A stretch of DNA of 64,000 nucleotides, taken from assembly GCA_041168925.1 (NCBI GenBank), contig JBEEJY010000010.1, forward strand, positions 12,430-76,429, written 5' to 3'. Shown here in pieces: positions 1 through 64,000 of this stretch. The notes under the pieces are model-generated. The model did no database searches. It worked only from the letters and a program-made list of their open reading frames with translations, and had not been told where the DNA came from. The position numbers and the translations under genes were made by a program. The first letter of the stretch is position 1, and the number at the start of each line of letters is the position of its first letter. The DNA is from Candidatus Parcubacteria bacterium (GTDB taxonomy: Bacteria; Patescibacteriota; Minisyncoccia; Phycocordibacterales; UBA2100).

Positions 1-1
1 A

Positions 2-325
2 CTCCTCGCGGCGGGCTTCGGCGCGCTCATCACGCCGCACTCGAAGGCCGCAGCCTATGCGGCGGCCGCCATATCGGGCGCCGCGGTCGTCATCTACGCG
101 ACGTGGGGGATCTCCGGATACCTTGACGTGGGAGCGGTCGCTTTTGTCCTGCGGCTCGCGGTCGCGCTCGTCTTTCTGTTTGCCTTCTACTTCAGCATGA
201 AAACGGTGCGGGCGTTCGCCCTGCACCAGGTGGGGCGCCGCGATGAACCAGACGAATTCGAGACAGAAGCGGAGAAAGCGGAAGACGAGCGATACGAAGG
301 AGAGAAACACCGACCCGAACAATAA
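2..325 (+). CDS. 3' fragment of a membrane protein gene that starts upstream of the window (hydrophobic C-terminal region, acidic tail)
   Basis: Open frame from position 2 (frame of ORF 128..325) encodes hydrophobic TM-like segments (...AAAISGAAVVIYATWGISGYL...AVAFVLRLAVALVFLFAFYF...) then an acidic tail; no start codon inside the window. Confidence 0.35.
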   Translation, partial: LLAAGFGALITPHSKAAAYAAAAISGAAVVIYATWGISGYLDVGAVAFVLRLAVALVFLFAFYFSMKTVRAFALHQVGRRDEPDEFETEAEKAEDERYEGEKHRPEQ

Positions 326-333
326 GAGCCGCC

Positions 334-924
334 ATGCCACGGAAGATTTTTTTGTTATTGGGGCATCCGGATAAGAGCGGCTTTTGCGGCGAGATCGCGG
401 ATGCGTACGAATCCAGCGCTCGAGCCGCCGGCCACCAGATAGAGCGCATGAATCTGGGAGATATGCAGTTCGACCCGATTTTGCATAAGGGCTATCGCGC
501 CATGCAGGAGCTCGAGCCGGACCTCAAGCGTTTCCAGGAGCTCGTCACCGCGTGCGATCATTTTGTGATCGTGTACCCGGTGTGGTGGGTCAGCATGCCC
601 GCGCTCCTGAAAGGCCTCTTCGACCGCGCGTGGCTTCCCGGTTCCGCGTTTCGCTACATCAAAACAAAAACGGGAACAAGGACCATTTTCTGGCACCGCC
701 TTTTTCGAGGGAAGACCGCGCGTATTTTCATGACAAGCGGCACGCATCCGCTGTTAGTCCGCTTTTTGCCAGGCAACGTCAACGCCCAACTCAAATGGGG
801 TATTTTGTGGTTTGCCGGCTTTTCGGTTCGTACGAAATGGTTCGGTCCTGCCGAAAACATTCCGGAGGGACGCAAAGTGCGCTGGCTCGCCTGCGCGCGC
901 GAGCTCGGAAAAGCAGGGAAATAG
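334..924 (+). CDS. NAD(P)H-dependent oxidoreductase, flavodoxin-like fold (MdaB/KefG-type quinone reductase family)
   Basis: N-terminal IFLLLGHPDKSGFCGEIADAY... and DHFVIVYPVWWVSMPALLKGLFDRAW motifs are typical of the Flavodoxin_2/NAD(P)H dehydrogenase (quinone) family. Confidence 0.75.
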   Translation: MPRKIFLLLGHPDKSGFCGEIADAYESSARAAGHQIERMNLGDMQFDPILHKGYRAMQELEPDLKRFQELVTACDHFVIVYPVWWVSMPALLKGLFDRAWLPGSAFRYIKTKTGTRTIFWHRLFRGKTARIFMTSGTHPLLVRFLPGNVNAQLKWGILWFAGFSVRTKWFGPAENIPEGRKVRWLACARELGKAGK

Positions 925-968
925 CGCGACAGGCGCGACGTTGACTAGGAGCTCTGCCGCAGTAGAGT

Positions 969-1766
969 GTGCCTCTTAGGGGAGCCAGCGTTTCAAACAT
1001 GAAAATATCGACCGGCTCGACGTTATTGAGGATTTTTGCCATCTTCTCGCTATTGACAATAACCGTCGGTATTGTCTCAGCGAGCGAAGTGGGGCAGAAT
1101 GCCAGCCCCACCTTTTGCGAACGATTCCCGGCGCTTTCTCGTTTTCCTGTCTGTCAGCCGCCGCCCCCTCCACCTCCTCCGACGGATGCGTGTCCCAACG
1201 TCCCCGGCAATCAAACATCGCGGCCCTGTGCGGATGATCGATGCAAAGAGCAGGGAGGGATATGGCACGGCGATTCCTGCGAGTTCCCGACACCCCCTCC
1301 GCCGTCTGATAATAATAGCGGCAGGGGACATGACTTGTGTCAGCGATACATCGAATCCGCTTCGCGTATCGCCCCGCCGGAGTCGTGCGACATTTGCCCA
1401 AACGTCTCGGGTGTTCAACTGCAAGGCGACTGCGTGGATAAGATTTGCGCGGACGATGGCGGCACCTGGAGCGAAAACTCGTGCGTCATGCCGCCACTAG
1501 ATATTTGTCCGAACGTTCCCGGTGACCAAGCCGAAGGGCCGTGTGCCGATGAGCAATGCAGCGAGCAGGGGGGTACATGGAATGACACATCATGCGTGAT
1601 GCCTCCGGTTAGTTCCGCGCAGTGTTCGGACGGTCTAGACAACGACGCGGACGGGAAAATAGATTTCCCGGCAGACGGCGGATGTTCGAGTGCTAGCGAT
1701 GATTCAGAGACAGGCTCGGGGGGAGGTGCGGCCGGCGGTAGCGGTGGCCGCGTGATTGCCAATTGA
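969..1766 (+). CDS. secreted Cys-rich repeat protein (3x CPNVPG..PCADD.C.EQGG.W....C repeats) with a C-terminal MopE-like C.DG.DND.DG motif
   Basis: Signal-peptide-like N-terminus (MKISTGSTLLRIFAIFSLLTITVGIVSA, from the internal Met near 999). Three about 35-aa Cys-rich repeats, a poly-Pro linker, and C-terminal CSDGLDNDADGKIDFPADGGC resembling the putative metal-binding MopE-type motif. True start may be the internal Met. Confidence 0.6.
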   Translation: MPLRGASVSNMKISTGSTLLRIFAIFSLLTITVGIVSASEVGQNASPTFCERFPALSRFPVCQPPPPPPPPTDACPNVPGNQTSRPCADDRCKEQGGIWHGDSCEFPTPPPPSDNNSGRGHDLCQRYIESASRIAPPESCDICPNVSGVQLQGDCVDKICADDGGTWSENSCVMPPLDICPNVPGDQAEGPCADEQCSEQGGTWNDTSCVMPPVSSAQCSDGLDNDADGKIDFPADGGCSSASDDSETGSGGGAAGGSGGRVIAN

Positions 1767-1796
1767 TGTGCACGCAATAGTTGGTAGGATAGTCCG

Positions 1797-2894
1797 ATGT
1801 CTTTGAGCATCGGCATTGTAGGTCTGCCAAATGTCGGGAAATCCACGCTTTTCAATGCGCTTACGCGCAAGGGCGTGCTTATCGCGAATTACCCGTTCGC
1901 GACCATCGATCCGTCGGTCGGGGTGGTTGCCGTACCTGATTTTCGCCTGGATAGGCTCGCAGAAATGTCACATTCCGAAAAAAAAGTGCCGGCCGCGGTG
2001 GAATTCGTCGATATCGCGGGTCTCGTCAAAGGAGCTTCGGAAGGGGAGGGTCTCGGCAATCAATTCTTGCAGCACATTCGCGAAGTGGATGCTATAGCAG
2101 AAATCGTGCGCATCTTCGACGACGAGGACATTCACCATGTTGCAGGCAACGTGGATCCGCGCTACGACATCGAGATAATCGACCTCGAACTCGTGCAGGC
2201 CGACAAGCAAACGGCGGAAAAGCGCCTCGAGCGCGTAGAACGTGACGCCAAAGGCGCGGATAAGGATCTCGTGACGGAGCGCGACGCGCTGCGCAAGCTC
2301 GTTCCTGCGCTGGCGCAGGGAAAGCCGGCGCGCAGCATCGCGCTCGACGAGAAAGAAAAAATAGCAGCCAAGAGCCTGCATCTTCTCACGATGAAACCGA
2401 TCTTGTATGTCCTCAATCGGAAAAGCGGCGCGCTCAATATTGACGCGGAAAACGGGCCTCGCTGGCGCGAGCTCAAAGCGCATCTTGATTCCACCGGCGC
2501 CGCGTACGTGCTCGTCGATGCGGGAGTCGAGAACGAGCTTGGCGACGTGCATGCAGACGAAAAAGCGGACTTCCGGCGCGAGCTTGGCGTATCGAGCGAC
2601 GGGCTAGACGACCTTATCAAAGCGGGATACAAACTGCTCGACCTTATCTCCTTCCTCACGACCGGCGAGAAAGAGAGCCGAGCGTGGACGATTCCGCGCG
2701 GCTCGAGCGCTCCCGATGCCGGCGCGGCTATCCACACCGACTTTCGCGACAAATTCATTCGCGCGGATGTTATCCGGTGGGATCGATTAGCCGAGTGCGG
2801 CTCGTGGGCGAAAGCTCGCGAGAAGGGCCTCGTGCGTACCGAGGGAAAGGAGTATATCGTGCAAGACGGCGACGTGATGGAGTTCAAGATATAG
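1797..2894 (+). CDS. ychF: ribosome-binding ATPase YchF (Obg-family GTPase)
   Basis: G1 motif GIVGLPNVGKSTLFNALT, a central coiled-coil insertion, and a C-terminal TGS domain (...REKGLVRTEGKEYIVQDGDVMEFKI) are typical YchF. Confidence 0.95.
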   Translation: MSLSIGIVGLPNVGKSTLFNALTRKGVLIANYPFATIDPSVGVVAVPDFRLDRLAEMSHSEKKVPAAVEFVDIAGLVKGASEGEGLGNQFLQHIREVDAIAEIVRIFDDEDIHHVAGNVDPRYDIEIIDLELVQADKQTAEKRLERVERDAKGADKDLVTERDALRKLVPALAQGKPARSIALDEKEKIAAKSLHLLTMKPILYVLNRKSGALNIDAENGPRWRELKAHLDSTGAAYVLVDAGVENELGDVHADEKADFRRELGVSSDGLDDLIKAGYKLLDLISFLTTGEKESRAWTIPRGSSAPDAGAAIHTDFRDKFIRADVIRWDRLAECGSWAKAREKGLVRTEGKEYIVQDGDVMEFKI

Positions 2895-2897
2895 ACG

Positions 2898-2927
2898 AAC
2901 CCCGGGCGCTATGCCCGGGGTTTGAAG
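2898..2927. terminator. GC-rich perfect hairpin (CCCCGGGCGCTATGCCCGGGG) between convergent ychF and the 2948..3322 ORF
   Basis: 8-bp perfect inverted repeat with a 5-nt loop directly after the ychF stop, followed by GTTTG. Likely a bidirectional terminator, though the T-tract is weak. Confidence 0.45.
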
Positions 2928-2947
2928 ACGAAGTACGCACGCCGCGT

Positions 2948-3322
2948 TTAGCAGCGAAGTACCTGTTCGACCAGCGATTGGGTCGCAAGCACCTGCTTGC
3001 TCGCTTTGGTCAACAGGTGCTTCTGGAACAGAGTGTCGAGCTTGATCGCAGCAAGATCGAGCGTCCGGCCCTGTCCCGCGGCGCATACTCTTGCGCTCAC
3101 CCTGATGCTGCCATCATTCGAGCGGCAGACGGAAAAATCGCGCAGCAGCTTGCACTTCTGGACCTCATCTTCGAGAGCATCGATTTGGCCGTAGGTGATC
3201 GTCGCGCTGAATTCGGGCTGAACCCAGGCGCCGATCACGACACTGATGAGCTCCTTTCCCAGCCCATCTCTTGAGAACACCACGGTGGCAGTTGTCGGTA
3301 AGTTTCGATGACGCGGCATCAT
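2948..3322 (-). CDS. hypothetical protein (124 aa)
   Basis: Strong RBS GGAGGAAATGATG upstream of the start, GC3-rich codon usage matching neighbours, convergent with ychF. No recognisable domain. Confidence 0.5.
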   Translation of the reverse strand: MMPRHRNLPTTATVVFSRDGLGKELISVVIGAWVQPEFSATITYGQIDALEDEVQKCKLLRDFSVCRSNDGSIRVSARVCAAGQGRTLDLAAIKLDTLFQKHLLTKASKQVLATQSLVEQVLRC

Positions 3323-3423
3323 TTCCTCCTTGAGCGTAAACTGTCCGGTGGATCGTTACTATACAACGAAAATCTCTGCTTGCCAAGGATGGCCACGTGC
3401 GCTCGTCGCGCTATACTTTCCGT

Positions 3424-4386
3424 ATGGACAAACCAAAAGTGACCCCGAAGGATTTCTTTTTGTGGTTCGCGGCGATGCTATTTTTGTATGCGGGCGTTTT
3501 CAACTACGTCGCGCTCGTGTGGGATTACATCAACTACAGTTTCCCCGATCCGCTGCAGTACTATCCGAGCGACCCTTACCAGAGCGGCATCAGCTGGGAG
3601 ATGGCGTCGCTCATCGTGCTCGCGCCTCTTTTCCTCGTCCTCATGTGGTGGATACACCGATCCATCAAGGCCGATTCGACGCGCGGTGAAATCTGGATCC
3701 GTCGCTGGGCCCTGTACTTGACGCTCTTTGTCGCGGGAGTCACGATCGCCGTCGATCTGATCTACGTCTTGTACGCCTTTTTAAGCGGCACGGATCTCAC
3801 GGCCCGGTTCCTTCTCAAAGCGCTCGTCGTCCTTGCGGTCGCTGCGGTCGGCTTCATGCACTTTCTCGCCGATCTCTGGGGGTATTGGGAGCAATTCCCC
3901 GGTCGCAATCGTTTCGTCGCCCTCGCGACGGCTCTTCTCGTCGCGATCACGGTGATCGCGGGGTTTTTTATTGTCGGCACGCCGGCCCAAGCCCGGTTGT
4001 ACCGCTTTGACGAACAGAAGGTGAGCGACCTCACTTCGATCCAGTACCAAATCGTCAATTACTGGCAATCGAAGCAGAGATTACCCATATCTCTCAGTGA
4101 TCTGAATGATTCGATCTCGAATTTCACCGTCCCGAACGACGCCCAGAGCGGCAAACCCTACACCTACAAGATAACCGGAGCGCATTCGTTCCAGCTCTGC
4201 GCAACCTTCAATGCCGAAACGCACGGCAACAATCCAATCCTTGCGCGCCCGAGCGAGCCGATGGCGGTAGGGGAGGCGGGAAAACCGATAGCCGACAATT
4301 GGCTGCACGGCGCCGGAGAGGCGTGTTTTGACCGCGCCATAGACCCTGAGCGCTACCCGCCTTTCTCGAAGCAAAAGACCCTGTAA
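3424..4386 (+). CDS. polytopic membrane protein, DUF5671-like N-terminal TM domain plus a C-terminal soluble region
   Basis: Start chosen at MDKPKV (the track start at 3397 is GTG). Four to five TM helices, then a soluble region. TATACT box 6 nt upstream of the ATG. Confidence 0.55.
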   Translation: MDKPKVTPKDFFLWFAAMLFLYAGVFNYVALVWDYINYSFPDPLQYYPSDPYQSGISWEMASLIVLAPLFLVLMWWIHRSIKADSTRGEIWIRRWALYLTLFVAGVTIAVDLIYVLYAFLSGTDLTARFLLKALVVLAVAAVGFMHFLADLWGYWEQFPGRNRFVALATALLVAITVIAGFFIVGTPAQARLYRFDEQKVSDLTSIQYQIVNYWQSKQRLPISLSDLNDSISNFTVPNDAQSGKPYTYKITGAHSFQLCATFNAETHGNNPILARPSEPMAVGEAGKPIADNWLHGAGEACFDRAIDPERYPPFSKQKTL

Positions 4387-4431
4387 AACGGGCATTTTCG
4401 AGCGTCGAAGCCTGTGATAGGCTGATCTGCG

Positions 4432-7400
4432 ATGCACGGCTACGACCACAAGAAGATAGAGACCAAATGGCAAAAAGCGTGGGCGAAAAAGGGCCTCTAT
4501 AAAACATCCGATAAAGTAAAAGGGAAGGACAACTTTTACCTGTTGGTCGAATTCCCGTATCCATCCGGCAATCTCCACGTCGGGCACTGGTACGCCTTTT
4601 CCGTGCCCGACATTCTCGCACGCATGATGCGAATGCAGGGTAGGAACGTGCTCTATCCGATCGGTTTCGATGCGTTCGGCCTTCCGGCGGAAAATGCCGC
4701 GATCAAAAACAGGGTGAATCCGCGAAAGTGGACGCTGGGCAACATCGAATTCATGAAAAAGCAGATACGTTCGATGGGAACCTCATTCGACTGGTCGCGA
4801 GAAATCCTCACCTGCGATCCGGCATATTACAAGTGGACGCAATGGCTCTTCCTTCAATTTTTCAAGAGAGGTCTGGCGTATCAGAAAGAGACTCCCGCCA
4901 ATTGGTGCCCGAAAGACAAGACGGTGCTCGCCAACGAACAAGTCGTGGATGGCAAGTGCGAGCGTTGCGGCACGCAGGTAATCCAGAAAGAAATGCCGCA
5001 GTGGAATCTCAAGATAACCGACTACGCCGATCGGCTCATCAATGATCTCGACGCGCTTGACTGGCCGGAGCAGATAAAAGAATCGCAGCGCAACTGGATC
5101 GGCCGTTCCGAAGGATACGAAATCGATTTTCCTCTTGTTTTCGACGATGGCAAAAAGTACAAGTATGTTCTCTTGCACGGCTATACGGGACACGCGTCGG
5201 ATGCGCGGTGGCAGTGGATACGGCGCGAATTGGAAGCGCTGGGGCACGAGGTCATCATTCCCGAACTCCCGAATACCGATGATCCGAGCGAGGAAGAACA
5301 GGTCGAAGTGGCTTTACACGCTACAGAGTACGATGAACGGACGGTTCTCTTTGGCCACAGCCTCGGCGCGACGGTCGCGATGAAGGTTGTGGAAAAGCTT
5401 ACAGCTCCGATATCACGCCTCGTGCTAGCCGGAGCCGTGGTCAATCCGCGATTCAAAGACAAGAAACGGCCGTTCGAGAAGAAGTTCAGTTGGAGATTCG
5501 ACCCCGAAGCAATAAAAAAGAACGCGAAAAGCATTACGGTACTCCACGACCCGCGGGATTACGCGATCACCGAGAAACAAAGACAACTCATTGAAAACAT
5601 GCTCAATCTGAAGGCACGGCTATGCAGCACGACCGAGCCGCACTTTACGGGCGACAGGGAGCCGGATCTCCTCATGTGGCTGCGTCCGACCATCCGTGTT
5701 TTCACCACTCGCCCCGACACGCTCTATGGCGGCACTTTTCTCGTTCTCGCGCCCGAACATCCTTGGATCAAAGCGGCCCTGCAAAATGACGGACATCGTA
5801 AGTCCGTCATTTCAAACGAGGCAGAGATTCAACGCTACGTCGAGAATGCAGCGAAAAAGACAGAGCGCGAACGACAGGAGAGCAAGGAAAAGACGGGAGT
5901 TGAGCTGATGGGTGTGAAAGCCATCAATCCAACGACCGGAGCCGAAATACCGCTGTGGGTGGCCGACTACGCTCTGATGGGATTCGGCACTGGTGCGTTA
6001 TTTGGCGATGCGCACGACGCCCGCGACGTCGCCTTTGCGAAAAAGTACGGCATTCCGTTGAGGGAAACAATAGAGCCTTTGTTCATTCAGGAAACAGGGC
6101 TAGACAAAATTCGATCAGATGAGCCATTTACGGAGCGCAATTCCATTCACGCGTTCGTTAAGCATTGGTCGGACGAAAAGTACATGGCGGTGCACTATGT
6201 GCCGAGTGATATCAACGAGTGTGTGTCTGGTGGGATCGAAGAAGGTGAAGATGCGGTAACGGCGGCACAACGTGAGATACGTGAAGAGACAGGTTACAGT
6301 AAAGCGCGCTTCGTCAGGAAGTTGGGCAATCGAGTTCATGCGAAGTATTACAGCGTTGAACGCAAGAAGAACATGTTCGTGCATTTTACCCCACTCCTAT
6401 TCCAACTTGAAGATGATACTCAAGAGGAGATATCGGCGAGTGAAAAGGCGCGCCATGAGGTAAGTTGGCTTTCGAAGGAAGAGGTAGGGCGATTCTTCAA
6501 CCGGGACGATATCCGTCTGGGCTGGAGTCGCGTCGAGAATGATATTCCGTATGAGGGAAAGGGGATACTGTTCGACTCTGGAGAGTTCAGCGGGCTCACG
6601 AGCGATGAGGCGATGCCGAAGATCGGCGAGAAATTCGGACGACTGGTCAAACACTATCGCCTGCGCGATTGGATAGTATCGCGCCAACGCTATTGGGGAG
6701 TGCCCATACCGATCATTCATTGCGCAACGTGCGGCCCTGTTGCCGTGCCCGACAAAGACCTGCCCGTCAAATTACCGGAAGTCAGAGATTATCTGCCGGA
6801 CGGGAAGGGGAAATCGCCGCTCGCGAAGGTAATCAAATTCGTTCAGGTAAAATGTCCGCGCTGCAAGAGTTCGGCGCAGCGAGAAACCGACACGCTTGAT
6901 ACGTTCGTGGACTCGTCGTGGTATTTCTTGCGCTACACAGATCCAAAGAATAAAAAGAAATTCGCCGATGCAAATAAGATGGATCATTGGATGCCGGTCG
7001 ATCTCTACTCCGGCGGCGCGGAGCATACGACCATGCACGTGCTCTATTCCCGTTTCTGGCAGAAGGCGATGTTCGACCTCGGGCTCGTGAAAGACAAAGA
7101 GCCGTACGTGCGGCGCATGAATCGCTCCATCATTCTCGGGCCGGACGGCCAAAAAATGAGCAAATCGCACGGCAATGTCATCGATCCCGACGAAGTGGTC
7201 GCGCGGCTCGGGGCGGACACGGTGCGCATGTATCTCGCCTTCATCGGTCCGTACAGTGAGGTCTCCAGCTTCCCGTGGAATCCCGACGGAGTGGTCGGCG
7301 TCCGTCGCTTTCTCGAGCGGGTGTGGAATGCCGGCCAGAAATTGGCGGTGCAAGAGAAGCGAGTGGATGCGCTGCGACACATATTGCACAAGACCGTGAA

Positions 7401-7827
7401 AAAAGTCGGAGACGACATTATCGCGCTGAAATTCAATACCGCCATCAGTCAACTCATGATATTTCTCAACGCCGCGGAAAAAGAGAAAAAGATCGGCAAA
7501 GAACAGTGGGAAACGTTTTTGCGTCTCCTCGCGCCGTTCGCGCCGCACATGACAGACGAGCTCTGGCATTCCGCCGGCCGCAAACGATCCGTTCACATGG
7601 AATCGTGGCCGAAATACGACGAATCTCTCCTCAAAGACGAGCGAATGACGATGGCCGTGCAAATCAACGGCAAAACGAGAGGCGAGGTTACTCTCGCGAG
7701 CGATAGCGACAAGACGGTCCAAGAGCAGGCGGCGAGGTCGGTCGTCGCAACGCGCCTTCAGGGGAAAAACGTGCTGCGCGCGATCGTGGTGCCGGGAAGA
7801 CTCGTCAATTTTGTCGTCGCGGATTGA
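4432..7827 (+). CDS. leuS: leucyl-tRNA synthetase with two extra domains: a YdeN/RBBP9-like alpha/beta serine hydrolase (about 5128..5690) and a Nudix hydrolase (about 6110..6545)
   Basis: HVGH (HIGH) motif, NWIGRSEG, TTRPDT, GTG..HD.RD editing motifs, KMSKS, and an anticodon-binding C-terminus. It is 1131 aa versus about 800-880 typical. Inserted segments contain GHSLG/HGY (serine hydrolase) and a perfect Nudix box GGIEEGEDAVTAAQREIREETGY. Confidence 0.9.
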   Translation: MHGYDHKKIETKWQKAWAKKGLYKTSDKVKGKDNFYLLVEFPYPSGNLHVGHWYAFSVPDILARMMRMQGRNVLYPIGFDAFGLPAENAAIKNRVNPRKWTLGNIEFMKKQIRSMGTSFDWSREILTCDPAYYKWTQWLFLQFFKRGLAYQKETPANWCPKDKTVLANEQVVDGKCERCGTQVIQKEMPQWNLKITDYADRLINDLDALDWPEQIKESQRNWIGRSEGYEIDFPLVFDDGKKYKYVLLHGYTGHASDARWQWIRRELEALGHEVIIPELPNTDDPSEEEQVEVALHATEYDERTVLFGHSLGATVAMKVVEKLTAPISRLVLAGAVVNPRFKDKKRPFEKKFSWRFDPEAIKKNAKSITVLHDPRDYAITEKQRQLIENMLNLKARLCSTTEPHFTGDREPDLLMWLRPTIRVFTTRPDTLYGGTFLVLAPEHPWIKAALQNDGHRKSVISNEAEIQRYVENAAKKTERERQESKEKTGVELMGVKAINPTTGAEIPLWVADYALMGFGTGALFGDAHDARDVAFAKKYGIPLRETIEPLFIQETGLDKIRSDEPFTERNSIHAFVKHWSDEKYMAVHYVPSDINECVSGGIEEGEDAVTAAQREIREETGYSKARFVRKLGNRVHAKYYSVERKKNMFVHFTPLLFQLEDDTQEEISASEKARHEVSWLSKEEVGRFFNRDDIRLGWSRVENDIPYEGKGILFDSGEFSGLTSDEAMPKIGEKFGRLVKHYRLRDWIVSRQRYWGVPIPIIHCATCGPVAVPDKDLPVKLPEVRDYLPDGKGKSPLAKVIKFVQVKCPRCKSSAQRETDTLDTFVDSSWYFLRYTDPKNKKKFADANKMDHWMPVDLYSGGAEHTTMHVLYSRFWQKAMFDLGLVKDKEPYVRRMNRSIILGPDGQKMSKSHGNVIDPDEVVARLGADTVRMYLAFIGPYSEVSSFPWNPDGVVGVRRFLERVWNAGQKLAVQEKRVDALRHILHKTVKKVGDDIIALKFNTAISQLMIFLNAAEKEKKIGKEQWETFLRLLAPFAPHMTDELWHSAGRKRSVHMESWPKYDESLLKDERMTMAVQINGKTRGEVTLASDSDKTVQEQAARSVVATRLQGKNVLRAIVVPGRLVNFVVAD

Positions 7828-9354
7828 TCAGATCTTGAATACTTCGGGGCCCTCGCTCGTGTCTTTGAGGGCATAGCCTTTGCCCTCAAGCGCCGCGCGC
7901 AGCTCGTCGGCGCGCGGCCAATCCTTGGCCGCGCGCGCTTCCTCGCGATCCCTCATCAGTGCGCGAACGTCTTCTGGCAAGTCGGCGAGCGTAACGGGAA
8001 TCTCGCTCTCGGAAGCGGCGAGTCTTTTTGCCTGCTCGTCGGGCTCGAGGAGATTCAAACCGAGCACGCGGTCGAAATCGAGCAGCGTCGCAAGCACTTC
8101 AGCTTTGAGGAGAGAAGCATCTTTCGTCATCTCCCACAGCACGGCGAGCGCACCGGGCGTGTCGAGATCGTCGTTGATACGCTCGGTGAATTTGCTCTTC
8201 CACGACGCGGCAGGGGAGGACGGCGGCTCCGCAATCGACAGCCGAAGCGAGAGAATCTTCCCGTACGCCGTTTGCGCCGCCGCAAGCGCTTCCCACGTAA
8301 AGTTCGAGTTCGTCCGGTAGTGCGCGCCAAGCAGAAGATACCGCAGCGAGAGGGGATGAAAGCCGCGCTCCACGATATCGGATAGATACACGATATTTCC
8401 TTCGGATTTCGCGATTTTGGCGCCCTCGAGCTGGAGATGAGCCCGGTGAAGCCAGAAACGGCTCAACGGACGCTTGCCGGTGGCGCATTCGGATTGCGCG
8501 ATCTCGTTGTTGTGGTGAATAGGAATATGCTCGATCCCGCCGGTGTGAATATCGATTTGGGCGCCGAGCACGGCGCGAATCATCGCGGAGCATTCGATAT
8601 GCCAGCCGGGAAAGCCCCTGCCCCACGGCGAATCCCAGCCGATCTTTTTGCCGGATTTCCAAAGGAGAAAATCCGTCGGATGGCGCTTGGAATCGTCCTT
8701 GCCGACGCGGGCGCCCTCTTTCAAACCTTCCAGCCGCACCTTGCCGAGTTTACCGTAATCGCTGAAGCGCGACGTATCGAAATAAACGCCGTGCGCGCCC
8801 CTGTACGCGTATCCCTTCTCCTCGAGGGTCTTGATCATCGCGATTTGCGCGGGAATGTAATCACTCGCGCGGGGAAATGCGATCTTTTCGACTTCAATAT
8901 TAAGGGCGCGAATGTCTTCGAGAAAAAGGTTGGCGTATTTCTCGCCGAGCGCGCGCATGTTCGCGAGAGTAGGGGAAAGACCCTCCCGCTTGAGACCTCT
9001 GGTCATCTTGTCTTCGCCCTCGTCGGCGTCCGATGTGAGGTGGCCAAAGTCGGTGAAGTTGATCGCCTGCTTCACGGTATAGCCGTTGTACTCGAGCATT
9101 CTGCGAAGCACGTCGGTAAAAACGAACATCGAAAGATTCCCGATATGCTGGCGGCCGTAAACCGTGGGCCCGCAGTTGTACATGCGCACCTCTTTTGTAT
9201 GAGCGGGCAGGACGAATTCTTGCAGCTCGCCGCCGAGCGTGTTGTGCAGACGCACAGATACGCCATTGCCAGAGCGTTTTTTTTGCGTCCACGCGGCCGC
9301 CGCGTCGATCATCATGACATACAGCGAACCGACGAATTCGAGTAACGACGACAT
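7828..9354 (-). CDS. cysS: cysteinyl-tRNA synthetase
   Basis: NCGPTVYG..HIGN (HIGH-class), WHIECS, and KMSKS-like KIAKSEGN motifs with a DALR-like C-terminus. Start placed at MSSLLEF; the track ORF extends to an alternative upstream start at 9414. The stop codon abuts the leuS stop (TGAtca). Confidence 0.9.
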   Translation of the reverse strand: MSSLLEFVGSLYVMMIDAAAAWTQKKRSGNGVSVRLHNTLGGELQEFVLPAHTKEVRMYNCGPTVYGRQHIGNLSMFVFTDVLRRMLEYNGYTVKQAINFTDFGHLTSDADEGEDKMTRGLKREGLSPTLANMRALGEKYANLFLEDIRALNIEVEKIAFPRASDYIPAQIAMIKTLEEKGYAYRGAHGVYFDTSRFSDYGKLGKVRLEGLKEGARVGKDDSKRHPTDFLLWKSGKKIGWDSPWGRGFPGWHIECSAMIRAVLGAQIDIHTGGIEHIPIHHNNEIAQSECATGKRPLSRFWLHRAHLQLEGAKIAKSEGNIVYLSDIVERGFHPLSLRYLLLGAHYRTNSNFTWEALAAAQTAYGKILSLRLSIAEPPSSPAASWKSKFTERINDDLDTPGALAVLWEMTKDASLLKAEVLATLLDFDRVLGLNLLEPDEQAKRLAASESEIPVTLADLPEDVRALMRDREEARAAKDWPRADELRAALEGKGYALKDTSEGPEVFKI

Positions 9355-9361
9355 GAAAGCG

Positions 9362-10299
9362 CTACAGCCACTTCCTATACCGGAAATACCAGAGCATTCC
9401 GACTCCCGCGACAAAGACGCTGCCGACGATCACCCAAAAGCCGTTGGGAATGTTGCTGATCGGATTGCTTACCGTGTTGACGTCGAAGATCGCGACGAAG
9501 AGCGATAGCGGAAAAGTGAGGAGCGCCATGATGGTAAGGATGCGCATCGTTTCGTTTTGCTTCGTCGTGAGCAGAGAGTCGTTGGTCTCGCGAAGTTCAT
9601 GGAGAGATTCGATCTCCCTCATGACGTGATTGTGGACCCGGTAGTATTCGTCGGAAAGGGCACGGACGTAGGGCGCGAACGATTCGCCGAAGAATTGCGC
9701 GCCTACCGTCTCGAATTCGCGCAGCACGTCGCGATGAGGCTCAATGCGCTGTCGGAGACTCAAGAGATCGCGGGCGTTGCGCGAGATCGTCTCGACCATC
9801 TGCACTTCGTGTCCGCTGAAAATATGCTCTTCGATGATTGCAAGCTCATGTCTGATGTATTCGACCTCGTGCTCGACTGACTGGTAGAGTTTCTTGAGCA
9901 TGTAGTAGAACATGTAGCCTGCGTGATCGCCGAGGTTGCTCTTGTCGAGCAGAGAATTAACTTCGAAAACCTTCGAGAATTTGTGCAGCGGATCGATCGT
10001 TTCGTAATGAGTCGTCACTAGGTACTTCTTGCCGATCAGGAAATCCACTTCCTGCTCCCGAGTTTTGTGGCTGTGGCGCAGGGCGGGAAAGTGAAGCACG
10101 AGGTATAGGTAGTCGCCGTGATACTCCGCGTGCGGCTTGGTCGAGGGAAGCAAGAGTTCTTCGGCGACGAGCGGCTCGACGCCGAACTCATTGACGATAT
10201 CTTGTACTTCGTCGCGGGTGGGGGATTCAAGGTCGATCCACACCAAGCCGTTATGCTGGTAGCGGCTATGCATTCGAAAAGTATACCGCCACTCTTTCA
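9362..10299 (-). CDS. corA: CorA-family divalent cation transporter with a non-canonical D-V-N in place of the G-M-N signature
   Basis: CorA-like cytoplasmic domain plus 2 C-terminal TM helices (MRILTIMALLTFPLSLFVAIFDVN...GFWVIVGSVFVAGVGMLWYFRYRKWL). Start chosen at MKEWRY; the upstream part of the track ORF is Arg-rich and would overlap the cysS start region. Confidence 0.75.
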
Positions 10300-10362
10300 T
10301 AGTCACTAGGGCTGCCTCGCACAAAGTGGCCAACGGGTATGAGATATGGGATAATCCCCGCA

Positions 10363-11619
10363 ATGTATACAATCGCGCGCAAGCAGATACCGCTCGCGCT
10401 CGCCGTTTTGTGCGGAGCGGCGATAGCGCTTGTGGCATTCGGGGCAGGGCTCGTATTCGCGCCGAGAATGCCCGATGGCGTGATGCCGACTCTTTCAGGC
10501 GGGAGTGCTCCTCCGCAAGATGTCGATTTTTCACCGGTGTGGAAAGCGTGGGGCGTGATAAACGATAAATTCGTCCCGGCCGCGGTCGCAACGTCGACAA
10601 AAGTCGCGACTTCCACCGAAGAGATGAATCAGGAAAAAGTATGGGGCATGATCGAAGGATTGGCCGCTTCACTCAATGATCCGTATACCTTTTTCCTTCC
10701 GCCGCCGGAAAACCAGCAATTCACCGACGACATGAGCGGCGCATTCGAAGGTGTCGGCATGGAGATCGCGGTACGCGATCAAGTCCTCACGGTCGTTTCG
10801 CCCCTCAAGGGCACTCCCGCAGAAAAAGCCGGGCTCAAGAGCAAGGATCAGATACTGAAGATCGACGGAGAATCGACCCAGGGACTTGATGTGAATGCGG
10901 CGGTGCGGAAGATCCGAGGGCCAAAGGGAAGCATCGTGACGCTCACCGTGTTTCGATCAGGATGGAGCGAGCCGAGGGAGATTAAGGTCATGCGCGACGT
11001 GATCAACGTGCCGACGCTTTCAACGACGGCGCGCGAGGACGGGGTCTTCGTCATTCAGCTCATGAGCTTTACCGCAAATTCTCCGGAGCTTTTCCGCAAC
11101 GCGCTTCGTGAATTCGTGCGGTCGGGCGATACCAAGCTCGTTCTCGATTTGCGCGGAAATCCCGGCGGCTATCTCGAGGCGGCGGTCGAGATGGGAAGCT
11201 GGTTCTTGCAAAGCGGCAAGGTGATCGTCACGGAGGATTATGCCGGACATGCGCCCAATATCGTCCATCGAAGCCTCGGCTACGACATTTTCAATAAGAA
11301 TTTGCGCATGGTCGTGCTCGTCGATCACGGCTCGGCATCCGCGGCGGAAATACTTGCGGACGCCCTGCATCACTATCGCATCGCAACAATGGTAGGAGAC
11401 AACACCTTCGGCAAGGGATCGGTGCAAGAGCTCGTCGACATCGCAAACGGGAGCGCGCTCAAGATCACGGTCGCCCGCTGGCTCGGGCCCGATGGCGAAC
11501 AGATACCGCGGGAAGGAATCATTCCCGACGTGCGCGTAGAGTTTACGGACAAGGACAAGGAAACGGGGAGGGATCCGCAGATGGATCGCGCCGTGGAGAT
11601 ACTGAGAAACGGCCTGTGA
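10363..11619 (+). CDS. ctpA: C-terminal processing peptidase, S41 family (PDZ + peptidase S41)
   Basis: Signal-anchor N-terminus, a PDZ region (GMEIAVRDQVLTVVSPLKGTPAEKAGLKSKDQILKIDG), an S41 core (LVLDLRGNPGGYL...VLVDHGSASAAEILADAL) and a GKGS motif. Confidence 0.8.
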   Translation: MYTIARKQIPLALAVLCGAAIALVAFGAGLVFAPRMPDGVMPTLSGGSAPPQDVDFSPVWKAWGVINDKFVPAAVATSTKVATSTEEMNQEKVWGMIEGLAASLNDPYTFFLPPPENQQFTDDMSGAFEGVGMEIAVRDQVLTVVSPLKGTPAEKAGLKSKDQILKIDGESTQGLDVNAAVRKIRGPKGSIVTLTVFRSGWSEPREIKVMRDVINVPTLSTTAREDGVFVIQLMSFTANSPELFRNALREFVRSGDTKLVLDLRGNPGGYLEAAVEMGSWFLQSGKVIVTEDYAGHAPNIVHRSLGYDIFNKNLRMVVLVDHGSASAAEILADALHHYRIATMVGDNTFGKGSVQELVDIANGSALKITVARWLGPDGEQIPREGIIPDVRVEFTDKDKETGRDPQMDRAVEILRNGL

Positions 11620-12047
11620 AAGTGATTCTCCTTAAAGACGTGGGCGGAGTGGGGCGGCGTGATGAGGTACGCGAAGTTTCCGACGGCTACGCGTTCAACT
11701 TCCTGATAGCGCGCGGACTGGCGGTGCAGGCGACTTCGGAGGCGCTTGCTCGGCATGAGAAAAACGTAAGCGCGTCTGCCGCAAAACGCGCGGCCGATGA
11801 AGAACGGCTCGCAAAATCTATCCGGGCGCTCGAAGGCAAACGAATCGAGCTTACCGTGCGCGCGACCGAGAAAGGAGGGCTTTTCAAATCAATCGGCGCG
11901 GACGAGATTCAAAAGGCGCTTGGCGATATTCCTCAAGACGCCATTGTGCTTCAGAAACCCATCAAATCGACAGGGGAGCACCAGGTAACGATTCGCGCCT
12001 CGGGCGCGGAGGCGCATATCAGCATCGCCGTAAGCGCGATTAAATGA
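11616..12047 (+). CDS. rplI: 50S ribosomal protein L9
   Basis: [25 protein letters not shown]-terminus typical of L9. 4-nt overlap with the upstream gene. Confidence 0.9.
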
Positions 12048-12312
12048 CGTCGACGACGGCTCTTCGCTTGGAGCGGCCGTCGAAATTGGTCTTACGAGTC
12101 GAGCGAAAGTGCACAACGCCCGCGATGCGTGCGAAAAGCGTGTGGTCTTTCCCCATGCCGATATTTCTACCCGGCACGATAGCCGTGCCGCGCTGCCTGA
12201 CGATGATCTCGCCGATAGCCACTTTTTGGCCGTCTGAGCGCTTTACGCCGAGATACTTCGGGTTTGAGTCATTGAGGTTTTTAGCTGTCCCGCCTGCTTT
12301 GGTTGTTGCCAT
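12040..12312 (-). CDS. rpmA: 50S ribosomal protein L27
   Basis: [35 protein letters not shown]...GKDHTLFA is the L27 signature. No adjacent rplU. Confidence 0.9.
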
Positions 12313-12332
12313 AGTGTTTTATGATTACGTGC

Positions 12333-12695
12333 ATGCCAAATATACAGGAAATATGGCTGGAAATCAAGGGTGTGGGGCGTGAGGCCGTCGCACAGTGGGG
12401 GCTTATCGCTATCGTGATACTGCTCGGCATCAGCTCCTTCGAACTCGGCCGGCTTTCAGCTCTGGAGTCCGCAACGCCGGTGCTTTCCATCACGTCTACG
12501 CATCTCGCGCCGCACCCCCGTCAGCTTGTCCAAGGAGGCTTGTACGTGGCCTCGCGTTCCGGGAGCGTCTATTACTATCCGTGGTGTACGGGGGCGACGA
12601 AGATTCTTCCGGCGAATCAGGTCTGGTTTGCCGATGAGAGCGCCGCGGTGCGCGCAGGCTATAGAGCGGCGAAGAACTGCAAAGGAATGGAGTAA
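12333..12695 (+). CDS. small membrane-anchored protein with a conserved C-terminal Y..PWC...GYRAAKNC motif (resembles Ada-type metal-binding/zinc-ribbon motifs but has only 2 Cys)
   Basis: One N-terminal TM helix; C-terminal VYYYPWCTGATKILPANQVWFADESAAVRAGYRAAKNC. Start at MPNIQEI assumed. Confidence 0.45.
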   Translation: MPNIQEIWLEIKGVGREAVAQWGLIAIVILLGISSFELGRLSALESATPVLSITSTHLAPHPRQLVQGGLYVASRSGSVYYYPWCTGATKILPANQVWFADESAAVRAGYRAAKNCKGME

Positions 12696-12742
12696 GGATT
12701 GTGTCGTTTGGGCATACTCTCTCGCGGAGATATACTGTTCGT

Positions 12743-13378
12743 ATGTTGGTCGTCGACGTGGAAGCATCGGGCACCGAAGCCTCAAAGCACTCCATCGTGA
12801 GCGTCGGGGCGCTCGATCTGGCGAATCCTTCCAATCGATTTTACGAGGAATGCCGCACGTGGGATGGAGCGCATATCATGGACGAGGCGCTCGCGGTGAA
12901 CGGATTCACGAAAGGCCAGATCACCGACCCCCAAAAACAGAGCGAGGCCGATCTCGTGCATGCTTTTCTGCGCTGGAGCGATGCGCTCGATGAGCGTACG
13001 CTCGCCGGACAGAACGTTTCTTTCGATCGCGATTTTTTGAAGGCAGCCGCCGAACGTGCCGGACACACCGAGTGGCCGTTCGCGTACCGGACCATCGATA
13101 CGCACACGCTCTGCTACATGCACATGGTACAGCGCGGCCTGCAACCTCCGACGATTCACAAGCGAAGCGCGCTCGACCTGGATTCGATTCTCAACTACTG
13201 CGGGATTCCCGAGGAGCCAAATCCGCACAACGCACTCACCGGAGCGCTTTCGCACGCGGAAGTCATCGCGCGGCTTTTGTATGGAAGAAAATTGCTGCCG
13301 GAATTCGCACAGTTCGAGATTCCGTGGAAAAATAGTGCGTCGTTTAGGGCAATACCCCGCAGGGGAGAGGGGGTATAG
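12743..13378 (+). CDS. DnaQ-like (DEDDh) 3'-5' exonuclease
   Basis: Exo I motif MLVVDVEASGTE, an internal DRDFL motif, and Exo III-like HNALTGALSHAE. Start at MLVVDVE assumed. Confidence 0.7.
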   Translation: MLVVDVEASGTEASKHSIVSVGALDLANPSNRFYEECRTWDGAHIMDEALAVNGFTKGQITDPQKQSEADLVHAFLRWSDALDERTLAGQNVSFDRDFLKAAAERAGHTEWPFAYRTIDTHTLCYMHMVQRGLQPPTIHKRSALDLDSILNYCGIPEEPNPHNALTGALSHAEVIARLLYGRKLLPEFAQFEIPWKNSASFRAIPRRGEGV

Positions 13379-13469
13379 CGACAATGCGTAGCAGATCCAC
13401 TTTGCATACGGAAAAGAGATAACAAATACCGCGGCCTGTATTTTTTCTTGCTCAAGCGCCGCAAAAGAG

Positions 13470-13640
13470 CGTTGCGCAATTCACGTGCACTCGTGGTGTA
13501 ATACTTGTGGATATCGGGGCGGCGAGATGTGAAGCGTCGCACAATATATCTTTTGCGACGTATACATACGTATACGATCGGAAAAGATTCGCACGATTGT
13601 GCGGACTGAGCCGTTGTACAGTCGCACAATCGTGCCAAAA
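13470..13640 (+). promoter_or_regulatory. promoter/operator region packed with palindromes (TTGCGCAA, CACGTG, 2x CGCAC-N4-GTGCG, GTCGCA-N12-TGCGAC) upstream of the 13640 gene
   Basis: -35/-10 candidate TTGCGC-N19-TGTAATACT near 13473-13506. Two near-identical 14-bp palindromic sites at about 13590-13603 and 13623-13636, spaced about 33 bp. Confidence 0.4.
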
Positions 13641-14299
13641 TGATGCGCGACACCTTCATGGGACACAAGGAAGAGATCAGACGGATTCTCACGTCCCCCG
13701 AACGACGTGTCTTCCGAAAGCTCTCGACACCCCGGAAGATCCAAGATTACCTGGATGGCCTCCCTATCAACTTTGAGCTCTCGGGGGAGTCGAATTACTC
13801 TCCGAGGCGCGTGTTGAGCGCAAAGAAAGCGCATTGTCTCGAAGGCGCCGTGTTCGCGGCGGCCGTATTGGCCTACCACGGCAGGAAGCCGTTTTTGATG
13901 GATTTTCGCACGACGCCGAAGGATGATGATCACGTGGTCGCGCCGTTTGTTGAAAAAGGACTGTGGGGCGCGATAAGTAAAACGAATCACGCGATTTTGC
14001 GCTGGCGCGATCCGATCTATCGCTCGCCACGCGAGCTCGCGATGTCGTATTTTCACGAGTATCTCGAGTGGGATGGCCGCAAATCGCTCCGGGAGTATTC
14101 CGCGCCTTTTGACCTCACGCGGTACGCGCCTCACGAGTGGGTGATCGCCGAAGAAGACCTCGATTGGCTCGTCGAAGCGCTCGACGAGGCACGCCACTTC
14201 CCTATTGCGCCGAAAAAAATCTTGCGGCAGACGCGCCGCGCCGATGCAATCCAACTTTGCGCGATGAAATTAACCGAATGGAAGAAACCCTACAAGTAG
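13640..14299 (+). CDS. hypothetical protein with a transglutaminase-like Cys-His-Asp core (putative cysteine peptidase)
   Basis: KAHCLEGAVFAAAVLAYHGRKPFLMDF ... DDDHVVAPF resembles the transglutaminase-like/papain-like catalytic core. Weak assignment. Confidence 0.45.
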   Translation: MMRDTFMGHKEEIRRILTSPERRVFRKLSTPRKIQDYLDGLPINFELSGESNYSPRRVLSAKKAHCLEGAVFAAAVLAYHGRKPFLMDFRTTPKDDDHVVAPFVEKGLWGAISKTNHAILRWRDPIYRSPRELAMSYFHEYLEWDGRKSLREYSAPFDLTRYAPHEWVIAEEDLDWLVEALDEARHFPIAPKKILRQTRRADAIQLCAMKLTEWKKPYK

Positions 14300-15591
14300 T
14301 TGAGCGGATTGAGATAGCCCGAAAGCGGCGCGACGGGCATGACTGCGCTTGAGCACGAAGTCGATTTGTTGGTCGCGGAACCGAGCTTGATGATCTGCGT
14401 TGCCGCCGTCACATAGACGCCGAAGTGCAGGTGCGGGCCGGTTGCGTAGCCGGTTTCGCCGCTGTAACCGAGGATCTGGCCGGTAGAAACCGACTGCCCC
14501 TCGGAAACGGCGATCTGCGAAAGATGCGCATACATGGTACTCAAGCCATTGCTATGCTTCACCATCACCCATTTGCCGAAACTGTAGCAGCCGCGAACCT
14601 GATCGGTGTTACCGGTGCCGATGACGGTGCCCGAAAGCGCGGCAAGTATCGGAGTGCCGATCGTCGCCGCGAGATCGATGCCGTTGTGGCCTTTTCCATT
14701 GTACGCGCCCGACATCGCAAACGGCGTGTTGCCGAAGTATTGCGTAATCCTGACCTGTTCGAGAGGCCACTGCAAGATGCCCTTGCCGGCCGGAGTGATA
14801 TCGGAAGGGTTGATCGCGACATTGAATTTCGCCTTGAGATCGGACAGCGCCGCCTCCAGAGCAGCCTCTTGAGACTTTTTTTGCTTGATGATGGCCTGGT
14901 AATTGGCCTCTTGATTCTTCGTTTCGGCAAGCAGGTCGTTCTGCGTTTTCTTGGTCGCGCTGAGGGAGCCCTGCTGCGCGACGAGCGTGCCTTTTTGTTT
15001 CTCGAGCTGCGCTTTTTTATCTTCGGTTTTTGTCTTGGTATCGGTTAGAGATCGTTTCTGTGTCGCGAGCTCGTCGATCTGCCCGTTGATGGCGGCGTGG
15101 AGAGATGCGCTTTGGTCCACCTCGCGCCACGCGTCGCCTACGGTATTACCCGCAAGGATCTGGACGATGAGCGGCTGATCCTCGATGTCCGACAGGCGGC
15201 GGATCGACTCCCCGAGACCCGCTTTGTCGGTCGCGATCGAAGATTCTTTGTCGGCGATACCGGCGGAGAGTTGCTGGATTTCGAGCTGTGTCGACCCGAT
15301 TTTATTTTTAGTGACGTTGATCGAAGCGGAGGTTTTCTTCAGCGAGAGATCGATTTGAGAAAGCGTATTTTGGAGCGTTTGTTTCTTTCCCGACACCGCT
15401 TCGAGCTGCTTTTGGTACTGCGCGATCTCTTTATCAAGCTGCTCGATCGCCGCATTGTGCACGTCGATTTGGCGTTGTAGATCATCCGCGGTCTGCGACG
15501 TGGTTGTGGCGCTTTGCGCAAAAAGAAGCACCGGCACGATAAGGAACGGGAGCATAAGCGCTCCAGCGCGTATTCTTCCATCACTCCTCAT
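14290..15591 (-). CDS. M23 family peptidase with an N-terminal coiled-coil (EnvC/murein hydrolase activator-like)
   Basis: Signal peptide, a long Q/K/E-rich coiled-coil, and a C-terminal M23 domain (GHNGIDLAA...YAHLSQ...HLHFGVY). Start overlaps the gltX stop by 4 nt. Confidence 0.8.
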   Translation of the reverse strand: MRSDGRIRAGALMLPFLIVPVLLFAQSATTTSQTADDLQRQIDVHNAAIEQLDKEIAQYQKQLEAVSGKKQTLQNTLSQIDLSLKKTSASINVTKNKIGSTQLEIQQLSAGIADKESSIATDKAGLGESIRRLSDIEDQPLIVQILAGNTVGDAWREVDQSASLHAAINGQIDELATQKRSLTDTKTKTEDKKAQLEKQKGTLVAQQGSLSATKKTQNDLLAETKNQEANYQAIIKQKKSQEAALEAALSDLKAKFNVAINPSDITPAGKGILQWPLEQVRITQYFGNTPFAMSGAYNGKGHNGIDLAATIGTPILAALSGTVIGTGNTDQVRGCYSFGKWVMVKHSNGLSTMYAHLSQIAVSEGQSVSTGQILGYSGETGYATGPHLHFGVYVTAATQIIKLGSATNKSTSCSSAVMPVAPLSGYLNPLNYL

Positions 15592-16928
15592 ACGGGCAGC
15601 GCTCGGAGAGCCGCGTCTATCCGGCGGAGCGTCGAATCTTTGCCGATGATCGACGCGACCACGAATGGATCCGGAGAGCGCTCTTTTCCAGTGAGCGCAT
15701 AGCGCAGCGGCCAGAGCACCGCACCACGGCCATGTTCGCTCGCATAGTCCCAGAGGGCGTCTTTGATCGCCGTCTCGCTTTCAAAATCGACGCCATCAAG
15801 CGCGCCAATCGCGTATCGCAGATGATTTTCAGCCTCATTAGCGCTGGATTTCCTTTCGGGTATCTTGCTCGCATCGAGCTTCGGATCCGCGAAAAAGAAA
15901 TCGTACTCCCCCGATTCGACCAAGGAGGCAAGCTGGTCCGTCGAATGGATCGATTGAGAAAGCAAGGAAGCGATGCGTTCCGCGATGGGAGGATCGCACG
16001 CGATGCCGCGCGATTCCAGACCCGCGCGCAGCGTCGGCATATAGTAGGCGATGAAACCGGCTCGCGGCATCGCGCGGAGGTATTCCCGGTTGAACCAGTT
16101 GAGCTTTTCGATGTCGAAGATTGCTCCGCTTTTGTGCAGATCCTTCAGATCGAACTCTTCCACCATTTCCTGCAGGCTGATCAGCTCGCGCTGCGATGGC
16201 GGCGTCCAGCCGAGCACCGCGAGATAATTGAGAAGCGCGGGCGCAAGGTAGCCCTTGGAGCGATAATCTCGCACGGCGACGTCACCCGTGCGCTTGGAGA
16301 GCTTGGCGCGCTCTGGAGACAGATGGAGCGGATAGTGAGCATACGCCGGGCGCGATACGCCGAGCGCCTCCTGGATAAGAATCTGCCGCGGCGTGTTCGA
16401 GATGTGGTCCTCGCCGCGGATGACGTGGGTAATTCCCATATCGGCATCATCGACGACGACCGCGAGATGGTAGAGCGGGTCATCGGCCGATCGAGCAATC
16501 GCGAAATCCTTGAGTTCGGCCGTATCGAAAGTGATATCGCCGCGGATCAGATCGCGAAAGGTCACCTTTGTGCCGGGATTCTTAAGGCGTATAACCGCAA
16601 CGCGCGTTCCGGGATCCTTCTTGCTCTCCTCATCGGAGGAGTACGCCTTCCCTTCTGCGATAAGTTTCTCGATCGCCGCGCGATACGCGGCCGTGCGCTC
16701 GGATTGCCGATGAAACTCGTCCCAAGAAAGGCCGAGCCAGTGCAGTTGTTCGATGATATCTTCCTCGAATTCGACGCGGCTGCGTTCTTTGTCCGTGTCT
16801 TCGCTTCGAAAGATGATCGCGCCATCGTTCTTTTTCGCGAATAGGTAGTTCAGTATCGCCATGCGGGCCGTGCCGACGTGGCAGTACCCTGTAGGGCTCG
16901 GAGGCAGTCTGACTCGAACGGAGGACAT
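15588..16928 (-). CDS. gltX: glutamyl-tRNA synthetase
   Basis: N-terminal VRLPPSPTGYCHVG (HIGH region) and KLSKR (KMSKS-like); class I GluRS architecture. Confidence 0.9.
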   Translation of the reverse strand: MSSVRVRLPPSPTGYCHVGTARMAILNYLFAKKNDGAIIFRSEDTDKERSRVEFEEDIIEQLHWLGLSWDEFHRQSERTAAYRAAIEKLIAEGKAYSSDEESKKDPGTRVAVIRLKNPGTKVTFRDLIRGDITFDTAELKDFAIARSADDPLYHLAVVVDDADMGITHVIRGEDHISNTPRQILIQEALGVSRPAYAHYPLHLSPERAKLSKRTGDVAVRDYRSKGYLAPALLNYLAVLGWTPPSQRELISLQEMVEEFDLKDLHKSGAIFDIEKLNWFNREYLRAMPRAGFIAYYMPTLRAGLESRGIACDPPIAERIASLLSQSIHSTDQLASLVESGEYDFFFADPKLDASKIPERKSSANEAENHLRYAIGALDGVDFESETAIKDALWDYASEHGRGAVLWPLRYALTGKERSPDPFVVASIIGKDSTLRRIDAALRALPV

Positions 16929-16929
16929 A

Positions 16930-18072
16930 TCAGACGGGTTCGTGCCCGATCGCGATATCGAGCAAGACTTGCGCCAGCTTTCGCGCGGCTTCCGGCCGCG
17001 CGAAAGCGCGAGCGGCCTCGGCCATCGATGCGCGCATCGTCTGATCGCTCATGAGGCGGGTCACCTCGGCGACGAGCAGGTGCGGCGTCAGGTTGTGCTG
17101 TTCGATGACTATCGCCCCTCCCGCGCGCGCATAGGAAAATGCGTTCTCCGTTTGATCATGCGAGACGTCTTCCGGAATCGGAACGAGGATCGCCGGTATG
17201 CCCCAGCTCGCAATCTCGAAAATGGTACCCGATCCCGCCCGCGCGATAATGAGATCCGTGATCCCCGCGGCCATGCGAAGCGCGAGCGTGTTCAAAAGAC
17301 CGAATATCTTGTAACGAAGCGCGAAACGGGAATCCTTGAGGATCACGCCCGAGAGCCTGCCCACCTCTTCGACGTTGGCATTCCCCGCTTGATGGACGAC
17401 GTTGTATTCCTGCAAGAGCGACGGGAGAGCGTCCAGTACAACTTCATTGATGGCGCGCGCGCCTTGGGAGCCGCCCATGATAAAGATCGTCGGAACCCCG
17501 GTATCTAGTTTGAGGAATTCATGGCCGCCCTCGGGGCTTCTCGTTACGATCTCTTTACGAATCGGATGGCCGATACTCGCTATTTTGCCCCGCACTTTCT
17601 CGGGGAATTTCTTGGCGGCGTCGGCATGCGCCAACCCGATCCATACGGAGAATTTCGACGACCAGAGGGAGACCCTACCGGGCGTCGCGTCGGCATCGTA
17701 GATCACCACCGGGATTTTTAGGATGCGCGCCGCCGATAGAGTCGGAAACGCCGCATAGCCTCCAGTTGAAAAGATGACGTCGGGATACAGTCGAAAAAGA
17801 AGAAAAATTGAGCGAATGATGCCCGCGACGCTTAAGAATAGCGTCACCACGTTCAACAAACTCGGGTAGCGACGCAATTTTCCGGCGGGAGAACTGACAT
17901 ACTGGATGTCATGCTCAAGCAGCGCCTCGGCGTCGAAAGCCGGCGGACCGACGTAAAGCAGCTCTGGCTCGATAAGCGTCCGCTCTTTGCAAATATCCTC
18001 GATCGCTTCCGCGACCGCGATCAGCGGGTAAAAATGTCCCCCGGTACCGCCTCCAACAAGCACAATGCGCAT
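16930..18072 (-). CDS. murG: UDP-N-acetylglucosamine--N-acetylmuramyl-(pentapeptide) pyrophosphoryl-undecaprenol N-acetylglucosamine transferase
   Basis: MRIVLVGGGTGGHFYP N-terminus and GT-B fold (GGSQGA) are typical MurG. Confidence 0.9.
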   Translation of the reverse strand: MRIVLVGGGTGGHFYPLIAVAEAIEDICKERTLIEPELLYVGPPAFDAEALLEHDIQYVSSPAGKLRRYPSLLNVVTLFLSVAGIIRSIFLLFRLYPDVIFSTGGYAAFPTLSAARILKIPVVIYDADATPGRVSLWSSKFSVWIGLAHADAAKKFPEKVRGKIASIGHPIRKEIVTRSPEGGHEFLKLDTGVPTIFIMGGSQGARAINEVVLDALPSLLQEYNVVHQAGNANVEEVGRLSGVILKDSRFALRYKIFGLLNTLALRMAAGITDLIIARAGSGTIFEIASWGIPAILVPIPEDVSHDQTENAFSYARAGGAIVIEQHNLTPHLLVAEVTRLMSDQTMRASMAEAARAFARPEAARKLAQVLLDIAIGHEPV

Positions 18073-18358
18073 GGTAGCGCTCATTTTATCACGCTACAGG
18101 GAGCGCGTGGAATCTCTATACGCATGTCCGTCATTTCTTTTGCTTCTCGCAGAAGATCAACGAAGCATCGATAATCCTCGTCTACGATCGAAGATCGTGA
18201 ACCTGCCAACGGCACGATTGAGGACGTGGTACACATGACCGCCAACATCAACACGAGCGACACGAACCATGCAAATACTATACCACGCGGTCGATCAATT
18301 AATTGTGCCCGTCCCCGTTACTCGTTACTTTGTCCCCGTTACTTTACAATAGAGCATT

Positions 18359-20017
18359 ATGGCGCACTGGCGCATCACAGCGGTTGTCATCCTCTCTTTC
18401 CTCGCAAGCGCCATTTTTGCTTTTGCCTCCGCTCCCGCCGCTCCGCCGCTGCCGCTCACCGCGACATGCAACGCCGCCGGCACGCAGGCGACGCTCAATT
18501 GGACACCGGTTGCGGGTGCCGATCATTACTGGCTGCGGGTCAATGACTATCTCACTCCTGATTGCTCGTCGCCGACCGTGACGGGCCCCAACGGCTACTG
18601 CACGAGCGGAGTCGATTACGTCAACGATGTCGCCCAGCCCGGCGTGACGGTGAACGTGCCGACCGATCGCAATCTCGTCTGGTGGGTGCACTCGGTTTCG
18701 AGTACAGGTGAATACAGCGAGCAGACGACGTTTGATTTTACATGCTATCCGCCGCAACCTGCTGCGCCTCCCGCCCTATCGATCAGCGCCTCACCTGCTA
18801 CGATCGGGGCGGGACAGTCCTCGACAATCTCGTGGAGCGCGAGCAACTATTACAGCTGTACCATCGGCGTCTTTCCGGCGCCGAATTACACGATCTTCAA
18901 TTATTCGCCACCGTGGAGCGGCAGCAATACCACGGGTCCGCTCTCAACGAATAAGACATACACTCTGTCGTGTTTGGACACCAACAACCAATACAGCTAT
19001 TCGTCCTCGACCGTCGTCACCGTTATTCCCGCTCCGACATGCGCGGTGACAATCAGCCCCACATCGTATAATGCCCCCGCTTCCGCGACTCTCTCGTGGT
19101 CTTCATCAAACGCAGCAAGCTTCTACATCAACTCCGTAGGATACGTCGGCGCCTCCGGTTCGACGACGGTCTCACCCTCGGCTTCCACCGACTACAGCGG
19201 CACGGTGACAGGTCCCGGCGGTTCCGCGACGTGCCCCGCGACACTCACTGTCCATCCCTCCTGCACCTTCAATGGTCAAACCGTCACGCACGGATCATCC
19301 GTTACCGCATACCAAGCCGCGACTGTCCCGTACGGCTCCTCCTGTGCCTCGCAAGTTCGCACCTGCACCGAAGGAACACTCTCAGAGTCGTATCAGTATC
19401 CCTCCTGCGCTGTCAGCCCTCCTGCAAATTGCACGCTCGACGGCGCGACCGTTCTCCACGGCCAATCCCGAACGTTCTATTCAAAACAAACCGCGCCCGT
19501 GGGCCAGCTTTGCTCGGCACTGGGCCAGTCACGCACCTGTACCGACGGATCGCTCTCCGGCTCTCCCTCATACCAGTACGCGTCCTGCTCCTGCACGCCC
19601 TCCGCCGCCTACTCCTGCTCCGCCAGCAACATTATACAAACGAGCACGGACGCTTCCTGCACCGTCACCGCGAACCCGAGTTATGCGACCTGCGTCTCGC
19701 CTCAGTTTTGCTCACCAGGTTCATCGGCGTGCCTCGACGCGGCGATCACAGTCTCGCAGCATCTTGCCGTCCGTCCACAATTAGTACAACAGGGGTCCAG
19801 CGCCAAAGTCTATTGGCAGGTTTCGAACGCATCCCACTGCTCGGTCACCGGCTCAAACGGCGATGCATGGAATTTTGCCGCGTCAGGTGAGGCAGGTGTA
19901 GCAACAAGTCCGATCAATCAGCAGACGACGTATACGCTCGCGTGCACTGCCTTTAACGGCTCGCACATCAACGAATCTCAAGTCGTCAATGTCGTGCCCG
20001 CGTTTCAGGAAATCTGA
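18359..20017 (+). CDS. secreted S/T/C-rich modular surface protein (FN3-like N-domain, repeated S.S.SWS.SN and C...G.TV.HG.S.T.Y...C repeats)
   Basis: Signal peptide. Internal repeats SCTFNGQTVTHGSS...RTCTEGTLS / NCTLDGATVLHGQS...RTCTDGSLS and 3x TISWSASN-type repeats. Encoded on the opposite strand inside the otherwise conserved ftsW-murG interval. Confidence 0.55.
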   Translation: MAHWRITAVVILSFLASAIFAFASAPAAPPLPLTATCNAAGTQATLNWTPVAGADHYWLRVNDYLTPDCSSPTVTGPNGYCTSGVDYVNDVAQPGVTVNVPTDRNLVWWVHSVSSTGEYSEQTTFDFTCYPPQPAAPPALSISASPATIGAGQSSTISWSASNYYSCTIGVFPAPNYTIFNYSPPWSGSNTTGPLSTNKTYTLSCLDTNNQYSYSSSTVVTVIPAPTCAVTISPTSYNAPASATLSWSSSNAASFYINSVGYVGASGSTTVSPSASTDYSGTVTGPGGSATCPATLTVHPSCTFNGQTVTHGSSVTAYQAATVPYGSSCASQVRTCTEGTLSESYQYPSCAVSPPANCTLDGATVLHGQSRTFYSKQTAPVGQLCSALGQSRTCTDGSLSGSPSYQYASCSCTPSAAYSCSASNIIQTSTDASCTVTANPSYATCVSPQFCSPGSSACLDAAITVSQHLAVRPQLVQQGSSAKVYWQVSNASHCSVTGSNGDAWNFAASGEAGVATSPINQQTTYTLACTAFNGSHINESQVVNVVPAFQEI

Positions 20018-20104
20018 TCGCAAAATAGTAGACGTTGCCGTACTAACACACTTCGAGGTGAAGCACGATGTTCAATCACCGGCGCGAGCAATTACCCAAG
20101 GGGG

Positions 20105-20152
20105 TAATGGCGGGGTAATGAGGACAGGCACCATTTCAGGACTTCGGCCATC
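20105..20152 (+). repeat. about 48-bp direct repeat, copy A, flanking the PIN toxin/antitoxin cassette
   Basis: gggtaatgaggacaggcaccatttcaggacttcggccatcctggattc is about 85% identical to copy B at 20868..20915. Confidence 0.6.
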
Positions 20153-20200
20153 CTGGATTCCCGAGCGCCGACTCAAGTTCATGCCGCTTCACCATTCTTT

Positions 20201-20647
20201 CTATAGATCCATTTCGGCAAGCCGAATCAAATCTCCCGGCTTTACGATTTTGAGACCTTTTTGATTTGCTATCCGTATGATCTTCTCGCTGAAAAATTCA
20301 TTATCGAGCGTGAGTAAATATTCGGCATTCCGCAGTGCCGACGCAAGGATCGGCGCGTCCTTTTTTGAGATATGTCGAAACAGTTTCGCAACGTCTCGCT
20401 TCGAGGGATTAGGCAATACTCGAATACCCGCAAATCCAATGAGGAGAAATAGAGTAGCAGAGAGGTGCGCGAACCGCTGTAATTTGCCGTCCAACACATC
20501 TCTTACTTCTTCGAGTACGTATTCGTTGATGAGGAGGACAAAACCTGAGTGTTTTTCCCGCAGCGCGTATGCGCTCCCGCCATCGGCGGAAAGCAACGCC
20601 GCAATAAGTACACTTGAGTCGACGAAGACACGAGGCCTATTTTCCAT
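20201..20647 (-). CDS. vapC: PIN-domain toxin (VapC-like)
   Basis: VFVDSSVLIAAL start and conserved acidic residues of the PIN fold. Start overlaps the end of a small upstream ORF (antitoxin-like). Confidence 0.8.
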   Translation of the reverse strand: MENRPRVFVDSSVLIAALLSADGGSAYALREKHSGFVLLINEYVLEEVRDVLDGKLQRFAHLSATLFLLIGFAGIRVLPNPSKRDVAKLFRHISKKDAPILASALRNAEYLLTLDNEFFSEKIIRIANQKGLKIVKPGDLIRLAEMDL

Positions 20648-20813
20648 AGCGCGACTTGAATGTCTTCGCGCGCGCCCTTTTCATCGCCGGTCGGATTATT
20701 TTCCAGTTTCGTTCGTCAATCGAAAAATCAGGCCGCTTGATGACCGACCGTTTAAGCAGTTTGATTTCCGCCTCGATTTTGCCGATGCGTTCCTGCACAT
20801 TCGCTTTGTTCAT
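20637..20813 (-). CDS. putative antitoxin (58 aa), not in the supplied ORF track
   Basis: ATG at about 20813 (revcomp of catatacggc): MNKANVQERIGKIEAEIKLLKRSVIKRPDFSIDERNWKIIRPAMKRARAKTFKSRYGK. Its stop overlaps the vapC start by about 11 nt, the classic antitoxin-toxin arrangement. Confidence 0.45.
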   Translation of the reverse strand: MNKANVQERIGKIEAEIKLLKRSVIKRPDFSIDERNWKIIRPAMKRARAKTFKSRYGK

Positions 20814-20867
20814 ATACGGCAGTATAGCAACATCCTCGATGAAAACAATATGGCCCGGGAGAAAAAT

Positions 20868-20915
20868 AGGGTAACGGAGACAGGCACCATTTCAGGGCTT
20901 CGATCGTCCCGGATT
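20868..20915 (+). repeat. about 48-bp direct repeat, copy B, flanking the PIN toxin/antitoxin cassette
   Basis: gggtaacggagacaggcaccatttcagggcttcgatcgtcccggattc. See copy A. Confidence 0.6.
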
Positions 20916-20978
20916 CAGCAACCCGAAAGTTTCTTTAACTCGAAGTATTGTATCGCGTTGGCGAGGGTTATCAGCGCG

Positions 20979-22076
20979 TTATCTATGTCGGCTGCGCGAT
21001 ACATTAAGAAGGATGCCGGCGCTTGCGAGCGAGACGAGCATCGCCGAGCCGCCTTGGGATACGAAAGTCAGCGGAATACCCGTGAGAGGTGCCAAACCGA
21101 GCATGGAGGAGATGTTGATGAATGCCTCCGAGACAAGGTAGGTCGAGATGCCGACCGCAAGGAGGCCTCCGAACGCATCGTGTGTCCGCGCCGCGACGAC
21201 GAAGCCCCGAAGCGCGAGGAAGAGAAAGAGCCCGACGATCCCGACCGAACCGACGAAACCGAGCTCCTCGGATGCGACCGCGAAAATCGAATCTCCCATC
21301 GGCTCCGGCAGATAGGTGAATTTTTGCACGCTCTGTCCGAATCCCCTTCCGGTAAGGCCGCCGGAGCCGATCGCGATGAGCGATTGACGTATCTGATAGC
21401 CTTCCGCCAGCCGTCCTTCCGACGGATAGAAAAAAGTCATGACTCGATCTCGCACGTACGGTCGCTCGAAGGCGAGCGCGCCGAGCGCAAGCAAGGCGAT
21501 TATGATGATGAGCGCGATGTCGCGCCAGCGCGCGCCGGCCGAGAAAAAGATCGCTGCGATACTCGCGCATATGACGCCGAGCGTCCCCATGTCTGGTTGC
21601 AGCAAAAGGATGAGTCCCGGCAGTAAGAGGAGCGCAAGAAAACCGCAAGCACCCCAAAGGATGCTCGCCGCGCGCTCGCGTATCGTCGCGAAATAGGCGG
21701 CAGCCATGATGATAGTCGCGAGTTTGAGCAGCTCCGATGGTTGAAAAGACATGCCGGCGAGGATGAGCCAGCGCCTTCCGCCGCCGTGCGAGGCGCCGAG
21801 ATGCGGTATAAAAACTGCCGCAGTCGCAAGGAGGGCAAGCCCGAAAAAGTACGGCGCTATCGGCCGCCACCGGCGGTAGTCGATAAGCGCGCCGCATACC
21901 AGCAAAAATGACCCCGCGCCGATGCCGAGAACGACGTGCCCGAACGCGACGGAAGCGATGCTTACTCCCCCTCGGGCGAGGATCCCGAACGCCGCGGAGG
22001 CGAAGATCAGCCCGCCGCCGATGACGAGGATCGCGATCAGGAGCACCAACGTCTTGTCCACTCCGGCGCGTCGCAT
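20979..22076 (-). CDS. ftsW: cell division/peptidoglycan glycosyltransferase FtsW (SEDS family)
   Basis: 10-TM SEDS protein (ASEELGFVGS.. region), positioned between mraY and murG. Confidence 0.85.
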   Translation of the reverse strand: MRRAGVDKTLVLLIAILVIGGGLIFASAAFGILARGGVSIASVAFGHVVLGIGAGSFLLVCGALIDYRRWRPIAPYFFGLALLATAAVFIPHLGASHGGGRRWLILAGMSFQPSELLKLATIIMAAAYFATIRERAASILWGACGFLALLLLPGLILLLQPDMGTLGVICASIAAIFFSAGARWRDIALIIIIALLALGALAFERPYVRDRVMTFFYPSEGRLAEGYQIRQSLIAIGSGGLTGRGFGQSVQKFTYLPEPMGDSIFAVASEELGFVGSVGIVGLFLFLALRGFVVAARTHDAFGGLLAVGISTYLVSEAFINISSMLGLAPLTGIPLTFVSQGGSAMLVSLASAGILLNVSRSRHR

Positions 22077-22081
22077 GGATC

Positions 22082-23137
22082 TTACCTGGCAAGCGCGATT
22101 ATGACGCCGGCGAATGCGAGAACGATCGAAAGTACCCAGTAGCGCATCACGATTTTCGGGCCCGGCCAGCCGATCGCTTCAAAGTGGTGGTGGAGCGGCG
22201 CGATGCGCAAGAGTTTGCGTCCGAAGTATTTCTTCGAGAGCACCTGCGCGACGTCGGAGAGCACCGTGACGACGAGCAGCCCGCCGATGATCGGCAGCAC
22301 CGCAATGCCGACGCCGTCTCCCGGAGTATCTGTCAAAAACGCGACCGTCCCGATCGCGAGCGTAAGTCCCATCGTACCGGTATCGCTCATGTAGAAGCGC
22401 GCAGGCGGGATATTGAACCACAAAAATGCAAGCAATCCGCCGAGGACAGAAGCCGTGAAAGCGGCGAGGTCGATTTGCTGCTGGCTAAACGCGATGATGG
22501 TATACGAGGCGAAGATCGACGCAAAAACGCCCCCGGAAAGGCCGTCGATGCCGTCGATGACGCCGGAGGCGTAGAGCGAAAGCGAAACGAATATAAACAG
22601 AGGGATAATGAGCCATCCGATCTCGAGCGGAGCGCCGAATGGAATGCCGATTGACGTTACGTCGAGCTTTGCGAAGAACCACCAGCCGATGCAGGCCGAA
22701 AGCAGAACGACGATAAGAAGCCGCAGACGCAGACGAAGCCCTTTACCATCCGGCCGTATCACGAGGAGATCGTCCGCAAGCCCCACGAGAGCGCCGACGA
22801 GCAGCGTCGCGAGCGGAAGCCATGTCTGGCTTCGACTCAAGAAGTTTAGAGACGAGAGATAGGGCGATGGTATGAGCCCGAGCAGCGCGATACCGAAGAT
22901 CGTGAGCAATACGCTCGCCCAGACGACGATCCCTCCCATGCGCGGTGCCCTGACTTCGTTCTCGATGTGGAGCCGGTTGAACTCGCGCGCGATCGTGCCA
23001 TCGAGCGCCTCTTTGCCCGGCCGCTTTTTCCATGCTCTGTACGTATAGAGGTAATGCGCGACGATCGGCGTGATGCCGATTCCGATCGCGAATGAGAGCG
23101 CCGCCGGAATGAGGATCTTGACGATGGGAGAGATCAT
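22082..23137 (-). CDS. mraY: phospho-N-acetylmuramoyl-pentapeptide transferase
   Basis: MraY motifs (NLTDGLDGL-like GVIDGIDGLSGG, multiple TM helices). The gap to ftsW is 5 nt. Confidence 0.9.
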   Translation of the reverse strand: MISPIVKILIPAALSFAIGIGITPIVAHYLYTYRAWKKRPGKEALDGTIAREFNRLHIENEVRAPRMGGIVVWASVLLTIFGIALLGLIPSPYLSSLNFLSRSQTWLPLATLLVGALVGLADDLLVIRPDGKGLRLRLRLLIVVLLSACIGWWFFAKLDVTSIGIPFGAPLEIGWLIIPLFIFVSLSLYASGVIDGIDGLSGGVFASIFASYTIIAFSQQQIDLAAFTASVLGGLLAFLWFNIPPARFYMSDTGTMGLTLAIGTVAFLTDTPGDGVGIAVLPIIGGLLVVTVLSDVAQVLSKKYFGRKLLRIAPLHHHFEAIGWPGPKIVMRYWVLSIVLAFAGVIIALAR

Positions 23138-23143
23138 GCGGGT

Positions 23144-24067
23144 TTAGCGCTTCGCGATGCGGTCTTCAATCGCCGCGACGAGCCGCTTCATGTCTTCGAA
23201 CCGACCGTCGTCGGAGGAGTGCAGTATCACCGCGACGATCGGGTGCGCGGGCCCGATGTCGAACGCGACAGCCAAGTTGCCTCCGGCGAGATCGGTCGTC
23301 CCCGTTTTGCCCATCATGAGTCCGTGAATCTCTCCGAGCGCCTTATCGGTGTTCTTGGCCGTCGCCCGTTCGCCCTCTTCCGAGGTGAGCAGCATGCCGT
23401 TTTTCGTGGTGGCGACGAACAAATCCGGATGATTGAGCGCGGCATATGCGAAAATCTCAGCGGTTTCTCTCGCCGTACCGAATGCCCCCGCCTGCGTCGG
23501 AGAAATATCGAGACCGCTCACGTTGAGAAAGTATGTGCGCGTAAGGCCGAGCTCCCGTACCAGCGCATTCATCCGGTAGAGCGCGGCGCCGCCTGCCGGA
23601 GCGGCCGGATACCGCTTGCGGATCGCCTCGTCGGAAGCGGCGGCGATAAGCTCCGCCCCCTCGTTCGAAGAGTTCACGAGCATAAAATTCATGAGATCTC
23701 TCGAACGCCACGTCGATCCATCCGGGAATCGCTTCACTGCTCCGTCGGGAGTCGCGTGGGGAGGTATCGCGATGAGGGTGTCGGGCGCGAGAAAGTCCGA
23801 GACGGCGAGCGCGAGCACCACTTTGGCGAGCGACGCGAGCGGCAGTTGTGCTCCGGGATTTTTCGCGAAGAGCACCTCTCCCGTCGTCGTGTCGAAGGCA
23901 AAACCGCCCGTCGCCCCGATGTCGAGATCGATCGGCTGAGTCGCGATCGCCGCAGCGGCAGCCTGTCCGCCGGCGAGCGCTCTGCCGTTTTGCGTGAGGT
24001 AAGCGGTCGTCCCTATCGCGCTCGCGACAAACAGGAGCGCGAGCGAGGCAAGCCCAACCACGCGCAT
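23144..24067 (-). CDS. D-alanyl-D-alanine carboxypeptidase (serine-type, S11/PBP5-like)
   Basis: SxxK (ASLAKV), SxN (NSSNEG) and KTG (GKTGTT) active-site motifs. Start at MRVVGLASL (signal peptide) assumed. Confidence 0.8.
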   Translation of the reverse strand: MRVVGLASLALLFVASAIGTTAYLTQNGRALAGGQAAAAAIATQPIDLDIGATGGFAFDTTTGEVLFAKNPGAQLPLASLAKVVLALAVSDFLAPDTLIAIPPHATPDGAVKRFPDGSTWRSRDLMNFMLVNSSNEGAELIAAASDEAIRKRYPAAPAGGAALYRMNALVRELGLTRTYFLNVSGLDISPTQAGAFGTARETAEIFAYAALNHPDLFVATTKNGMLLTSEEGERATAKNTDKALGEIHGLMMGKTGTTDLAGGNLAVAFDIGPAHPIVAVILHSSDDGRFEDMKRLVAAIEDRIAKR

Positions 24068-24098
24068 GGCTGTCGGACTTGCGTTAACGCTTTGCGGG

Positions 24099-24662
24099 TC
24101 ACTCGGCATAGGACGATTCGGCGCCGGGCTTTTCATGAGCTTCGAAGGAGGCGAGTTCGGCGCGGATCGCGGCGTACTCCGGCAAGTCGGCCGCCTGACC
24201 AACGCCAAGGTGCGCGAGCAGCTCTACCGTCGGACGGTAGAGGTATTCGCGCCCGTCTTCCGGGTTTCCCGCGCGCTCGAGCAAGCCGCGCGCCATGAGG
24301 GTGCGGATCGTCGAACTCGTATTGACGCCCCGGATGTAGTCGATCTGAGAGCGGGTGGAGGGTCCGCGATAGAGCACGATAGAGATGACTTCAAGGCCCG
24401 CCTCGCCGATTTCCTGCCCCAACTCGTTTTCGCGAGCCCTCCGCACAGCTTGCGCGGCATCGGGCGCGATCGCGAGCGCCGCTGAAGTGTCGGTGAGGAT
24501 GAGCGCGAGCCCGCGCCCCGAAAGGCGCGAAGAAAGTTCGGTGAGCGCCGGTGCGAGCTCGCTTTCTTCAATGCCGAGTGCATGAGCGAGTTTCTTGCGG
24601 GAAAGCGGGCCTCCTTCGGAGAAAAGAAAAGCTTCCGCCTGTGATGAGAGATCGGTCATCAT
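24099..24662 (-). CDS. scpB: segregation and condensation protein B
   Basis: Tandem winged-helix ScpB pattern (EAFLFSEGGPLS..., SQIDYIRGVNTSSTIRTLMARGLLE). Confidence 0.85.
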   Translation of the reverse strand: MMTDLSSQAEAFLFSEGGPLSRKKLAHALGIEESELAPALTELSSRLSGRGLALILTDTSAALAIAPDAAQAVRRARENELGQEIGEAGLEVISIVLYRGPSTRSQIDYIRGVNTSSTIRTLMARGLLERAGNPEDGREYLYRPTVELLAHLGVGQAADLPEYAAIRAELASFEAHEKPGAESSYAE

Positions 24663-24667
24663 ATAAT

Positions 24668-25396
24668 TCAGACTCCGAATTTCGGAGCGCCGGCAACGCC
24701 CTCGGACTCGATCGTGATGTCTTCAAAAAGACGCTCCTGGGTGACGCTCGCGGATCCGGAGCGCACCAATTCGAGCATCGCGAGAAAATAGACGATGACG
24801 TCGTGCCTGTTTCTCGATTTCGTGAGCTCCGAAAATCGCGCGCGGAACGCTCCGACGAGGCGCTTTTTGAGCTGATCGATCACGTCCTCGAGCGCGAGTA
24901 CCGGGACGACGGCCGCCTGCGCGATCCTTTCGGGTTTCGGCAATATCTCGATGAGTTTTCGCGCGGCGCGCGCGATTTTCTCAATCGAGGCGTCCGCCGG
25001 GCTAAAGATCGTTTCTCCGGATGGAGCGCGCCGCGCGAAGGAAAGCGGGTGCGCACCCCACGAGCCGCGAAGCAGCTTCGCGCACCTGCGGATGAGACGC
25101 AGCCGCGCCAGACGTCGTTCAAGCTCCTCGACCGATTCACGCTCGTCGCTCGAGAGTTCGAGCGTCGGCAGGAGCGCTCGCGATTTGATGAGCAGCAGCG
25201 TGGAGGCGATAAGGACGAACTGCGCGGTTTCTCCGAGCGGGAGCCGCGCCAATTTTTCAATATACGCGAGATAAGAATCGGCGACCTCGGCAAGCGAAAT
25301 CTCCGAGATCGATAGCCGGCGCTCCTCGATGAGATCGAGGAGTTTCTCGAGAGGACCCTCGAAATGCCCGGTCGCGATCTGAAAGGAATTATTCAT
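24668..25396 (-). CDS. scpA: segregation and condensation protein A
   Basis: FEGPLEKLLDLIEERRLSISEISLAEVADSYLAY matches the ScpA/kleisin N-terminus; followed by scpB. Confidence 0.85.
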   Translation of the reverse strand: MNNSFQIATGHFEGPLEKLLDLIEERRLSISEISLAEVADSYLAYIEKLARLPLGETAQFVLIASTLLLIKSRALLPTLELSSDERESVEELERRLARLRLIRRCAKLLRGSWGAHPLSFARRAPSGETIFSPADASIEKIARAARKLIEILPKPERIAQAAVVPVLALEDVIDQLKKRLVGAFRARFSELTKSRNRHDVIVYFLAMLELVRSGSASVTQERLFEDITIESEGVAGAPKFGV

Positions 25397-26729
25397 GATC
25401 GGGTTCGACCGTTTCCGACAGGCGGCTGTCGATGCGAGTCATGTCGCGCGGGAAGGAAGTCGCCTCTTTCACGTTTTGAAACTCGAGCATGCGCGCCGTG
25501 AATCGCTCAAGCCCGGTCGAGCATCCGCCGTGCGGCGGCATACCGTATTTGAAAGCCTGGAGGTAGAACTGGAATTTTTTCGGATCGAGACCGCGCGATT
25601 CGATGCGTCTTACGAGCTCCGAGTGGTCGTGGATGCGCTGAGCGCCGCTGTTTATTTCGAGTCCTTTGAAGAGAAGATCGAATCCGCGGGAATAGGGAGC
25701 TTCGGCGGGATCCTCGTACGTATAGAAGGCTCGTTTCGATGTCGGAAAGCGGGTGATGAACACGAAGTCCGATCCCCTTTCTCTCTTCGACCATTCGCAA
25801 ATTCCCCGCTCGTCTTCTGGCTCCATATCAAGTGCTTCTTCTTTGCCAAGAATCTCCCGCGCTTCTTTTAGCGTGAGAATTGGGAACGACCCATCTGGTA
25901 TAACTGCTGCATCGACTCCAAATCGCGCAAATATATCCCGATGCTTTTCTTTTACTTCTTGTACGACATCACGAATTGCACGCTCGAGGATTGCCATCGG
26001 CTCGCGCTCGCTCTCGATGAAGCCCATCTCGAAATCTATGCACGTCGCCTCGGACAGGTGGCGCGTCGTCGCGCTCTTTTCCGCGCGAAAGATCTTCGCG
26101 ACGGTAAACGCCCTCTCGAACGGGCCCACCATGATCTGCTTGTAAAACTGCGGGCTCGTGGCGAGAAAAGCGGTCGCGTCGTTGAAATATTCCACTTTGA
26201 ATGCCGCCGCACCTCCTTCCGCGTCGCCGCCCACGAGTGCGGGAGCGACGAATTCGGTGAATCGTTGCTCCTTCAATGAACGACGATAGGCGTCGAGTAT
26301 CGAAGATTGAAGCGTAAAAATGTCTCGAGCCCGCTGACCTCGTAGCGTAAGCGGCAGATTGTCGAGATGCGTCTCGAGGTTGAGATCGGCCGTCAGCTCG
26401 AAGGGAAGCGTCTCGGCGGCGCTCAAAATGCGCATAGCATCAACTTTCAATTCGATGTCGCCATTCTGTTTCCCCTCCTGTATATTCTTCTGCGGGCGCT
26501 TGTTCACCGTACCCTCGACGACAACCGCCGATTCGACGGTCGTTTCCTTCGCGACAGCCATTGCGCCGCTCGTCGGCAATACGACGCCCTGCACTATTCC
26601 GGAGACATCGCGGAAATCGAAGAAGACCATTTTGCCCTGGTCGCGGCGTACGGTCACCCACGCATTGATGGTCGCACTCTTCCCTACGTGTTCTTTGAGG
26701 TCTCCGATGAATGTTCGCTCCATATTCAT
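25389..26729 (-). CDS. class IIb aminoacyl-tRNA synthetase, AsnRS/AspRS type (446 aa; asnS or archaeal-type aspS not distinguishable by eye)
   Basis: N-terminal OB-fold anticodon-binding domain, motif 2 FRAEKSATTRHLSE, and motif 3 GGCSTGLERFT. Confidence 0.85.
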   Translation of the reverse strand: MNMERTFIGDLKEHVGKSATINAWVTVRRDQGKMVFFDFRDVSGIVQGVVLPTSGAMAVAKETTVESAVVVEGTVNKRPQKNIQEGKQNGDIELKVDAMRILSAAETLPFELTADLNLETHLDNLPLTLRGQRARDIFTLQSSILDAYRRSLKEQRFTEFVAPALVGGDAEGGAAAFKVEYFNDATAFLATSPQFYKQIMVGPFERAFTVAKIFRAEKSATTRHLSEATCIDFEMGFIESEREPMAILERAIRDVVQEVKEKHRDIFARFGVDAAVIPDGSFPILTLKEAREILGKEEALDMEPEDERGICEWSKRERGSDFVFITRFPTSKRAFYTYEDPAEAPYSRGFDLLFKGLEINSGAQRIHDHSELVRRIESRGLDPKKFQFYLQAFKYGMPPHGGCSTGLERFTARMLEFQNVKEATSFPRDMTRIDSRLSETVEPDHE

Positions 26730-27667
26730 ATCGCAACGCCGACCGCTTTTCGCACGGACACCATCTTCTCTTTGGCCTGCGCACTCGCCCGCTCGGCACC
26801 GTCTTTGAGAATAGCCTTCACGTCGGCATCGGAGACACTCGCCCGCTTCTCGCGCATCGGGGCGATCAGAGCCTCGATGTCCTCGGTAAGGGCTTCTTTA
26901 AGAGATTTGTAGTTCCCGCGATTCGCTTCATAGAGTCTCGAGAGTTCTTCATCGTCGCGGAAGAGTCTGTGAATCGCGTAGACGTTTTCCGGACGCTCCC
27001 CAGCCGAGTCAGTGACTATACTCATCACAGCGCTCGCGATATCGTCTTTCGCGCCAAAGAGCGGGATCGTATTGCCGTAGCTTTTGCTCATTTTCTTGCC
27101 GTCAGTCCCCGGTACTGTCGCTACGCCTTCAAGTATCTGTTCTTTTGGCTCTTTGAATGTCTCGCCAAAAGCGGCGTTGAATTTCGCGGCGGCTTCACGC
27201 GCGTACTCCACGTGTTGCCGCTGGTCGGCGCCCACGGGGACGACGTCGGTGTCGTAGAGCAGGATGTCGGCGGCCATGAGCATCGGGTAGGTAAAAAGAC
27301 CGGCATTTGCTTCCAAACCTTTCGCCACCTTGTCTTTGTACGCATGTGCCTGCTGCAAGAACGGGACGGTGACGAGACAATCGAATACCCAGGCAAGTTC
27401 GGTATGCGCAGAAACCGCCGATTGCTGAAAAAGGACCGTCTTTTTCTGATCGAGACCGACCGCCACGTAATCGCGCACGACCTCGAAAATGTTTTTGCGC
27501 AGTTCTTCCGGTTTGCGAAGCGACGTGAGCGCGTGGTAATCGGCCACCATGACCATTCCGTCGTTCCCCCGCAGAAGCTCGACGGTCTGTTTTAGGGCGC
27601 CGAAATAGTTCCCGATGTGCAGCGCGCCGGAAGGCTGCAGGCCCGTGAACAGGCGTTTTTTGGCCAT
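26726..27667 (-). CDS. trpS: tryptophanyl-tRNA synthetase
   Basis: TGLQPSGALHIGNYFGA (HIGH) and KMSKSYGN motifs, 313 aa. Confidence 0.9.
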   Translation of the reverse strand: MAKKRLFTGLQPSGALHIGNYFGALKQTVELLRGNDGMVMVADYHALTSLRKPEELRKNIFEVVRDYVAVGLDQKKTVLFQQSAVSAHTELAWVFDCLVTVPFLQQAHAYKDKVAKGLEANAGLFTYPMLMAADILLYDTDVVPVGADQRQHVEYAREAAAKFNAAFGETFKEPKEQILEGVATVPGTDGKKMSKSYGNTIPLFGAKDDIASAVMSIVTDSAGERPENVYAIHRLFRDDEELSRLYEANRGNYKSLKEALTEDIEALIAPMREKRASVSDADVKAILKDGAERASAQAKEKMVSVRKAVGVAI

Positions 27668-27768
27668 ATTCGGTGATTATAGCAAGTAAATTGCGTCTTC
27701 ACTATAAACAATCCAGCGTCCCGCAGGTCAAGGCATGCTAGCCATAAGCGGCAGACTCCGACAAAGGA

Positions 27769-28089
27769 CTACAATTTGAATACTTTGCGCAATATCAGAT
27801 CGACTCGGGCACATACGGCTTTTTCGGCCATGCCTAGCTCACCGAGCACTATCAGCTTTTGCAGTGTCGCGACCTTGTCCACCTTTATCACGGAATCGAC
27901 TTTGAGACCGTTCGCTTTCGTCGCACGAATTGGGACATCGAATGGCCCTCTCTTTGTGCTGATGGACGACACGAACGCGACGATGCAATCCTCTCCCCTC
28001 GAGACATACAACACGAGAGCGGGCCGTACTTTTTGCCCTGACAGGTCGGTAAACGGGAACGGCACAAGGACAAGCCGCCCTTTACCCAT
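27769..28089 (-). CDS. MazF/PemK-family toxin (mRNA interferase)
   Basis: RLVLVPFPFTDLSGQKVRPALVL is the PemK/MazF signature. Overlaps the upstream antitoxin by about 8 nt. Confidence 0.8.
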   Translation of the reverse strand: MGKGRLVLVPFPFTDLSGQKVRPALVLYVSRGEDCIVAFVSSISTKRGPFDVPIRATKANGLKVDSVIKVDKVATLQKLIVLGELGMAEKAVCARVDLILRKVFKL

Positions 28090-28333
28090 AGCGCTTCTTC
28101 AAGTCCGAAACGGAATACAGTTCAGGCTCTCGAGAGAGAAAATCGAACGAACGTGAATACGCGTTGACGTTGGTGATGTCGTTCAGTGAATCGTTGTAAC
28201 TCTGCGGGAAGCCGATGAGCACTGCATCGATATCGCGACGTCTTCCTATCCCAAAGACTTCGCCGCGGTATCGCGCGCGGTTCACGATCTCTTTGATGTA
28301 TTTCCGAGCATTGGTGGTTGAAAGTACTTTCAT
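28082..28333 (-). CDS. Phd/YefM-type antitoxin
   Basis: MKVLSTTNARKYIKEIVNRA...GEVFGIGRRRDIDAVLI matches the Phd/YefM family. The track ORF starts at an upstream TTG; the ATG at about 28333 is preferred. Confidence 0.6.
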   Translation of the reverse strand: MKVLSTTNARKYIKEIVNRARYRGEVFGIGRRRDIDAVLIGFPQSYNDSLNDITNVNAYSRSFDFLSREPELYSVSDLKKRYG

Positions 28334-28367
28334 GTACACAGTGTACAAACCCGGCTTATGGTGTCAA
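28334..28367 (-). promoter_or_regulatory. promoter TTGACA-N16-TACACT-N6-ATG with a 13-bp perfect palindrome GTACACAGTGTAC overlapping the -10 and the start (autoregulatory operator candidate; leaderless)
   Basis: Seen on the minus strand immediately upstream of the Phd/YefM ATG; the -35 overlaps the hisK-like gene stop. Confidence 0.5.
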
Positions 28368-29182
28368 GTTGCGGGAAGCTCGACGATGAATTTCGCGCCC
28401 TTGCCTTGCCCATCGGACTCCGCACGGATCGTGCCGTTGTGATTTTCCACCACCTGCTTCGCGATAAATAGCCCGTACCCGGTCGAATGAACGTTGACCT
28501 TGATCGAATCCTTGCCGTGCCCGCCTTCGGTAAAAAGGCGTGCCATGTCTTCTTCGGTAATACCGACTCCTGTGTCCTCCACGCGAAAAACGATAGTCTT
28601 TTCTCTTCGCGACAGTTCGACTTTTATCGAGCCGCTCGGCGTATACTTAATGGCATTGTCTATCAGATTGCGGAGGACATGCTCGCGTATTTTTTCCGCA
28701 TCGCCTTCCAGCTGGTAGTCTCCATCTTCTATATTCACGTCGAAGCCGAGCCGTTTATCATAAGCAGCAGGCCGCAGCTCGTTGATTTCATTCAAAAGCG
28801 CCGCCTTGAGGTCGAATCGCGCTTTTTTGAACGTCACCGTCCCCTTCTTCAAATTCGACGCGTCCAGGATGTCCATTACCGTCGCCACGCCTTTGCGCAT
28901 CTCCGCGAGCGCCTCGACCGCGAGCCGCTTCACGCCGTCGGGGATCGCGCCGACGTCTCCTTCCGCAATTTCGGAGAACGCCGCCTCACCTTTCGTCAGG
29001 TAACCTTTGATCTCGTGGCTGATGAAGTGCAGCAGATTTTCCTGCTGCGCGTTCGCAATCTCGAGCTCTTGTTTGAGTCGGGCGAGTTCGAGCGAGTGCT
29101 TGTAGACTATCTCGTTGGCGGCCTTCAGCTCCGCCTCATAATCCTCGTGCGTCTTATCGGCTTGCCCGCCGGCATCGGCCAT
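28364..29182 (-). CDS. cytoplasmic sensor histidine kinase (HisKA + HATPase_c, no TM or sensor domain)
   Basis: H-box FISHEIKGYL, N-box NLIDNAIKYT, G-boxes DTGVGI and GYGLFIAK. No cognate response regulator in the window. Confidence 0.8.
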   Translation of the reverse strand: MADAGGQADKTHEDYEAELKAANEIVYKHSLELARLKQELEIANAQQENLLHFISHEIKGYLTKGEAAFSEIAEGDVGAIPDGVKRLAVEALAEMRKGVATVMDILDASNLKKGTVTFKKARFDLKAALLNEINELRPAAYDKRLGFDVNIEDGDYQLEGDAEKIREHVLRNLIDNAIKYTPSGSIKVELSRREKTIVFRVEDTGVGITEEDMARLFTEGGHGKDSIKVNVHSTGYGLFIAKQVVENHNGTIRAESDGQGKGAKFIVELPAT

Positions 29183-29191
29183 ACGGGATAT

Positions 29192-29443
29192 TTATGCTTT
29201 TAGAGCAATGCCGGCTTTCTGCGCGATCTGCTTGATCCACCGTTCGTGTCTGCTAATCTGCCCACTTATCGCAGCATACCCCAACAGCAGTTTGTCAACG
29301 GTACTGGCGAGTTTATCGAACCCTAGCATGAGGTCATGAATTGACTTCTTGATCTCGACAAGTTCTTCTCGAACTATTTTTCTGACACCTTCCTTCGTCG
29401 GAAAGAGGTGCATCAACTTATCGATGTCTTTATTCGTCAGCAT
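29192..29443 (-). CDS. hypothetical small protein (83 aa), immediately upstream of the histidine kinase
   Basis: ORF preceded by GGTATACTGGCGGC-ATG (the same promoter-like block as the RelE antitoxin). No recognisable domain. Confidence 0.4.
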   Translation of the reverse strand: MLTNKDIDKLMHLFPTKEGVRKIVREELVEIKKSIHDLMLGFDKLASTVDKLLLGYAAISGQISRHERWIKQIAQKAGIALKA

Positions 29444-29586
29444 GCCGCCAGTATACCATTTCCCTATACCGCGCGCAGGCTTGAAGGAATCTCGGCGGGA
29501 GAAAGACCCGCGAGAAACGGTGCCGCCGCCTCCCTGCAGACCTCGTGCGAAGCTCGGCCGAACAGCCGCTCATACTGCGCGACGCA
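29441..29586. repeat. about 145-bp direct repeat, copy 1 (49 bp identical, then about 75% identical); contains a 48-aa ORF whose C-terminal 38 aa mimic the C-terminus of the 30124..31281 membrane protein
   Basis: Copy 2 at 30101..30246. In the shared coding frame the divergent part has about 15 synonymous versus 5 conservative non-synonymous differences. Confidence 0.7.
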
Positions 29587-29591
29587 GCGTA

Positions 29592-29879
29592 CTAGTGATC
29601 TTCTGACCATGGCCCTCGCCGTTCATCGCGGATGTGCAGTATCTGAACTTCCGTACGGTCAACCTGATAGTAGACGTGGTAAGGATACGGGGCGATATGA
29701 AGTTCGTGCACTCCTTTTTCTTCCGTTTGAGGCGCTACTAGAGGAAATTCCGAAAGCAACGCGATGCGGTGTTCGATGGTTTTTTTCACTCCACGAGCCG
29801 CCTGCGGCGCAGGCTGATCTATGTAACGATAGATCGCCTCAAGATCACGCCGCGCCCGCGGCGTGTATCGCACTCTCAT
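29592..29879 (-). CDS. RelE/ParE-family toxin
   Basis: ...YHVYYQVDRTEVQILHIRDERRGP matches the RelE/ParE fold signature. 4-nt overlap with the upstream antitoxin. Confidence 0.8.
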   Translation of the reverse strand: MRVRYTPRARRDLEAIYRYIDQPAPQAARGVKKTIEHRIALLSEFPLVAPQTEEKGVHELHIAPYPYHVYYQVDRTEVQILHIRDERRGPWSEDH

Positions 29880-30103
29880 ACTCCATGGCGTTTGAAGAAA
29901 GCATTCATGCTTTTATCACTTACAAATTGACCGCGCCTCGCTTGCGCCAATCCCTCGCGTATTGCTGCACGAGTCTCGGCGTCGAGAGGTATCGGGGCTT
30001 TTTGCCTCGATGCTATCGAAAAGAGTATCGCCGCTGCCTCGTTTTGGTCGTCCGCTGATAATCTCTTAGCCCTAGCGATTGCCCGCTCTAATAGCTTGGT
30101 CAT
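29876..30103 (-). CDS. antitoxin of the RelE/ParE module (ParD/addiction-module-component-like, 75 aa)
   Basis: Small alpha-helical protein (MTKLLERAIARAKRLSADDQNEAAAILFSI...) whose stop overlaps the toxin start. Confidence 0.6.
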   Translation of the reverse strand: MTKLLERAIARAKRLSADDQNEAAAILFSIASRQKAPIPLDAETRAAIREGLAQARRGQFVSDKSMNAFFKRHGV

Positions 30104-30246
30104 GCCGCCAGTATACCATTTCCCTATACCGCGCGCAGGCTTGAAGGAACTTCATCAGGAGAAAGGCTTGCGATGAGAGGTGCCGCGGCTTCTCTGCACA
30201 CCTCATGCGAGGCTCGGCCGAAGAGCCGCTCGTATTGCGCAACGAG
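30101..30246. repeat. about 145-bp direct repeat, copy 2 (covers the last about 40 codons and stop of the 30124..31281 gene plus the antitoxin promoter and start)
   Basis: See copy 1. Confidence 0.7.
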
Positions 30247-31281
30247 CTTGTCGAGAGCCGCCTTCGGGTCATCTGCTTGTATGACCGCAGCTTTCTGTTG
30301 CATGTTGATCGACATACCAGGCACTTTTCCTGCTTCGCTCCACGCCAGAGGGCCGATGACGAGAGATTGCTCAGTGATTATTTTAGATGCGAGTTGGTTA
30401 AAAATAGCCGAAGCCACGCTAAGAACGCCGGAAGTCTTCACTTCAGGGTAAGAGGTTTTTATTGCATTGAACGTGATCGAGAGCTGGACGAGGCTCGCCG
30501 CCATGAAGACGTACGCGAGCATGTAGAAGGTATCTGTAATGCCACCAACGACGAACGTGCCCTGATTGGCCTGATAGAGGAAGGTGAAGTCGGAAATGTA
30601 TTGCATAACGAGAGCCACGATGAATCCCATCATCGGAAAACGCATGATGCCTCCGAGGGTGCGCCAGGTCAGCAATAGCGCGAGGATGGCTGCGGAGATG
30701 TAGAGCGCATCGCCGAGCGGATATCCGAGATCAAGAAATATCTTAAGCGGCTGCGACCAATCGAATTGGTACCCGCGCAAGAATACGAAGAACGAGAGCA
30801 AGAGCATGAAGAGCGGCACCACCAAGCCCTGCGTAATGTTCTCCAGAGAGCGCAGTGCGTTGCGGGCGCCGCCAGCTTTCGCCAAAAGCAGCGCCCCGTA
30901 GACGTAGAGCGGGATGGTCGAGAAAAATCCGAGGTCGGCTATCGAAGGATAGGGTAGCTCGCCACCGGTAATAGTGTAGTAACTCGATATGCATTGTCCG
31001 AAGAGTTCGCCGCACAATCCGAGTGCAAAGGCAATGCTGGCGCGACCGATGACACTATTCCACCCGCCCCACAAGCGGCTATAGAAAAGTCCGCACACAA
31101 CACCAACAAGTGCAAGCATCTGGTAGGAAGCGCCCCATATCTCGATGTCAAGGTCGAGATTAGGGAAGTTCGCGGAGAAGAAAAGGAGTACGAGCCGCCA
31201 CGCAACGACTACGGCGAAGAGACCAACGAGAAGAAGGCCTGCCGTGCTCTTCAGAAATTGCCCTACGGTCGAGTCGAACAT
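30124..31281 (-). CDS. polytopic membrane protein of unknown function (385 aa, about 8-9 TM)
   Basis: Many hydrophobic helices. The C-terminal soluble tail (...VAQYERLFGRASHEVCREAAAPLIASLSPDEVPSSLRAV) is the sequence duplicated in the repeat. Confidence 0.6.
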   Translation of the reverse strand: MFDSTVGQFLKSTAGLLLVGLFAVVVAWRLVLLFFSANFPNLDLDIEIWGASYQMLALVGVVCGLFYSRLWGGWNSVIGRASIAFALGLCGELFGQCISSYYTITGGELPYPSIADLGFFSTIPLYVYGALLLAKAGGARNALRSLENITQGLVVPLFMLLLSFFVFLRGYQFDWSQPLKIFLDLGYPLGDALYISAAILALLLTWRTLGGIMRFPMMGFIVALVMQYISDFTFLYQANQGTFVVGGITDTFYMLAYVFMAASLVQLSITFNAIKTSYPEVKTSGVLSVASAIFNQLASKIITEQSLVIGPLAWSEAGKVPGMSINMQQKAAVIQADDPKAALDKLVAQYERLFGRASHEVCREAAAPLIASLSPDEVPSSLRAV

Positions 31282-31343
31282 ACTCTTGTCAGTGCATTAT
31301 GGTGCGTCTCTCCGGAGGGTCAAGCACAGGGAGCGCACAAGGA

Positions 31344-32201
31344 TCACTTTACGTGGACTTGAAAATTCTGGTATCCGTGTCCAAATTTGTAGCGTACTCG
31401 AACCTCGATCTCCTCCCCCTTCGAGACCTTGCGCTCCGGCAACGGGATAGCGACAGGCGCGTTGACGGATATGGTGCTTTCAAGAAAACGTTCGCTGCCT
31501 ACCGCAGCGCGGCTCGAGAGCCAAAGCGCGTTCATGACCCCGCCCTGTACTACCTTGAGGCGGATCGCGCGGTCGAAGAGCTCCTCGTTGTTCTTATTGA
31601 AATGAATGTGATTGAGCGACACCGTCTCGGTAAGTTCAGCGACCTTGATGTTCTTAAATATCTTCCAGACGTGCAGTATCATTTTCATATGCAATCCGAA
31701 AAGATTGAAGTCCGCGTTCACGAGTGAAATAGATGTCTCTTGGCTTCCCGGTAGAAAAACAGTGTCGGCGCGAACGGCTCCTTGAGCGAGTAGATTATTG
31801 GCAGCTTGCACCTGCATTTCATCCACCATGCCAGAGCTCAACATCTCCATCGTGACAATGTCGAATCTCATCGAAGGATCGAACCGATGCGTGCGTGCGT
31901 CGCCTACAAGCAATTCTATCTTGTCTTCGAAACCATTGTTCTTGAAATTTTCTTTCGCGATGCCCGCGACGAAAGGGTCGAACTCAAGCGCCACGACCTT
32001 TTTGGCACCTGCGCGCGCCGCAAGCAAGGCCAGAATGCCTGAACCGGTGCCGACATCAAGTACAGTGTGTTCCGGGCGCACGACATCGCGTATCGCGGTC
32101 TCGAACACCTCTGCTTTCTCCGGGTCAAAGAGACATTGACCGACGAAGTCGATGGAACTGAAGGCCTTGTCTTCCATCGGCAACATGCCATCGTTCTTCA
32201 T
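31344..32201 (-). CDS. class I SAM-dependent methyltransferase, PRMT-like (protein arginine N-methyltransferase-type)
   Basis: Motif I VLDVGTGSGILALLAARAGAKKVVALE, a post-I acidic residue, a double-E-loop-like DIVTMEMLSSGMVDE, and a C-terminal beta-barrel-like region. Confidence 0.65.
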   Translation of the reverse strand: MKNDGMLPMEDKAFSSIDFVGQCLFDPEKAEVFETAIRDVVRPEHTVLDVGTGSGILALLAARAGAKKVVALEFDPFVAGIAKENFKNNGFEDKIELLVGDARTHRFDPSMRFDIVTMEMLSSGMVDEMQVQAANNLLAQGAVRADTVFLPGSQETSISLVNADFNLFGLHMKMILHVWKIFKNIKVAELTETVSLNHIHFNKNNEELFDRAIRLKVVQGGVMNALWLSSRAAVGSERFLESTISVNAPVAIPLPERKVSKGEEIEVRVRYKFGHGYQNFQVHVK

Positions 32202-32216
32202 ACTGAAAAGTATAAC

Positions 32217-33125
32217 TCACGAGAGGCTCACTTTATATTTTTTCAAGAACTCCATCGGCCGGTACGCTAATTTTGAGCGGCGCAGGCCCTCCACGCCGAG
32301 ATCCTGCTCAAAATTGATGTAGACGACACCCAACACCTCAAGATGCTTTGATTTCTCTTGTATAAGAAAATCGTATATGCCCTTGTACCGTACGTCGCCC
32401 TTTTGAAAGTGGCTAATACCGTATTGGTCTTGAAGTACCTCATCGATACTGAAAGCCCGAACAGCATTCCCTTCGAATACTGCAGTCACCACGAGCTTGT
32501 GCGTACCGGCGGTCTCGAAAAGCCGCCCGACCGCAGCTTCTTCATGTGCAAGTTCGTACGTTTTGTTCGCACCGATCTTATTGCTTTCCCAGGTACGAAT
32601 GACCCCGACGAGGCTGTGCTGCACCCCCCTGTCGGCGAGATCTGCAACCTCAGCGCGAGCGCTTGGATACTCGCGCGTGAAAGTATTCACGAAATTGCGG
32701 CTCCTCTTGAAATCTCCACCGAGGAATCTCGCATGCTCCGAGACTTTATAGAGATAATCAAAGTTGTCGCGGTCTTCTTCGACACGCAGCACGGAAGAGC
32801 GTATATCTTTAATCGAAATTTCGGGCATCAATTTCAACGTCGTCGGAAAACGCTCCGTCTTGCAGTAGTCGATGAGGACTCGCGCGGTACGCTCTGTTTC
32901 AACTTCGCCCAAGAACGAAAGGAACGTTTCGCCCGTGCTGTAATCCGTAAATCGCACGACCAAGTTGTGGTTGAGCTCGGAAATCATCCGTTTGCCGCTC
33001 GTATCCCATGCCCAGAGCGAGGTGAAATTGAAGTCGGAATACGGCGGATAGCGGTGCGTATGCACTTCGACCGACTCGCGGTCGGACACATCGACGACCT
33101 TGAACTCGGGAAATTGCGGTATCAT
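32217..33125 (-). CDS. DUF2156/LPG_synthase_C-like protein (homolog of the C-terminal aminoacyl-transferase domain of MprF-type aminoacyl-phosphatidylglycerol synthases)
   Basis: Start at MIPQFPEF; the track ORF's N-terminal 154 aa are Arg-rich and overlap the upstream gene. YPPYSDFNFTSLWAWD and the later KGIYDF motifs are typical of the family. Confidence 0.6.
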   Translation of the reverse strand: MIPQFPEFKVVDVSDRESVEVHTHRYPPYSDFNFTSLWAWDTSGKRMISELNHNLVVRFTDYSTGETFLSFLGEVETERTARVLIDYCKTERFPTTLKLMPEISIKDIRSSVLRVEEDRDNFDYLYKVSEHARFLGGDFKRSRNFVNTFTREYPSARAEVADLADRGVQHSLVGVIRTWESNKIGANKTYELAHEEAAVGRLFETAGTHKLVVTAVFEGNAVRAFSIDEVLQDQYGISHFQKGDVRYKGIYDFLIQEKSKHLEVLGVVYINFEQDLGVEGLRRSKLAYRPMEFLKKYKVSLS

Positions 33126-33697
33126 GCGCGCTTGCCGCGGACAATGAAATACGCGATGGCGGTATTCGCAATGAAAAGATACAAAGGATACAACGCTACA
33201 GCGAAGACCCATTGATCTATCGCGAAAACGTTGAGCAGACTTGCCGAAGCGGCGAAAAACCACGCGCTTTTGCTCTCGGTCGAAGGGCGCTGATACGATT
33301 TGTATATCGTCGGAAGAAGCGCAATGAAATCGACGGCGATGTTCATGTATAGAGCAAGAATCGGCGAGTTGAAAAACCACCACACGAGCCCTGCAAGCAA
33401 TGCTCCTAAAACCGATACACGATCGAGCAAACTCAGCGTGACGGGACCATCGCCGTACTTGATGGAGAGCACACCGGTGATGACGAAGCACAGCGTGTAA
33501 ACGAGCGGGAGCCACATCGTGGCTCGAGCACCCGACGCGTAATAGCTCGCGGTAAGCATGCCGGTCACTACGGCGAGTATCCACCACGTGACTCTATCCG
33601 GCTTCGTGTTACGATTGAGAATGCTTACGATGTATACTGCACAAGACGCGAACTCGAGTAATCCGGCAGCTATCCCAAAAAAAGCTTGAAGGGTCAC
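33122..33697 (-). CDS. small polytopic membrane protein (about 191 aa) co-transcribed with the DUF2156-like gene
   Basis: GTG start (VTLQAFFGIAAG...) overlapping the upstream speH stop by 4 nt; its stop overlaps the downstream start by 4 nt. About 5-6 TM helices. Confidence 0.45.
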   Translation of the reverse strand: MTLQAFFGIAAGLLEFASCAVYIVSILNRNTKPDRVTWWILAVVTGMLTASYYASGARATMWLPLVYTLCFVITGVLSIKYGDGPVTLSLLDRVSVLGALLAGLVWWFFNSPILALYMNIAVDFIALLPTIYKSYQRPSTESKSAWFFAASASLLNVFAIDQWVFAVALYPLYLFIANTAIAYFIVRGKRA

Positions 33698-34086
33698 ACG
33701 ATATTGCGCTCGGGATATTTGAGGCCGCGTTCGACGAGTGTCATTTCGACGTCGTCGAGTTTGAATTTCTTTTTTAAGAAATCGACAAAAAAATTCGCGT
33801 CGATGCCGTTCTTGCAGGTGTAGATGTCGGCCGTTAGGAATTTGCGCTTCGGGAAGGTGTGGATGCTTATGTGGCTTTCGGCGATGACGACGAAGCCGCT
33901 CCAGCCGCCGGGGTCCTTCATGTGGTTGTCCGGCGCGCGGTAGACCTGCGGCTTCCCGAGCCGGTACATTTTCATTAGGTCGCACAACTCGTCGAGGCAG
34001 CCGCGAACCAACTTCCTGTCATCGAGTAATACAGGACTTCCTCCGTAGCCGTCCACCATCACATGCTCACCGAAATGCATTGCCAT
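33694..34086 (-). CDS. speH: S-adenosylmethionine decarboxylase proenzyme (pyruvoyl-dependent, SpeH/class 1)
   Basis: Self-cleavage motif VVIAESHISIHTFPK (ES|H), about 130 aa. Start at MAMHFGEH assumed. Confidence 0.75.
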   Translation of the reverse strand: MAMHFGEHVMVDGYGGSPVLLDDRKLVRGCLDELCDLMKMYRLGKPQVYRAPDNHMKDPGGWSGFVVIAESHISIHTFPKRKFLTADIYTCKNGIDANFFVDFLKKKFKLDDVEMTLVERGLKYPERNIV

Positions 34087-34224
34087 AGTTGACATATCTG
34101 TATCACGCATTGGATAGTATGTCCATTCGGTTGTCCCCATCGAGATTGACAAGATGCTGCGTGGATTGTACTTTGATAGTGGTCAATAGGCCACGAAATT
34201 CAACGCGAGAGAAAGGAAAGCGCG

Positions 34225-35355
34225 ATGAGAATCGTCTTCTTTGTCACCATCGTAATGGGTGCGTTGCTTTATGCCATGCCCTCGTTCGGCGATGATATCG
34301 CCGACTGCAACAGCAGAGCGCCGGATCGCGTGGTGCGCGGGTGTACGCGCATCATCACGCAAAGAGTCGCCTCGAATGTCGAGTTGAGCAAAGCTTACGT
34401 CAGCAGAGGCAACGCCTACGTCCAGATGAAGAAGGTGGGCGAGGCAAGGGCGGACTTCCTGACCGCGACCAGGCAAAATCCGAAAAACGCCTTTGCTTGG
34501 TATCTGCTCGGATGGGTGGATATCGACCGCGACAACACCGCCGCCGTCGCCAACCTGACAAAGGCAATCGAATTGGAACCGAGCAACGCGTACTATCGCC
34601 TCGACCTCGGCGTCGTTCATGCCCGCCAAGGGCGTACCGATCTCGCCATCCAGCAGTACACGCGGGCTATCTCGCTCAACCCCGCGTATGCGCTCGCCTA
34701 CTACAATCGCGGCTTGGCATACGCCATGCTCGACAACTACAGTTCCGCCGTTAGCGACCTTACGGAAGCTATCGGCAGAAATCCGCAGTTCGCGCGCGCC
34801 TACGTGTTCCGGGCGAAATACAACGTCAAGCTCGGCAACTTCAACCTTGCGCTGCCCGACCTCAACGAAGCGATCAGGCTGGATCCGGTCAACGATGATG
34901 CGTATTTCCAGCGAGGACGCGTCCATTCTATTTTCAGCCGGCACGATCTCGCCATCGCGGACTACACGAAGAGTATCGAACTGTTCCCGGATGGATCCGG
35001 CGCCTACAGCAACAGGGGTATCGCCCACATCAAAAAGGGTGAATATGATCTGGCGCTGCTGGATCTCGACAAATCGCTCGCCATTGATCCCAATAATGCG
35101 TTCTCGCGGTACAATCGCGCGATTGTGTACGCTATCAAGCGCAACTACCGCATCGCATTAAGCGACATCAACGACGCGATCAACCTCCGTCCCGAGCATG
35201 CGAGCCAGGTGTACGTACGCAGCATCATACGATCGGCGCTCGGCGATTCTTCGGGAAGCGAGGGCGATCGAGCGCACGCCATGCAACTCGATCCGAAGCT
35301 TGGCGAGGCAGTCGGAAAAGAAGCCAGCCCGATAGACTATTTCGCCAAACGCTGA
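34225..35355 (+). CDS. secreted tetratricopeptide-repeat (TPR) protein
   Basis: Signal peptide, then about 9 tandem TPR units (AYYNRGLAYAMLDNYSSAVSDLTEAI...). Confidence 0.8.
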   Translation: MRIVFFVTIVMGALLYAMPSFGDDIADCNSRAPDRVVRGCTRIITQRVASNVELSKAYVSRGNAYVQMKKVGEARADFLTATRQNPKNAFAWYLLGWVDIDRDNTAAVANLTKAIELEPSNAYYRLDLGVVHARQGRTDLAIQQYTRAISLNPAYALAYYNRGLAYAMLDNYSSAVSDLTEAIGRNPQFARAYVFRAKYNVKLGNFNLALPDLNEAIRLDPVNDDAYFQRGRVHSIFSRHDLAIADYTKSIELFPDGSGAYSNRGIAHIKKGEYDLALLDLDKSLAIDPNNAFSRYNRAIVYAIKRNYRIALSDINDAINLRPEHASQVYVRSIIRSALGDSSGSEGDRAHAMQLDPKLGEAVGKEASPIDYFAKR

Positions 35356-35494
35356 TCTCATGGCTGCTCTTTTTGACGATCAGAGGCCCGCGCGACTGCG
35401 CGGGCCTCAACTTTACTGCAAGAGAAAATGGCCCGGAGAAATACCTCCGGGCCGTCAGCAGCGGAATAATCCGCCTCAATACCGTCCGCCAACA

Positions 35495-35821
35495 CTAACG
35501 CAGGCAGAGGAATCGCTTGATGACGCTTTCGTCTGCCGTCGCGATGTAGTATCGGGTAGTCGCGATGATGGGAACGGAGCGAGAACCGAACGCCTCGTAG
35601 AGACGCTGCCACCCGGCTTTGTCGTAGAAGTCGGAGACGACGTTTACGTACTCGTACGGGATGCCCCGTTTCTCCAGAAAACGCCGCGCGGATTTGCAGT
35701 AGGGGCACCAATTGCCACCGCCGACGACGTAGACCTTGGCATAATTGCACTCCGCGCTCGCCGCGCGCCCACTCACAAAGAGCAGTGCCGCCGTCACTAC
35801 GGCTATCACGATCGCTTTCAT
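35495..35821 (-). CDS. glutaredoxin-like protein with an N-terminal signal peptide/anchor (CPYC active site)
   Basis: MKAIVIAVVTAALLFVSGRAASA leader and a thioredoxin-fold core with WCPYCK. Start at MKAIVI assumed. Confidence 0.6.
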   Translation of the reverse strand: MKAIVIAVVTAALLFVSGRAASAECNYAKVYVVGGGNWCPYCKSARRFLEKRGIPYEYVNVVSDFYDKAGWQRLYEAFGSRSVPIIATTRYYIATADESVIKRFLCLR

Positions 35822-35892
35822 GACTTCACCTCCTTCCGGTTGTCTTGAAGCGTACGTGCACAGTATCATAGAAGAATAGAAGAAAGAGAATC

Positions 35893-35915
35893 CCCGCCGA
35901 ATCGATCGGCGGGGT
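35893..35915. terminator. perfect hairpin CCCCGCCGAatcgaTCGGCGGGG downstream of the S1 protease gene
   Basis: 9-bp GC-rich stem; a second compound hairpin (ATGAAGCGCG...CGCGCTTCAT) overlaps the protease stop. Confidence 0.5.
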
Positions 35916-35946
35916 CGTGCTTGAACAGAGCTGATATGAAGCGCGA

Positions 35947-37044
35947 TCAGCGCATACGGGCTTTGCCCGTAGCCGACCGGCGCGCTTCATCTTGCAGTAT
36001 CTTCAGTATCTGGTATTGGGGCGACGATACGGCCTGCCACCACGCATACGGAGCAGACAAGAGAGAGGCGTGCGTGCTTGCGTACCCCGTCCATCCCGAA
36101 GTCGTGCCGACATGGAACCACTTCTTTTTCTTGGTGTTGCTCATGAGAAGCAACGGCCCTCCGCTGTCGCCTCCGACGGTAGGATTTGTGCCGTTGGAGC
36201 CAGGCCCCGCCTGCCACACCCACGGAACTCTATAAGGCGGCGGACTCGCCTGCGACCTGCTTGAGCCATCCGTCGAGACGGAAGTGCCGTTAAGATAGTC
36301 GCCGGAGATGATCGAGAGTTTCGACCATCTGCGGGTGGAATCGATCGTGCAGGTATACAGTTTCCCCGGAGTCATGCAGCCGTGTCCTCCGAAGCCGACG
36401 ACGACATTTTCAGAAAGCGTGCGATCGAATCTTTTCCAGAAGATCTTTTCGGCAGCTTCGATCGCCTCACTCGTCAGGGCCCAATCGCGCTTGTTACTCA
36501 TGGATTTGGTGATCGGGCCCATGAGATCGAGCACCGAATGCGCATAGACCTTAAGGTCGATGTAGCGTTCGGTCACGAGATAGGCGACGTCCATGGGCGC
36601 GAACTGCGCGAACATTCCGTTGAGCGCGCGTGTCTTCGCTTTTTGCGTATCGGAAGGGTCGTCTTCCTGCGGGCGAGGCATTCCGAGCCAAACCGCCAAG
36701 TAACGCGGCATCGCCGGCTCCCATGTCGCGCGAACGGCGTTCGTTGCGCTTTCAACACCGTGGCGGTCGACATATTTCACGCGCACGGCCTGCGCGAGGT
36801 TTATGGCCACGATTTCGCGGCCATTTTCCGTCCTTATGGTGGGACGCATTACGCAGTGCGCAGCCGTGACGACTAATCCGCCGTCGATGACCGAGCTGCT
36901 GCACGGCCACTGTATTCCGTCGCCGTAGTCGCTGAAGATTTGTACCACGAACGGAAAATGCCCGTCCCACGCCTCTCCTTCGAGGGCATATGCCGGGCTA
37001 GAGAATGCGAGAGCGGCAAGCATGCCGCGAACGTATCTCATCAT
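35947..37044 (-). CDS. secreted trypsin-like serine protease (S1 family)
   Basis: Signal peptide; catalytic His in VVTAAHCV and catalytic Ser in GDSGGPLL. Start at MMRYVRG assumed. Confidence 0.8.
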   Translation of the reverse strand: MMRYVRGMLAALAFSSPAYALEGEAWDGHFPFVVQIFSDYGDGIQWPCSSSVIDGGLVVTAAHCVMRPTIRTENGREIVAINLAQAVRVKYVDRHGVESATNAVRATWEPAMPRYLAVWLGMPRPQEDDPSDTQKAKTRALNGMFAQFAPMDVAYLVTERYIDLKVYAHSVLDLMGPITKSMSNKRDWALTSEAIEAAEKIFWKRFDRTLSENVVVGFGGHGCMTPGKLYTCTIDSTRRWSKLSIISGDYLNGTSVSTDGSSRSQASPPPYRVPWVWQAGPGSNGTNPTVGGDSGGPLLLMSNTKKKKWFHVGTTSGWTGYASTHASLLSAPYAWWQAVSSPQYQILKILQDEARRSATGKARMR

Positions 37045-37149
37045 GTGAAAGATCCTCTTTCCCTGCGGCACACCATTGTGCCGCTCGCACCACGATTCAC
37101 TGTACACGAAACACGCTCGCAACTCTAGCTTCCAAAAGAGAGCAGCGCT

Positions 37150-37653
37150 TCAGCTTCGAGCGAAGGCCAAACCTGCATACGCGACGAGAAGCCACCAAAA
37201 ACGATAGGATTCGGCGAACACTGCTTGCACCTGCGGTCCGAAGTGCCATAGCGCGGTGAGCTGCGGGATCTGCAGCCAGACGATGATGAGCACGATCGCG
37301 CCGCAAAGACCGGCGATAAGCGCGGGAAGCGGGCCGCCCGAATCGGCAAAGGTAAAAACGATCCGGTGGATCACAAAGTAAAGCAGCACAAACATCGCGC
37401 CGAAAATGGCGAGTTCCTTGTATGCGCTGACGAATCCGGCGAGCATTGGCCCGATGTATGCCGCCTTCGCGAGAAGTTGCTCAAGCATGAGCGCGGTCGG
37501 GAGCACGAGGGCAAGGGTTGCCGCGCGCGCCGGACCATTGCGAAGGGCGTCGAACGCCAAGAGCCCCGCGACTCCTGCGACAATAAACCAATCAGTCGGC
37601 CAATGTGCAAGCAAGCTTGAAGCCTGCAGAAAGGAGGTTGTAGCGATATCCAT
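37150..37653 (-). CDS. hypothetical membrane protein (167 aa, 4-5 TM)
   Basis: Hydrophobic helices throughout; no recognisable motif. Confidence 0.45.
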   Translation of the reverse strand: MDIATTSFLQASSLLAHWPTDWFIVAGVAGLLAFDALRNGPARAATLALVLPTALMLEQLLAKAAYIGPMLAGFVSAYKELAIFGAMFVLLYFVIHRIVFTFADSGGPLPALIAGLCGAIVLIIVWLQIPQLTALWHFGPQVQAVFAESYRFWWLLVAYAGLAFARS

Positions 37654-37734
37654 GTTGTAACCGTTGTAGACGTTTTATCCGTTCTAATAGCCGGCGTCTA
37701 TAACGTTTACAACGATTATAACGTATAGAACGTG

Positions 37735-38823
37735 CTAGAGTCCTTCTGTCTTTAATTTTTCAACAAGTTCGCGCTGCTGTCTCGAAAGTTTTTTCGGGAA
37801 TTGCACATCAACGCGCACCAGCAGATCGCCGCGCGAGCCACGTCCGTGGGGAATCCCTTTTCCCCGAACGCGAAGAATCTCGCCGTGTTCCACGCCGGCA
37901 GGGATAGTCAGGGATTCCTCACCGTCGAGCGTCTTTATGCGGTACTCGCCTCCGAGCAGCGCTTCCGTGAGCCGGATAGAGAGCGAAGTGAGCAGGTTGT
38001 TGCCATCGCGAGAAAATCTCGGATCCTGCTTTACGTGGAGCTTTACATAGAGATCGCCCGCGCCCGCGCCCGGCACTGCCTCGCCGCGCCCGGGCATACG
38101 GATCATCTCTCCGTCTTCAACGCCGGCAGGTACGACGACGCGAACCTCTTCTTGTCGTTTACGCACACCGTCGCCCCGGCACGCTTCGCACGGGTGTTCG
38201 GGCGATTCGCCGCGACCCTTGCAGCGGGGGCACTGGCGCGAAGAAGTGAAGGTGCCGAAGAAAGAGTTTCGCGTCTCGCGTATCTCTCCCTTGCCGTTGC
38301 AGCTCGCGCAGGTGATCATTTTCGATCCCTTCTTCGCGCCCGTGCCCTCGCACACGTCGCACACGGCCATCTTGCTGATGAGGACACGGCGATCAGTGCC
38401 GAATACCGCCTCGCGGAATGTCAGCTCGATATCGATAGAGATATCGCGCCCGCGCGCTCGCGCCCCGCGCGATCCGGCACCGAATATGTCGCCGAATATG
38501 TCTCCGAGATCGAATTCGAACGCCTGCCCGTTCTGCCCCTGGAAACCCTGAAAGCCTCCGGCGCGCGCGAAATCGGAGAAATCGAAACCGCCGAATCCTC
38601 CCTGCGGTCCGCCTCCCGCGAACGTTTTTCCGTACGTGTCGTATTCCGTCCGCTTTTTCTTGTCGGAGAGCACCGCGTATGCCTCGCTCACCTCCTTGAA
38701 TTTTTTCTCATCCCCGCCTTTCTTATCGGGGTGATATTTGTGCGCGAGCTTTCGAAAAGCGGTCTTAATCTCCTCTTCGCTCGCCGTTTTCGTCACGCCG
38801 AGAATCGAGTAATAGTCTTTCAT
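37735..38823 (-). CDS. dnaJ: molecular chaperone DnaJ
   Basis: J domain with HPD (KYHPDK), a G/F region, and four CxxCxGxG zinc-finger repeats. Confidence 0.95.
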
Positions 38824-38884
38824 GTCCGGAGATTATATAGGCGCTATTTTGAAAAGCAAAAGCCCGTCTTGCGCAGACTCTCTG

Positions 38885-40747
38885 CTATTCTTTTGGCGGT
38901 TCTTCCGGCGGTTTGCCCGACTGGCCGGATTGATCGTCTTGAGGAGGCTTCTGCTGCATCGCCTGGCCAATCGCTTGCATGGCGTTCGAGAGCGCATCGG
39001 CGGAAGATTTGATGACGGACGGATCGGAGCCGCCGCGCGCCGATTTGAGCGCATCGATTTTTTCCTGGACGTTCTTCCTGATATCCTCGCTCACCTTCTC
39101 GCCGTGCTCTTTGAGCGCCTTCTCGGCCGTATAAACGAGCTGATCCGCCGCATTCTGCGCCTCGACGAGATCGTGTTTCTTTCTATCCGCTTCGGCGTTC
39201 ATCTCGGCGTCTTTGCGCATCTTTTCAATATCCGCGTCTGTAAGTCCCGACGACCCCTCGATACGGATGGACTGCTCTTTGCCGGTCGTCTTGTCTTTCG
39301 CCTTCACGGTGAGAATGCCGTTGGCGTCGATGTCGAACGAGACCTCGATTTGCGGCATGCCGCGCGGCGAGGGCGGGATGCCGTCGAGATTGAAGCGGCC
39401 GAGCGATTTATTATCGCCAGCCATCGGACGCTCGCCCTGAACGACGTGTATTTCGACCGACGGTTGATTATCCGAGGCGGTAGAGAAGACCTGTGAGCGC
39501 GAGGTCGGAATGGTCGTGTTGCGCTCGATCAATTTCGTCGCCACGCCCCCCATCGTCTCAATACCAAGCGAGAGCGGTATAACGTCGAGCAAAAGCACAT
39601 CTTTCACGTCTCCTTGCAAAATACCGCCTTGGATCGCCGCGCCGATAGCGACGACTTCATCGGGATTGACCGACATGTTGGGCTTTTTCTTGAAATATTC
39701 CTCGACGGCTTTTTGCATCGCCGGCATGCGAGTCTGCCCGCCGACAAGCACGACCTCGTTAATGTCCCCCACCTTAAAAGGAGATGCTTCCATCGCGCGC
39801 TTTGCTATGCTCATCGCGCGTTCCAGAAATTCTCCCGCGATCTCTTCGAGCTTCGCCCGCGTCATTTTGATGAGCAAGTGGCGCGGACCTGATGAATCAG
39901 ACGTAATGAATGGGATGTTGATCTCCGTCTCGAGCGCCGTCGAGAGCTCGATTTTCGCCTTTTCAGCGGCTTCATCGAGACGCTGGCGGGCAAGCGCATC
40001 GTTGCGTACGTCGATGCCGCTCTCTTTTTTGAATTCGTCGGCGAGCCATCCCATGATCTTTTGATCGATGTCCTTGCCGCCGAGGTGCGCGTCTCCGTCG
40101 GTCGAGCGCACCTCGATCACGTCATCCCCCACTTCGAGCACGGAAATATCGAAGGTGCCGCCTCCGAAATCGAATACCACGATCTTTTCGTTTTTTTTCT
40201 TGTTGAACCCGTACGCGAGCGCGGCTGCGGTCGGTTCATTGATGATGCGCTTCACGTCGAGCCCCGCGATCTTTCCGGCGTCCTTTGTCGCCTGGCGTTG
40301 CGAATCGTTGAAGTACGCCGGGACGGTAATGACCGCCTCCGTGATCGCCTCGCCGAGACGCGCTTCGGCATCCTGCTTCAGTTTTTGCAAAATCATCGCC
40401 GAGATCTCCTCGGGACGATACCACTTGTCTCCCATTTTCACCTCGATTCCGCCGTTGGAGGCTTTTTGGACGTCGAACGGCACCGCCTTGACGTCTTTTT
40501 GCACAGCGGGCTCGTCAAACGTATGACCGATAAACCGCTTGATCTGGTAGACGGTGTTCTTAGGATTCGTGACGGCCTGCCGTTTTGCCAGAAGGCCGAC
40601 CAGTCGTTCTCCCGTCTTCGACGCGGCGACGATCGAGGGGGTGGTGCGTGCCCCTTCCGCGTTTTCGAGAATTTCCGGCTCGCCACCTTTGACGATCGCC
40701 ATCGCGGAGTTGGTGGTACCGAGATCTATGCCGAGTATTTTTGACAT
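38885..40747 (-). CDS. dnaK: molecular chaperone DnaK (Hsp70)
   Basis: [18 protein letters not shown], and a full Hsp70 ATPase plus substrate-binding domain with a C-terminal lid. Confidence 0.97.
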
Positions 40748-40777
40748 ATAAAATTAGAAGTTATTGATGAGGCAATC

Positions 40778-40808
40778 ATTATATATGCTCATGAAGGGCG
40801 TGTGTCAA
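40778..40808 (-). promoter_or_regulatory. sigma70-type promoter TTGACA-N17-TATATAAT in the grpE-dnaK intergenic region; no CIRCE element seen
   Basis: Perfect -35 and near-consensus -10 read on the minus strand, about 35 nt upstream of the dnaK ATG. Confidence 0.5.
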
Positions 40809-40818
40809 CCTCGATTAG

Positions 40819-41355
40819 TTACTTTTTTACGATGACCTGCGCTGAGCGCAAGATGCGTTCGCCCGAGCGATAGCCGTAGCGCAAGATTCGTGCAACGGTT
40901 CCCGACTCGCCAGGTACGTCATCGCGCTCTTCGACCGCCTCGTACGTCGCGTGGTCGAATTTCTCGCCAACCTTGCCGTAGCGCTCGATGCCGTGAGAGC
41001 GAAGTGCGCCCAAAAGTTGGCTCTGCACGGCCTCCATGCCGCTCCGAAAGCCGTCGGAGACACTGACCCACGCTTCGCTTCCGGCCGCCATATCGAAAGA
41101 ATCGAGCGCGGGGATGATGTCGTGCACGAGCGCTTCACGGAGCATCTCGGCCGTGCGCCTTGCACCCATTTCGGCGTCTTTTTTGGCGTTTATCGAGTCG
41201 GCTTTGCACCGCTGCCAACCGTCGAGGTACTCCTTCCGCTCTTTTCTTATCTTTTCTAACTCCGCCCTGATCTTCTTAAGCTTCGCTTGCGCAGCGGCAA
41301 CGTCTCCTAATTCTTCCTCGGGCTCGAAATCAAGATTCTCATGCTCTTCATTCAT
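40819..41355 (-). CDS. grpE: nucleotide exchange factor GrpE
   Basis: Acidic N-terminus, a coiled-coil, and a C-terminal GrpE beta-domain. Upstream of dnaK-dnaJ. Confidence 0.9.
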   Translation of the reverse strand: MNEEHENLDFEPEEELGDVAAAQAKLKKIRAELEKIRKERKEYLDGWQRCKADSINAKKDAEMGARRTAEMLREALVHDIIPALDSFDMAAGSEAWVSVSDGFRSGMEAVQSQLLGALRSHGIERYGKVGEKFDHATYEAVEERDDVPGESGTVARILRYGYRSGERILRSAQVIVKK

Positions 41356-41361
41356 GAGGCG

Positions 41362-41391
41362 AGTATATCAAATCCGCGATGGGACAATCAA
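41362..41391 (-). promoter_or_regulatory. promoter TTGATT-N18-TATACT-N6-ATG for grpE (leaderless-type spacing)
   Basis: Read on the minus strand between the rpsI stop and the grpE start. Confidence 0.45.
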
Positions 41392-41398
41392 AATGTCG

Positions 41399-41794
41399 TT
41401 AGCGCTTGCTCCACTGCGGAGCCCTTCGCGCGGCCTTGAGGCCGAACTTTTTGCGCTCTTTGGCGCGCGGGTCGCGTTTGAGAAAGCCGCGAACCTTGAG
41501 ATCCTTGCGCTGCTCGGGGACGAGCTCGGCGATCGCGCGCGAAATGCCGTGGCGCACGGCTTCAGCCTGCGCTTTGTGTCCGCCGCCGGAGACCCTAGCG
41601 GATACGGCGTAGCTTGCACCGAGCACTTGAAGCGGCGCGAAGGCAGTTTTTACCATTTGTTCAAGGGGGAAATACTCCTGCGCGCTCTTGCCATTCACGG
41701 TGAGTGAGGCACTCTTGGAGTCCGAAATGCGCACGCGTGCTGTCGCTGTCTTTCTTCGCCCCACCGCTTCGGTATATCGGTTTTCTTTTGCCAT
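41399..41794 (-). CDS. rpsI: 30S ribosomal protein S9
   Basis: C-terminal ...KRDPRAKERKKFGLKAARRAPQWSKR is the S9 signature. Confidence 0.9.
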   Translation of the reverse strand: MAKENRYTEAVGRRKTATARVRISDSKSASLTVNGKSAQEYFPLEQMVKTAFAPLQVLGASYAVSARVSGGGHKAQAEAVRHGISRAIAELVPEQRKDLKVRGFLKRDPRAKERKKFGLKAARRAPQWSKR

Positions 41795-41803
41795 AGTTGT
41801 ATA

Positions 41804-42163
41804 TTATTCCGTTATCGTTAGATTTTTCAAACGGGCAACAAGCATCGTATTGCGAGGAAGCATGCGGCGCACAGCTCGGCGGATCGCTTCTCCTCTACCG
41901 CGTCGAGCGGTGAGCGATGCCAGCGATTCGACTTTCTGGCCGCCCGGATACCCGGAATAGGTGACATACATTTTCCCCGTGCGCTTTTTCTCTCGGATAG
42001 AGAGCTTGCCGGCATTCGAGATCTCTACCTTGACGCCGGAATTCTTGTGTGGCACGTAATCGGCGCGCATCTTGCCCATAAGCGCTTTCGCCGCTTCGGC
42101 GGCGACGCGCCCGATGCTCTTGCCTGCGGCGTCGATCGTGTACGTGGTATCGGAAAGTTTCAT
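41804..42163 (-). CDS. rplM: 50S ribosomal protein L13
   Basis: Pattern ...YSGYPGG...RRMLPRN..L; adjacent to rpsI. Confidence 0.85.
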   Translation of the reverse strand: MKLSDTTYTIDAAGKSIGRVAAEAAKALMGKMRADYVPHKNSGVKVEISNAGKLSIREKKRTGKMYVTYSGYPGGQKVESLASLTARRGRGEAIRRAVRRMLPRNTMLVARLKNLTITE

Positions 42164-42176
42164 ATCCTTCGGCAGA

Positions 42177-42521
42177 TTACTTGATGAATTCGATGCGGGC
42201 TGATTCGATCGCGCGTTTGCCCACTCGCCCCAAGCGGACGATACGCGTATACCCGCCCGTACGCTTCGCGAATTGCTCGTTCATGCCATAGAGCATCTTT
42301 GCCGCCCCTCCGAGCTCGACAACGACGGCTCGACGAGAAGCGAGCGTGCCGTCTTTCGTCTTCGTGACAAGTCGTTCGATAAACGGCCGGAGCTCTTTCG
42401 CTTTTGCGACGGTGGTCATGATGCCATCGTGCATCACGAGCGAGCGCGCGAGGCTGCGCAAAAGCGCCACGCGCTGGCGCTTCACGCGGTGAAATTTCCT
42501 GTTGGCTTTGTGGTGCCGCAT
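42177..42521 (-). CDS. rplQ: 50S ribosomal protein L17
   Basis: MRHHKANRKFHRVKRQRVALLRSLA; follows rpoA. Confidence 0.9.
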   Translation of the reverse strand: MRHHKANRKFHRVKRQRVALLRSLARSLVMHDGIMTTVAKAKELRPFIERLVTKTKDGTLASRRAVVVELGGAAKMLYGMNEQFAKRTGGYTRIVRLGRVGKRAIESARIEFIK

Positions 42522-42523
42522 AT

Positions 42524-43501
42524 CTATTTATCGGATCGCAGAGTGAGCCCCATGTTGGAGAGCGCGCGCTTGATGTCTTGCAGCCCCTTCTGGCCGAGAC
42601 CTTCGATCGAGAGGAGATCGTCCTCGCGCTTGCGTACCAGACCGCCTACCGTTCTGATCGAGGCGTTGTCGAGCGCTTGCTCGACGCGCTGAGGAAGTCC
42701 GAGTTCGCCGATTCGCGTCTTCAGGACCTCCGCGTCGAGAGCAACACCCTTCTCCTCCCTGCCGGCACGGCCGGTCTCCGGTATGCCGAGCAATGCTTCG
42801 GGAGCCTCGTCTTCTTTGAAGCCGACGACCGCTTTCAGCTGGTGAATCATGGTCGCGATCGAAGTCTCAAGCGCCTCGCGCGGAGGAAGCGTGCCGTCGG
42901 TCTCGATCGTGATGCGCAACCGGTTGAAATCGGTACGATCTCCGACGCGCATGTTCTCGACTTCGTAGTTGACGCGGCGGATCGGCGAGAAGATCGCATC
43001 GAGCGCTATCGTGCCGATTTCGACGCGTTCTTTCTGGTGCGCTTCCTTCGGGATATAGCCCAATCCGCGCTCCGCGCGCAGTTCCATTTCGAAATTCGTC
43101 TTGCCCGTGATGTCGGCTATATGACTCTCGGGATTCAGTATCTCCACCTGTCCGGGGAGTTTGAGATCGGCCGCAACGGCCGTCTTCGGACCTCTCGCCG
43201 AAAGCGTGATCGTCTGCGGCTCGTCGGTGAGCAATTTGAGACGGATCTTCCGGACGTTGAGGAGAATCGTTACCACGTCTTCTTTAACGCCTTCGATCGT
43301 TGAAAATTCGTGCGCGACGCCCGGAATCTTGACATGCGTTACGGCAGCGCCCGGGAGAGAGGAGAGAATGATGCGACGAAGGCTGTTGCCGAGCGTGTAG
43401 CCATAGCCGGGATACAGCCCGTCTATTTCATATACGCCGCTTCGTTCCGATTCGGAAACGATGCGCGGCTTACTGGGCAGAGCAATGTGATAATCAAGCA
43501 T
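42524..43501 (-). CDS. rpoA: DNA-directed RNA polymerase subunit alpha
   Basis: N-terminal domain ([28 protein letters not shown]) plus the C-terminal alpha-CTD. Confidence 0.95.
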   Translation of the reverse strand: [325 protein letters not shown]

Positions 43502-43578
43502 AGGATGATGGACCTGTTGGAGTATCCTACTAATAAAACCCGCTGTTTCGACGCAGCGTAAAGGCGGCTAGTGTACCA

Positions 43579-44190
43579 TTATCTGCTGTAGAATTCAAAC
43601 ACCGTCGGATAATCAAGGCCTGCCTCCATGGGACTGTACCCCGGCTCCACCGTCACCTCGGCCGTAAGGAGATCGAGGTTGACCGTGAGCCACTGCGGTA
43701 CTGTTCGTCCGAGCTCTTCCTTCTTCTCCGACAGCGCGGCATAGAGAGGGCTCGTGCGATTCCCCTCCCGGATCGCGATGATGTCCCCTTTCTTCACTCG
43801 GTAGGAAGGCGTCGTGATCCGCTTCCCGTTGATCGTGAAGTGTCCGTGGGAAACGGCCTGCCGCGCGGCGCGGCGCGTGAGAGAAAAACCGGCACGATAC
43901 ACGGCTGAGTCGGCGCGCATTTCGAGCGCGCGATGCAGACTCGCCGACGGATCTTTCTCGGCGAACGCGAGTTTCGCGTAGTTCGAGAGCTGGCGCTCCG
44001 AGAGGCCGTAGGTGTAGCGTACGCGCTGCTTTTCGAGCAGTTGCCTGCCATAATCGCTGCCGCTGCGCCCGCCGCGCTTTTTCCCGGAAAAGCGGGCTTC
44101 GGAGAGCGCGAATTTCTGCGACTGCGTTTTTTCAAAGACGGCCGCGCCGAGGCGTTTCGCGATCTTGAATTTGGATTTGACGAGCAACAT
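43579..44190 (-). CDS. rpsD: 30S ribosomal protein S4
   Basis: S4 domain (...SRRAARQAVSHGHFTINGKRIT...). Confidence 0.9.
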   Translation of the reverse strand: MLLVKSKFKIAKRLGAAVFEKTQSQKFALSEARFSGKKRGGRSGSDYGRQLLEKQRVRYTYGLSERQLSNYAKLAFAEKDPSASLHRALEMRADSAVYRAGFSLTRRAARQAVSHGHFTINGKRITTPSYRVKKGDIIAIREGNRTSPLYAALSEKKEELGRTVPQWLTVNLDLLTAEVTVEPGYSPMEAGLDYPTVFEFYSR

Positions 44191-44202
44191 ACGAAATACG
44201 AA

Positions 44203-44637
44203 CTAGACGCGCCTGGGTTTTGGCGGGCGCGGGCCGTTGTGCGGAATCGGCGTGTCGTCCGCGATCTTGGTGACATCGATTCCCTTGCCGGCAAAGCCGC
44301 GCAGAGCCGACTCCCGGCCCGCGCCCACGCCGCGAATCACCACATCCACCTCCTTCAGCCCGATTATCGCCGCCTTGTCGCCGACGAGCTCGCCCACTTT
44401 CGCCGCGGCAAACGGCGTTCCCTTTTTCGCGCCGGAAAATCCAAGAGCGCCCGAAGAAGACCACGCCACGGCGTTGCCCTGCTTGTCGGTGAGAAGGACC
44501 TTTGTGTTATTGTACGTCGCGTGAATATGGAGCGTGCCGGCCGCGATGTTTTTCTTCGCGACGCGCGCGAGCGACCGAGATTTGAGTCCCTGATCGACCG
44601 TGCCGCCGCTTTTTCTGATGATGCGCTTTTTTCCCAT
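44203..44637 (-). CDS. rpsK: 30S ribosomal protein S11
   Basis: ...TYNNTKVLLTDKQGNAVAWSSSG... matches the S11 signature. Confidence 0.9.
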   Translation of the reverse strand: MGKKRIIRKSGGTVDQGLKSRSLARVAKKNIAAGTLHIHATYNNTKVLLTDKQGNAVAWSSSGALGFSGAKKGTPFAAAKVGELVGDKAAIIGLKEVDVVIRGVGAGRESALRGFAGKGIDVTKIADDTPIPHNGPRPPKPRRV

Positions 44638-44640
44638 GGT

Positions 44641-45021
44641 TTATGTTTTCTCGAGTTTGCGGCGGCCGCTGGTCATCGTTTTGCGGACGTTGCCGCGTAC
44701 CGTGCGAGAATTGGTCTTGGTACGCTGCCCGCGAGCGGGGAGATGCTTCGCGTGCCGAGTACCGCGATGCGCCTTGATGTCTTTGAGACGCCGGATATTG
44801 CCGCTGATGAATCGCCGGAGTTCGCCCTCCACGCTGAATTTCTCGATCGCCTCGCGAAGCGCGGTCTCCTCTTTGGGGGAAAGTTCTTTAGGCCGTTTGC
44901 CAAAATCGATGCCGAGTTGCTCGAGCGTCGATTTCGCGCGAGGACGTCCGACGCCGTAAACGGCCGTCAGCCCGATCTCGAGCCGCTTTTCTTCCGGTAT
45001 GGTAATGCCTGCGATTCTCAT
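44641..45021 (-). CDS. rpsM: 30S ribosomal protein S13
   Basis: MRIAGITIPEEKRLEIGLTAVYGVG. Confidence 0.9.
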   Translation of the reverse strand: MRIAGITIPEEKRLEIGLTAVYGVGRPRAKSTLEQLGIDFGKRPKELSPKEETALREAIEKFSVEGELRRFISGNIRRLKDIKAHRGTRHAKHLPARGQRTKTNSRTVRGNVRKTMTSGRRKLEKT

Positions 45022-45045
45022 GATCGTACTTTGAATAATAACGCC

Positions 45046-45159
45046 TTACCCTTGCCGTTGTTTATGGCGAGGATTCTTGCAGATAACCCACAGCCGCCCG
45101 CGGCGCTTCACGGTGCGACAATGCGTGCAGATCTTCTTGACGGAGGATTTCACTTTCAT
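45046..45159 (-). CDS. rpmJ: 50S ribosomal protein L36 (37 aa; below the ORF-track length cutoff)
   Basis: Hand translation gives [37 protein letters not shown], the C..C..C..H zinc ribbon of L36, lying between infA and rpsM. Confidence 0.85.
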
Positions 45160-45170
45160 GGTGGTCGGGG

Positions 45171-45377
45171 TTAGAAGCGTCGCGTAATGCGCGCTCTGCC
45201 GCCGTACGGATCAAGCCGCAATTCGACGCGATCGCCGACGAGCACTTTTATCCGGTGCAAACGCATTTTACCCGCGAGGTACGCAAGCACGGTCTCGCCG
45301 TTCTTGAGCTTCACGTTAAAAAGGGTGTTTGGGAGCGCCTCGTCGACGACACCCTCCGCAACCTCTGGCTCATGCAT
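45171..45377 (-). CDS. infA: translation initiation factor IF-1
   Basis: S1-like OB fold [31 protein letters not shown]...[12 protein letters not shown]. Start at MHEPEV assumed. Confidence 0.9.
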
Positions 45378-45422
45378 ATCTGCGCGACGAAATATAGCAG
45401 CGGAAGGATGCCGAGTCAACCC

Positions 45423-46814
45423 TCATTCGGTGATCTTCGGCTCAATGACGCTCACCCGGATCTTCGAGGCATCCGGGAAGGTCGACCGCCAGAACGGTTC
45501 GATGCGCGCATGCGCTTCTTCGACGCTCGGAAAGCCGTTGACGATGACCTGGAACGCTCCCTGATCGCGGCCGGCGAGAGCCGCCGCGAGCGCTTTTTCA
45601 TCCACTTTCCAAATAAGAGTCGCGTTGCCGGTTAGAGCAAGCTGGATCGGATCCGATCCGTAATTCGGAGAACCGATGAGGCTCCCGCTGAAATCTTTGC
45701 CCGGCACGAGTCTCACGCTCGCCTCGGAATCGGCATCTGCCGCGGATGTGTGCGCGATCGCCGAGGCAAGCGCGCCATTATCGAAAATTGCCGTTTCGAC
45801 GCGTGCTTTCTCGCCGATCCGAACTCCGCTCTTTTCAGTACCGTTAGGAAGCGAGGTGTATGTGATGCGCGTGAGGCCCGGCACGATGATGCTTGTATCG
45901 CCGGCACTCACCGCCGCGCGCGCCTTGATCTCGAGCCTGCCGCGGATCGTCGCGCGCGCGGTATCTACGGCACCGGGAGCGGTGCCCGGTTCTTCGCCGA
46001 CGAATCCTCCCGACATCGCCCGATCGGAGCGTGCCGTGACTCCCGTATACATGGCGGCGTTCGACTTCAGGCCGGGCAGCGTGAATTTCGCCGTCGGCCC
46101 GATGTTGTATTTCTCGCCGACCTGGTCGGCCACGACCGACGCGCGCAGCTCTCCCGGCACCGACCCCTTTTTCCCCGGAATCGTGACGTCCTGCGCTATG
46201 CGGTAGATGAGTCCTCCGGGCGCTTCAAAGCGCGTCGATTTCACGAGATTGACCGGCGCGCCGGAGTAGTTGTTGACGATCGTGATCGCCCCGGAAGCTT
46301 TGCGCTCGGCATGCGTCGTCCCCTGCGAAGGAACGACTTCGGAATCCTCCGCGTCTGCCGTTTTCACGGTGTAGGTGAGCGTCCCCGGAGGCGCGCCCTC
46401 CGACGGATATGCGGTGAGCGGAATTGCTTCGGTGAGCACGAGCGCATGCGACTTCGGCGTAACCGTTACGCTCGTTGGCCGTAATGCGACGAACGCCAGC
46501 GCGCCCACGGCGAGCGCGAGAATGCCGGCGACGAGCCACATCCAAAAGCGTCTCCTGCGGGGGCCGACGGGTCCTCCTATCGGCGGACGGCCTGGCGGGG
46601 GCACGAGGCGCGGACGAGGGGTGCGGACCGGAGCGATGTTGCGTATACCGCGAGCCGGTGAATCGGTCTCCGCGGTGACTCGTATCGGGATATGGGTATT
46701 TTCGGAGCTATCGGCTGCGATATCTGATACTTCCGTGGAACGCTGCGCCGCGTGACGAGCATGATCGTCGCCGCCTCCGACGGGCGTTATGTCCTGAAAG
46801 TAATCGTTTGCCAT
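45423..46814 (-). CDS. hypothetical bitopic membrane protein (Pro/Arg-rich cytoplasmic N-terminus, one TM helix, large extracytoplasmic beta-rich domain)
   Basis: Start at MANDYF assumed, which avoids overlap with the upstream gene. No recognisable domain. Confidence 0.45.
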   Translation of the reverse strand: MANDYFQDITPVGGGDDHARHAAQRSTEVSDIAADSSENTHIPIRVTAETDSPARGIRNIAPVRTPRPRLVPPPGRPPIGGPVGPRRRRFWMWLVAGILALAVGALAFVALRPTSVTVTPKSHALVLTEAIPLTAYPSEGAPPGTLTYTVKTADAEDSEVVPSQGTTHAERKASGAITIVNNYSGAPVNLVKSTRFEAPGGLIYRIAQDVTIPGKKGSVPGELRASVVADQVGEKYNIGPTAKFTLPGLKSNAAMYTGVTARSDRAMSGGFVGEEPGTAPGAVDTARATIRGRLEIKARAAVSAGDTSIIVPGLTRITYTSLPNGTEKSGVRIGEKARVETAIFDNGALASAIAHTSAADADSEASVRLVPGKDFSGSLIGSPNYGSDPIQLALTGNATLIWKVDEKALAAALAGRDQGAFQVIVNGFPSVEEAHARIEPFWRSTFPDASKIRVSVIEPKITE

Positions 46815-46827
46815 CCTCTCCAGTATA

Positions 46828-48000
46828 TCAAGCTCTGATGCCGCGTCTGTCTTCGATGTTGACAAGTGCGATGCCGAGCGAGAGCGCCGCGTCTGGAACG
46901 ACCCCGTGCTCGGGTACGACCCATCGCGAAAGATCGGGAAGCGAGACGGTGACGATCGTGAAAGGCCGCGTCGTTTGCGTAAATTGACCGAAGTCGATGC
47001 GGGAAAAGAAGCCGGTAAGCCACGACAAGAGGTCGGGGTGGCCTACGAGCACGAGCCGGTTCGGAAGCCGGCGATGAGCCGCGCATTGCGTCATAGCCTC
47101 CCCGAAAATGCGCACGAGCTCCGACTCGGCGGCCGCGAGCGAAGTCTGGAGCGCTTCGCAAGCCGCGCTCGAGCACTGATCGCGCGAGAGCATGCGCATG
47201 AGCGTAAGCGTCTCTTCCGGCATGCCCGACGGCGCGATGCGCTTCAAGATGCTTTTCATCCCCTCGGAGATAAACGCATGCTCGCTCGGCGCGCCCGCGC
47301 GCACGGCGCACAAATTCGTCCCCTCGCTCCCCATATCGACGATGAAGTAATCGTCTTCGGGTGCCGGCAGCTCCCGCAGGACGGTGAGGAGCGCGCGGAT
47401 CGACGAGCGCATCGCGGGCTCGCTTTGCGGGAATATTTTTTGCACCGATTGAAGCGCGTACTGCCGGGCGCTCGCATTGCACTCGCTCACAAGCGCGAGC
47501 GTGCGAAGCGAATGCGCTTTCTTCCCCACCGGCGCGCCCGTGGGATAGCCGTTGAGCTCCACTCGCACGACACTTGCTTCAAGCAAAGTATTGCGATCGA
47601 TATCCTTTTCCTCGGCCAGCGCTTTTTGCGCGAGTTCGCCGATCATGGACGACGTGATCGTAGTCTCGCTTTCGAATTTCATGCTTGCTCGCGCCGTGCG
47701 GGATCTGCTCCACGGCGCTCGCACGATGAGGTAGAGCGAATCGAACGCCCGAGCCTTCTTTCCGGCGCGCTCCGCATACTCTTTCAGCATTTGCGCGCCC
47801 GTCTTTTCCACCTCCTCGGCGATGCCTTTGAGCGTCGCGTCTTCGCTTCGCTCCTCGAGCGGAAGAATGGCGCGACGAGCCGCAAATACTCGCGCGGGCT
47901 CGTCGGGGCGCATATGCGCGATGCCGATCGCGGCAGTCCCGCTCCCGATATCAGCAACGGCAAAAACTTTCTCACCTCGTTTCCCAAAGAGGTTGAACAT
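46828..48000 (-). CDS. actin-like ATPase (ASKHA superfamily; FtsA/PilM/Ppx-GppA-like), function unresolved
   Basis: Phosphate-1 motif VFAVADIGSGTAAIGIA and a second DMGSEGTNL-type motif. Confidence 0.45.
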   Translation of the reverse strand: MFNLFGKRGEKVFAVADIGSGTAAIGIAHMRPDEPARVFAARRAILPLEERSEDATLKGIAEEVEKTGAQMLKEYAERAGKKARAFDSLYLIVRAPWSRSRTARASMKFESETTITSSMIGELAQKALAEEKDIDRNTLLEASVVRVELNGYPTGAPVGKKAHSLRTLALVSECNASARQYALQSVQKIFPQSEPAMRSSIRALLTVLRELPAPEDDYFIVDMGSEGTNLCAVRAGAPSEHAFISEGMKSILKRIAPSGMPEETLTLMRMLSRDQCSSAACEALQTSLAAAESELVRIFGEAMTQCAAHRRLPNRLVLVGHPDLLSWLTGFFSRIDFGQFTQTTRPFTIVTVSLPDLSRWVVPEHGVVPDAALSLGIALVNIEDRRGIRA

Positions 48001-48022
48001 CGCAGCCAGTATAGCAAGGATT

Positions 48023-49912
48023 TCAAACCAAGACCGCTTTTATGCGGCGCACGCCTGCGGCTACCGCCTCCTCCTTCTGTATCTTGAACGTACCCTGCAA
48101 CTGCGAAGTATTCTGTACATGCGGCCCGCCGCAAAATTCGATTGAAAATGCGCTCGCGAGCGGACCCACGGAATATACCGTCACGCGGTCGGGATATTTC
48201 GCTCCGAATTCGCGCTCCGCGCCGAGTTTCTCCGCCTCGTCTTTCGCCATTTCGGTGCGGATGACCGGGATACCTTCCTGTATCTTTTCATTGACGATAC
48301 GCTCCACTTCGGCGACTTGCTCCTTCGTCATCTTCTCGCCGTGAGAGAAATCGATACGCAACCGCTCCTGCGTGATATTGCTGCCGCGCTGCTTCACGTG
48401 AGGTCCAAGAACGATTTGCAGGGCCTTGAGCAGAAGGTGGTGCGCGGTGTGCAAGCGCGTGGTTTTTTCCGAGGCGTCTGCGAGCCCGCCCTTGAACTTT
48501 TGCTCGCTTCCTGATCGCGACATGTCCTGATGCTTTTTCATCAGCTCGCGAAAACCGGCTTCATCGACGCTGGTCCCGCGCTCTTTGGCTAACTCCGCCG
48601 TCATCTCGAATGGAAATCCGTACGTGGTGAATAAGACATACGCTTCTCGCGCTTCCACGCGTCCGGTCGAAGCGATCTTCTCGAACTCTTTCATCCCCTT
48701 TTCGAGTGTGCGCGCAAACTGCACCTCTTCTTTCCAGATCTCATTCCTGATGAGCTCGTACGCTTCTTCGCTCGAGAGCTCCGGATACGCCTGCTTGTAT
48801 TTCTCGATCGCGACGACAGCACAGCGCACCAGCATGCTGTCTTCTCGCTTTTCGGCGCTGATGCCGAGCTTTTGCGCATGCTGCGAAGCACGACGAATGA
48901 GACGGCGAAGCACGTAGCCGCGCTCGGTGTTGGACGGCCGCACGCCGTCGCCGAGCATAAAGGTGGCCGCGCGCATATGATCGGCGACGATACGAAAACT
49001 GCGCTTGTAGCGGGAATCGTCGTACTCCTTGCCGGAAAAGTGCCCGAGAAGCGCGATCAAGTCCGCGAAGGCATCGATGCCAAACATGTCCCCGTCGCCG
49101 CGCGCCGCCATCGCGATGCGCTCCAACCCGCCCCCGAAATCCACGTTCTGCTTCGGCAAGAGCGCGAACGAGCCGTCTTCTTTTTTGAGGTACTGCATGA
49201 ACACGGAATTGCCTATCTCCAGGAATCGTCCGCAGTCGCAATTGGGATGGCACTCCGCACCGAACCTCAAATCGTGCGGCGTACCGAAATCATAAAAGAC
49301 CTCCGAGTCGGGCCCGCCAGGCTCGCCCGCAGGCATGTTCTCCGGCACGCCCGATCGGCTCCACCAATTCTTCTTCGCGTCGTAGTAAAAAATCCGCCCC
49401 TCCCGCATGCCGAGGCGGTAGCCGTCGGCTTCGCTGCCAATCTCGACTATTTTTGCTTCGATGCCTTTGTCGGTGAAAAGATCTTGCCATATCTGCGCGG
49501 ATTCGGTATCGCGCGGCACATTGTTTTTCTCATCGCCGATGAATGCCGTGACGTAAAGATTCTTCGGATCGAGGCCTACTTCTTCCGTCAGGAACTGGAA
49601 AAACCACGGCAGCTGTTCCTTCTTGAAATAATCGCCGAGCGACCAGTTGCCGAGCATCTCGAAAAAGGTCGTGTGCCTGTTGTCGCCCACTTCCTCGATA
49701 TCTTCCGCGCGGAAACTTTTCTGGCTGTCGGCGAGCCGGCTTCCCTTCGGGTGCGGCGCGCCCAAGAGATACGTGATGAGCGGCTGCATGCCGCTTCCGG
49801 TGAAAAGGGTGGTGGGGTCGTTCTGCGGCACAAGCGAAGCCGACGGTATCACCGTGTGCCCCCGCGCCTTGAAAAAATCGAGGTATTTCGAGCGGATTTC
49901 GTTAATCGTCAT
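48023..49912 (-). CDS. alaS: alanyl-tRNA synthetase, short form (catalytic + tRNA-recognition + editing domains; no C-Ala domain)
   Basis: N-terminal class II motifs, the editing-domain HxxxH (HTAHHLLLKAL), and a C-terminal GGPHV. It is 629 aa versus about 870 typical. Confidence 0.9.
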   Translation of the reverse strand: MTINEIRSKYLDFFKARGHTVIPSASLVPQNDPTTLFTGSGMQPLITYLLGAPHPKGSRLADSQKSFRAEDIEEVGDNRHTTFFEMLGNWSLGDYFKKEQLPWFFQFLTEEVGLDPKNLYVTAFIGDEKNNVPRDTESAQIWQDLFTDKGIEAKIVEIGSEADGYRLGMREGRIFYYDAKKNWWSRSGVPENMPAGEPGGPDSEVFYDFGTPHDLRFGAECHPNCDCGRFLEIGNSVFMQYLKKEDGSFALLPKQNVDFGGGLERIAMAARGDGDMFGIDAFADLIALLGHFSGKEYDDSRYKRSFRIVADHMRAATFMLGDGVRPSNTERGYVLRRLIRRASQHAQKLGISAEKREDSMLVRCAVVAIEKYKQAYPELSSEEAYELIRNEIWKEEVQFARTLEKGMKEFEKIASTGRVEAREAYVLFTTYGFPFEMTAELAKERGTSVDEAGFRELMKKHQDMSRSGSEQKFKGGLADASEKTTRLHTAHHLLLKALQIVLGPHVKQRGSNITQERLRIDFSHGEKMTKEQVAEVERIVNEKIQEGIPVIRTEMAKDEAEKLGAEREFGAKYPDRVTVYSVGPLASAFSIEFCGGPHVQNTSQLQGTFKIQKEEAVAAGVRRIKAVLV

Positions 49913-49977
49913 TAAGATAAAGTAGCCTGTATGCAGGTTTTGCGCAATAGATAAGAGCGCGCTACTATGCGCCGCAC

Positions 49978-51249
49978 ATGAAGTACAACCTCCATACGCT
50001 CAAAAACGGTCTGCGCATCGTGCTCGCGCCGATGCCGGGCAATAAGACAGCGACAGTCATCGTGATGTCGGGCACCGGCTCGCGCTATGAAGACGAGAAG
50101 GAGAATGGGCTCGCGCACTTCTTGGAGCACATGTTTTTCAAAGGCACCAAGAAACGGCCAAGCGCCAAGGCGATAAGCGAGGAGCTGGATGCCGTCGGTG
50201 CCGTTTACAACGCCTTCACCGCCAAGGAGCGCACCGCCTACTACGCCAAAGTCTCCGCCCGTTACCTCGATACCGCGCTCGACGTCATCTCCGATATCTT
50301 CGTCAATTCCCTCCTGCCGGAAAAAGAGATAACGAAAGAGCGCGGTGCCATCATCCAGGAGATAGATATGTATGAGGACATGCCGATGCGCACGGTTGAT
50401 AATGTATTCGACGAAATGCTCTTCGGCAAAGAGCATCCGCTCGGCCGCACCATCCTCGGGCCCAAAGAGAACATCCGCACCTTCACACGAAAAGATTTCG
50501 CCGCCTACCTCAAGCGCAACTACACGTCGCTCAATACAGTGGTCTGCATCGCCGGTTCTTTCGACGAAAAAAAGGTACTGGCGAAAATAACGAAAGATTT
50601 TGGCGGCTTGAAGCATGGCAACCCGCCCGATTTCATCCGCTTCGCTCCCGAGCAGGACAAGCCGCGGGTCATGATAAAAGAAAAGCAAACGGACCAGACG
50701 CACTTCATGCTCGGCGTCCCGGCCTTCCCCTACCTCCACAAAGACGAATTCGCCCTCGCGGTGCTCTCGGCCATCCTCGGCTCTGGCATGTCGAGCCGCC
50801 TTTTTCTCGAAGTGCGCGAGAAGCGCGGGCTCGCATACTCCGTCCACTCATGGGTGGAGCGCTATCCTGATACCGGAACTTTCGTCGTCCAGGCAGGTGT
50901 CGAGCATGCGAAGCTGGAGCAGACGGTGAAGACTATCCTTGGTGAGTTCAAGAAAATTAAGAGGACGAAAGTATCGGCGGCAGAGCTCGCGAAGGCGAAG
51001 CAATTCATCAAAGGCACGATGACGCTCTCGCTCGAGACGAGTGATGAGATAGCGCAGCACGCAGCGAGCGCTATGATAAATATCGGCCGTGTACGCCCGC
51101 TCGAAGAAATCATCAAAGGCATCGACGGCGTCACCGCCGCCGAAGTCCAACGCGTCGCCCGCGACCTTCTCCAGACCAACCGCCTCAACCTCGCCATCAT
51201 CGGCCCGCATATCTCGAAAGCCAGTCTTGTTTCTCTACTGAAAGTCTAA
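49978..51249 (+). CDS. M16-family zinc peptidase (insulinase-like)
   Basis: Inverted zincin motif HFLEHMFFKGT plus a downstream E; two-lobed M16 architecture. Confidence 0.85.
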   Translation: MKYNLHTLKNGLRIVLAPMPGNKTATVIVMSGTGSRYEDEKENGLAHFLEHMFFKGTKKRPSAKAISEELDAVGAVYNAFTAKERTAYYAKVSARYLDTALDVISDIFVNSLLPEKEITKERGAIIQEIDMYEDMPMRTVDNVFDEMLFGKEHPLGRTILGPKENIRTFTRKDFAAYLKRNYTSLNTVVCIAGSFDEKKVLAKITKDFGGLKHGNPPDFIRFAPEQDKPRVMIKEKQTDQTHFMLGVPAFPYLHKDEFALAVLSAILGSGMSSRLFLEVREKRGLAYSVHSWVERYPDTGTFVVQAGVEHAKLEQTVKTILGEFKKIKRTKVSAAELAKAKQFIKGTMTLSLETSDEIAQHAASAMINIGRVRPLEEIIKGIDGVTAAEVQRVARDLLQTNRLNLAIIGPHISKASLVSLLKV

Positions 51250-51313
51250 ACCTCTTCAGATTCTTCCGAGAGATTTTTTTAGGATGCCGGCTATGCACAG
51301 AGTTCGCTCCGGC

Positions 51314-51357
51314 GAGGTACACTAAATGTATGCTATAGCATATATTTAGTGTACCTC
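51314..51357. repeat. 44-bp AT-rich near-perfect palindrome GAGGTACACTAAATGTATGCTATAGCATATATTTAGTGTACCTC (TACACT-N8-GCTATAGC-N8-AGTGTA core)
   Basis: Lies between the convergent M16 peptidase and ung genes. Shares the core architecture with two elements flanking the PaaX-like gene. Confidence 0.6.
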
Positions 51358-51410
51358 TCTTGCGCGCGAATCTGCCCTTCTTACCTCATGACGAACACTC
51401 TTACTCTCAG

Positions 51411-52091
51411 CTACAACCAGTCAATCGGCTCTTTCTCGTACTTTTTTAAATATTCGTTGGCGCGGCTGAACGGCTTGGAGCCGAAAAAGCCGCTGAAGGC
51501 GGAAAAGGGCGAGGGGTGCGCGGATTCGATGACGCAATGCTTCTCGCGGTCGATGTACGCGCCTTTCTGCTTGGCGTAGTTGCCCCATAAGATGAAGACG
51601 AGATTTCCTTTTTCTTCCGACAACGCGCGGATGACGGCGTCGGTAAATTTTTCCCATCCCTTCCCCTGATGCGAGCCCGCGGTTCGAGCCTTCACTGTAA
51701 GCGTTGCATTCAATAAGAGCACTCCCTGTTTCGCCCAGCGTTCTAAATCCCCCGTCCGATGAACTAATTTCTGACCGAGATCGCTCTCGATCTCTTTAAA
51801 AATATTCTGGAGCGAGGGCGGCAACGCGACACCTTCGCCGACAGCAAAGCAAAGCCCATTGGCCTGTCCCGGCCCGTGGTACGGGTCTTGCCCCAAGATG
51901 ACGACCTCGACTTTGTCGAACGGGGTAAGCTCGAAGGCGCGAAAGATATTTTTCGGCGCAGGATACACGATCGCGTGCCGGTATTCCTCTTTGACGAATT
52001 TCCGGAGTTCGCTGAAATATTCCTGCCCGAATTCATCCTGCAGCACCTTCTTCCACGACGATTCTATCTTGACGTCCGTCTCGCCACTCAT
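51411..52091 (-). CDS. ung: uracil-DNA glycosylase, family 1
   Basis: GQDPYHGPGQANGLCF (water-activating loop) and C-terminal HPSPFS motifs. Confidence 0.9.
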   Translation of the reverse strand: MSGETDVKIESSWKKVLQDEFGQEYFSELRKFVKEEYRHAIVYPAPKNIFRAFELTPFDKVEVVILGQDPYHGPGQANGLCFAVGEGVALPPSLQNIFKEIESDLGQKLVHRTGDLERWAKQGVLLLNATLTVKARTAGSHQGKGWEKFTDAVIRALSEEKGNLVFILWGNYAKQKGAYIDREKHCVIESAHPSPFSAFSGFFGSKPFSRANEYLKKYEKEPIDWL

Positions 52092-52093
52092 GC

Positions 52094-53422
52094 TTACCAG
52101 ATCTCACTCGGAGCAACGTTGTTTGATTTGGTCGCGGAAAGAGGCATGCCGTCCTTGGTCGGTTTTTTCGGCCACTTGTCTATCACTTTCGTCTTCAAGC
52201 CGATGCGATTCAGCACTTTGATAAAAGGGTCGGGGTCGAGCTCTTCGGCATTGACCATGGTGTGTGGCGCCCAAATCCCCTTCGCGACGAGGATGGCGGC
52301 TGCGATGGGCGGTACGCCGGCGGTGTAGGAGATGGCCTGCGACTCGACTTCCCTGTAGCACTTGGCGTGGTCGCAGTTGTTGTAGATGAATACCTCGCGC
52401 CACTTCCCATTCTTCCACCCCTTCACGAGGTCGGCGATGCACGTCCAGCCCGTGTACGTCTTTGCGAGCGATGCCGGGTCGGGCAAAACGGCTTTCAGCA
52501 CTTTGAGCGGCACCACCTTGACCCCCTCGGCGGTCGTGACCGGCTTTTCGGAGAGCATGCCGAGATTGCGCAGCACACCAAAGACATTGAGATAGTGATC
52601 GCCGAAGCCCATCCAGAAGCGGATACTCTTGGCATCAATATTTTTCGAAAGTGAATGCAGTTCATCGTGGCCGTTGAGGTAGACCGGGCGCGAGCCGACG
52701 ACCGGGAAGGTGTAGTCCCACCGCTCGCTATGTACCGGGCGTACGACCCATTTGCGATTGATCCACGTCCACACTTTCTTGAACTCGCGGAAATTTATCT
52801 CCGGGTCGAAGTTGGTGGCGAAATATTTGCCATGGCTGCCGGCATTGACGTCGAGAATGTCTATCGTGTCTATCTTGTCGAAATAATTTTTCTTCGCAAG
52901 CGCCGCCCATACATTGACGACGCCCGGGTCGAAACCGATACCGAGGATGGCGTTGATGCCCGCTTTTTTACAAGCAGCCCGTTTCTTCCATTCATAATTC
53001 GCGTACCATGGCGGATCTTCTGCGACTTTGGTCGGATCTTCGTGGATGGCGGTGTCCATGTAGGTTACCGGGCGGCCGTTCACCTCTTTTGCACGGATAC
53101 ACGCCTCCAAGACCGACATATTGATGTAAGCCGTGCCGAGATTGATCACGATGGACGAATTCGTGTCCTTGATGAGTTTCGTCATCGCGGAAATGTTCAT
53201 CGCATCTATCTCTCGCGAGTAGAGCTTCGCATTCTTATCTTTCTTGCTCCCCTTGCGTTTGATGCTGGCGATGATGGCGTCGGCTTTGGCGCGCTTGCGC
53301 GAGGCGATGCAGATATCTCCGAGGACGTCGTTGTTTTGCGCCGCTTTGTGTGCGGCCACATGAGCGACGGCACCCGCGCCCACAATCAGTACGTTTGGTT
53401 TTGTGTTTTTCATGACCTGCAA
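52094..53422 (-). CDS. carboxynorspermidine synthase/dehydrogenase (saccharopine dehydrogenase family)
   Basis: Rossmann fold VLIVGAGAVAHVAAHKAA and a saccharopine dehydrogenase-like C-terminus; adjacent to the carboxynorspermidine decarboxylase gene. Confidence 0.75.
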   Translation of the reverse strand: MQVMKNTKPNVLIVGAGAVAHVAAHKAAQNNDVLGDICIASRKRAKADAIIASIKRKGSKKDKNAKLYSREIDAMNISAMTKLIKDTNSSIVINLGTAYINMSVLEACIRAKEVNGRPVTYMDTAIHEDPTKVAEDPPWYANYEWKKRAACKKAGINAILGIGFDPGVVNVWAALAKKNYFDKIDTIDILDVNAGSHGKYFATNFDPEINFREFKKVWTWINRKWVVRPVHSERWDYTFPVVGSRPVYLNGHDELHSLSKNIDAKSIRFWMGFGDHYLNVFGVLRNLGMLSEKPVTTAEGVKVVPLKVLKAVLPDPASLAKTYTGWTCIADLVKGWKNGKWREVFIYNNCDHAKCYREVESQAISYTAGVPPIAAAILVAKGIWAPHTMVNAEELDPDPFIKVLNRIGLKTKVIDKWPKKPTKDGMPLSATKSNNVAPSEIW

Positions 53423-53434
53423 ACTGTCGACCTT

Positions 53435-54592
53435 CTAACCGGTAACCGCTCCCAGGCTTCCCTCGAAATCATCGTAGGTAAATTCTCGTACGACGTCAAC
53501 AGCGCCGTCGAGCCGCTTCACGACTATCGAGGGCATCTGCACGCCGTTGAACCAGTTCATCTTCACCATGGTGTAGCGCGCCGCTTGATCGAACACGACA
53601 TAATCGCCGACTTTCAACGGCTCCGGGAGGTCATAGGTGCCCCATATGTCTCCCGCAAGACAGGTATTACCAGCGACCATGAAGCGATTCGGACCCGTCG
53701 CTTTCTCGGCGAGCGTCGCATCTTCGTGATAGACGAGATTATCGAGCATATGCGTCTCCACGGCCGCGTTTATGATGGCAATTTTGAGCTCGTTCTCGAC
53801 GATGTCTTGCACCTGCGTCACCAGAAATCCGGTGCCGAGCACCGACGCCTCGCCAGGCTCTAAGTAAACTTGTACGTCATAGTCGGTCGCGAATTTCTTC
53901 AGCCGGTCGCAGAATTTATCGAGCGGATAGCCTTCGTCGGTAAACGCGATACCGCCGCCGAGCGATACCCACTCCATTTTTTTAAGAAGCGGCCCGTATC
54001 TCTCCCCAATCGTATCGACGATTTTTGAAAACGCATTAAAATCCGTGTTCTCGCAATTTACGTGGAACATAAGCCCCTGTATCTTGTCTGCGACCTTCTC
54101 GATGGCCGCGATGTCCTTCACCCCAAGACGGCTCGCCTTGCGCGCCGGATCAGCGAGATCGAAGTGCGAGTGGCTCACGCCCGGATTGGCCCGCAACCCA
54201 AGATTCTTTCCTTTCACATCCGGATAAAACCGCTCCAGCTGCGAAACGGAATTGAAGATTATCTTGTCGGCAAAGGTTTTAAGCTCGTCTATGTCTTTTT
54301 GCGACCACGCGACGCTGTAGCCTTGCGTCTCGCCACCGAATTTCTCATGCCCCAGGCGCGCCTCGTAGAGCGCGCTCGAAGTAGTCCCGGCCATGTACTT
54401 GCTCATGAGTGGGAAAACAGACCACGTCGAGAAGCATTTGAGCGCTAAAACCGCTTTCGCGCCGCTTTTGTCCCGAACATATTTCATCTTTTCCATGTTC
54501 TTCAGGAGCCGCGCCTCATCGAGCAGATAGTATGGCGTCTGCAATTCCTTGTGCGCTTTCACAAAATCCCAAATCGATTCTTCTTTTGACAT
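53435..54592 (-). CDS. nspC: carboxynorspermidine/carboxyspermidine decarboxylase (PLP-dependent, fold type III)
   Basis: ODC/DapDC-like TIM barrel with a PLP lysine region (AVLALKCF) and a C-terminal beta domain; paired with the dehydrogenase upstream. Confidence 0.8.
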   Translation of the reverse strand: MSKEESIWDFVKAHKELQTPYYLLDEARLLKNMEKMKYVRDKSGAKAVLALKCFSTWSVFPLMSKYMAGTTSSALYEARLGHEKFGGETQGYSVAWSQKDIDELKTFADKIIFNSVSQLERFYPDVKGKNLGLRANPGVSHSHFDLADPARKASRLGVKDIAAIEKVADKIQGLMFHVNCENTDFNAFSKIVDTIGERYGPLLKKMEWVSLGGGIAFTDEGYPLDKFCDRLKKFATDYDVQVYLEPGEASVLGTGFLVTQVQDIVENELKIAIINAAVETHMLDNLVYHEDATLAEKATGPNRFMVAGNTCLAGDIWGTYDLPEPLKVGDYVVFDQAARYTMVKMNWFNGVQMPSIVVKRLDGAVDVVREFTYDDFEGSLGAVTG

Positions 54593-54676
54593 CGTTCGCA
54601 CTATATCACATAGTGTCTCGCAGTCCTGTTCCGGTTGGCCGGCAGGCGGACTAACACAAATTCTGACAGGTGTATC

Positions 54677-55183
54677 ATGCGAGCCTTGGAAACGGTCAAC
54701 CTGAAGGGGAGCACCGTGAGCGTATCGATCGGCGTGATTACCCCGGCGACGGACATTGCGATCTTCGGTGCGTGGGCTTATTTCCTGACCGCGTGGTCAT
54801 GGGGACGCGGCTATCCGGTTGGCTCCTTTGAGGAAATCGTTCGGATGCAATTCGCGATCACTGCGATGATCGAGGATGAGCCAATCGGCTTCGGCGGCAT
54901 CAACCTAACGGCCAATAACGACAACTCGAACGAGTTCGTGCAATGGTTCTCCGCATGGGTCGTTGCTCCGCAATTTCAACGGCGAGGTATCGGGAGAATT
55001 ATTCACCGACACTGCATCGATAGAGCGGTCGATCAACCCGGGCCCATTCGCGCAACTTCCGAATCGTTCCACATGCACCCATTCTTTATCAAAGAAGGAT
55101 GGGCGATCATCCAAGACAAGGAGACGGCCCGGAACGAAGCCGGAAAGCCGATGTACGTCTATGGTTTTTCCCGCGGCGAATAG
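54677..55183 (+). CDS. GNAT-family N-acetyltransferase
   Basis: Motif A VVAPQFQRRGIGRII. Start at MRALETV assumed. Confidence 0.7.
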   Translation: MRALETVNLKGSTVSVSIGVITPATDIAIFGAWAYFLTAWSWGRGYPVGSFEEIVRMQFAITAMIEDEPIGFGGINLTANNDNSNEFVQWFSAWVVAPQFQRRGIGRIIHRHCIDRAVDQPGPIRATSESFHMHPFFIKEGWAIIQDKETARNEAGKPMYVYGFSRGE

Positions 55184-55240
55184 CTGCCGCCGCTAGGGCA
55201 GCCTACAAACACGACCTCCGCGCGATGTGCGGAGGTCGAT

Positions 55241-56230
55241 TTATTTTTGGTGAGACTTGATCGCTCTCATGATTAGAAACTTCGATTCGTAGTGATACGG
55301 AGGATTCGCTTTCGAATATGATTCTCGCGGAATTCTGCTCCGCCAAAATCGCGTTGCATACCCCCGGAAAAGGCGGTTCAGCATTCTCTCTGCGGATTGG
55401 TTTGTATATGCTTTTTCGCCGGGAATGACGTAGGGTTTGCCATCGAATCGGTCCCGCTTGATGTCCGTGGCGAAATCGATGAGTGCTGTTCCATTAGGCT
55501 TGAGCACTCTGTCTATCTCGGAGGCAATGTGTTTGAGTGTGCGCAGAGGAAAGATGTGGAGAGTCCCCACGCAGAAGACGCCGTCCATAGAATTTGCCAC
55601 TATTGGAAATCGTCGAGCGACATCGAAGACTTTCGTTGTGAACTTTCTCTTGTACTTTCGCGATATATTGCGCAGCGACTTCTCAAGGGCGTTCGGATCG
55701 ATATCCGAAGCAATGAGTGAATTAACCGTCCTCAGAAGCAACGCATTGCACCTCCCGTCTCCAGCCGTTAGATGGAGCCACGCACCCTTCACTCGCAGCG
55801 TGTTAATAACCTCCACGGTCTTCGGATCCTCTAAACCCCAGATGGATCGTCTTCCTGTTTTGAGATAATCGATGTGCTCGATATGGTGGTGCAGTCTTTT
55901 CTTATGACGAGAATCTTCGGGTGTTGTATGTGATACTTCATCACTAATCTTGTTTAATCCACTGGCCGCGAAAGCGCCTTCTGATTTCAGCATCGCTTGT
56001 TTTCTGAGCGTGCCGCCTCTGTTGTAGCTCCCAAGCGAACCATCGGAGCGGATGACACGATGGCAAGGGATGCTCTCATCGTAATTGGTGAGCATGATGG
56101 CACCGACGGCGCGCGCGGCCTTCGGATTGCCCGCTCTTGCGGCGACTTCTTTGTAGGTCATTGACTTCCCTTTCGGGATTTTTCTCACCACATTTCGCAC
56201 TTTGTCTGCAAACGTCTTCATGCTCGTCAT
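55241..56230 (-). CDS. fusion protein: N-terminal MGMT-type DNA-binding domain (PCHRV active-site motif) + C-terminal class I SAM-dependent methyltransferase
   Basis: N-terminal 90 aa match the O6-alkylguanine-DNA alkyltransferase C-domain (TYKEVAARAGNPKAARAVG...IPCHRVI). The C-terminal region has the Rossmann motif I LHLTAGDGRCN and the post-II motif LKPNGTALIDF. Confidence 0.6.
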   Translation of the reverse strand: MTSMKTFADKVRNVVRKIPKGKSMTYKEVAARAGNPKAARAVGAIMLTNYDESIPCHRVIRSDGSLGSYNRGGTLRKQAMLKSEGAFAASGLNKISDEVSHTTPEDSRHKKRLHHHIEHIDYLKTGRRSIWGLEDPKTVEVINTLRVKGAWLHLTAGDGRCNALLLRTVNSLIASDIDPNALEKSLRNISRKYKRKFTTKVFDVARRFPIVANSMDGVFCVGTLHIFPLRTLKHIASEIDRVLKPNGTALIDFATDIKRDRFDGKPYVIPGEKAYTNQSAERMLNRLFRGYATRFWRSRIPRESYSKANPPYHYESKFLIMRAIKSHQK

Positions 56231-56266
56231 TCTAACATAATCGCATGCGTATGCGTGAATTCGATG

Positions 56267-56302
56267 TATACTATATCTTTGCTATAGCATAGTTTTAGTA
56301 TA
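56267..56302. repeat. 36-bp AT-rich palindromic element TATACT-N8-GCTATAGC-N8-AGTATA overlapping the start codon of the PaaX-like gene (divergent promoter region)
   Basis: Part of an about 45-bp direct repeat with the element at 56888..56923. Confidence 0.6.
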
Positions 56303-56871
56303 TGGGAGAAATTGAACGGAGGGGAAAATTAAGGAGGCGAAGGAGGAACATTAAGAATGCCCTGCTGACGGCGATTCAACTTGCGGCAGTTGTCGGTGTC
56401 GCCGTCGCTGCGCCGAATCTGCCGCAAGCCCTTTATAAGACAGGTCTACTGAAGATACGCGGGGATGGCGCGGTTATAAGTCGCTCACGAAGAAACTTGT
56501 TGAGGCGACGTCTACTAAAAGAAGAAAAGGGATTTCTCGTATTGACACGCGCTGGGCAAAGAGAACTGCTTCGGATTGAGCTCGGTGAACGGCGATTGAA
56601 ATCTTTTCGATGGGATGGACGATGGCGTGTACTTATCTTTGATATCCCAGAATACAGAAAGAAAGACCGAGAGAAATTGCGTCGCACGCTCCGGAGCGTC
56701 GGATTCGAGCATTTACAGGACAGCGTCTGGATCTATCCTTATGACTGCGAAGATTTTGTGGCTCTTTTGAAGGCAGATTTCAAAATTGGGAAGGACATGC
56801 TGTATATGATTGTGGAGGAACTCGAGGGAGATTCGACGCTCCGGAAGCAATTCAACCTTCGAAACCGCTAG
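56302..56871 (+). CDS. PaaX-like transcriptional regulator (wHTH + PaaX_C/Cas2-like C-terminal domain)
   Basis: C-terminal WDGRWRVLIFDIPEYRKKDREKLRRTLRSVGFEHLQDSVWIYP matches the PaaX C-domain pattern; the N-terminal half is helix-rich. Flanked on both sides by the palindromic element. Confidence 0.5.
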   Translation: MGEIERRGKLRRRRRNIKNALLTAIQLAAVVGVAVAAPNLPQALYKTGLLKIRGDGAVISRSRRNLLRRRLLKEEKGFLVLTRAGQRELLRIELGERRLKSFRWDGRWRVLIFDIPEYRKKDREKLRRTLRSVGFEHLQDSVWIYPYDCEDFVALLKADFKIGKDMLYMIVEELEGDSTLRKQFNLRNR

Positions 56872-56887
56872 CAGTATCGATTCCGAT

Positions 56888-56923
56888 GTATACTGATTTC
56901 ATGCTATAGCATGGAGTTAGTAT
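56888..56923. repeat. 36-bp AT-rich palindromic element TATACT-N8-GCTATAGC-N8-AGTATA downstream of the PaaX-like gene (between convergent genes)
   Basis: Same architecture as the elements at 56267..56302 and 51314..51357. Confidence 0.6.
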
Positions 56924-56956
56924 ACTGGGCGAGTCGGAACCGATGCCGTGAGATGA

Positions 56957-57769
56957 TCAGATACCGAGGGTCCCGGTGGATTTTGGATCGTTTCTCTTTC
57001 CATGAGCGGAGTGGAGCTGCAGCTCCTTACCTGCCGTCTCGCGGTAACGGCAGTATTCGCACTCCTCTTTTTTATCCGGCACGGAGTCGCTTTTTAAGCA
57101 GTGCGCGAGCCGCTCTATCAGCGGCTCGATCCAGTCCGTGTCGCCTTTGTGGGAAATCACTCTGACGTCGAACTCGAGCTTGCCGTCGAACGAGGGCGCA
57201 TCGCTGTTTCCGTTGACGTAGACGAAATATGCGGTCGGCGAAACTTTTTCTCCGATGCCGCGCAAGAGCCATTGGTAGATCTCTACCTGTCGTTTGTATC
57301 CTTGCTGCCAGTATCCTTCGATCGTAACCTCCTCTTTTTTCGAGGTCGCTTTGTAGTCGACGACATGCAACTGACCATCGGGTGTTACCCACACGTCGTC
57401 GAGTCCGCCCCGGAAAATAAATCCGGTTTGGCGGTGATGAAATTGTACGCCGCGGCGAAACGCGTCGCGCCACTCATCCAGCCGATCGTCTTTGAGCGGT
57501 ATGGCATCGATCTTGTACGCTTTCATGAGCGGATGCGCCTCCCCTTTGGCGCGGTGAATGTCGAATTCCCGTTTTAAGAGTTCATCGACGGCGTTGTTGA
57601 GGGAAAACGCCGGAAAAGACGGCCGAGCGATCCCAAGTCGCACGTCGAGGTAAAAACACCTCGGACATTCGTGAAAAAGATCGATTTTCGAGCGGCTTAT
57701 GCGAAACGGCTCCGGCGAACTCGGATCGTAAAGGTTACGGGTCCGTTTGGCGTAGAGCTTGGGAGGCAT
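56957..57769 (-). CDS. Cas4-like/RecB-family PD-(D/E)xK nuclease with Cys cluster (DUF83-type), not CRISPR-associated here
   Basis: N-terminal Cys (HECPRCFY), the D-x-K motif in VVDYKATSKK, QxxxY (QVEIYQWLL), and a C-terminal C-x12-C-x2-C (CLKSDSVPDKKEECEYC). Confidence 0.6.
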   Translation of the reverse strand: MPPKLYAKRTRNLYDPSSPEPFRISRSKIDLFHECPRCFYLDVRLGIARPSFPAFSLNNAVDELLKREFDIHRAKGEAHPLMKAYKIDAIPLKDDRLDEWRDAFRRGVQFHHRQTGFIFRGGLDDVWVTPDGQLHVVDYKATSKKEEVTIEGYWQQGYKRQVEIYQWLLRGIGEKVSPTAYFVYVNGNSDAPSFDGKLEFDVRVISHKGDTDWIEPLIERLAHCLKSDSVPDKKEECEYCRYRETAGKELQLHSAHGKRNDPKSTGTLGI

Positions 57770-57789
57770 TCCGCGAGTATAGCACTCGC

Positions 57790-58296
57790 CTAACTCATCG
57801 CACCTGGTGCGGTGTCGTGATTTTCATGGTGTTCGGTAAACCAGTGTTTGAAACGATTCTCCAGGTACCACATGCCGGTAAACATGATCAGGGAGAGAAT
57901 GGTGGAAAATACCGCGACCGCGTACATCCCGAAGCCGGCGGCCATGCCGATGGCGCTCACGATCCATAAGCCCGCCGCGGTCGTGATGCCGTGCGGCACG
58001 TCGCCGCGAAAGATGATGACTCCCGCGCCGATGAAACCGATACCGGTCGCCACCCCTGCTGCAAGCTGAAGCGGCTGGATGTTGACGATCCCAAGGTATG
58101 CCGAATCGACATAGTTGGAAATGAGAATGAAAAGACATGCGGCGAGCGCGACGAGGCCGAAGGTGCGCGTGCCGGCCGCTTGTTTGGCGAGAATGGCGCG
58201 CTCGGTACCGATGCATGCGCCAAGGGCCATGGCAAGCAAGAGCTTGCCGAACATGACGACTGTCGGGTCGATAAATTCAGCCGGCGTAGGTTGCAT
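57790..58296 (-). CDS. mgtC: MgtC/SapB-family membrane protein
   Basis: Four to five TM helices with the MgtC signature (ALGACIGTERAILAKQAAGTRTFGLVAL). Confidence 0.75.
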   Translation of the reverse strand: MQPTPAEFIDPTVVMFGKLLLAMALGACIGTERAILAKQAAGTRTFGLVALAACLFILISNYVDSAYLGIVNIQPLQLAAGVATGIGFIGAGVIIFRGDVPHGITTAAGLWIVSAIGMAAGFGMYAVAVFSTILSLIMFTGMWYLENRFKHWFTEHHENHDTAPGAMS

Positions 58297-58313
58297 ATGA
58301 GTCGACTATACCA

Positions 58314-59180
58314 TCAAATACCGCACAACTGTTTGGCTTCATCGAGAACATGGGGAATTTTATCGGGGCGTATGCCGAATTCCTTGAGCATATGCGGGGT
58401 CGTGACGCTTTTGCACAGCACGATGCGCCGGTCGAGGAAACGATGCTTCTCGCCATCGGAAAGCGTCGTGAGACAGGTAAGCGGATGCACCTTCCCCGCT
58501 TCGATCATATGGAAGAGGCCGCGATCGTGCGGATAATCCCAGCCGAGCAACGTAAGCCCCGAACACTGCGCGTAGCGGATCGCATTCCGAGTAAAGCGAG
58601 TGTTGGTCGCCAGCCATCCTTCATCGATACGCATCGATGCTTGTGGCGCCGCGTGGAGATCTTCGTAGCGCGCGCACACGTAGAGCGCATCTTTGATGTC
58701 GGTTTTGCCGGACGCATCATTGTGAAATTTTGCTTCGATGCCGACGCGTTTGCCGCCGCGCTCCGCGACCACGTCCACCTCGTGCGGCGCGCATCTGCCC
58801 GTGAGTGCAACGCCGGTGCGCACGTGCCAGCCCTGGGCGCGCAGCACTTCGGCGAGAAATTGCTCAAAAGGAAATCCCGAGGGGCCCAATGCGAAAACGG
58901 CGCGCTTGATCGAGTAGCGCGCGGCGACGGGCGTGACGTCCTCGCGCCTCAGTATCTCGAAGGCGCGCCGGTATATATCTTCGGTGTACATTCCCGGACG
59001 AAGTTCGCGCATCATGTGCGCGAGAATCTTCGCGCGTGCCGTCGAGGAGGCACCCGCTAGCTCGAGCGAATGCATGAGCTTGCCGGGATCAAACGGCTCT
59101 TGCTCGCCGTCGGCTTTGGTAATGACAAACTCGCGGCTCTGTCGCGTCGATGGCTGCGGACGTGAGGCTATCGTTGTCAT
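58314..59180 (-). CDS. ATP-cone domain fused to an Mrr-like restriction endonuclease (PD-(D/E)xK) domain
   Basis: The N-terminal region (FVITKADGEQEPFDPGKLMHSLELAG...KILAHMMREL...DIYRRAFEILRR) matches the ATP-cone as in NrdR. The C-terminal HEVDVVAERGGKRVGIEAKF carries the D..E.K catalytic motif of Mrr_cat. Confidence 0.6.
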   Translation of the reverse strand: MTTIASRPQPSTRQSREFVITKADGEQEPFDPGKLMHSLELAGASSTARAKILAHMMRELRPGMYTEDIYRRAFEILRREDVTPVAARYSIKRAVFALGPSGFPFEQFLAEVLRAQGWHVRTGVALTGRCAPHEVDVVAERGGKRVGIEAKFHNDASGKTDIKDALYVCARYEDLHAAPQASMRIDEGWLATNTRFTRNAIRYAQCSGLTLLGWDYPHDRGLFHMIEAGKVHPLTCLTTLSDGEKHRFLDRRIVLCKSVTTPHMLKEFGIRPDKIPHVLDEAKQLCGI

Positions 59181-59608
59181 GGTCTGGAAGAACCGCTTTT
59201 GCTCGCATAGGGTAAGACCACGATCGGCAGTCCTGCGCCGTTAAGCGACGCGACGAATTCAATGCCGGCGGCCGGTCCGAAAACGACCGCGTGGAACGAG
59301 CGCGGCGTTTCTTCCTTCGGGCAGTCCTTGATAGCGGGTTCGCGCCACGTCCGGAACGAAAGCATGAAGGTCGAAGTTGAAAGTGCCTCCGTATGCACGA
59401 TGAGTTCGTCGCACGGCGTGGGGACGGACACCATCCCGAAGAGATTGTGAACACCCGGCTGCAATTCGTCGCGGATCATGACCGATCCGAGCGCTCCTGA
59501 TTCCCGGGTATGGACGATGTTGCCGAGAAAAAGATAGCTGCCGTACGCGATCGCAGCGGCGAGAAACGCAAACCAAAGAAAAGGCCACACGATGTATCCC
59601 ATGCGCAT
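59177..59608 (-). CDS. small membrane-anchored hypothetical protein (143 aa)
   Basis: N-terminal TM helix; stop overlaps the start of the ATP-cone/endonuclease gene by 4 nt. Confidence 0.4.
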   Translation of the reverse strand: MRMGYIVWPFLWFAFLAAAIAYGSYLFLGNIVHTRESGALGSVMIRDELQPGVHNLFGMVSVPTPCDELIVHTEALSTSTFMLSFRTWREPAIKDCPKEETPRSFHAVVFGPAAGIEFVASLNGAGLPIVVLPYASKSGSSRP

Positions 59609-59632
59609 AGTATACCGCGCGCTTGCGCGGGC

Positions 59633-60691
59633 TTATGGCAGGTTCTCCCGCGAAATAATACCGCCGCCAAGACATTCATCGCCGCGGTAGAGTACGAGCG
59701 ATTGGCCGGGAGAGACGACATGCGGGCGACGAAATGTAAACACGGGGGGCGAGGCGTCCATAGAGAGAATGCCCTCGACAGGCTCTTCATGGTAGCGTGA
59801 CTGCGCGAAAAGCGATTCTTGGGAAAGCGCGGTCTCACCGACCCAGCGAAGTTGGGAAAGCGCGACACGCGAGCACGCCGCAACATCGCGCGTCCGCGCC
59901 ACCTGCAATACATTTTTCTCGACATTGATTCCGACCACGTAGTGCGGCTCGTTTCCGCCGCCCCCTGCGGTAAAACCGTGCCGCTGCCCGATCGTGTAGA
60001 GCGCCGCTCCTTCATGACGGCCGACGACGGAGCCGCTCTCGTCTACAACATCGCCTTGCGCGAGGGGAATGTAGCGCGAAAGGAAATCGCGCATCGAGAC
60101 ATCGCCGACGAAGCAAAGCCCCTGACTGTCCGGCCGATCCGCGTTTGGAAGCGCATAGCGGCGCGCAAGTTCGCGTACGCGCGATTTCAGCAGCGAACCG
60201 ACGGGGAACATCGCGTGCGCCAGCTCGTCCTGACCGAGTCGGTACAGAAAATAGGATTGGTCTTTCGCAGCGTCCGCCGCGCGCCGCAGGGCAAATGCGT
60301 CATTCCTTTCCTCGACGCGGGCATAATGCCCGGTCGCGACGATGTCGGCGCTTTCCGCGAGCGCCCAGCGCAGCAGCGCGCCGAATTTTATCTTTTCATT
60401 GCAGCGCACATCGGGGTTTGGCGTTATGCCTCGCGAATAGTCGGCAAGCATCGCATCGACGACTTCCCGCTGATACGCGGATGAGAGGTCTACCTCGCGA
60501 AATGGGATATCGAGCGCCGCGCACACGCGCAGCGCGTCGAGCCTGTCTTCTTTCCAGGTGCACTCCAAAAATTCAGGTCGCCAGATTTTTACAAACACGC
60601 CGGTGACGTCGTGCCCCTGCGCTTTGAGAAGCGCCGCCGAAACGGCGCTATCCACGCCGCCGGAAACCGCCGCGTATACGCGTTTCGCCAT
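59633..60691 (-). CDS. mnmA: tRNA-specific 2-thiouridylase MnmA
   Basis: PP-loop AVSGGVDSAV and a catalytic Cys region (ADRPDSQGLCFVG). Confidence 0.9.
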   Translation of the reverse strand: MAKRVYAAVSGGVDSAVSAALLKAQGHDVTGVFVKIWRPEFLECTWKEDRLDALRVCAALDIPFREVDLSSAYQREVVDAMLADYSRGITPNPDVRCNEKIKFGALLRWALAESADIVATGHYARVEERNDAFALRRAADAAKDQSYFLYRLGQDELAHAMFPVGSLLKSRVRELARRYALPNADRPDSQGLCFVGDVSMRDFLSRYIPLAQGDVVDESGSVVGRHEGAALYTIGQRHGFTAGGGGNEPHYVVGINVEKNVLQVARTRDVAACSRVALSQLRWVGETALSQESLFAQSRYHEEPVEGILSMDASPPVFTFRRPHVVSPGQSLVLYRGDECLGGGIISRENLP

Positions 60692-60703
60692 GTACGGACT
60701 ATA

Positions 60704-61771
60704 TCAAAAGTACCGCCGTTTATTCGAGAGCTGACAGGCGTAATTCTGGCAGTAGTGGGTCACGCCGGAGTGATCGGCAAGGAAATAGAGATAGTCGCTC
60801 TCGATCGGGTCGGCGGCGGCGAGGATTGAATCAAGCGACGGCGATCCGATCGGAGTCGGCGGTAAGCCTTTGTACCTGTAGGTGTTGTAGGGCGAGTCGC
60901 TCGTGAGATCCGCCATCGTGAGCTGGAAAGTCCCCTTGCCGAGCGTGTAGGCGAAAACGGCGTCGACCTGCAGGGGCATCTTGCGATCGATCCGATTCCA
61001 TAAGACTCCCGAGATGAGGCGGCGATCTTTCGTGTTGAACGCCTCGCGCTCGAGAATCGAGGCCATGATGATGAGCTCGGAGAGCGGACGAGACGAGCTC
61101 GCTATGTCGCCCTGTATCGTCGCGATATGCTGATCGAAATTCTGGCGCATCGTCTCAAGCACGATGTCCTCGGTCGCGTTGGGCAGGAAAAAGTACGTAT
61201 CGGGAAAAAGATACCCTTCTTCACCGCGCGCTTTCGCGAGAAACCGATCGCCGTCGAATCGCTCGAGCTGCGTCCCGTAGATCTTTGCCATTTCTCGAGT
61301 CGTTGCACCCTCGGGGACGCGTACTCTGACCGGCTCGAGTCCGTAGAGTCCCGTCGCGAGCGAATGCGCTACCGCGAAAATATCGAGCGGCTCCTTGAAG
61401 ATATAATCGCCGGCGTGTACCGCACGCTCGCGCCCCATCATCGTCACGAGCACGCGCAGCACGAAGGACGAGCGCACGACGCCCGCGTCGGCAAGCTCTC
61501 TTGTGACCTGTCCGAGAGATTCGCCCGTAGGCACCGATACGAGCGAATCGACCGGAAAGTTATCCGGCGGCCGCACGACATAGAGATAGACGAACGTGGC
61601 GAAAAATCCGGCCAGAATCAGGATCGCTATACTGCGCCGGTTGGAGTGCGGGCGCCATTTCTCCGACAAGTCGTCCAAAAGCGCGTGGCCGCGGTCGAAC
61701 ACCTGTTGTAAGAATTGCTCAAATGATTGCATAGCGAGATTATGAGCCGCCGGTACTTCGTTTCGATGCAC
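60704..61771 (-). CDS. mltG: endolytic murein transglycosylase MltG (YceG-like)
   Basis: N-terminal TM helix and a YceG domain (...DSPYNTYRYKGLPPTPIGSP...). Confidence 0.85.
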   Translation of the reverse strand: MHRNEVPAAHNLAMQSFEQFLQQVFDRGHALLDDLSEKWRPHSNRRSIAILILAGFFATFVYLYVVRPPDNFPVDSLVSVPTGESLGQVTRELADAGVVRSSFVLRVLVTMMGRERAVHAGDYIFKEPLDIFAVAHSLATGLYGLEPVRVRVPEGATTREMAKIYGTQLERFDGDRFLAKARGEEGYLFPDTYFFLPNATEDIVLETMRQNFDQHIATIQGDIASSSRPLSELIIMASILEREAFNTKDRRLISGVLWNRIDRKMPLQVDAVFAYTLGKGTFQLTMADLTSDSPYNTYRYKGLPPTPIGSPSLDSILAAADPIESDYLYFLADHSGVTHYCQNYACQLSNKRRYF

Positions 61772-61802
61772 TATACCGAAGACCGTCAGGCTTGCATAGA
61801 GA

Positions 61803-63215
61803 TTATTTCGGCAAATTGGGCGGCGGCTCGGCTTTCTTGGCCGGAATGCGCTGCAAGCCGGGCGCGACGATGGCGCTCGAAGGCGGATGCCACATGGTCG
61901 CGAGGATTTCGGTCGACATCATGTTGTGCGGCATGATCCAGGGCGAGTAAAAATGCGATCTCCTGCGGTAACAATCGAAAAATCGCCGCTGCATGAGCCG
62001 CCAGCGGATATCGCGAAAATCCTGCCACGGCCAATCGAACGGATTGCCCCAACGACGCGGACGCATTTGGTTGGCATACTGCGCGTTGCCGACAGGCCGC
62101 CAGATCCAGCGAACACCGGTGTAGCCCGCGCTGTTGAATTTGTCTGCATCGCTGATATAAACACCGCGCGCGCCGACGTTGAAAGGATGCTTGCTCATGT
62201 TGCGATCCATCGCCTCGATGAGTTGCGCATAGCGATACTGCGGCACGCGGGCCGATCGTCGCCACGGTTCTTTGTCGACATCTCCGACCGCCTCTTTTCG
62301 CAGCGCATTGATTTCGCGCTTGATGACGCCCTGATAGCGCGACTGCGTTTCCCACCACGGCTCGCCCGGAACGTGTTCGACGTCGCGACACATGGTGATC
62401 ACGAACTGAATCCACATCTGCTCGTCGGGCCGCAGAATACTCATGCGCTCGAGCACTTCCGCGAGCGGGTCGATCTTGTACTCCTCTTTCGGATCCTTGT
62501 CGAGCTCGAATTCCACATAGGTGCGAATGGGATACGCGTCATTGCGGGGTTCGAAACGCCAGTCGGTCGGAAAGCATTCTTGTTTTTCGGGATCAAAGCG
62601 GTATTTCGAGGCATAATCTTCCGCCTCGACAATCTCCACTTCGGGATAGTAGGCATAAAGCGCGGCTTCGACGTTGGGACGCCATTGTTTCCAACACCAA
62701 ATATAAAAATGCACGTCGCCGCCGAATGAGGCGATCTCGAGCGAGAAGATCGGCCGCACCTGGCCCTGCCAGATACGATTGAGAAAAGTCGTTTCGCCCG
62801 AGTCCGTCCATAGCTTCGAGAGGGCGTTTTCCATGGCGCGGGGAGAGCGCACGAGATCGCGCGAAAATCTCACCTCGAGCAAGAGCGTCTCGCGCTTGAA
62901 CAAAAAGACGCCGTGGGAATACCACACCCACACTTTCCACGCCGCGACCAGGAGCGCGATCGGAAGCCATACCGGCGCGGTACCAAGGAGCCACTCGAAT
63001 GCGAAAAGCGGTAGGTTGGGGATCATGTTCCAGAGTATGCCCATGAGCCCCCAAAAAAGTACCGAGAGAAACAGGCACCGGGAAATACCCCAATAATTGC
63101 CGAACAGGCCGTCCACGATGTGGTGGAAATTGAGACTCAAAAACTCTCCGACGAGACCGCGCAGATCGCCGGATCCGATCACGCCTTCCTGCTCGTATTC
63201 TTTGATAAACGCCAT
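61803..63215 (-). CDS. Trp-rich membrane protein of unknown function (470 aa)
   Basis: Two to three N-terminal TM helices, then a large W/R-rich soluble domain. No known motif recognised. Confidence 0.45.
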   Translation of the reverse strand: MAFIKEYEQEGVIGSGDLRGLVGEFLSLNFHHIVDGLFGNYWGISRCLFLSVLFWGLMGILWNMIPNLPLFAFEWLLGTAPVWLPIALLVAAWKVWVWYSHGVFLFKRETLLLEVRFSRDLVRSPRAMENALSKLWTDSGETTFLNRIWQGQVRPIFSLEIASFGGDVHFYIWCWKQWRPNVEAALYAYYPEVEIVEAEDYASKYRFDPEKQECFPTDWRFEPRNDAYPIRTYVEFELDKDPKEEYKIDPLAEVLERMSILRPDEQMWIQFVITMCRDVEHVPGEPWWETQSRYQGVIKREINALRKEAVGDVDKEPWRRSARVPQYRYAQLIEAMDRNMSKHPFNVGARGVYISDADKFNSAGYTGVRWIWRPVGNAQYANQMRPRRWGNPFDWPWQDFRDIRWRLMQRRFFDCYRRRSHFYSPWIMPHNMMSTEILATMWHPPSSAIVAPGLQRIPAKKAEPPPNLPK

Positions 63216-63281
63216 AGCGCAATCTTATCATTCCCGACGCATCGGGAAGGCGCTTGTCGACAGAGCTTGTCGACAGAGGGA

Positions 63282-63965
63282 CTATTTCGAAAGCGTGTAC
63301 TTCCCTTCCGGAGTCCGCGCAAACATCGAATGCTGCAAATTGACGGCGATGGTGGCGTCTTTGACATATCGCTCGCGCTTCACGCGATCCACGATCTCTT
63401 CGCGCGTGAGCGGACCTTCGCGCTTCAAAATACCGGCAATGACATCGCGCACGACTCCCGGCTCGTACCCCCATTCTTTCAGAGCATAGAGCCCGCGTCC
63501 GACGAGAACGAACCGGTTGTCTTTGATGAGTTCATTGTGGGTGGTCGCCGGATGCGTCTTGCGGCCGAAGAGTTTTTCGATCGATCGAGCGACTTCGGTG
63601 AAGTGCATCGGAGAGCCGTGGCGTTTGAGCGTGAGATAGGCGAAGTCGCGCGTGTTTTTGATCCGCACGTGAGGCGACTCCGAACGTCCCCACTCGCCGA
63701 GCGGGTTTTTACCGATGCGCTTGCTGATCGAGAGCCAGCGAGAGAGCACTTCGGTCGGACGGGGCTTCACCCCCTGCTGCCTCAGGTGCTTGTTGAAGAG
63801 TTCCACGAATTCTTCGTGCGGGATCAATTTGTTGGACTCGAGCGACTCGTAAAGATTCGAGAGTGACGCTTCCACCTGATCGGCGAGCGCTTCGTCGATA
63901 TGCCAGCGCGCTTTGAAATCCGCATCTTCCCGGCGGTCGTCAAACTGATGACCGACCGTGAGCAA
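63282..63965 (-). CDS. HARE-HTH (RpoE/delta-N-like winged helix) domain protein
   Basis: The C-terminal half has two wHTH units (MHFTEVARSIEKLF...DNRFVLVGRGLYALKEW; ...LTREEIVDRVKRER...) resembling HARE-HTH. Confidence 0.45.
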   Translation of the reverse strand: MLTVGHQFDDRREDADFKARWHIDEALADQVEASLSNLYESLESNKLIPHEEFVELFNKHLRQQGVKPRPTEVLSRWLSISKRIGKNPLGEWGRSESPHVRIKNTRDFAYLTLKRHGSPMHFTEVARSIEKLFGRKTHPATTHNELIKDNRFVLVGRGLYALKEWGYEPGVVRDVIAGILKREGPLTREEIVDRVKRERYVKDATIAVNLQHSMFARTPEGKYTLSK

Positions 63966-64000
63966 AAACGCGAGATGGCTGCGATCGGCCTCGTTCCCGG

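Follow-up and report, generated by a model that had tools for sequence, protein, structure and literature searches.

A stand-alone palindrome between two convergent genes of a Patescibacteria genome, a candidate displaced binding site of a small PaaX-like protein

Described palindrome systems and the solo copy

It is known that PaaX, the regulator of the phenylacetate catabolon of E. coli and Pseudomonas, joins a winged helix to a Cas2-like middle domain (PF20803; 8A39, 3KFW), and that the E. coli protein has TGATTC-N27-GAATCA as its site and acts as a steric repressor of its own promoter (PMC9493321). A second described system, REP/REPIN-RAYT (TnpA_REP), consists of short extragenic palindromes, tens to hundreds per genome, and of a vertically inherited single-copy gene which is flanked by copies of them and codes for an HUH/Y1 transposase; compensatory changes on both sides of the REPIN hairpin were reported to be common (PMC3116915). 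Intrinsic (Rho-independent) terminators and the palindromic repeats that accompany Cas2 in CRISPR loci are two further objects of comparison. By protein homology and site geometry the palindrome examined here would be placed next to the PaaX operator, while by its genomic behaviour it resembles REP/REPIN-RAYT but lacks what defines that system, an HUH transposase and a high copy number. Gene regulation in Patescibacteria (CPR) is poorly characterised, and in the literature searched we found no description of this motif, of PaaX-like proteins in CPR or of Parcubacteria palindromes of this kind.

The window, that is the whole stretch of 64,000 nucleotides analysed, contains the solo (stand-alone) copy of the palindrome between two genes which are given for context only:

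49978-51249, + strand: M16 peptidase gene, left neighbour of the solo copy
51314-51357, no strand assigned: solo palindrome copy, core 51318-51353
51411-52091, - strand: uracil-DNA glycosylase gene (UDG superfamily; ung), right neighbour of the solo copy

The 44-bp sequence of the solo copy is GAGGTACACTAAATGTATGCTATAGCATATATTTAGTGTACCTC, with the core TACACT-AAATGTAT-GCTATAGC-ATATATTT-AGTGTA and the outward extension GAGG/CCTC. The first-pass annotation had described it as a near-perfect inverted repeat with two mismatches, placed between the convergent M16 peptidase and ung genes, and both statements proved correct: the sequence differs from its own reverse complement at positions 15 and 30 only, which make up a single G·T pair (G15·T30), and it is situated 64 nt past the M16 stop and 53 nt past the UDG stop. 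It had also rightly been counted as the third member of the element family of the 56.3- and 56.9-kb copies. The pattern TAYACT-N8-GCTATAGC-N8-AGTRTA has exactly three matches in the window (51318-51353, 56267-56302 and 56889-56924), even when three mismatches are allowed, and none of 100 dinucleotide-preserving shuffles contained a match. An HMM built from 85 copies in other genomes found the same three elements and no degenerate extras. A fourth GCTATAGC octamer, at 2091-2098, lies within a coding gene, is without flanking arms and is consistent with chance. Since the spacer with the solo palindrome is identical in two independent assemblies of the same strain (Logan SRR35181043 and JGI 3300047479), an assembly artefact is excluded. 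The window has no Rfam match and no tRNA gene according to the scans made for them.

We see about an even chance that the solo copy is a stand-alone cognate palindrome of mini-PaaX, a small PaaX-like protein encoded 5 kb away, i.e. a displaced predicted binding site with little or no conserved local function. The 51.3-kb copy would then be a displaced duplicate, arisen in this lineage by DNA copying and not by point mutation, and it would sit where insertions harm least, between two convergent gene ends. It would probably still be occupied by mini-PaaX but would control no conserved target, and its effect would at most be to dampen read-through as a hairpin or roadblock, or to provide a cryptic promoter that is kept repressed. 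Binding, repression, the leaderless start and mobility are all predictions from sequence.

The mini-PaaX cassette and its putative operator

The other two copies of the window bracket the mini-PaaX gene, and together with it they form a cassette with the following parts and neighbours:

55241-56230, - strand: Ogt DNA-binding domain and methyltransferase fusion gene, cassette neighbour
56263-56306, no strand assigned: upstream cassette copy, core 56267-56302, the last base of which is the A of the mini-PaaX ATG
56290-56295, + strand: TAGTTT, a -10-like TAnnnT hexamer within the upstream copy (right spacer), 6 nt upstream of the ATG; predicted promoter element
56302-56871, + strand: mini-PaaX gene, 189 aa, PF20803 match
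56885-56928, no strand assigned: downstream cassette copy, core 56889-56924
56957-57769, - strand: PD-(D/E)XK nuclease gene, on the far side of the operon that the cassette splits

The earlier proposal that the family is tied to one regulator-like protein was thus borne out, a PaaX_M gene lying between the 56.3- and 56.9-kb copies. Mini-PaaX consists of a basic N-terminal arm, a winged helix and a Cas2-like domain with an FDIPE motif, and it matches PF20803 (PaaX_M, Cas2-like domain) with E 2e-20; PaaX and Cas2 models of NCBIfam and PADLOC gave weak sub-threshold matches, those of PADLOC being to Cas2 only and confined to residues 107-147. At E ≤ 0.001 there are 1,744 homologues in the protein database searched, and among the 120 listed most are 188-195 aa long and few have informative annotations. 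The AlphaFold model (pLDDT 77) has N-terminal helices and a β-wing followed by a β-α-β-β-α-β domain. Its top PDB matches in Foldseek are Rv0674 (3KFW) and E. coli PaaX (8A39), followed by VapD and Cas2, and in a profile search of the PDB 3KFW was matched at E 0.0013. The model stops with the Cas2-like domain. The C-terminal ligand-binding domain of PaaX, through which an acyl-CoA effector releases that protein from its site, is thus absent, so no phenylacetyl-CoA-type effector is expected for mini-PaaX. The Asp at the Cas2 catalytic position (FDIPE) is invariant in 40 mini-PaaX homologues; Rv0674 does not keep the motif. To our knowledge E. coli PaaX is without it too. Mini-PaaX differs from PaaX also in having no paa genes nearby and in belonging to Patescibacteria. 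A Cas2-fold protein accompanied by ~36-bp palindromic repeats is reminiscent of CRISPR, but there is no array, there are no spacers and no cas1 among the neighbours, and genes separate the window copies, which lie at distances of 622 bp and 5 kb.

The upstream copy, with three T·T arm mismatches, occupies most of the 71 nt that separate the divergent ogt-methyltransferase and mini-PaaX genes. The core of the downstream copy begins 17 nt past the mini-PaaX stop and ends 32 nt from the convergent PD-(D/E)XK stop. This arrangement recurs in other genomes: in at least 13 loci, the window included, the ATG of mini-PaaX takes its A from the end of the upstream palindrome, and of 20 mini-PaaX genes in loci chosen by motif 16 are preceded by one copy and followed by another 0-100 nt past the stop (five or fewer mismatches allowed). 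Because these first loci had been chosen by motif, contigs were also fetched by protein, and in that sample all ten mini-PaaX genes (nine loci) were bracketed by palindromes of the same layout and of lineage-specific sequence, with the centres GCTATAGC, GCGGTCGC, GCGGCCGC, CCTATAGG and ACGGCCGT, the upstream and downstream copies of one gene matching each other. Two mini-PaaX paralogues on one contig (L168, 1531-2161 and 9957-10623) have distinct palindrome types, AGATATAAT..ACGGCCGT..ATTATATCT versus CTATATTGATGCGGTCG... Such lineage- and paralogue-specific bracketing has the look of a cognate protein-site pair.

Two ideas on the cassette palindromes were dropped. The downstream copy as the remnant of a tandem duplication that carried the gene's 5' end was seen only in L018 and weakly in the window, and the palindrome of L165, taken for a variant shorter by one helical turn, was on re-measurement 34 bp overall. 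In L030 (~6546-6636) an 11-nt tandem repeat (cgtaatctttt, ~5 units) is situated between the mini-PaaX stop and the downstream palindrome. A palindrome in L053 (7582-7772) precedes a stretch of ~60 nt similar to the beginning of the mini-PaaX gene, and a tRNA-His gene comes next; the arrangement looks like a truncated copy of the cassette, of which a full version is found elsewhere in the same MAG (L050).

The half-sites follow the profile GCTATAGC-(G/A)-T(76%)-A(72%)-nnn-T(74%)-T-AGTRT-A(+1)-T-G. A TAnnnT box lies at -12..-7 from the terminal A (T/A/T at -12/-11/-7) with the opposite arm at -35..-30, and it is present in 13 of 17 gene-facing halves versus 57 of 126 solo halves. The TAGTTT of the window is in the same register as the other leaderless-type promoters there, examples of which are found at 57770-57790, 58297-58315 and 27668-27690, with gagtgcTATACTcgcggaATG before the PD-(D/E)XK gene. 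Shine-Dalgarno-like motifs precede only four of 50 window ORFs (ORFs ≥150 aa) and TAnnnT peaks at -14..-12 from the start codons (15 of 56 window genes), which indicates that leaderless promoters are the norm here and that the genome appears to be largely leaderless. The upstream palindrome would accordingly span -35 to +1 of a leaderless promoter, with the TAnnnT box in the gene-facing spacer and the ATG at the edge. A mini-PaaX dimer on the two outer hexamers (TAYACT-N24-AGTRTA, 24 bp apart) would cover its own core promoter and would therefore shut off its own gene, like E. coli PaaX at Px.

Binding of mini-PaaX to the palindrome and repression of its own gene are predicted from the comparison with the PaaX operator, which also has 6-bp inverted repeats about three helical turns apart, the N24 found here being 3 bp shorter than the N27 of E. 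coli. In both systems one of the sites lies over the promoter of the regulator itself, an arrangement that implies autorepression. The 56.3-kb copy lies over a promoter in this way; the solo copy, between two stops and with no gene start, does not. The palindrome differs from the PaaX operator in its conserved 8-bp centre, its self-complementary spacers and the second site that always follows the gene. Mini-PaaX, its likely recognition site and a putative leaderless, autoregulated promoter can thus be read off together, and they offer a testable protein-DNA pair for organisms that are unculturable.

The outer hexamer of the solo copy is TACACT, while both cassette copies of the window have TATACT. 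It is the only such mixture in the sample, each of the other genomes being uniform at this C/T base, and the resident mini-PaaX may for this reason bind the solo copy poorly. In sequence the solo copy is closer to the cassette copy of L065 (32/36 identical) than to the cassette copies of its own genome (27-29/36). Alignment column 59 of mini-PaaX, just before the recognition helix, has H/K/Q/R in 16 TACACT genomes and D/E/N/S in four TATACT genomes; this residue may be a specificity determinant, though with only four TATACT-type proteins and the confounding effect of phylogeny it is a hint and not evidence.

Distribution, displacement and arm co-variation

The motif search called for in the first-pass annotation yielded further copies of the palindrome. 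One scan of species-representative genomes with a 20-position pattern returned 81 stretches, of which 79 are from Patescibacteria/Paceibacterota MAGs (Kaiser-, Taylor-, Niyogi-, Nomura-, Zambryskibacteria and others); the other two matches (Streptococcus and Shewanella) have spacers that are not self-complementary. There are 1-8 exact copies per genome, numbers which are lower bounds because the MAGs are incomplete. TAYACT-N24-AGTRTA is present in all 91 copies. The repeat unit is only the ~40-bp palindrome, (CA)TAYACT...AGTRTA(TG); a larger MITE around it was looked for and discarded, the flanks being unrelated between copies of one genome. Pairs spaced 600-700 bp recur, and at 60 loci tRNA genes were not systematically adjacent. 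When 148 flanking ORFs, called in foreign loci by a simple longest-ORF rule, were clustered by BLAST, the only recurrent neighbour family was the ~190-aa mini-PaaX (PF20803). Assemblers seem to break or fold at these palindromes: the whole 3154-nt contig L070 is a fold-back inverted duplication of the cassette, and one contig carries the same palindrome at both ends (listed as L048 10-45 and L058 6292-6327).

At the locus itself the solo copy is specific to the lineage. The palindrome is absent from 80 metagenomic loci with M16 homologues (44-82% identity, ~650 kb), and about ten related contigs with sequence downstream of M16, among them the three nearest relatives of the window, have no palindrome there. 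The backbone common to the relatives is M16(+) → ← ung ← (...) ← ogt ← PD-(D/E)XK, with empty M16/ung junctions in L097, L098 and L100 and empty M16/ogt junctions in L087 and L099. Among relatives only Kaiserbacteria nzgw465 (L062) has a palindrome after M16. In the M16 tree the window groups with L101, L082 and L083, which have none, and L062 is distant, so the post-M16 palindrome must have been either gained twice or lost many times.

The cassette shows the same instability. In the window the palindrome-mini-PaaX-palindrome unit (56263-56928) is inserted between ogt and PD-(D/E)XK of a conserved minus-strand operon, genes which are only 5-86 nt apart in eight relatives (L084, L086, L087, L095, L097, L099, L100 and L101). 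In two syntenic contigs (SLT_2, L31, RF-1, S2, EF-Ts ... GyrB) it follows SLT_2 in one case and gyrB in the other (L165, 9969-10610; L166, 9968-10611), and the empty site of L166 (702-860) holds a canonical terminator only, with no palindrome or excision scar. As a ~40-bp near-perfect palindrome cannot appear at a new site by point mutation, some copy-and-insert process probably operated. The earlier idea of a recombination site or derived element is supported indirectly, in that the solo copy and the cassette as a whole are both polymorphic for insertion; neither a recombinase nor a target-site signature was found. Another presence/absence polymorphism was observed in L076 (1758-2383), where a 171-aa gene and a palindrome separate two genes for which the distance in the window is only 5 nt (12695-12701). 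The ogt gene of the window is itself unusual: its single 329-aa ORF (55241-56230, - strand) joins an Ogt/MGMT DNA-binding domain (residues 7-85) to a SAM-dependent methyltransferase domain, and relatives have at this position only a stand-alone Ogt-domain protein of ~85 aa.

Palindrome spacers are genome-specific, and 48 of the 91 copies are perfect over 36 bp. Within copies the arms have 81 mismatches, against 128.9 ± 9.7 when arms are shuffled within genomes (none of 10,000 permutations was as low), and in several genomes more than one variant is present, each of them self-complementary throughout. Copies that flank the gene are often chimeras, the two arms of which recur as perfect solo palindromes (e.g. 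in MHRX and CAYGHQ); such flanking copies as a group have about two mismatches per copy as compared with 0.97 in solo copies (p=0.003). Palindromy also runs on into the copy-specific flanks, for 2.83 bp versus 1.05 ± 0.12. The arm mismatches of the 91 copies (21 G·T, 20 A·C, 71 other) show no RNA-type wobble bias, and a preference of the window copies for mismatches that are G·U-compatible on the + strand was dropped as a family property on the same count. These features fit a DNA-level hairpin or cruciform, be it a replication or recognition intermediate or the 'perfection' of quasi-palindromes by template switching, and not selection on an RNA stem. Two of them are a difficulty for the reading of the solo copy as a displaced mini-PaaX site: binding of a dimer alone explains neither the co-variation of arms within a copy nor the palindromy that extends into the flanks.

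A REPIN/RAYT-like system is one alternative. The palindromes would then be non-autonomous hairpin elements which mini-PaaX cuts and copies by means of its Cas2-like domain, the solo copy would be transposed offspring, and the cassette would move as well. In its favour are a single-copy gene flanked by its own palindromes, solo copies dispersed in extragenic space at non-conserved positions and polymorphic for presence, genome-specific variants with compensatory arm changes, solo copies more perfect than the gene-flanking ones, and a cassette that entered between PD-(D/E)XK and ogt and is differently placed in L165 and L166. Target-site duplications around the copies were not found, and HUH-type elements are alike in this, while the Asp at the Cas2 catalytic position is invariant in mini-PaaX but not kept in Rv0674. 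Nevertheless we judge such a system unlikely. The 1-8 exact copies per genome, three of them in the 64-kb window and none in the ~650 kb of related contigs, are very few compared with REPs, and within ±10 kb of nine cassettes there are no further copies. Mini-PaaX is not of any known transposase or recombinase family, Pfam, NCBIfam and PADLOC giving only PaaX_M and Cas2-like matches, and neither excision intermediates nor scars at empty sites came to light, the vacant position in L166 holding only a normal terminator. In structure, too, there is one continuous near-perfect palindrome and not two REPs with a spacer, no GTAG-type 5' tetranucleotide is present, and the upstream copy doubles as the promoter region of the gene. 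Perfect, outward-growing palindromes can moreover arise through template-switch correction of quasi-palindromes, for which no dedicated enzyme is required.

We accordingly hold to the displaced binding site. If so, the family would be a case of a long regulatory palindrome that escapes its gene and spreads as a low-copy repeat, by which the line between operator and mobile element is blurred. A bolder and rather doubtful proposal is that mini-PaaX is a domesticated, sequence-directed Cas2-fold nuclease which recognises the hairpin or cruciform of its own palindromes and copies them, occasionally with the whole cassette, to new intergenic sites, the 51.3-kb element being one such offspring. If true, a Cas2 fold would take the place of the HUH transposase in a REPIN/RAYT-like replicator, one that is conserved across a large part of the Candidate Phyla Radiation. 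A catalytic Cas2-like domain would mean an independent origin of a REP-like replicator and a free-living relative of Cas2 with palindromic repeats outside CRISPR.

Neighbours and possible local role of the solo copy

If solo copies had a common target, it should be visible among their neighbours. The spacers of the 67 copies that are not beside a mini-PaaX gene comprise 17 convergent, 23 tandem and 10 divergent ones, and the background of spacers ≥40 nt comprises 83, 218 and 85, respectively. In a Pfam census the 35 genes whose 5' end faces a solo copy belong to 34 families, each seen once, including MurA-type, aminoacyl-tRNA synthetase, ThyA, RmuC, L19, trigger factor and Ddl. A conserved regulon was ruled out on these grounds, as the 5'-facing Pfam families are singletons and the clustering of the 148 neighbours gives the mini-PaaX cluster only. 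Solo copies as promoters of leaderless ORFs were also rejected, the ORFs that begin with an ATG at the edge of the palindrome in other genomes being of random length (median ~9 codons). Neighbours without a theme and random edge ORFs therefore indicate neither a conserved regulon nor a general promoter role. The view of the solo copy as a second operator of the same regulator is upheld in part: proteins of this family very probably bind the copy, but it has no gene start or conserved target, and solo copies elsewhere lie beside unrelated housekeeping genes in all orientations.

A more local variant is that the solo copy is a bidirectional promoter controlled by mini-PaaX, from which antisense or small transcripts would run into ung and M16 at their 3' ends, so that DNA-repair output would be linked to the regulator. 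Both of its spacers do contain a TAnnnT hexamer in the family register (TATATT and TACATT), exactly that of a gene-facing half, with the opposite arm at -35..-30. All three window copies touch genes of DNA-repair type (ung, the ogt fusion and PD-(D/E)XK), and L062 carries its copy between M16 and ogt. But the edges of the solo copy offer no ORF start (ACC, not ATG), edge ORFs elsewhere are as short and random as described above, divergent spacers are not enriched for solo copies, and the functions of the neighbours have no theme. The repair genes are a pre-existing operon, found also in palindrome-free relatives, that received the cassette; a DNA-repair regulon was ruled out for this reason. 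Taken together, such a promoter is improbable, and the displaced binding site is preferred to it.

The first-pass annotation had further suggested a bidirectional terminator derived from the same element, and for this there is poor support. Like an intrinsic terminator, the solo copy forms a stable stem-loop right after convergent stop codons, with an RNA hairpin of -40 kcal/mol on the + strand (z -7.8) and -33.6 kcal/mol on the - strand. It is the only strong structure of the M16/ung spacer, which otherwise has no convincing terminator, the best being a weak stem (-4.4 kcal/mol) before a T7 run. Across the family convergent spacers are somewhat commoner among solo copies (17/50 versus 83/386 in the background), and the stem often extends into the flanks. 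Against a U-tract-less terminator, or an RNA-stabilising hairpin for M16 and ung, speaks first the structure of the element: the 20-bp stem is A+T-rich, not G+C-rich, and of conserved sequence, no T run follows on either side (the next bases are TCTCTTGC on the + and GCCGGAGC on the - strand), the solo copy is not among the terminators called by the scan, and the arm mismatches have no G·U bias. Its placement speaks against it as well, 10 of 50 solo copies being between divergent starts and one copy 5' of every mini-PaaX gene, while M16, with ung or ogt where adjacent, ends without the element in all related contigs except L062. Canonical terminators have the same frequency next to palindromes (19/79, with the palindrome itself making up three) as in other places (62/341), and often lie directly beside the palindromes; as there is no depletion, a replacement of canonical terminators by palindromes was ruled out.

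A terminator or stabilising hairpin as the function of the solo copy is therefore as improbable as the promoter, if not slightly more so. As the spacer has no other convincing terminator, the -40 kcal/mol hairpin of a displaced mini-PaaX site could make an incidental contribution, and the solo palindrome may in this sense have a local role in stopping transcription. For genome annotation it follows that these palindromes should not be labelled as terminators, and that a regulon should not be deduced from them. Related contigs contain other families of long perfect palindromes as well (L096 2525-2564 and L103 2927-2976; L096 198-235 and L103 890-923). One of type GGCAGTCTGACTGCTA.. is present in L096 and L103, and one of type TATCATCGT..(CCGGCCGG/GCGGCCGC)..ACGATGATA is situated just upstream of M16.

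Follow-up and report, generated by a model that had tools for sequence, protein, structure and literature searches.

The gene analysed here encodes an MGMT-type alkyltransferase domain and a class I SAM-dependent methyltransferase in a single open reading frame, and it likely arose when two neighbour genes that had been separate became joined, recently and in this lineage only, with the two domains probably keeping independent functions. Judged by sequence comparison, it is the fused version of a gene pair that is still unfused in the nearest known lineage. Overall, it looks like a lineage-specific domain fusion, seen in a single strain of a Patescibacteria-like bacterium of ultra-small size, and not a new kind of DNA-directed enzyme. 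The positions of the features in the window (the whole stretch of DNA that was analysed, 64,000 nucleotides long) are listed in Table 1.

Table 1 Features of the fused gene and its surroundings (window coordinates)
Feature	Position	Strand	Basis or remark
Fused ORF	55241..56230	-	329 aa; stop codon 55241-55243
N-domain (84-aa mini-MGMT: AGT C-terminal, DNA-binding and active-site domain)	55970..56221	-	residues 4-87
Cys56 codon, predicted alkyl-acceptor cysteine of PCHRV	56063..56065	-	aligns with human AGT Cys145
Linker AASGLNKISDEVS	55931..55969	-	residues 88-100; without counterpart in either parent family
C-domain, class I SAM-dependent methyltransferase	55244..55930	-	residues 101-329; ~226-aa family
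Glycine-rich SAM-binding motif I, A156-G-D-G-R160	55751..55765	-	family conservation
PaaX_M-like gene	56302..56871	+	divergent from fused gene, 71-bp spacer
Inverted repeat, 18+18 nt, core TTGCTATAGCAT	56267..56302	.	repeat search; divergent promoter region, abuts ATG of PaaX_M-like gene
GC-rich hairpin with T-run, bidirectional terminator-like	55212..55238	.	terminator scan; 12-bp stem, 9 GC pairs

Two domains in one reading frame

According to the ORF list of the window, the fused frame runs through 329 codons and contains no internal stop. The original prediction had described its product as the C-terminal domain of MGMT, bearing a PCHRV motif, joined to a class I SAM-dependent methyltransferase, and Pfam matches to both parts were indeed obtained. 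For the N-terminal half, the DNA_binding_1 model (PF01035), which had been named beforehand as a check, is present on residues 7-85 with an E-value of 1.7e-26 (92.3 bits versus a cut-off of 27). The NCBIfam model TIGR00589 ('ogt') also scores above its cut-off on the fused protein (72.4 versus 46.4 bits), whereas the full-length equivalog models stay far below theirs (Ogt, 52 versus 192; Ada, 55 versus 345), because only the C-terminal domain of AGT is present. No Pfam match to an AGT N-terminal domain (Methyltransf_1N-type) was found in the fused protein, in which the PF01035 match already starts at residue 7.

A phmmer comparison with PDB sequences aligned residues 14-86 with residues 102-174 of human AGT. 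The aligned pairs include Y26/Y114, R40/R128 (the arginine finger), N49/N137 (the Asn hinge), and C56/C145, as well as H57/H146, R58/R147, Y69/Y158, K77/K165, and E84/E172; the motif I-P-C-H-R-V occupies residues 54-59 (P55-C56-H57-R58-V59). These nine AGT-aligned positions are kept in 121-122 of 122 stand-alone relatives, and the cysteine of PCHR(V/I) is invariant in all 122. AGTs are known to bind the minor groove via a helix-turn-helix (HTH), flip the damaged base out with an arginine, and transfer the alkyl group irreversibly to a cysteine. By analogy, the HTH of the N-domain would bind DNA and Arg40 would flip O6-alkylguanine, the alkyl group then passing irreversibly to a Cys56 activated via H57 and E84. 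Compared with AGT/MGMT/Ogt and the C-terminal domain of Ada, the N-terminal half thus has the full C-terminal domain (HTH, R40, Y26, N49, C56, H57, and E84), but it differs from AGT/MGMT in having no AGT N-terminal domain and in carrying a methyltransferase as a C-terminal extension.

When residues 1-101 were used as the query, more than 3,500 matches were obtained, the best 120 of which are all stand-alone PF01035 proteins, mostly 83-87 aa long and with 73-88% identity; those with names are annotated as 'MGMT family protein' of Candidatus Paceibacterota, Kaiserbacteria, or Patescibacteria. Overall, the N-domain shares 76-88% identity with more than 600 stand-alone proteins of 83-87 aa. The family members start with MKTFADKV and end with ...EGAL(x), corresponding to residues 4-87 of the fused protein. 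The N-domain is thus an ordinary member of a highly conserved family of single-domain, Cys-bearing alkyltransferase-domain proteins. Its only departure from the columns conserved in at least 90% of the relatives is R47L: this position, equivalent to R135 in the DNA-binding helix region of human AGT, is Arg in 121 of 122 relatives and Leu in this strain only.

We also considered the alkyltransferase-like proteins (ATLs), such as E. coli YbaZ/Atl, S. pombe Atl1, and V. parahaemolyticus vpAtl. The N-terminal half resembles them in being a single domain without the AGT N-terminal domain, and the PDB entries 3gva and 2kif match it with E-values of 2e-8 to 1e-7. In ATLs, however, the cysteine is replaced by Trp or Ala (PWHRV/PAHRV) and the Asn hinge is missing (PMC10779285). 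Cys56 and Asn49 are both present here, so an ATL identity was rejected, and the earlier suggestion of an ATL-type module gained no support.

For the C-terminal half, Methyltransf_11 (PF08241) matches residues 153-251 with an E-value of 1.5e-10 (42 bits versus a cut-off of 21.2), and Methyltransf_25 (PF13649) matches the same residues with an E-value of 2.5e-10 (41.3 versus 27 bits). A search with the whole protein gave 468 matches. Apart from P0001 (described below) and one 435-aa tandem methyltransferase, the matches listed are class I methyltransferases that stand alone and have about 200-250 aa; they show 40-75% identity, cover about 60-70% of the query, and align from about residue 100 onwards. 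Their hosts are Patescibacteria (CPR) and DPANN archaea (Nanoarchaeota, Woesearchaeota, Aenigmarchaeota, and others). The segments conserved in the family are an N-terminal EGIDYxKTGxxSIWG, motif I (LAAGDGRYN), SDID after strand 2, DGVFCxGTLHxFP, IDFATDxxR, and an ANPPY turn near the C-terminus. Both the glycine-rich motif I and the acidic residue after strand 2 are present in the C-domain: A156, G157, D158, and D176 are invariant across the family, and G159, R160, and D178 nearly so.

The C-domain has a Rossmann-like fold of alternating strands and helices that ends in an antiparallel beta-hairpin. In a Foldseek search, the nearest structures were small-molecule or protein methyltransferases, such as TehB and DhpI. 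The likeness to TehB is at the level of the fold only (TM 0.58-0.60, normalised to the query): the identity to TehB of E. coli (2xvm), DhpI (3ou2), and Hvo_0019 (6f5z) is only 13-20%, and the TehB equivalog model NF008992 gives the C-domain 12.9 bits against a cut-off of 303. In addition, the family differs from TehB-like proteins by its own N-terminal EGIDYxKTGxxSIWG and by the ANPPY turn in the last hairpin. The C-domain would carry out a SAM-dependent methylation, with either a small molecule or a protein group as its substrate.

The ANPPY segment (residues 308-312) was also considered as the sign of a DNA N6/N4-methyltransferase, but this identity was rejected. Such enzymes have a motif IV of the form (D/N/S)PP(Y/F) directly after strand 4, together with a target-recognition domain, whereas the model has the conserved ANPPY at the turn that connects its two final strands (291-305 and 312-325). 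Pfam gave no N6_Mtase or N6_N4_Mtase match to the fused protein at E ≤ 0.1, and no DNA methyltransferase was among the top structural neighbours of the C-domain. The DNA-directed roles proposed earlier therefore found no footing in the methyltransferase half, which resembles small-molecule and protein methyltransferases and not DNA methyltransferases.

Only this strain has T155 and C161 beside motif I; in at least 93% of the family, the residues there are A and Y (A155T and Y161C). Together with R47L, these substitutions bear on the question of whether the gene is a decaying or neutral read-through: a chimera with one or both domains impaired, created by a frameshift near the end of the MGMT gene (at its 3' end) and en route to loss in a streamlined genome. 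The three substitutions, all strain-unique and at positions conserved in at least 93-99% of the relatives, hint weakly in this direction and could point to altered or decaying activity. The loss of the methyltransferase start codon (see below) and the status of the methyltransferase as an accessory gene with no fixed genomic context are also in favour of such decay. On the other side, the 329-codon frame is fully open and the invariant catalytic and motif residues are all kept. Furthermore, the methyltransferase half, modelled alone, reaches a pLDDT of 89.6, and it departs from the conserved columns at five positions, the same number as in its nearest unfused relative, P0002 (family median, 2; maximum, 9), with three of the five common to both proteins. 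Overall, we regard decay as unlikely.

The junction and the nearest unfused relative

The fused ORF probably starts at M4 (position 56221), which would give a protein of 326 aa and fits the MKTFADKV beginning of the N-domain family. An identical protein of 326 aa, P0001, has been called from this same methionine and is encoded on three contigs from three samples (metagenomes JGI 3300043432 and JGI 3300047479, and SRA SRR35181044), which were assembled independently with two pipelines. Over 2.9-13 kb, they share 99.97-100% identity with the window; the differences are one SNP each, both outside the fused gene, and a 30-nt indel that one contig has in a different gene. The three contigs all stand for one strain.

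Given a frame of this kind, a sequencing or assembly error in what are really two genes has to be weighed. A one-nucleotide indel would suffice to split the frames, and the triplets TAG-TGA-TGA stand in another frame right at the junction. However, the junction is identical in all three assemblies, which were made independently by two pipelines from three samples, and it contains no long homopolymer. Moreover, even if a frameshift were restored, the methyltransferase frame would still lack a canonical start codon, as no in-frame ATG, GTG, or TTG occurs between M80 and M215 of the fused ORF. The agreement of the three assemblies indicates that the fusion is not an assembly accident, and we consider an artefact highly improbable. 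As the sequence stands, the missing start also means that the methyltransferase part is translatable only as a fusion. A tblastn search with the fused protein found no second copy of either half in the whole window, where Rfam models gave no match to an RNA family either.

The stand-alone methyltransferases start near residues 100-102 of the fused protein, and the stretch between the two parent families, the linker, probably derives from a former 3' tail plus an intergenic spacer. Its composition is 41% GC and 31% GC3, compared with 54-60% GC and 64-73% GC3 in the core genes. The pLDDT falls below 50 at residues 68-111 of the full-length model, which was built with methyltransferase homologues only, so that its confidence in the N-domain is limited and its inter-domain contacts are unreliable; in the methyltransferase-only model, it does so at residues 88-90 and 96-111. 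The linker region is thus predicted to be disordered over roughly residues 88-115, and the two domains should consequently act as beads on a string.

The known protein closest to the methyltransferase half, P0002 (75% identity), suggests how the two parts may have been joined. Its contig (ENA ERZ27297570; 1,981 bp) carries a separate PF01035 gene of 95 aa at 608-895 and the methyltransferase gene at 918-1610, 22 nt apart. The starts of these genes are 310 nt apart, which places them in different frames with a +1 offset. In the window, one of the other frames continues across the junction as ...RGQWIKQD up to the triplets TAG-TGA-TGA. An ancestor in this frame would give a 95-aa MGMT protein with the methyltransferase at +1, both of which match the P0002 contig. 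This match suggests that the genes were fused by a 1-nt deletion near codon 87/88. None of the best 120 matches to the hypothetical 95-aa ancestor was a 95-aa relative with the tail RGQWIKQD.

In the explanation that we favour, namely a recent fusion of neighbour genes, the upstream parent would be the 84-aa Cys-bearing MGMT-family protein of a conserved Paceibacteria block. The downstream parent would be a class I methyltransferase of about 226 aa, lower in GC and found in varied contexts, which came to lie immediately behind the MGMT gene in an ancestor of recent date. The MGMT stop codon would then have been lost from the frame by a small indel near codon 87/88 that shifted it, the methyltransferase start codon being lost as well, so that the two ORFs became one, and the fusion would do no more than co-express and tether two activities. 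Here, we infer the exact mutation, the existence of both activities, and their independence. The original prediction had held that a division into two separate genes or a frameshift would speak against it; two separate genes are what the nearest relative has, while the window itself has one open frame.

Occurrence of the pairing

The pairing had been called unusual at the outset, and the searches bore this out. Among the listed matches of the 468 homologues, both domains occur in one protein only in P0001, that is, in one strain. When 1.84 billion cluster representatives were searched exhaustively with phmmer, the 150 top-ranking proteins each hit either residues 1-103 or residues 77-327 of the query, and never both. 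Longer matches have other partners: an AdoMet_dc N-terminus (P0244), a second methyltransferase (P0026), or NACHT plus FGE-sulfatase (P0311). A search for the same fusion in other genomes, proposed as a further check, thus returned nothing beyond the P0001 of this strain.

We then examined the loci of the methyltransferase family in 80 GTDB species representatives and 80 metagenome contigs, with flanks of up to 3 kb where the contig allowed. A tblastn search with the N-domain found an MGMT domain adjoining the methyltransferase in none of the 160 loci; the sole match (L053) lies about 2.8 kb away. There is likewise no MGMT neighbour on the contigs of six further relatives with 56-63% identity (P0003, P0004, P0005, P0006, P0009, and P0010), where the neighbours are trehalose genes, Glyco_hydro_42, pilus genes, RecG, and ribosomal protein L33. 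Of two metagenome scans with the methyltransferase half, the first gave no match, and the second, the source of the 80 metagenome contigs, gave only relatives of at most 61% identity without an MGMT neighbour. A fusion of an AGT C-domain with a class I methyltransferase was found neither in the literature searched nor in the databases outside this strain, and that literature held nothing specific on this architecture or on single-domain Cys-bearing AGTs.

Fusions of the AGT C-domain as such are not without precedent. The AGT N-domain is not strictly required and natural C-domain fusions exist, the catalytic domain working without its own N-domain when it is joined to another module (PMC10779285). 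The known cases are AGT-EndoV of Ferroplasma, archaeal ATL-EndoV, AGT-2 of C. elegans with its histone-like tail, and Ada (N-Ada plus AGT). In these proteins, the AGT-type domain is joined to a module for DNA repair, DNA binding, or regulation, and the fusion recurs in lineages, whereas the protein described here contains a generic class I methyltransferase and is known from one strain only.

An alternative is that the fusion is adaptive, with the MGMT domain delivering the methyltransferase to DNA or alkyl lesions, or with the alkylation of Cys56 controlling the level or activity of the methyltransferase. Several observations are consistent with this: the AGT C-domain is joined to other activities in AGT-EndoV and in C. 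elegans AGT-2 (PMC10779285), P0002 too has the two genes side by side, and the catalytic residues are kept in both halves. In addition, the methyltransferase part has no start of its own, so that the cell depends on the fusion for this enzyme, and the top Foldseek matches are TehB detoxification methyltransferases. TehB-like and halide/thiol methyltransferases detoxify methylating or reactive small molecules, and the enzyme under such control might, for example, do likewise. Against an adaptive role, the fusion is known from a single strain and does not recur, the adjacency is seen in 0 of 160 loci and in none of the six next relatives, and no protein among the top 150 representatives covers the two halves together. 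Furthermore, the linker is unstructured and resembles former non-coding sequence, and the methyltransferase family has no features of DNA methyltransferases. We therefore consider an adaptive fusion improbable.

The alkylation of the active-site cysteine destabilises AGTs. A more specific proposal is that the alkylation of Cys56 senses DNA damage and thereby sets the stability, localisation, or activity of the methyltransferase, which would detoxify or produce methylating small molecules or be tethered to DNA. If true, a minimal genome would here contain a new damage-response device made of a single polypeptide, but we rate this proposal as very unlikely. The roles first suggested for the protein (a DNA-damage-sensing methyltransferase, an ATL module that targets a methyltransferase, or a self-methylating regulator) likewise drew no support, the two halves being normally separate and unlinked genes.

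As the pairing does not recur, the parsimonious reading remains the co-expression of two independent activities only. The adjacency of the MGMT and methyltransferase genes in two lineages, together with the lost methyltransferase start, could mean that this co-expression was favoured. More generally, these results call for caution with striking domain pairings in compact genomes, which can be strain-level read-through and should not be taken as a basis for 'Rosetta-stone' functional inference.

Genomic context and the parent families

In three loci of related Paceibacteria (L167-L169), the mini-MGMT gene lies in a block with YceG, MnmA, a hypothetical gene, ATP-cone/Mrr_cat, MgtC, and PDDEXK_1 (a PD-(D/E)XK nuclease), with UDG nearby. 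In these loci, the mini-MGMT gene starts 6 nt after the PDDEXK_1 gene or overlaps it by 4 nt, and no methyltransferase is present. The window contains the same block, its PDDEXK_1 and UDG proteins being 47-52% and 77-78% identical to those of the three loci, respectively. It has four additions: the PaaX_M-like gene, the methyltransferase (fused to MGMT), a GNAT gene, and an Orn/DAP/Arg-decarboxylase-like gene. The methyltransferase part and the PaaX-like gene have GC3 values of 55% and 50%, respectively, compared with 64% in the MGMT part and 64-73% in the core neighbours, which agrees with a recent arrival of some of the added genes.

The GNAT, decarboxylase, and saccharopine-dehydrogenase-like neighbours, along with the AdoMet_dc fusion of P0244, brought a link to polyamine metabolism into consideration. 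These genes do not accompany the methyltransferase family in its other loci, and the link was rejected as a general association.

The parent families may be of wider interest than the fusion. The 84-aa MGMT family, which is Cys-bearing, extremely conserved across Paceibacteria, and operonic with the PD-(D/E)XK nuclease, would represent a natural minimal AGT, and such a family is relevant to how much AGT catalysis requires as well as to SNAP-tag-like engineering. The methyltransferase family of about 226 aa, widespread in CPR bacteria and DPANN archaea, may also merit more attention than the fusion itself. Along with the mini-MGMT family, the palindrome-flanked insertion of the PaaX-like gene is a more noteworthy by-product of this analysis than the fusion. 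This gene lies on the opposite strand between the PDDEXK_1 and MGMT genes, and its divergent transcription from the fused gene across a palindrome, as originally noted, was confirmed by the inverted repeat found in the spacer. At the other end of the fused gene, the terminator-like hairpin lies between it and the convergent GNAT gene. Copies related to the inverted repeat were also seen at about 56888-56925 and 51317-51354.

A single-domain parent family

The MGMT-type part of the fused gene (55970-56221) belongs to a family of 84-aa proteins, here called mini-MGMT, which are stand-alone and Cys-bearing and have no AGT (O6-alkylguanine-DNA alkyltransferase) N-terminal domain (relatives P0121-P0242 and the syntenic Paceibacteria loci L167-L169). 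The 120 best matches showed 73-88% identity, and 641 proteins reached E <= 1e-30. Each catalytic residue was conserved in 121 or 122 of the 122 members. In the relatives examined, the mini-MGMT gene is located 3' of a PD-(D/E)XK (Cas4/RecB-like) nuclease gene or overlaps it by 4 nt, with a UDG gene near the pair. No characterised single-domain AGT of this kind was found in the literature searched.

The PaaX_M/Cas2-like gene and the palindrome family

In the related genomes, the PDDEXK_1 and MGMT genes form one operon, being adjacent or overlapping (L167 3207-4258; L168 3207-4255). In the window, a PaaX_M/Cas2-like gene with a low GC3 (50%) lies between them. This gene looks like an inserted cassette that splits the operon, and it appears to have replaced the region upstream of the MGMT-methyltransferase gene with a new one.

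The window also carries a palindrome family with a unit of about 36-40 bp, whose core is (A/T)TGCTATAGCAT and whose outer arms are either GTATACT/AGTATAC or GTACACTAAAT/ATTTAGTGTAC. Allowing up to 2 mismatches, the core gave 10 matches against 2.4 expected, and two of the copies bracket the PaaX_M-like gene. An Rfam scan of the whole 64 kb (1-64000) at gathering thresholds returned no RNA family, with no tRNA, rRNA or riboswitch match.

Features around the fused gene and palindrome copies in the window
Feature	Coordinates	Strand	Position
PaaX_M/Cas2-like gene	56302-56871	+	between PDDEXK_1 and MGMT genes, on the opposite strand to them
GNAT acetyltransferase	54635..55183	+	cluster beside fused gene
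Orn/DAP/Arg-decarboxylase-like gene	53435..54601	-	cluster beside fused gene
Saccharopine-dehydrogenase-like gene	52094..53422	-	cluster beside fused gene; UDG next
Palindrome copy	56267-56302		abuts ATG of PaaX_M-like gene
Palindrome copy	~56888-56925		directly past stop of PaaX_M-like gene
Palindrome copy (third)	51317-51354		between M16 peptidase and UDG genes, at their convergent ends
Palindrome core, weaker match	2089-2100		

Neighbouring genes and a strain variant

The genes beside the fused gene possibly constitute a polyamine-related cluster (51411-55183). By tblastn (E <= 1e-4), its saccharopine-dehydrogenase-like gene did not match the saccharopine-dehydrogenase-like gene that L167 and L168 carry in the equivalent syntenic place. 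Elsewhere, Woesearchaeota CP070803 (L037 2689-3624) encodes a protein, P0244, in which an S-adenosylmethionine decarboxylase domain (PF02675, E 2.4e-8) is N-terminal to a methyltransferase of the same family as that of the fused gene. This pairing, seen in no other fetched locus, is another isolated fusion or adjacency of the methyltransferase family.

One of the three contigs of the strain (JGI 3300047479; L002 ~2850-2860) differs from the window (~54436-54465) by a 30-nt in-frame deletion, lying between ACAAA direct repeats, in the decarboxylase-like gene. The deletion removes 10 residues (...DK[SGAKAVLALK]CF...) and shortens the product from 385 to 375 aa; it is a variant within the population of this strain.

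Follow-up and report, generated by a model that had tools for sequence, protein, structure and literature searches.

PaaX, the phenylacetyl-CoA-responsive repressor of E. coli and Pseudomonas, is a protein of about 305-316 aa in which a wHTH is followed by a central Cas2-like dimerisation domain and a C-terminal ligand-binding domain. In its operator, TGATTC-N27-GAATCA in E. coli, two inverted repeats of 6 bp are separated by more than two helical turns, and the protein represses its own promoter by occlusion at Px (PMC9493321). HrcA with its CIRCE element and the C-proteins of restriction-modification (R-M) systems are also small autoregulated HTH repressors with a long inverted-repeat operator on their own promoter, and in both cases the operator is predictable from conserved gene-site linkage; CIRCE marks a conserved heat-shock regulon and the C-boxes mark R-M operons. 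In the REP/RAYT systems (RAYT, REP-associated tyrosine transposase, of the HUH/Y1 or IS200/IS605 type), a single-copy gene is flanked by a short palindrome which is also dispersed between genes, often after gene 3' ends, with a sequence specific to the genome or lineage. Finally, Cas2 and VapD are nucleases of the ferredoxin fold, and Cas2 dimers lie along duplex DNA in the Cas1-Cas2 complexes. The Patescibacteria (CPR) represent a large share of bacterial diversity and are mostly uncultured; to our knowledge, almost nothing is known about their gene regulation. The module described here, made of a small PaaX-like protein (mini-PaaX) and a palindrome, would be a rare readable piece of gene regulation in these ultra-small bacteria.

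The window, that is the whole 64-kb stretch of Candidatus Parcubacteria DNA analysed here, carries the mini-PaaX gene at 56302-56871 on the + strand (189 aa; assigned by Pfam PF20803, an AF2 model, Foldseek and homologue comparison). The initial annotation had described a palindrome on each side of this gene and both are present. The 5' palindrome E1, a candidate operator on the regulator's own promoter, covers 56267-56302 and reads TATACT-ATATCTTT-GCTATAGC-ATAGTTTT-AGTATA. The 3' palindrome E2, a candidate second site, covers 56889-56924 between convergent gene ends and reads TATACT-GATTTCAT-GCTATAGC-ATGGAGTT-AGTATA. These elements, given without strand, follow the 36-bp form TATACT-N8-GCTATAGC-N8-AGTATA and start 622 bp from each other; the direct repeats of about 45 bp around them, also recorded earlier, span 56262-56306 and 56884-56928 and are identical at 34/45 positions. 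The overlap of the 5' copy with the start codon was confirmed, the last base of E1 being the A of the regulator ATG (56302). E2 begins 17 nt past the regulator stop codon, and its far end is separated by 32 nt from the stop of a convergent gene coding for a PD-(D/E)XK (Cas4-like) nuclease (56957-57769, - strand). On the other side, a divergent gene coding for a MGMT-domain/SAM-methyltransferase fusion (55241-56230, - strand) starts only 36 nt from E1, so that its promoter must overlap E1 and the gene is a possible co-regulated target.

Each copy is palindromic as had been claimed, the arms of E1 and E2 being complementary at 15/18 and 16/19 positions, but the exact 12-bp core ATGCTATAGCAT is found only in E2 and E3, and E1 has TTGCTATAGCAT. 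The contrast in GC content also stood (22%, 31% and 25% in the 36-mers), with a window at 56.7% GC instead of the 60% put forward. A third copy, E3, had escaped the earlier inspection: it covers 51314-51357 (core 51318-51353, without strand), reads TACACT...AGTGTA, is near-perfect as a palindrome over about 40-44 bp and lies between the convergent genes of a M16 peptidase and an uracil-DNA glycosylase. With at most 3 mismatches, the pattern gave 3 matches in the window for 0.00 expected (100 shuffles), which excludes a chance origin of the copies. A 10-bp core match at 2090-2099 is inside the ychF coding sequence and was discarded as a chance match.

Mini-PaaX is made of a basic N-terminal arm and helix, a wHTH and a Cas2-like ferredoxin-fold domain (residues 108-183). 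In the AF2 model (pLDDT 76.5), the predicted recognition helix corresponds to residues 55-68, the wing to a beta hairpin at residues 72-81, and a further helix to residues 40-47. The Pfam model PF20803 (PaaX_M) matched residues 103-175 (E 2e-20, 73.1 bits for a cut-off of 24), and the Pfam scan of the 189-aa protein revealed neither a PaaX_C match nor a match to the Pfam PaaX N-terminal model. With 28.7 bits, the protein is far under the cut-off (264.55) of the NCBIfam full-length PaaX equivalog TIGR02277, and it scored 22.7 bits against the Cas2 model TIGR01573 (cut-off 24.5). The best Foldseek match was PaaX (8a39), followed among the best ones by Rv0674 (3kfw), VapD and Cas2; for Cas2 and VapD the probability reached 0.99 but the E values were 0.02-0.4. 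The profile match to 3kfw spans residues 54-147. In the regulator designated earlier as PaaX-like, the only Pfam PaaX model that matched is that of the central Cas2-like domain, and the PaaX C-terminal domain is absent. On these matches, mini-PaaX is a truncated PaaX consisting of a wHTH and a Cas2-like domain, with no ligand-binding C-terminal domain; in contrast with PaaX, no paa catabolic genes were found among its neighbours.

At E <= 1e-5, 1744 homologues were retrieved. Among the 120 listed of these 1744, the length is 158-197 aa and nearly always 185-197; the nearest one (P0002) is 83% identical, and unlike PaaX the family is confined to Patescibacteria. Residues M1, G2 and E5 (MGxxE) are invariant across the aligned homologues. 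Most of the 34 invariant columns are in the Cas2-like domain and many are acidic; FDIPE and LQDSVW (Cas2/VapD signature) belong to them. As judged from the alignment, the conservation of this domain is far above what dimerisation alone requires. Contrary to Cas2 and VapD, to which it is structurally matched, mini-PaaX has its domain fused to a wHTH and has neither cas1 nor antitoxin among its neighbours; no CRISPR array and no tRNA were found in the 64-kb window, the PADLOC defence-system scan gave weak Cas2 matches only, and a nuclease activity is putative.

Comparison between genomes shows that gene and palindrome are linked. The exact motif was found at 81 genome loci, of which 79 are from Patescibacteria/Paceibacterota. 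A homologue directly adjoins the motif in about 22 of the 81 loci, the end of the palindrome being shared with the ATG of the homologue, and the 3' copy is also present in about 17 of these 22. When the 168 flanking proteins were clustered (132 clusters), the regulator was the only recurrent neighbour family. An unbiased test was carried out on 80 metagenome loci picked via the protein alone: a palindrome score of at least 7 was obtained on the 5' side in 52% and on the 3' side in 61% of them, against 3-8% in background windows, with 8% as the background of the 3' side. In these loci, the architecture of the element is constant and its sequence lineage-specific. The position of E1-type copies relative to the ATG is kept to the base across proteins that are 42-60% identical. 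Within a sampled genome the hexamer variant does not change, both Taylorbacteria MAGs having TATACT throughout with proteins carrying S/T at residue 57; the window is an exception, with TACACT in E3 and TATACT in the gene-flanking E1 and E2. In the retrieved loci the regulator gene is found once per MAG, except in L070 (possible assembly artefact). The question raised in the initial annotation, whether regulator and elements move together, is answered by a linkage across a phylum-level group. The family is widespread in the sampled Paceibacterota, with a candidate motif that is readable straight from the sequence.

The palindrome could have been a generic MITE-like repeat, found near the regulator by chance or hitch-hiking while the regulator binds elsewhere, and its presence at many unrelated intergenic loci goes in this direction. 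The place relative to the ATG is however base-exact, the association is also observed in loci picked via the protein alone, and the element sequence co-varies with recognition-helix residues, as described below; the last two results effectively refute this explanation, to which we give hardly any credit. It had been reckoned that a presence at very many unrelated loci would imply a generic MITE and refute the proposal. The element does lie at many unrelated intergenic loci, but binding is not refuted by them, since the hexamer variant of the genome is also the one found in its dispersed copies.

Protein-DNA covariation, reportedly exploited likewise and systematically for C-proteins and their C-boxes, was analysed in 59 non-redundant protein-palindrome pairs. 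This comparison shows that, among all variable columns, the highest mutual information links residues 57, 58 and 61, which sit on the predicted recognition helix, to hexamer positions 2-5. In 40/40 pairs R61 is accompanied by C, and the proteins without R61 mostly have T; E57 goes with AC in 35/36 and D57 with GT. Residues 140 and 124 of the Cas2-like domain co-vary with the palindrome centre, D140 being associated with TATA in 47/50; a conserved centre that co-varies with the Cas2-like domain distinguishes this site from that of PaaX. The covariation is partly confounded by phylogeny, but the nearest-relative contrasts agree with it (15/19 for R61 and 7/9 for D140) and argue against a single-clade effect. 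A small recognition code could be drawn from these data, in which R61 would correspond to C/G, E/D/S57 to hexamer positions 2-3 and D140 to the TATA centre; synthetic protein and DNA would allow it to be tested in vitro, without culturing. A Cas2-like fold may thereby have a part in reading DNA in a sequence-specific manner.

Because the linkage is conserved, lineage-specific palindromes are enriched at both gene ends and protein and DNA co-vary, the palindrome is very probably the own DNA-binding site of mini-PaaX. We infer that a homodimer would be stretched along the entire 36-bp element, its two winged helices reading the outer hexamers TAYACT and AGTRTA, 24 bp apart, and its Cas2-like dimer being placed over the GC-TATA-GC centre. 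This geometry is reminiscent of the PaaX operator, although the spacing of the candidate site is N24 instead of N27 and the sequences differ too.

In the gene-proximal arm of E1, homologue comparison highlighted a -10-like hexamer TAGTTT (56290-56295, + strand) whose end lies 7 nt upstream of the start-codon A. In the 33 homologous 5' copies overlapping the ATG, T24 is present in 29/33, A25 in 30/33 and T29 in 26/33, and TAnnnT in 76%. On average, the proximal arm matches TATAAT at 4.15 of 6 positions and the distal arm at 2.94 (Wilcoxon p=8e-6), the 3' copies reaching 2.6-2.7. The spacing between the -10 box and the ATG is fixed at 7 nt, with no space for a Shine-Dalgarno sequence. The comparison suggests that the 5' copies overlapping the ATG are autoregulated, leaderless promoters. 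The 5' copy would double as promoter with its gene-proximal arm as the -10 box, and transcription would begin at or beside the start-codon A, the last base of the palindrome. As the 5' copy would be the promoter of the gene, binding would repress the regulator's own gene, and probably also the divergent MGMT-methyltransferase gene, by occlusion, a mode of self-repression known for PaaX. This leaderless, self-repressed promoter architecture would be kept to the base. Taken as a whole, the proposal of a cognate site, of an autoregulated leaderless promoter at the 5' copy and of further sites elsewhere appears probable to us. The operator of a dimeric wHTH regulator, as first proposed for the palindromes, is well supported by the linkage, the lineage-specific sequence, the helix covariation and the PaaX-like architecture, but a plain operator is incomplete and does not account for the copies on the 3' side or scattered between genes.

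The dispersed intergenic copies are estimated roughly at 10-20 per genome; the exact ones number about 5-10 per MAG, and 5-8 per MAG were counted in the retrieved loci. About 17 of the roughly 60 dispersed copies, plus most of the 3' copies, are placed between convergent genes, where there is no promoter for an operator to act on. Since this is the situation of about a quarter of them, neither the 3' copies nor the dispersed ones are operators of the ordinary promoter type. No conserved regulon could be detected, only the regulator recurring among the clustered flanking proteins and in the Pfam analysis of genes next to an element, which is upstream of 42 of them and downstream of 61. Sites at both gene ends and scattered between genes are a difference from PaaX; the absence of conserved targets, the copy after the stop codon and the different folds distinguish mini-PaaX from HrcA-CIRCE and from the C-proteins. 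For the 3' and dispersed copies, looping, a roadblock and a REP-like spread are possible. The 3' copy would most likely aid autoregulation by looping, or stop transcripts that run on from the convergent neighbour or into it. The dispersed copies, also bound by mini-PaaX, would form a quickly turning-over set and not a conserved regulon. In the syntenic Kaiserbacteria MAG L062, an element is present at the same place after the M16 orthologue (M16 proteins 73% identical), and such sharing of the M16-side element by two genomes suggests retention, not turnover.

These 3' and dispersed copies could also be architectural or roadblock sites, the bound dimer acting as an orientation-independent barrier to read-through or as a chromosome anchor and not as a promoter-specific repressor. 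The element is found strictly between genes, with no depletion in convergent regions, the copies in tandem contexts are nearer the upstream stop codon than the downstream start, and the site is symmetric, with an irrelevant orientation; the 3' copies are not -10-like and a conserved regulon is absent, as this explanation would have it. Against it, ordinary intrinsic terminators are present in the genome (for example at 55212-55238), 14 copies separate divergent genes and thus have no gene 3' end in their vicinity, and a role in termination or organisation may be considered as putative. The roadblock concerns the non-5' copies only and is compatible with the binding-site explanation; we regard it as unlikely.

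The + strand RNA folds into long hairpins for E2 (-24.9 kcal/mol, z -5.7) and E3 (-32 kcal/mol, z -9), all three E2 mismatches are G-U on the sense strand, and many copies are found just past stop codons. Protein-independent RNA hairpins, acting as terminator, stabiliser or processing signal, would be compatible with these data. The three G-U pairs of E2 are suggestive, but the G-U-type and A-C-type mismatches on the gene strand are 33 and 33 over 63 3' copies. No U-tract follows the stems, and the Rfam search of 50000-58500 gave a single sub-threshold match, to a miRNA model on E3, so no known RNA family is recognized. The 5' copies overlap the transcription start, so that at most one arm would be transcribed, and an RNA element working independently of the protein would not be expected to co-vary with it. 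The hairpin reading was rejected as very improbable. An intrinsic terminator was also rejected: the stems are AT-rich, no T-tract is present and the elements were not called by the terminator scan. From general knowledge, integron attC, DNA uptake sequences and parS-like sites were set aside, the copies being single, in tens (versus thousands) and never within genes.

Some properties of the copies go beyond the binding-site proposal. The arm middles vary among the copies of one genome and are degenerate in the 5' copies; from the aligned copies, the arm middle is not needed for recognition. The two arms of one copy are still complementary (0.85 versus 0.47 with shuffled partners) and palindromy often reaches into copy-specific flanks, two features that are unpredicted by a simple operator model. 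A REP/RAYT- or IS-like selfish module could be invoked, in which a nuclease activity of the Cas2-like domain would create, spread or maintain the palindromes, the gene being the master locus and the dispersed copies its non-autonomous progeny or junction-like abutted ends. A single-copy gene between two palindromes that are also scattered intergenically, whatever the gene orientation, is the REP-RAYT hallmark; the neighbouring genes are unrelated and palindromy is closer to perfect in the dispersed copies than in those flanking the gene. In one genome (L050/L053), a partial duplicate of the cassette 5' end is found elsewhere. A syntenic relative lacks the cassette that the window has, and the place of the cassette was also seen to differ between the window and a syntenic relative. 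The invariant FDIPE and LQDSVW motifs and the many invariant acidic residues would also suit this explanation. In insertion sequences, the promoter typically lies within the left end and is repressed by the element's own protein, a situation that the E1 promoter with its proposed self-repression resembles.

Against a selfish module, no HUH/Y1, DDE or serine/tyrosine recombinase domain was detected with Pfam, NCBIfam and PADLOC, the matches being limited to PaaX_M and weakly to Cas2, and the number of exact copies per MAG is modest. In an all-vs-all BLAST of +/-400 bp around the copies, only about 50-60 bp were in common, with two exceptions, which rules out a longer repeat unit or a MITE body; as to MITE or insertion-sequence features, no transposase domain and no multiple identical copies beyond this length were found. 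The search for empty sites with both flanks of each copy gave no filled/empty pairs for the dispersed copies, and no common direct repeats that could be target-site duplications were noticed in the flanks in an unsystematic look. Five genomes sharing about 70% nucleotide identity have the cassette beside ligA, the 5' and 3' copies have no fixed orientation to each other, and the M16-side element is retained in two genomes. A phage origin is not indicated: no homologues in viral contigs, no viral or plasmid-borne homologue and no PHROG match were found. The palindromes differ from REP elements by their symmetry, which is often perfect, and their AT-rich sequence, with tens and not hundreds of copies and no REPIN doublets seen; mobility of the mini-PaaX module is putative. 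Altogether, a selfish module seems unlikely to us. The related alternative of the initial annotation, in which the palindromes bound a small mobile cassette, is weakly backed at best, considering the ligA-side place kept in five diverged genomes, the mixed copy orientation and the lack of empty sites.

A more specific version would be a self-propagating or self-maintaining REP-RAYT-like pair, in which the Cas2-fold domain at the centre would nick or resolve a hairpin or cruciform, making perfect palindromes and keeping the arms complementary. We consider it as speculative and improbable. If true, the pair would constitute domesticated mobile-element machinery of a new class, and the Cas2 fold would gain a sequence-specific DNA role outside CRISPR. 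The copies at gene 3' ends and those scattered with no regulon, whose arms remain complementary although no RNA signature was seen, could be the sign of a new kind of element in reduced genomes, either genome-structuring or selfish.

The surroundings of the module differ from one locus to another. The PD-(D/E)XK nuclease gene is placed outside the module because L062 has it without the cassette. The other neighbours in the window are genes for MgtC, a Mrr-like protein, GNAT and polyamine functions, and LigA, RecJ, PheT and MsrB were found at other loci. Among the genes that adjoin an element, a weak excess of DNA-metabolism genes was observed.

The palindromes that flank the gene of mini-PaaX (ORF 56302-56871 (+), 189-aa product) were located by pattern scan at 56267-56302 (5' copy, TATACTATATCTTTGCTATAGCATAGTTTTAGTATA) and 56889-56924 (3' copy, TATACTGATTTCATGCTATAGCATGGAGTTAGTATA), exactly where the initial annotation had placed them. 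The spacing between the copies is 622 bp, both are palindromic and, compared as direct repeats with their flanks (CGATG...TGGG), they are identical at 34 of 45 positions, in agreement with the palindromy and direct repetition first described. Their low GC content was also confirmed (22-31%), whereas the 60% assumed for the genome was too high, the window being at 56.7%. The mini-PaaX start codon takes its A from the last base of the 5' copy, and a divergent MGMT-methyltransferase gene starts 36 nt to the left of this copy. The 3' copy sits between two stop codons, 17 nt from that of the ORF and 32 nt from that of a convergent PD-(D/E)XK gene. When up to 3 mismatches were allowed, the pattern matched three times in the window for 0.00 expected. 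The third, dispersed copy (TACACT...AGTGTA, 51318-51353) is a near-perfect palindrome of 40-44 bp between convergent M16 peptidase and uracil-DNA glycosylase genes, and these three copies are the top AT-rich palindromes of the entire window. Ordinary terminators are used in this genome alongside them, as shown by a canonical GC-rich bidirectional intrinsic terminator (55212-55238) between the convergent GNAT and MGMT-methyltransferase genes.

The sole domain-model match of the 189-aa product is the central Cas2-like domain of PaaX (PF20803, E 2e-20); the protein scores far under the cut-off of the PaaX equivalog model and just under that of the cas2 models. Its AlphaFold model (pLDDT 76.5) presents an N-terminal basic arm and long helix, then a winged helix (H40-47, recognition helix H55-68, wing 72-81) and a Cas2-like ferredoxin-fold domain (108-183), and is best matched by E. 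coli W PaaX (8a39), M. tuberculosis Rv0674, VapD and Cas2. The C-terminal effector domain of PaaX is absent, hence the name mini-PaaX. With a cut-off of E <= 1e-5, 1744 proteins belong to the family; lengths span 158-197 aa among the 120 listed and are nearly always 185-197 aa. A protein identical to that of the window has already been deposited from a "Candidatus Parcubacteria bacterium" MAG. Alignment of 27 members showed M1, G2 and E5 to be invariant and the Cas2-like half to be far more conserved than the wHTH half (WDGRWR-L-FD-PE, GF--LQ-S-W, D-E, LLKA---GKD). The Cas2-like domain is conserved beyond the need of a dimerisation role, which a simple operator model does not explain.

The genome-wide motif search suggested in the initial annotation, carried out on one genome per species, yielded 81 exact loci, of which 79 belong to Patescibacteria MAGs labelled Kaiser-, Taylor-, Niyogi-, Nomura- and Zambryskibacteria, Paceibacterota and some "Saccharibacteria"; the other two (Streptococcus, Shewanella) are probably chance matches. 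Several MAGs contain more than one locus, with a maximum of seven or eight copies. A mini-PaaX homologue adjoins the element in about 22 of the 81 loci, its ATG overlapping the palindrome end, and in about 17 of these a second copy follows shortly past the stop codon. No other family recurs near the element (168 flanking proteins, 132 clusters). Because these loci had been picked through the element, a second, unbiased set of 80 metagenome loci was picked by the protein alone: 52% of the 5' windows and 61% of the 3' windows reached a palindrome score >=7, for a background of 3-8%. In this set the palindrome architecture is constant and the arms are AT-rich, while the sequence varies by lineage, with TACACT, TATACT, TACGTT, TACATT, TACCCT, TGTACC, TACACC and others as outer hexamers and GCTATAGC, GCGGTCGC, CCGATCGG and CACGTG among the centres.

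To pair protein and site variation, mutual information was computed between all variable protein columns and all half-site positions for 59 non-redundant proteins, each with its best flanking palindrome. Residues 57 and 61 account for the three top pairs (z about 11), followed by residue 58; all three residues lie in the predicted recognition helix, within its first two turns, and their partners are positions 2-5 of the outer hexamer. R61 occurs with C at position 5 (40/40), mostly replaced by T when R61 is missing; E57 goes with AC (35/36) and D57 with GT (TGTACC type), and the TATACT type is found with S/T/A57. At residue 58, I/V is paired with A, and F/Y with G or C. The next-strongest signal lies in the Cas2-like domain, where D140 accompanies a TATA centre (47/50), H/N/K/G140 a GGTC, GACC or GATC centre (8/9), and residue 124 of the basic helix covaries with the base lying two positions out from the GC core. 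Contrasts between nearest relatives differing at the residue agree for R61 (15/19) and D140 (7/9), so the signal does not come from one clade. The hexamer variant is uniform inside sampled genomes, every locus of both Taylorbacteria MAGs having TATACT, for example. By comparative inference, we conclude that the winged helices of a mini-PaaX dimer would read the outer hexamers, and its Cas2-like dimer the centre. The layout resembles the E. coli PaaX site, TGATTC-N27-GAATCA (PMC9493321), in its two 6-bp inverted repeats, 24 bp apart in the element. Gene-palindrome linkage and covariation with the predicted recognition helix thereby lend comparative support to the first proposal that the elements are operators of the encoded regulator. 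In some loci (L112:859-898, L147:663-698, L108:6866-6903; L069:353-730), palindromes of the same architecture carry an outer hexamer unlike that of the gene-flanking copies, and in one locus there is also a gene for a distant paralogue (27% identity), so that two protein/site specificities may coexist in some genomes.

The 5' copy was analyzed as a promoter in the 33 cases where its end overlaps the ATG. The consensus at positions 24-29 of the 36-mer is TATAAT (T 29/33, A 30/33, T 26/33 at the first, second and last positions), and the A of the ATG, position 36, is exactly 7 nt past this hexamer. The gene-proximal arm has on average 4.15 of 6 TATAAT matches (TAnnnT in 76%), against 2.94 (30%) for the distal arm (Wilcoxon p=8e-6) and 2.6-2.7 (23-28%) for the arms of 3' copies. 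There is no room for a Shine-Dalgarno sequence ahead of the ATG and the N-terminus is conserved from M1, so a leaderless mRNA is probable. At 17 bp upstream of the -10 box, the left hexamer occupies the place of a -35 element, with only 3/6 matches to TTGACA; in the window, the candidate -10 box is TAGTTT (56290-56295). A minority of lineages carry a perfect palindrome as their 5' copy, at a distance of 27-64 nt before the ATG. The promoter in the 5' copy would be occluded once the protein occupies the palindrome, resulting in autoregulation; the same mechanism, proposed here for mini-PaaX, has been shown for PaaX at Px (PMC9493321). The 71-bp region between the two genes must also overlap the promoter of the divergent MGMT-methyltransferase gene. 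From these comparisons, the likely best explanation is an autoregulated mini-PaaX with a 36-bp composite site that doubles as its leaderless promoter. The pair is a new form of the PaaX-type repressor-operator theme, differing by its truncated architecture, by a Cas2-like domain seemingly reading the operator centre, and by self-flanking sites plus scattered sites without conserved regulon; a literature search found no description of such a system. In Niyogibacteria JACOYI01 (L024:7005-7913 (+)), the palindrome end forms the ATG of a 302-aa product (MG...) which has no Pfam match and is not a mini-PaaX homologue; the element may occasionally be a leaderless promoter for other genes.

Three further observations are not explained by a simple operator model. 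First, a copy lies past the stop codon in most mini-PaaX loci, between convergent genes in most loci examined. Second, exact copies occur away from the gene, roughly 5-8 per MAG; the flanks give a rough density of one copy per 40-50 kb, or an estimated 10-20 copies per genome with diverged ones included. These dispersed copies are essentially always intergenic and neighbour unrelated housekeeping genes (PNPase, tRNA synthetases, MurB, Ddl, DnaJ, L19, trigger factor); about 17 of roughly 60 are between convergent genes, 14 of all copies are between divergent genes, and the remainder are between co-directional genes, usually nearer the upstream stop. Candidate roles for the 3' and dispersed copies, as putative additional binding sites, are looping, roadblock/insulator or REP-like spread. 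Third, arm middles differ between copies of one genome, yet the two arms of each copy pair (0.85 vs 0.47 with shuffled partners, maximum of 1000 shuffles 0.54), many copies being perfect across 36-60 bp, copy-specific flanks included. An RNA constraint was rejected, since G-U-type and A-C-type mismatches are equal (33 vs 33; 3' copies, gene strand) and the elements have neither a U-tract nor an Rfam family; the constraint is one on DNA. Candidate causes are template switching, converting quasi-palindromes to perfect ones, a need for cruciform or hairpin DNA, and the birth of new copies as perfect palindromes.

The window is collinear across 6 kb with a Kaiserbacteria MAG locus (L062; M16 peptidases 73% identical). 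In both, an element directly follows the M16 gene, with different arm sequences and each copy still self-complementary. In L062, the MGMT and PD-(D/E)XK genes are adjacent, with a small membrane ORF in place of the palindrome-gene-palindrome cassette, while the mini-PaaX of that genome is on a different contig (L065), again flanked by both copies. Gene and elements therefore move, or are lost, together, as the initial annotation had considered. Its mobile-cassette alternative is at best weakly supported by this difference in place, and the position next to ligA, kept in five genomes at about 70% nucleotide identity, speaks against frequent mobility. Also against it are the relative orientation of the 5' and 3' copies, which differs between lineages (direct or inverted) wherever an asymmetric centre makes it readable, the sequence of only about 50-60 bp that copies have in common, and the finding of neither empty sites nor viral homologues. 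A reading of mini-PaaX and its palindromes after REP palindromes with their REP-associated tyrosine transposase genes is improbable, and would be more remarkable than an autoregulated mini-PaaX if true. One partial cassette duplicate was detected in Kaiserbacteria VGJQ01 (L053:7546-7685 vs L050:4049-4202; 155 bp, 84.5% identity), comprising the palindrome, ~50 nt upstream and roughly the first 22 mini-PaaX codons, the remainder of the gene being absent from the second locus.

Between the post-M16 element and the MGMT gene, the window (51354-56266) has ~4.6 kb more than L062 (6934-7211), carrying uracil-DNA glycosylase, GNAT and two polyamine-synthesis-type genes (52094-54601) read as putative carboxynorspermidine dehydrogenase and decarboxylase. 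The window MGMT is fused to a SAM-methyltransferase domain (329 aa), that of L062 being stand-alone (84 aa). One contig, CAYGHQ010000006.1 (L048/L058), has an element at both ends in inverted orientation, and CAYGHQ010000085.1 (L070) is an 836-bp perfect inverted duplication with a head-to-head pair of mini-PaaX genes; the palindromes look like assembly breakpoints or fold-back artefact sites. In Candidatus Taylorbacteria MHRX01, L007:2686-3076 and L012:1785-2173 share ~400 nt of non-coding sequence (77-84% identity) with the palindrome and a terminator-like hairpin; as no convincing ORF or Rfam match was found in it, it could represent either a structured RNA not yet described or an intergenic module that was duplicated. 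DNA-metabolism genes recur near elements or regulator, with a roughly two-fold excess judged by eye: UDG, MGMT, a Cas4-like PD-(D/E)XK nuclease and an Mrr-like protein in the window (51411-52091, 55241-56230, 56957-57769, 58314-59180), LigA, RecJ, DprA (twice), UvrC and RmuC elsewhere (L018, L023 and other loci). The Mrr-like protein (58314-59180 (-), 288 aa) is an unusual fusion of an N-terminal ATP-cone with an Mrr-type restriction endonuclease catalytic domain, possibly a nucleotide-sensing nuclease.
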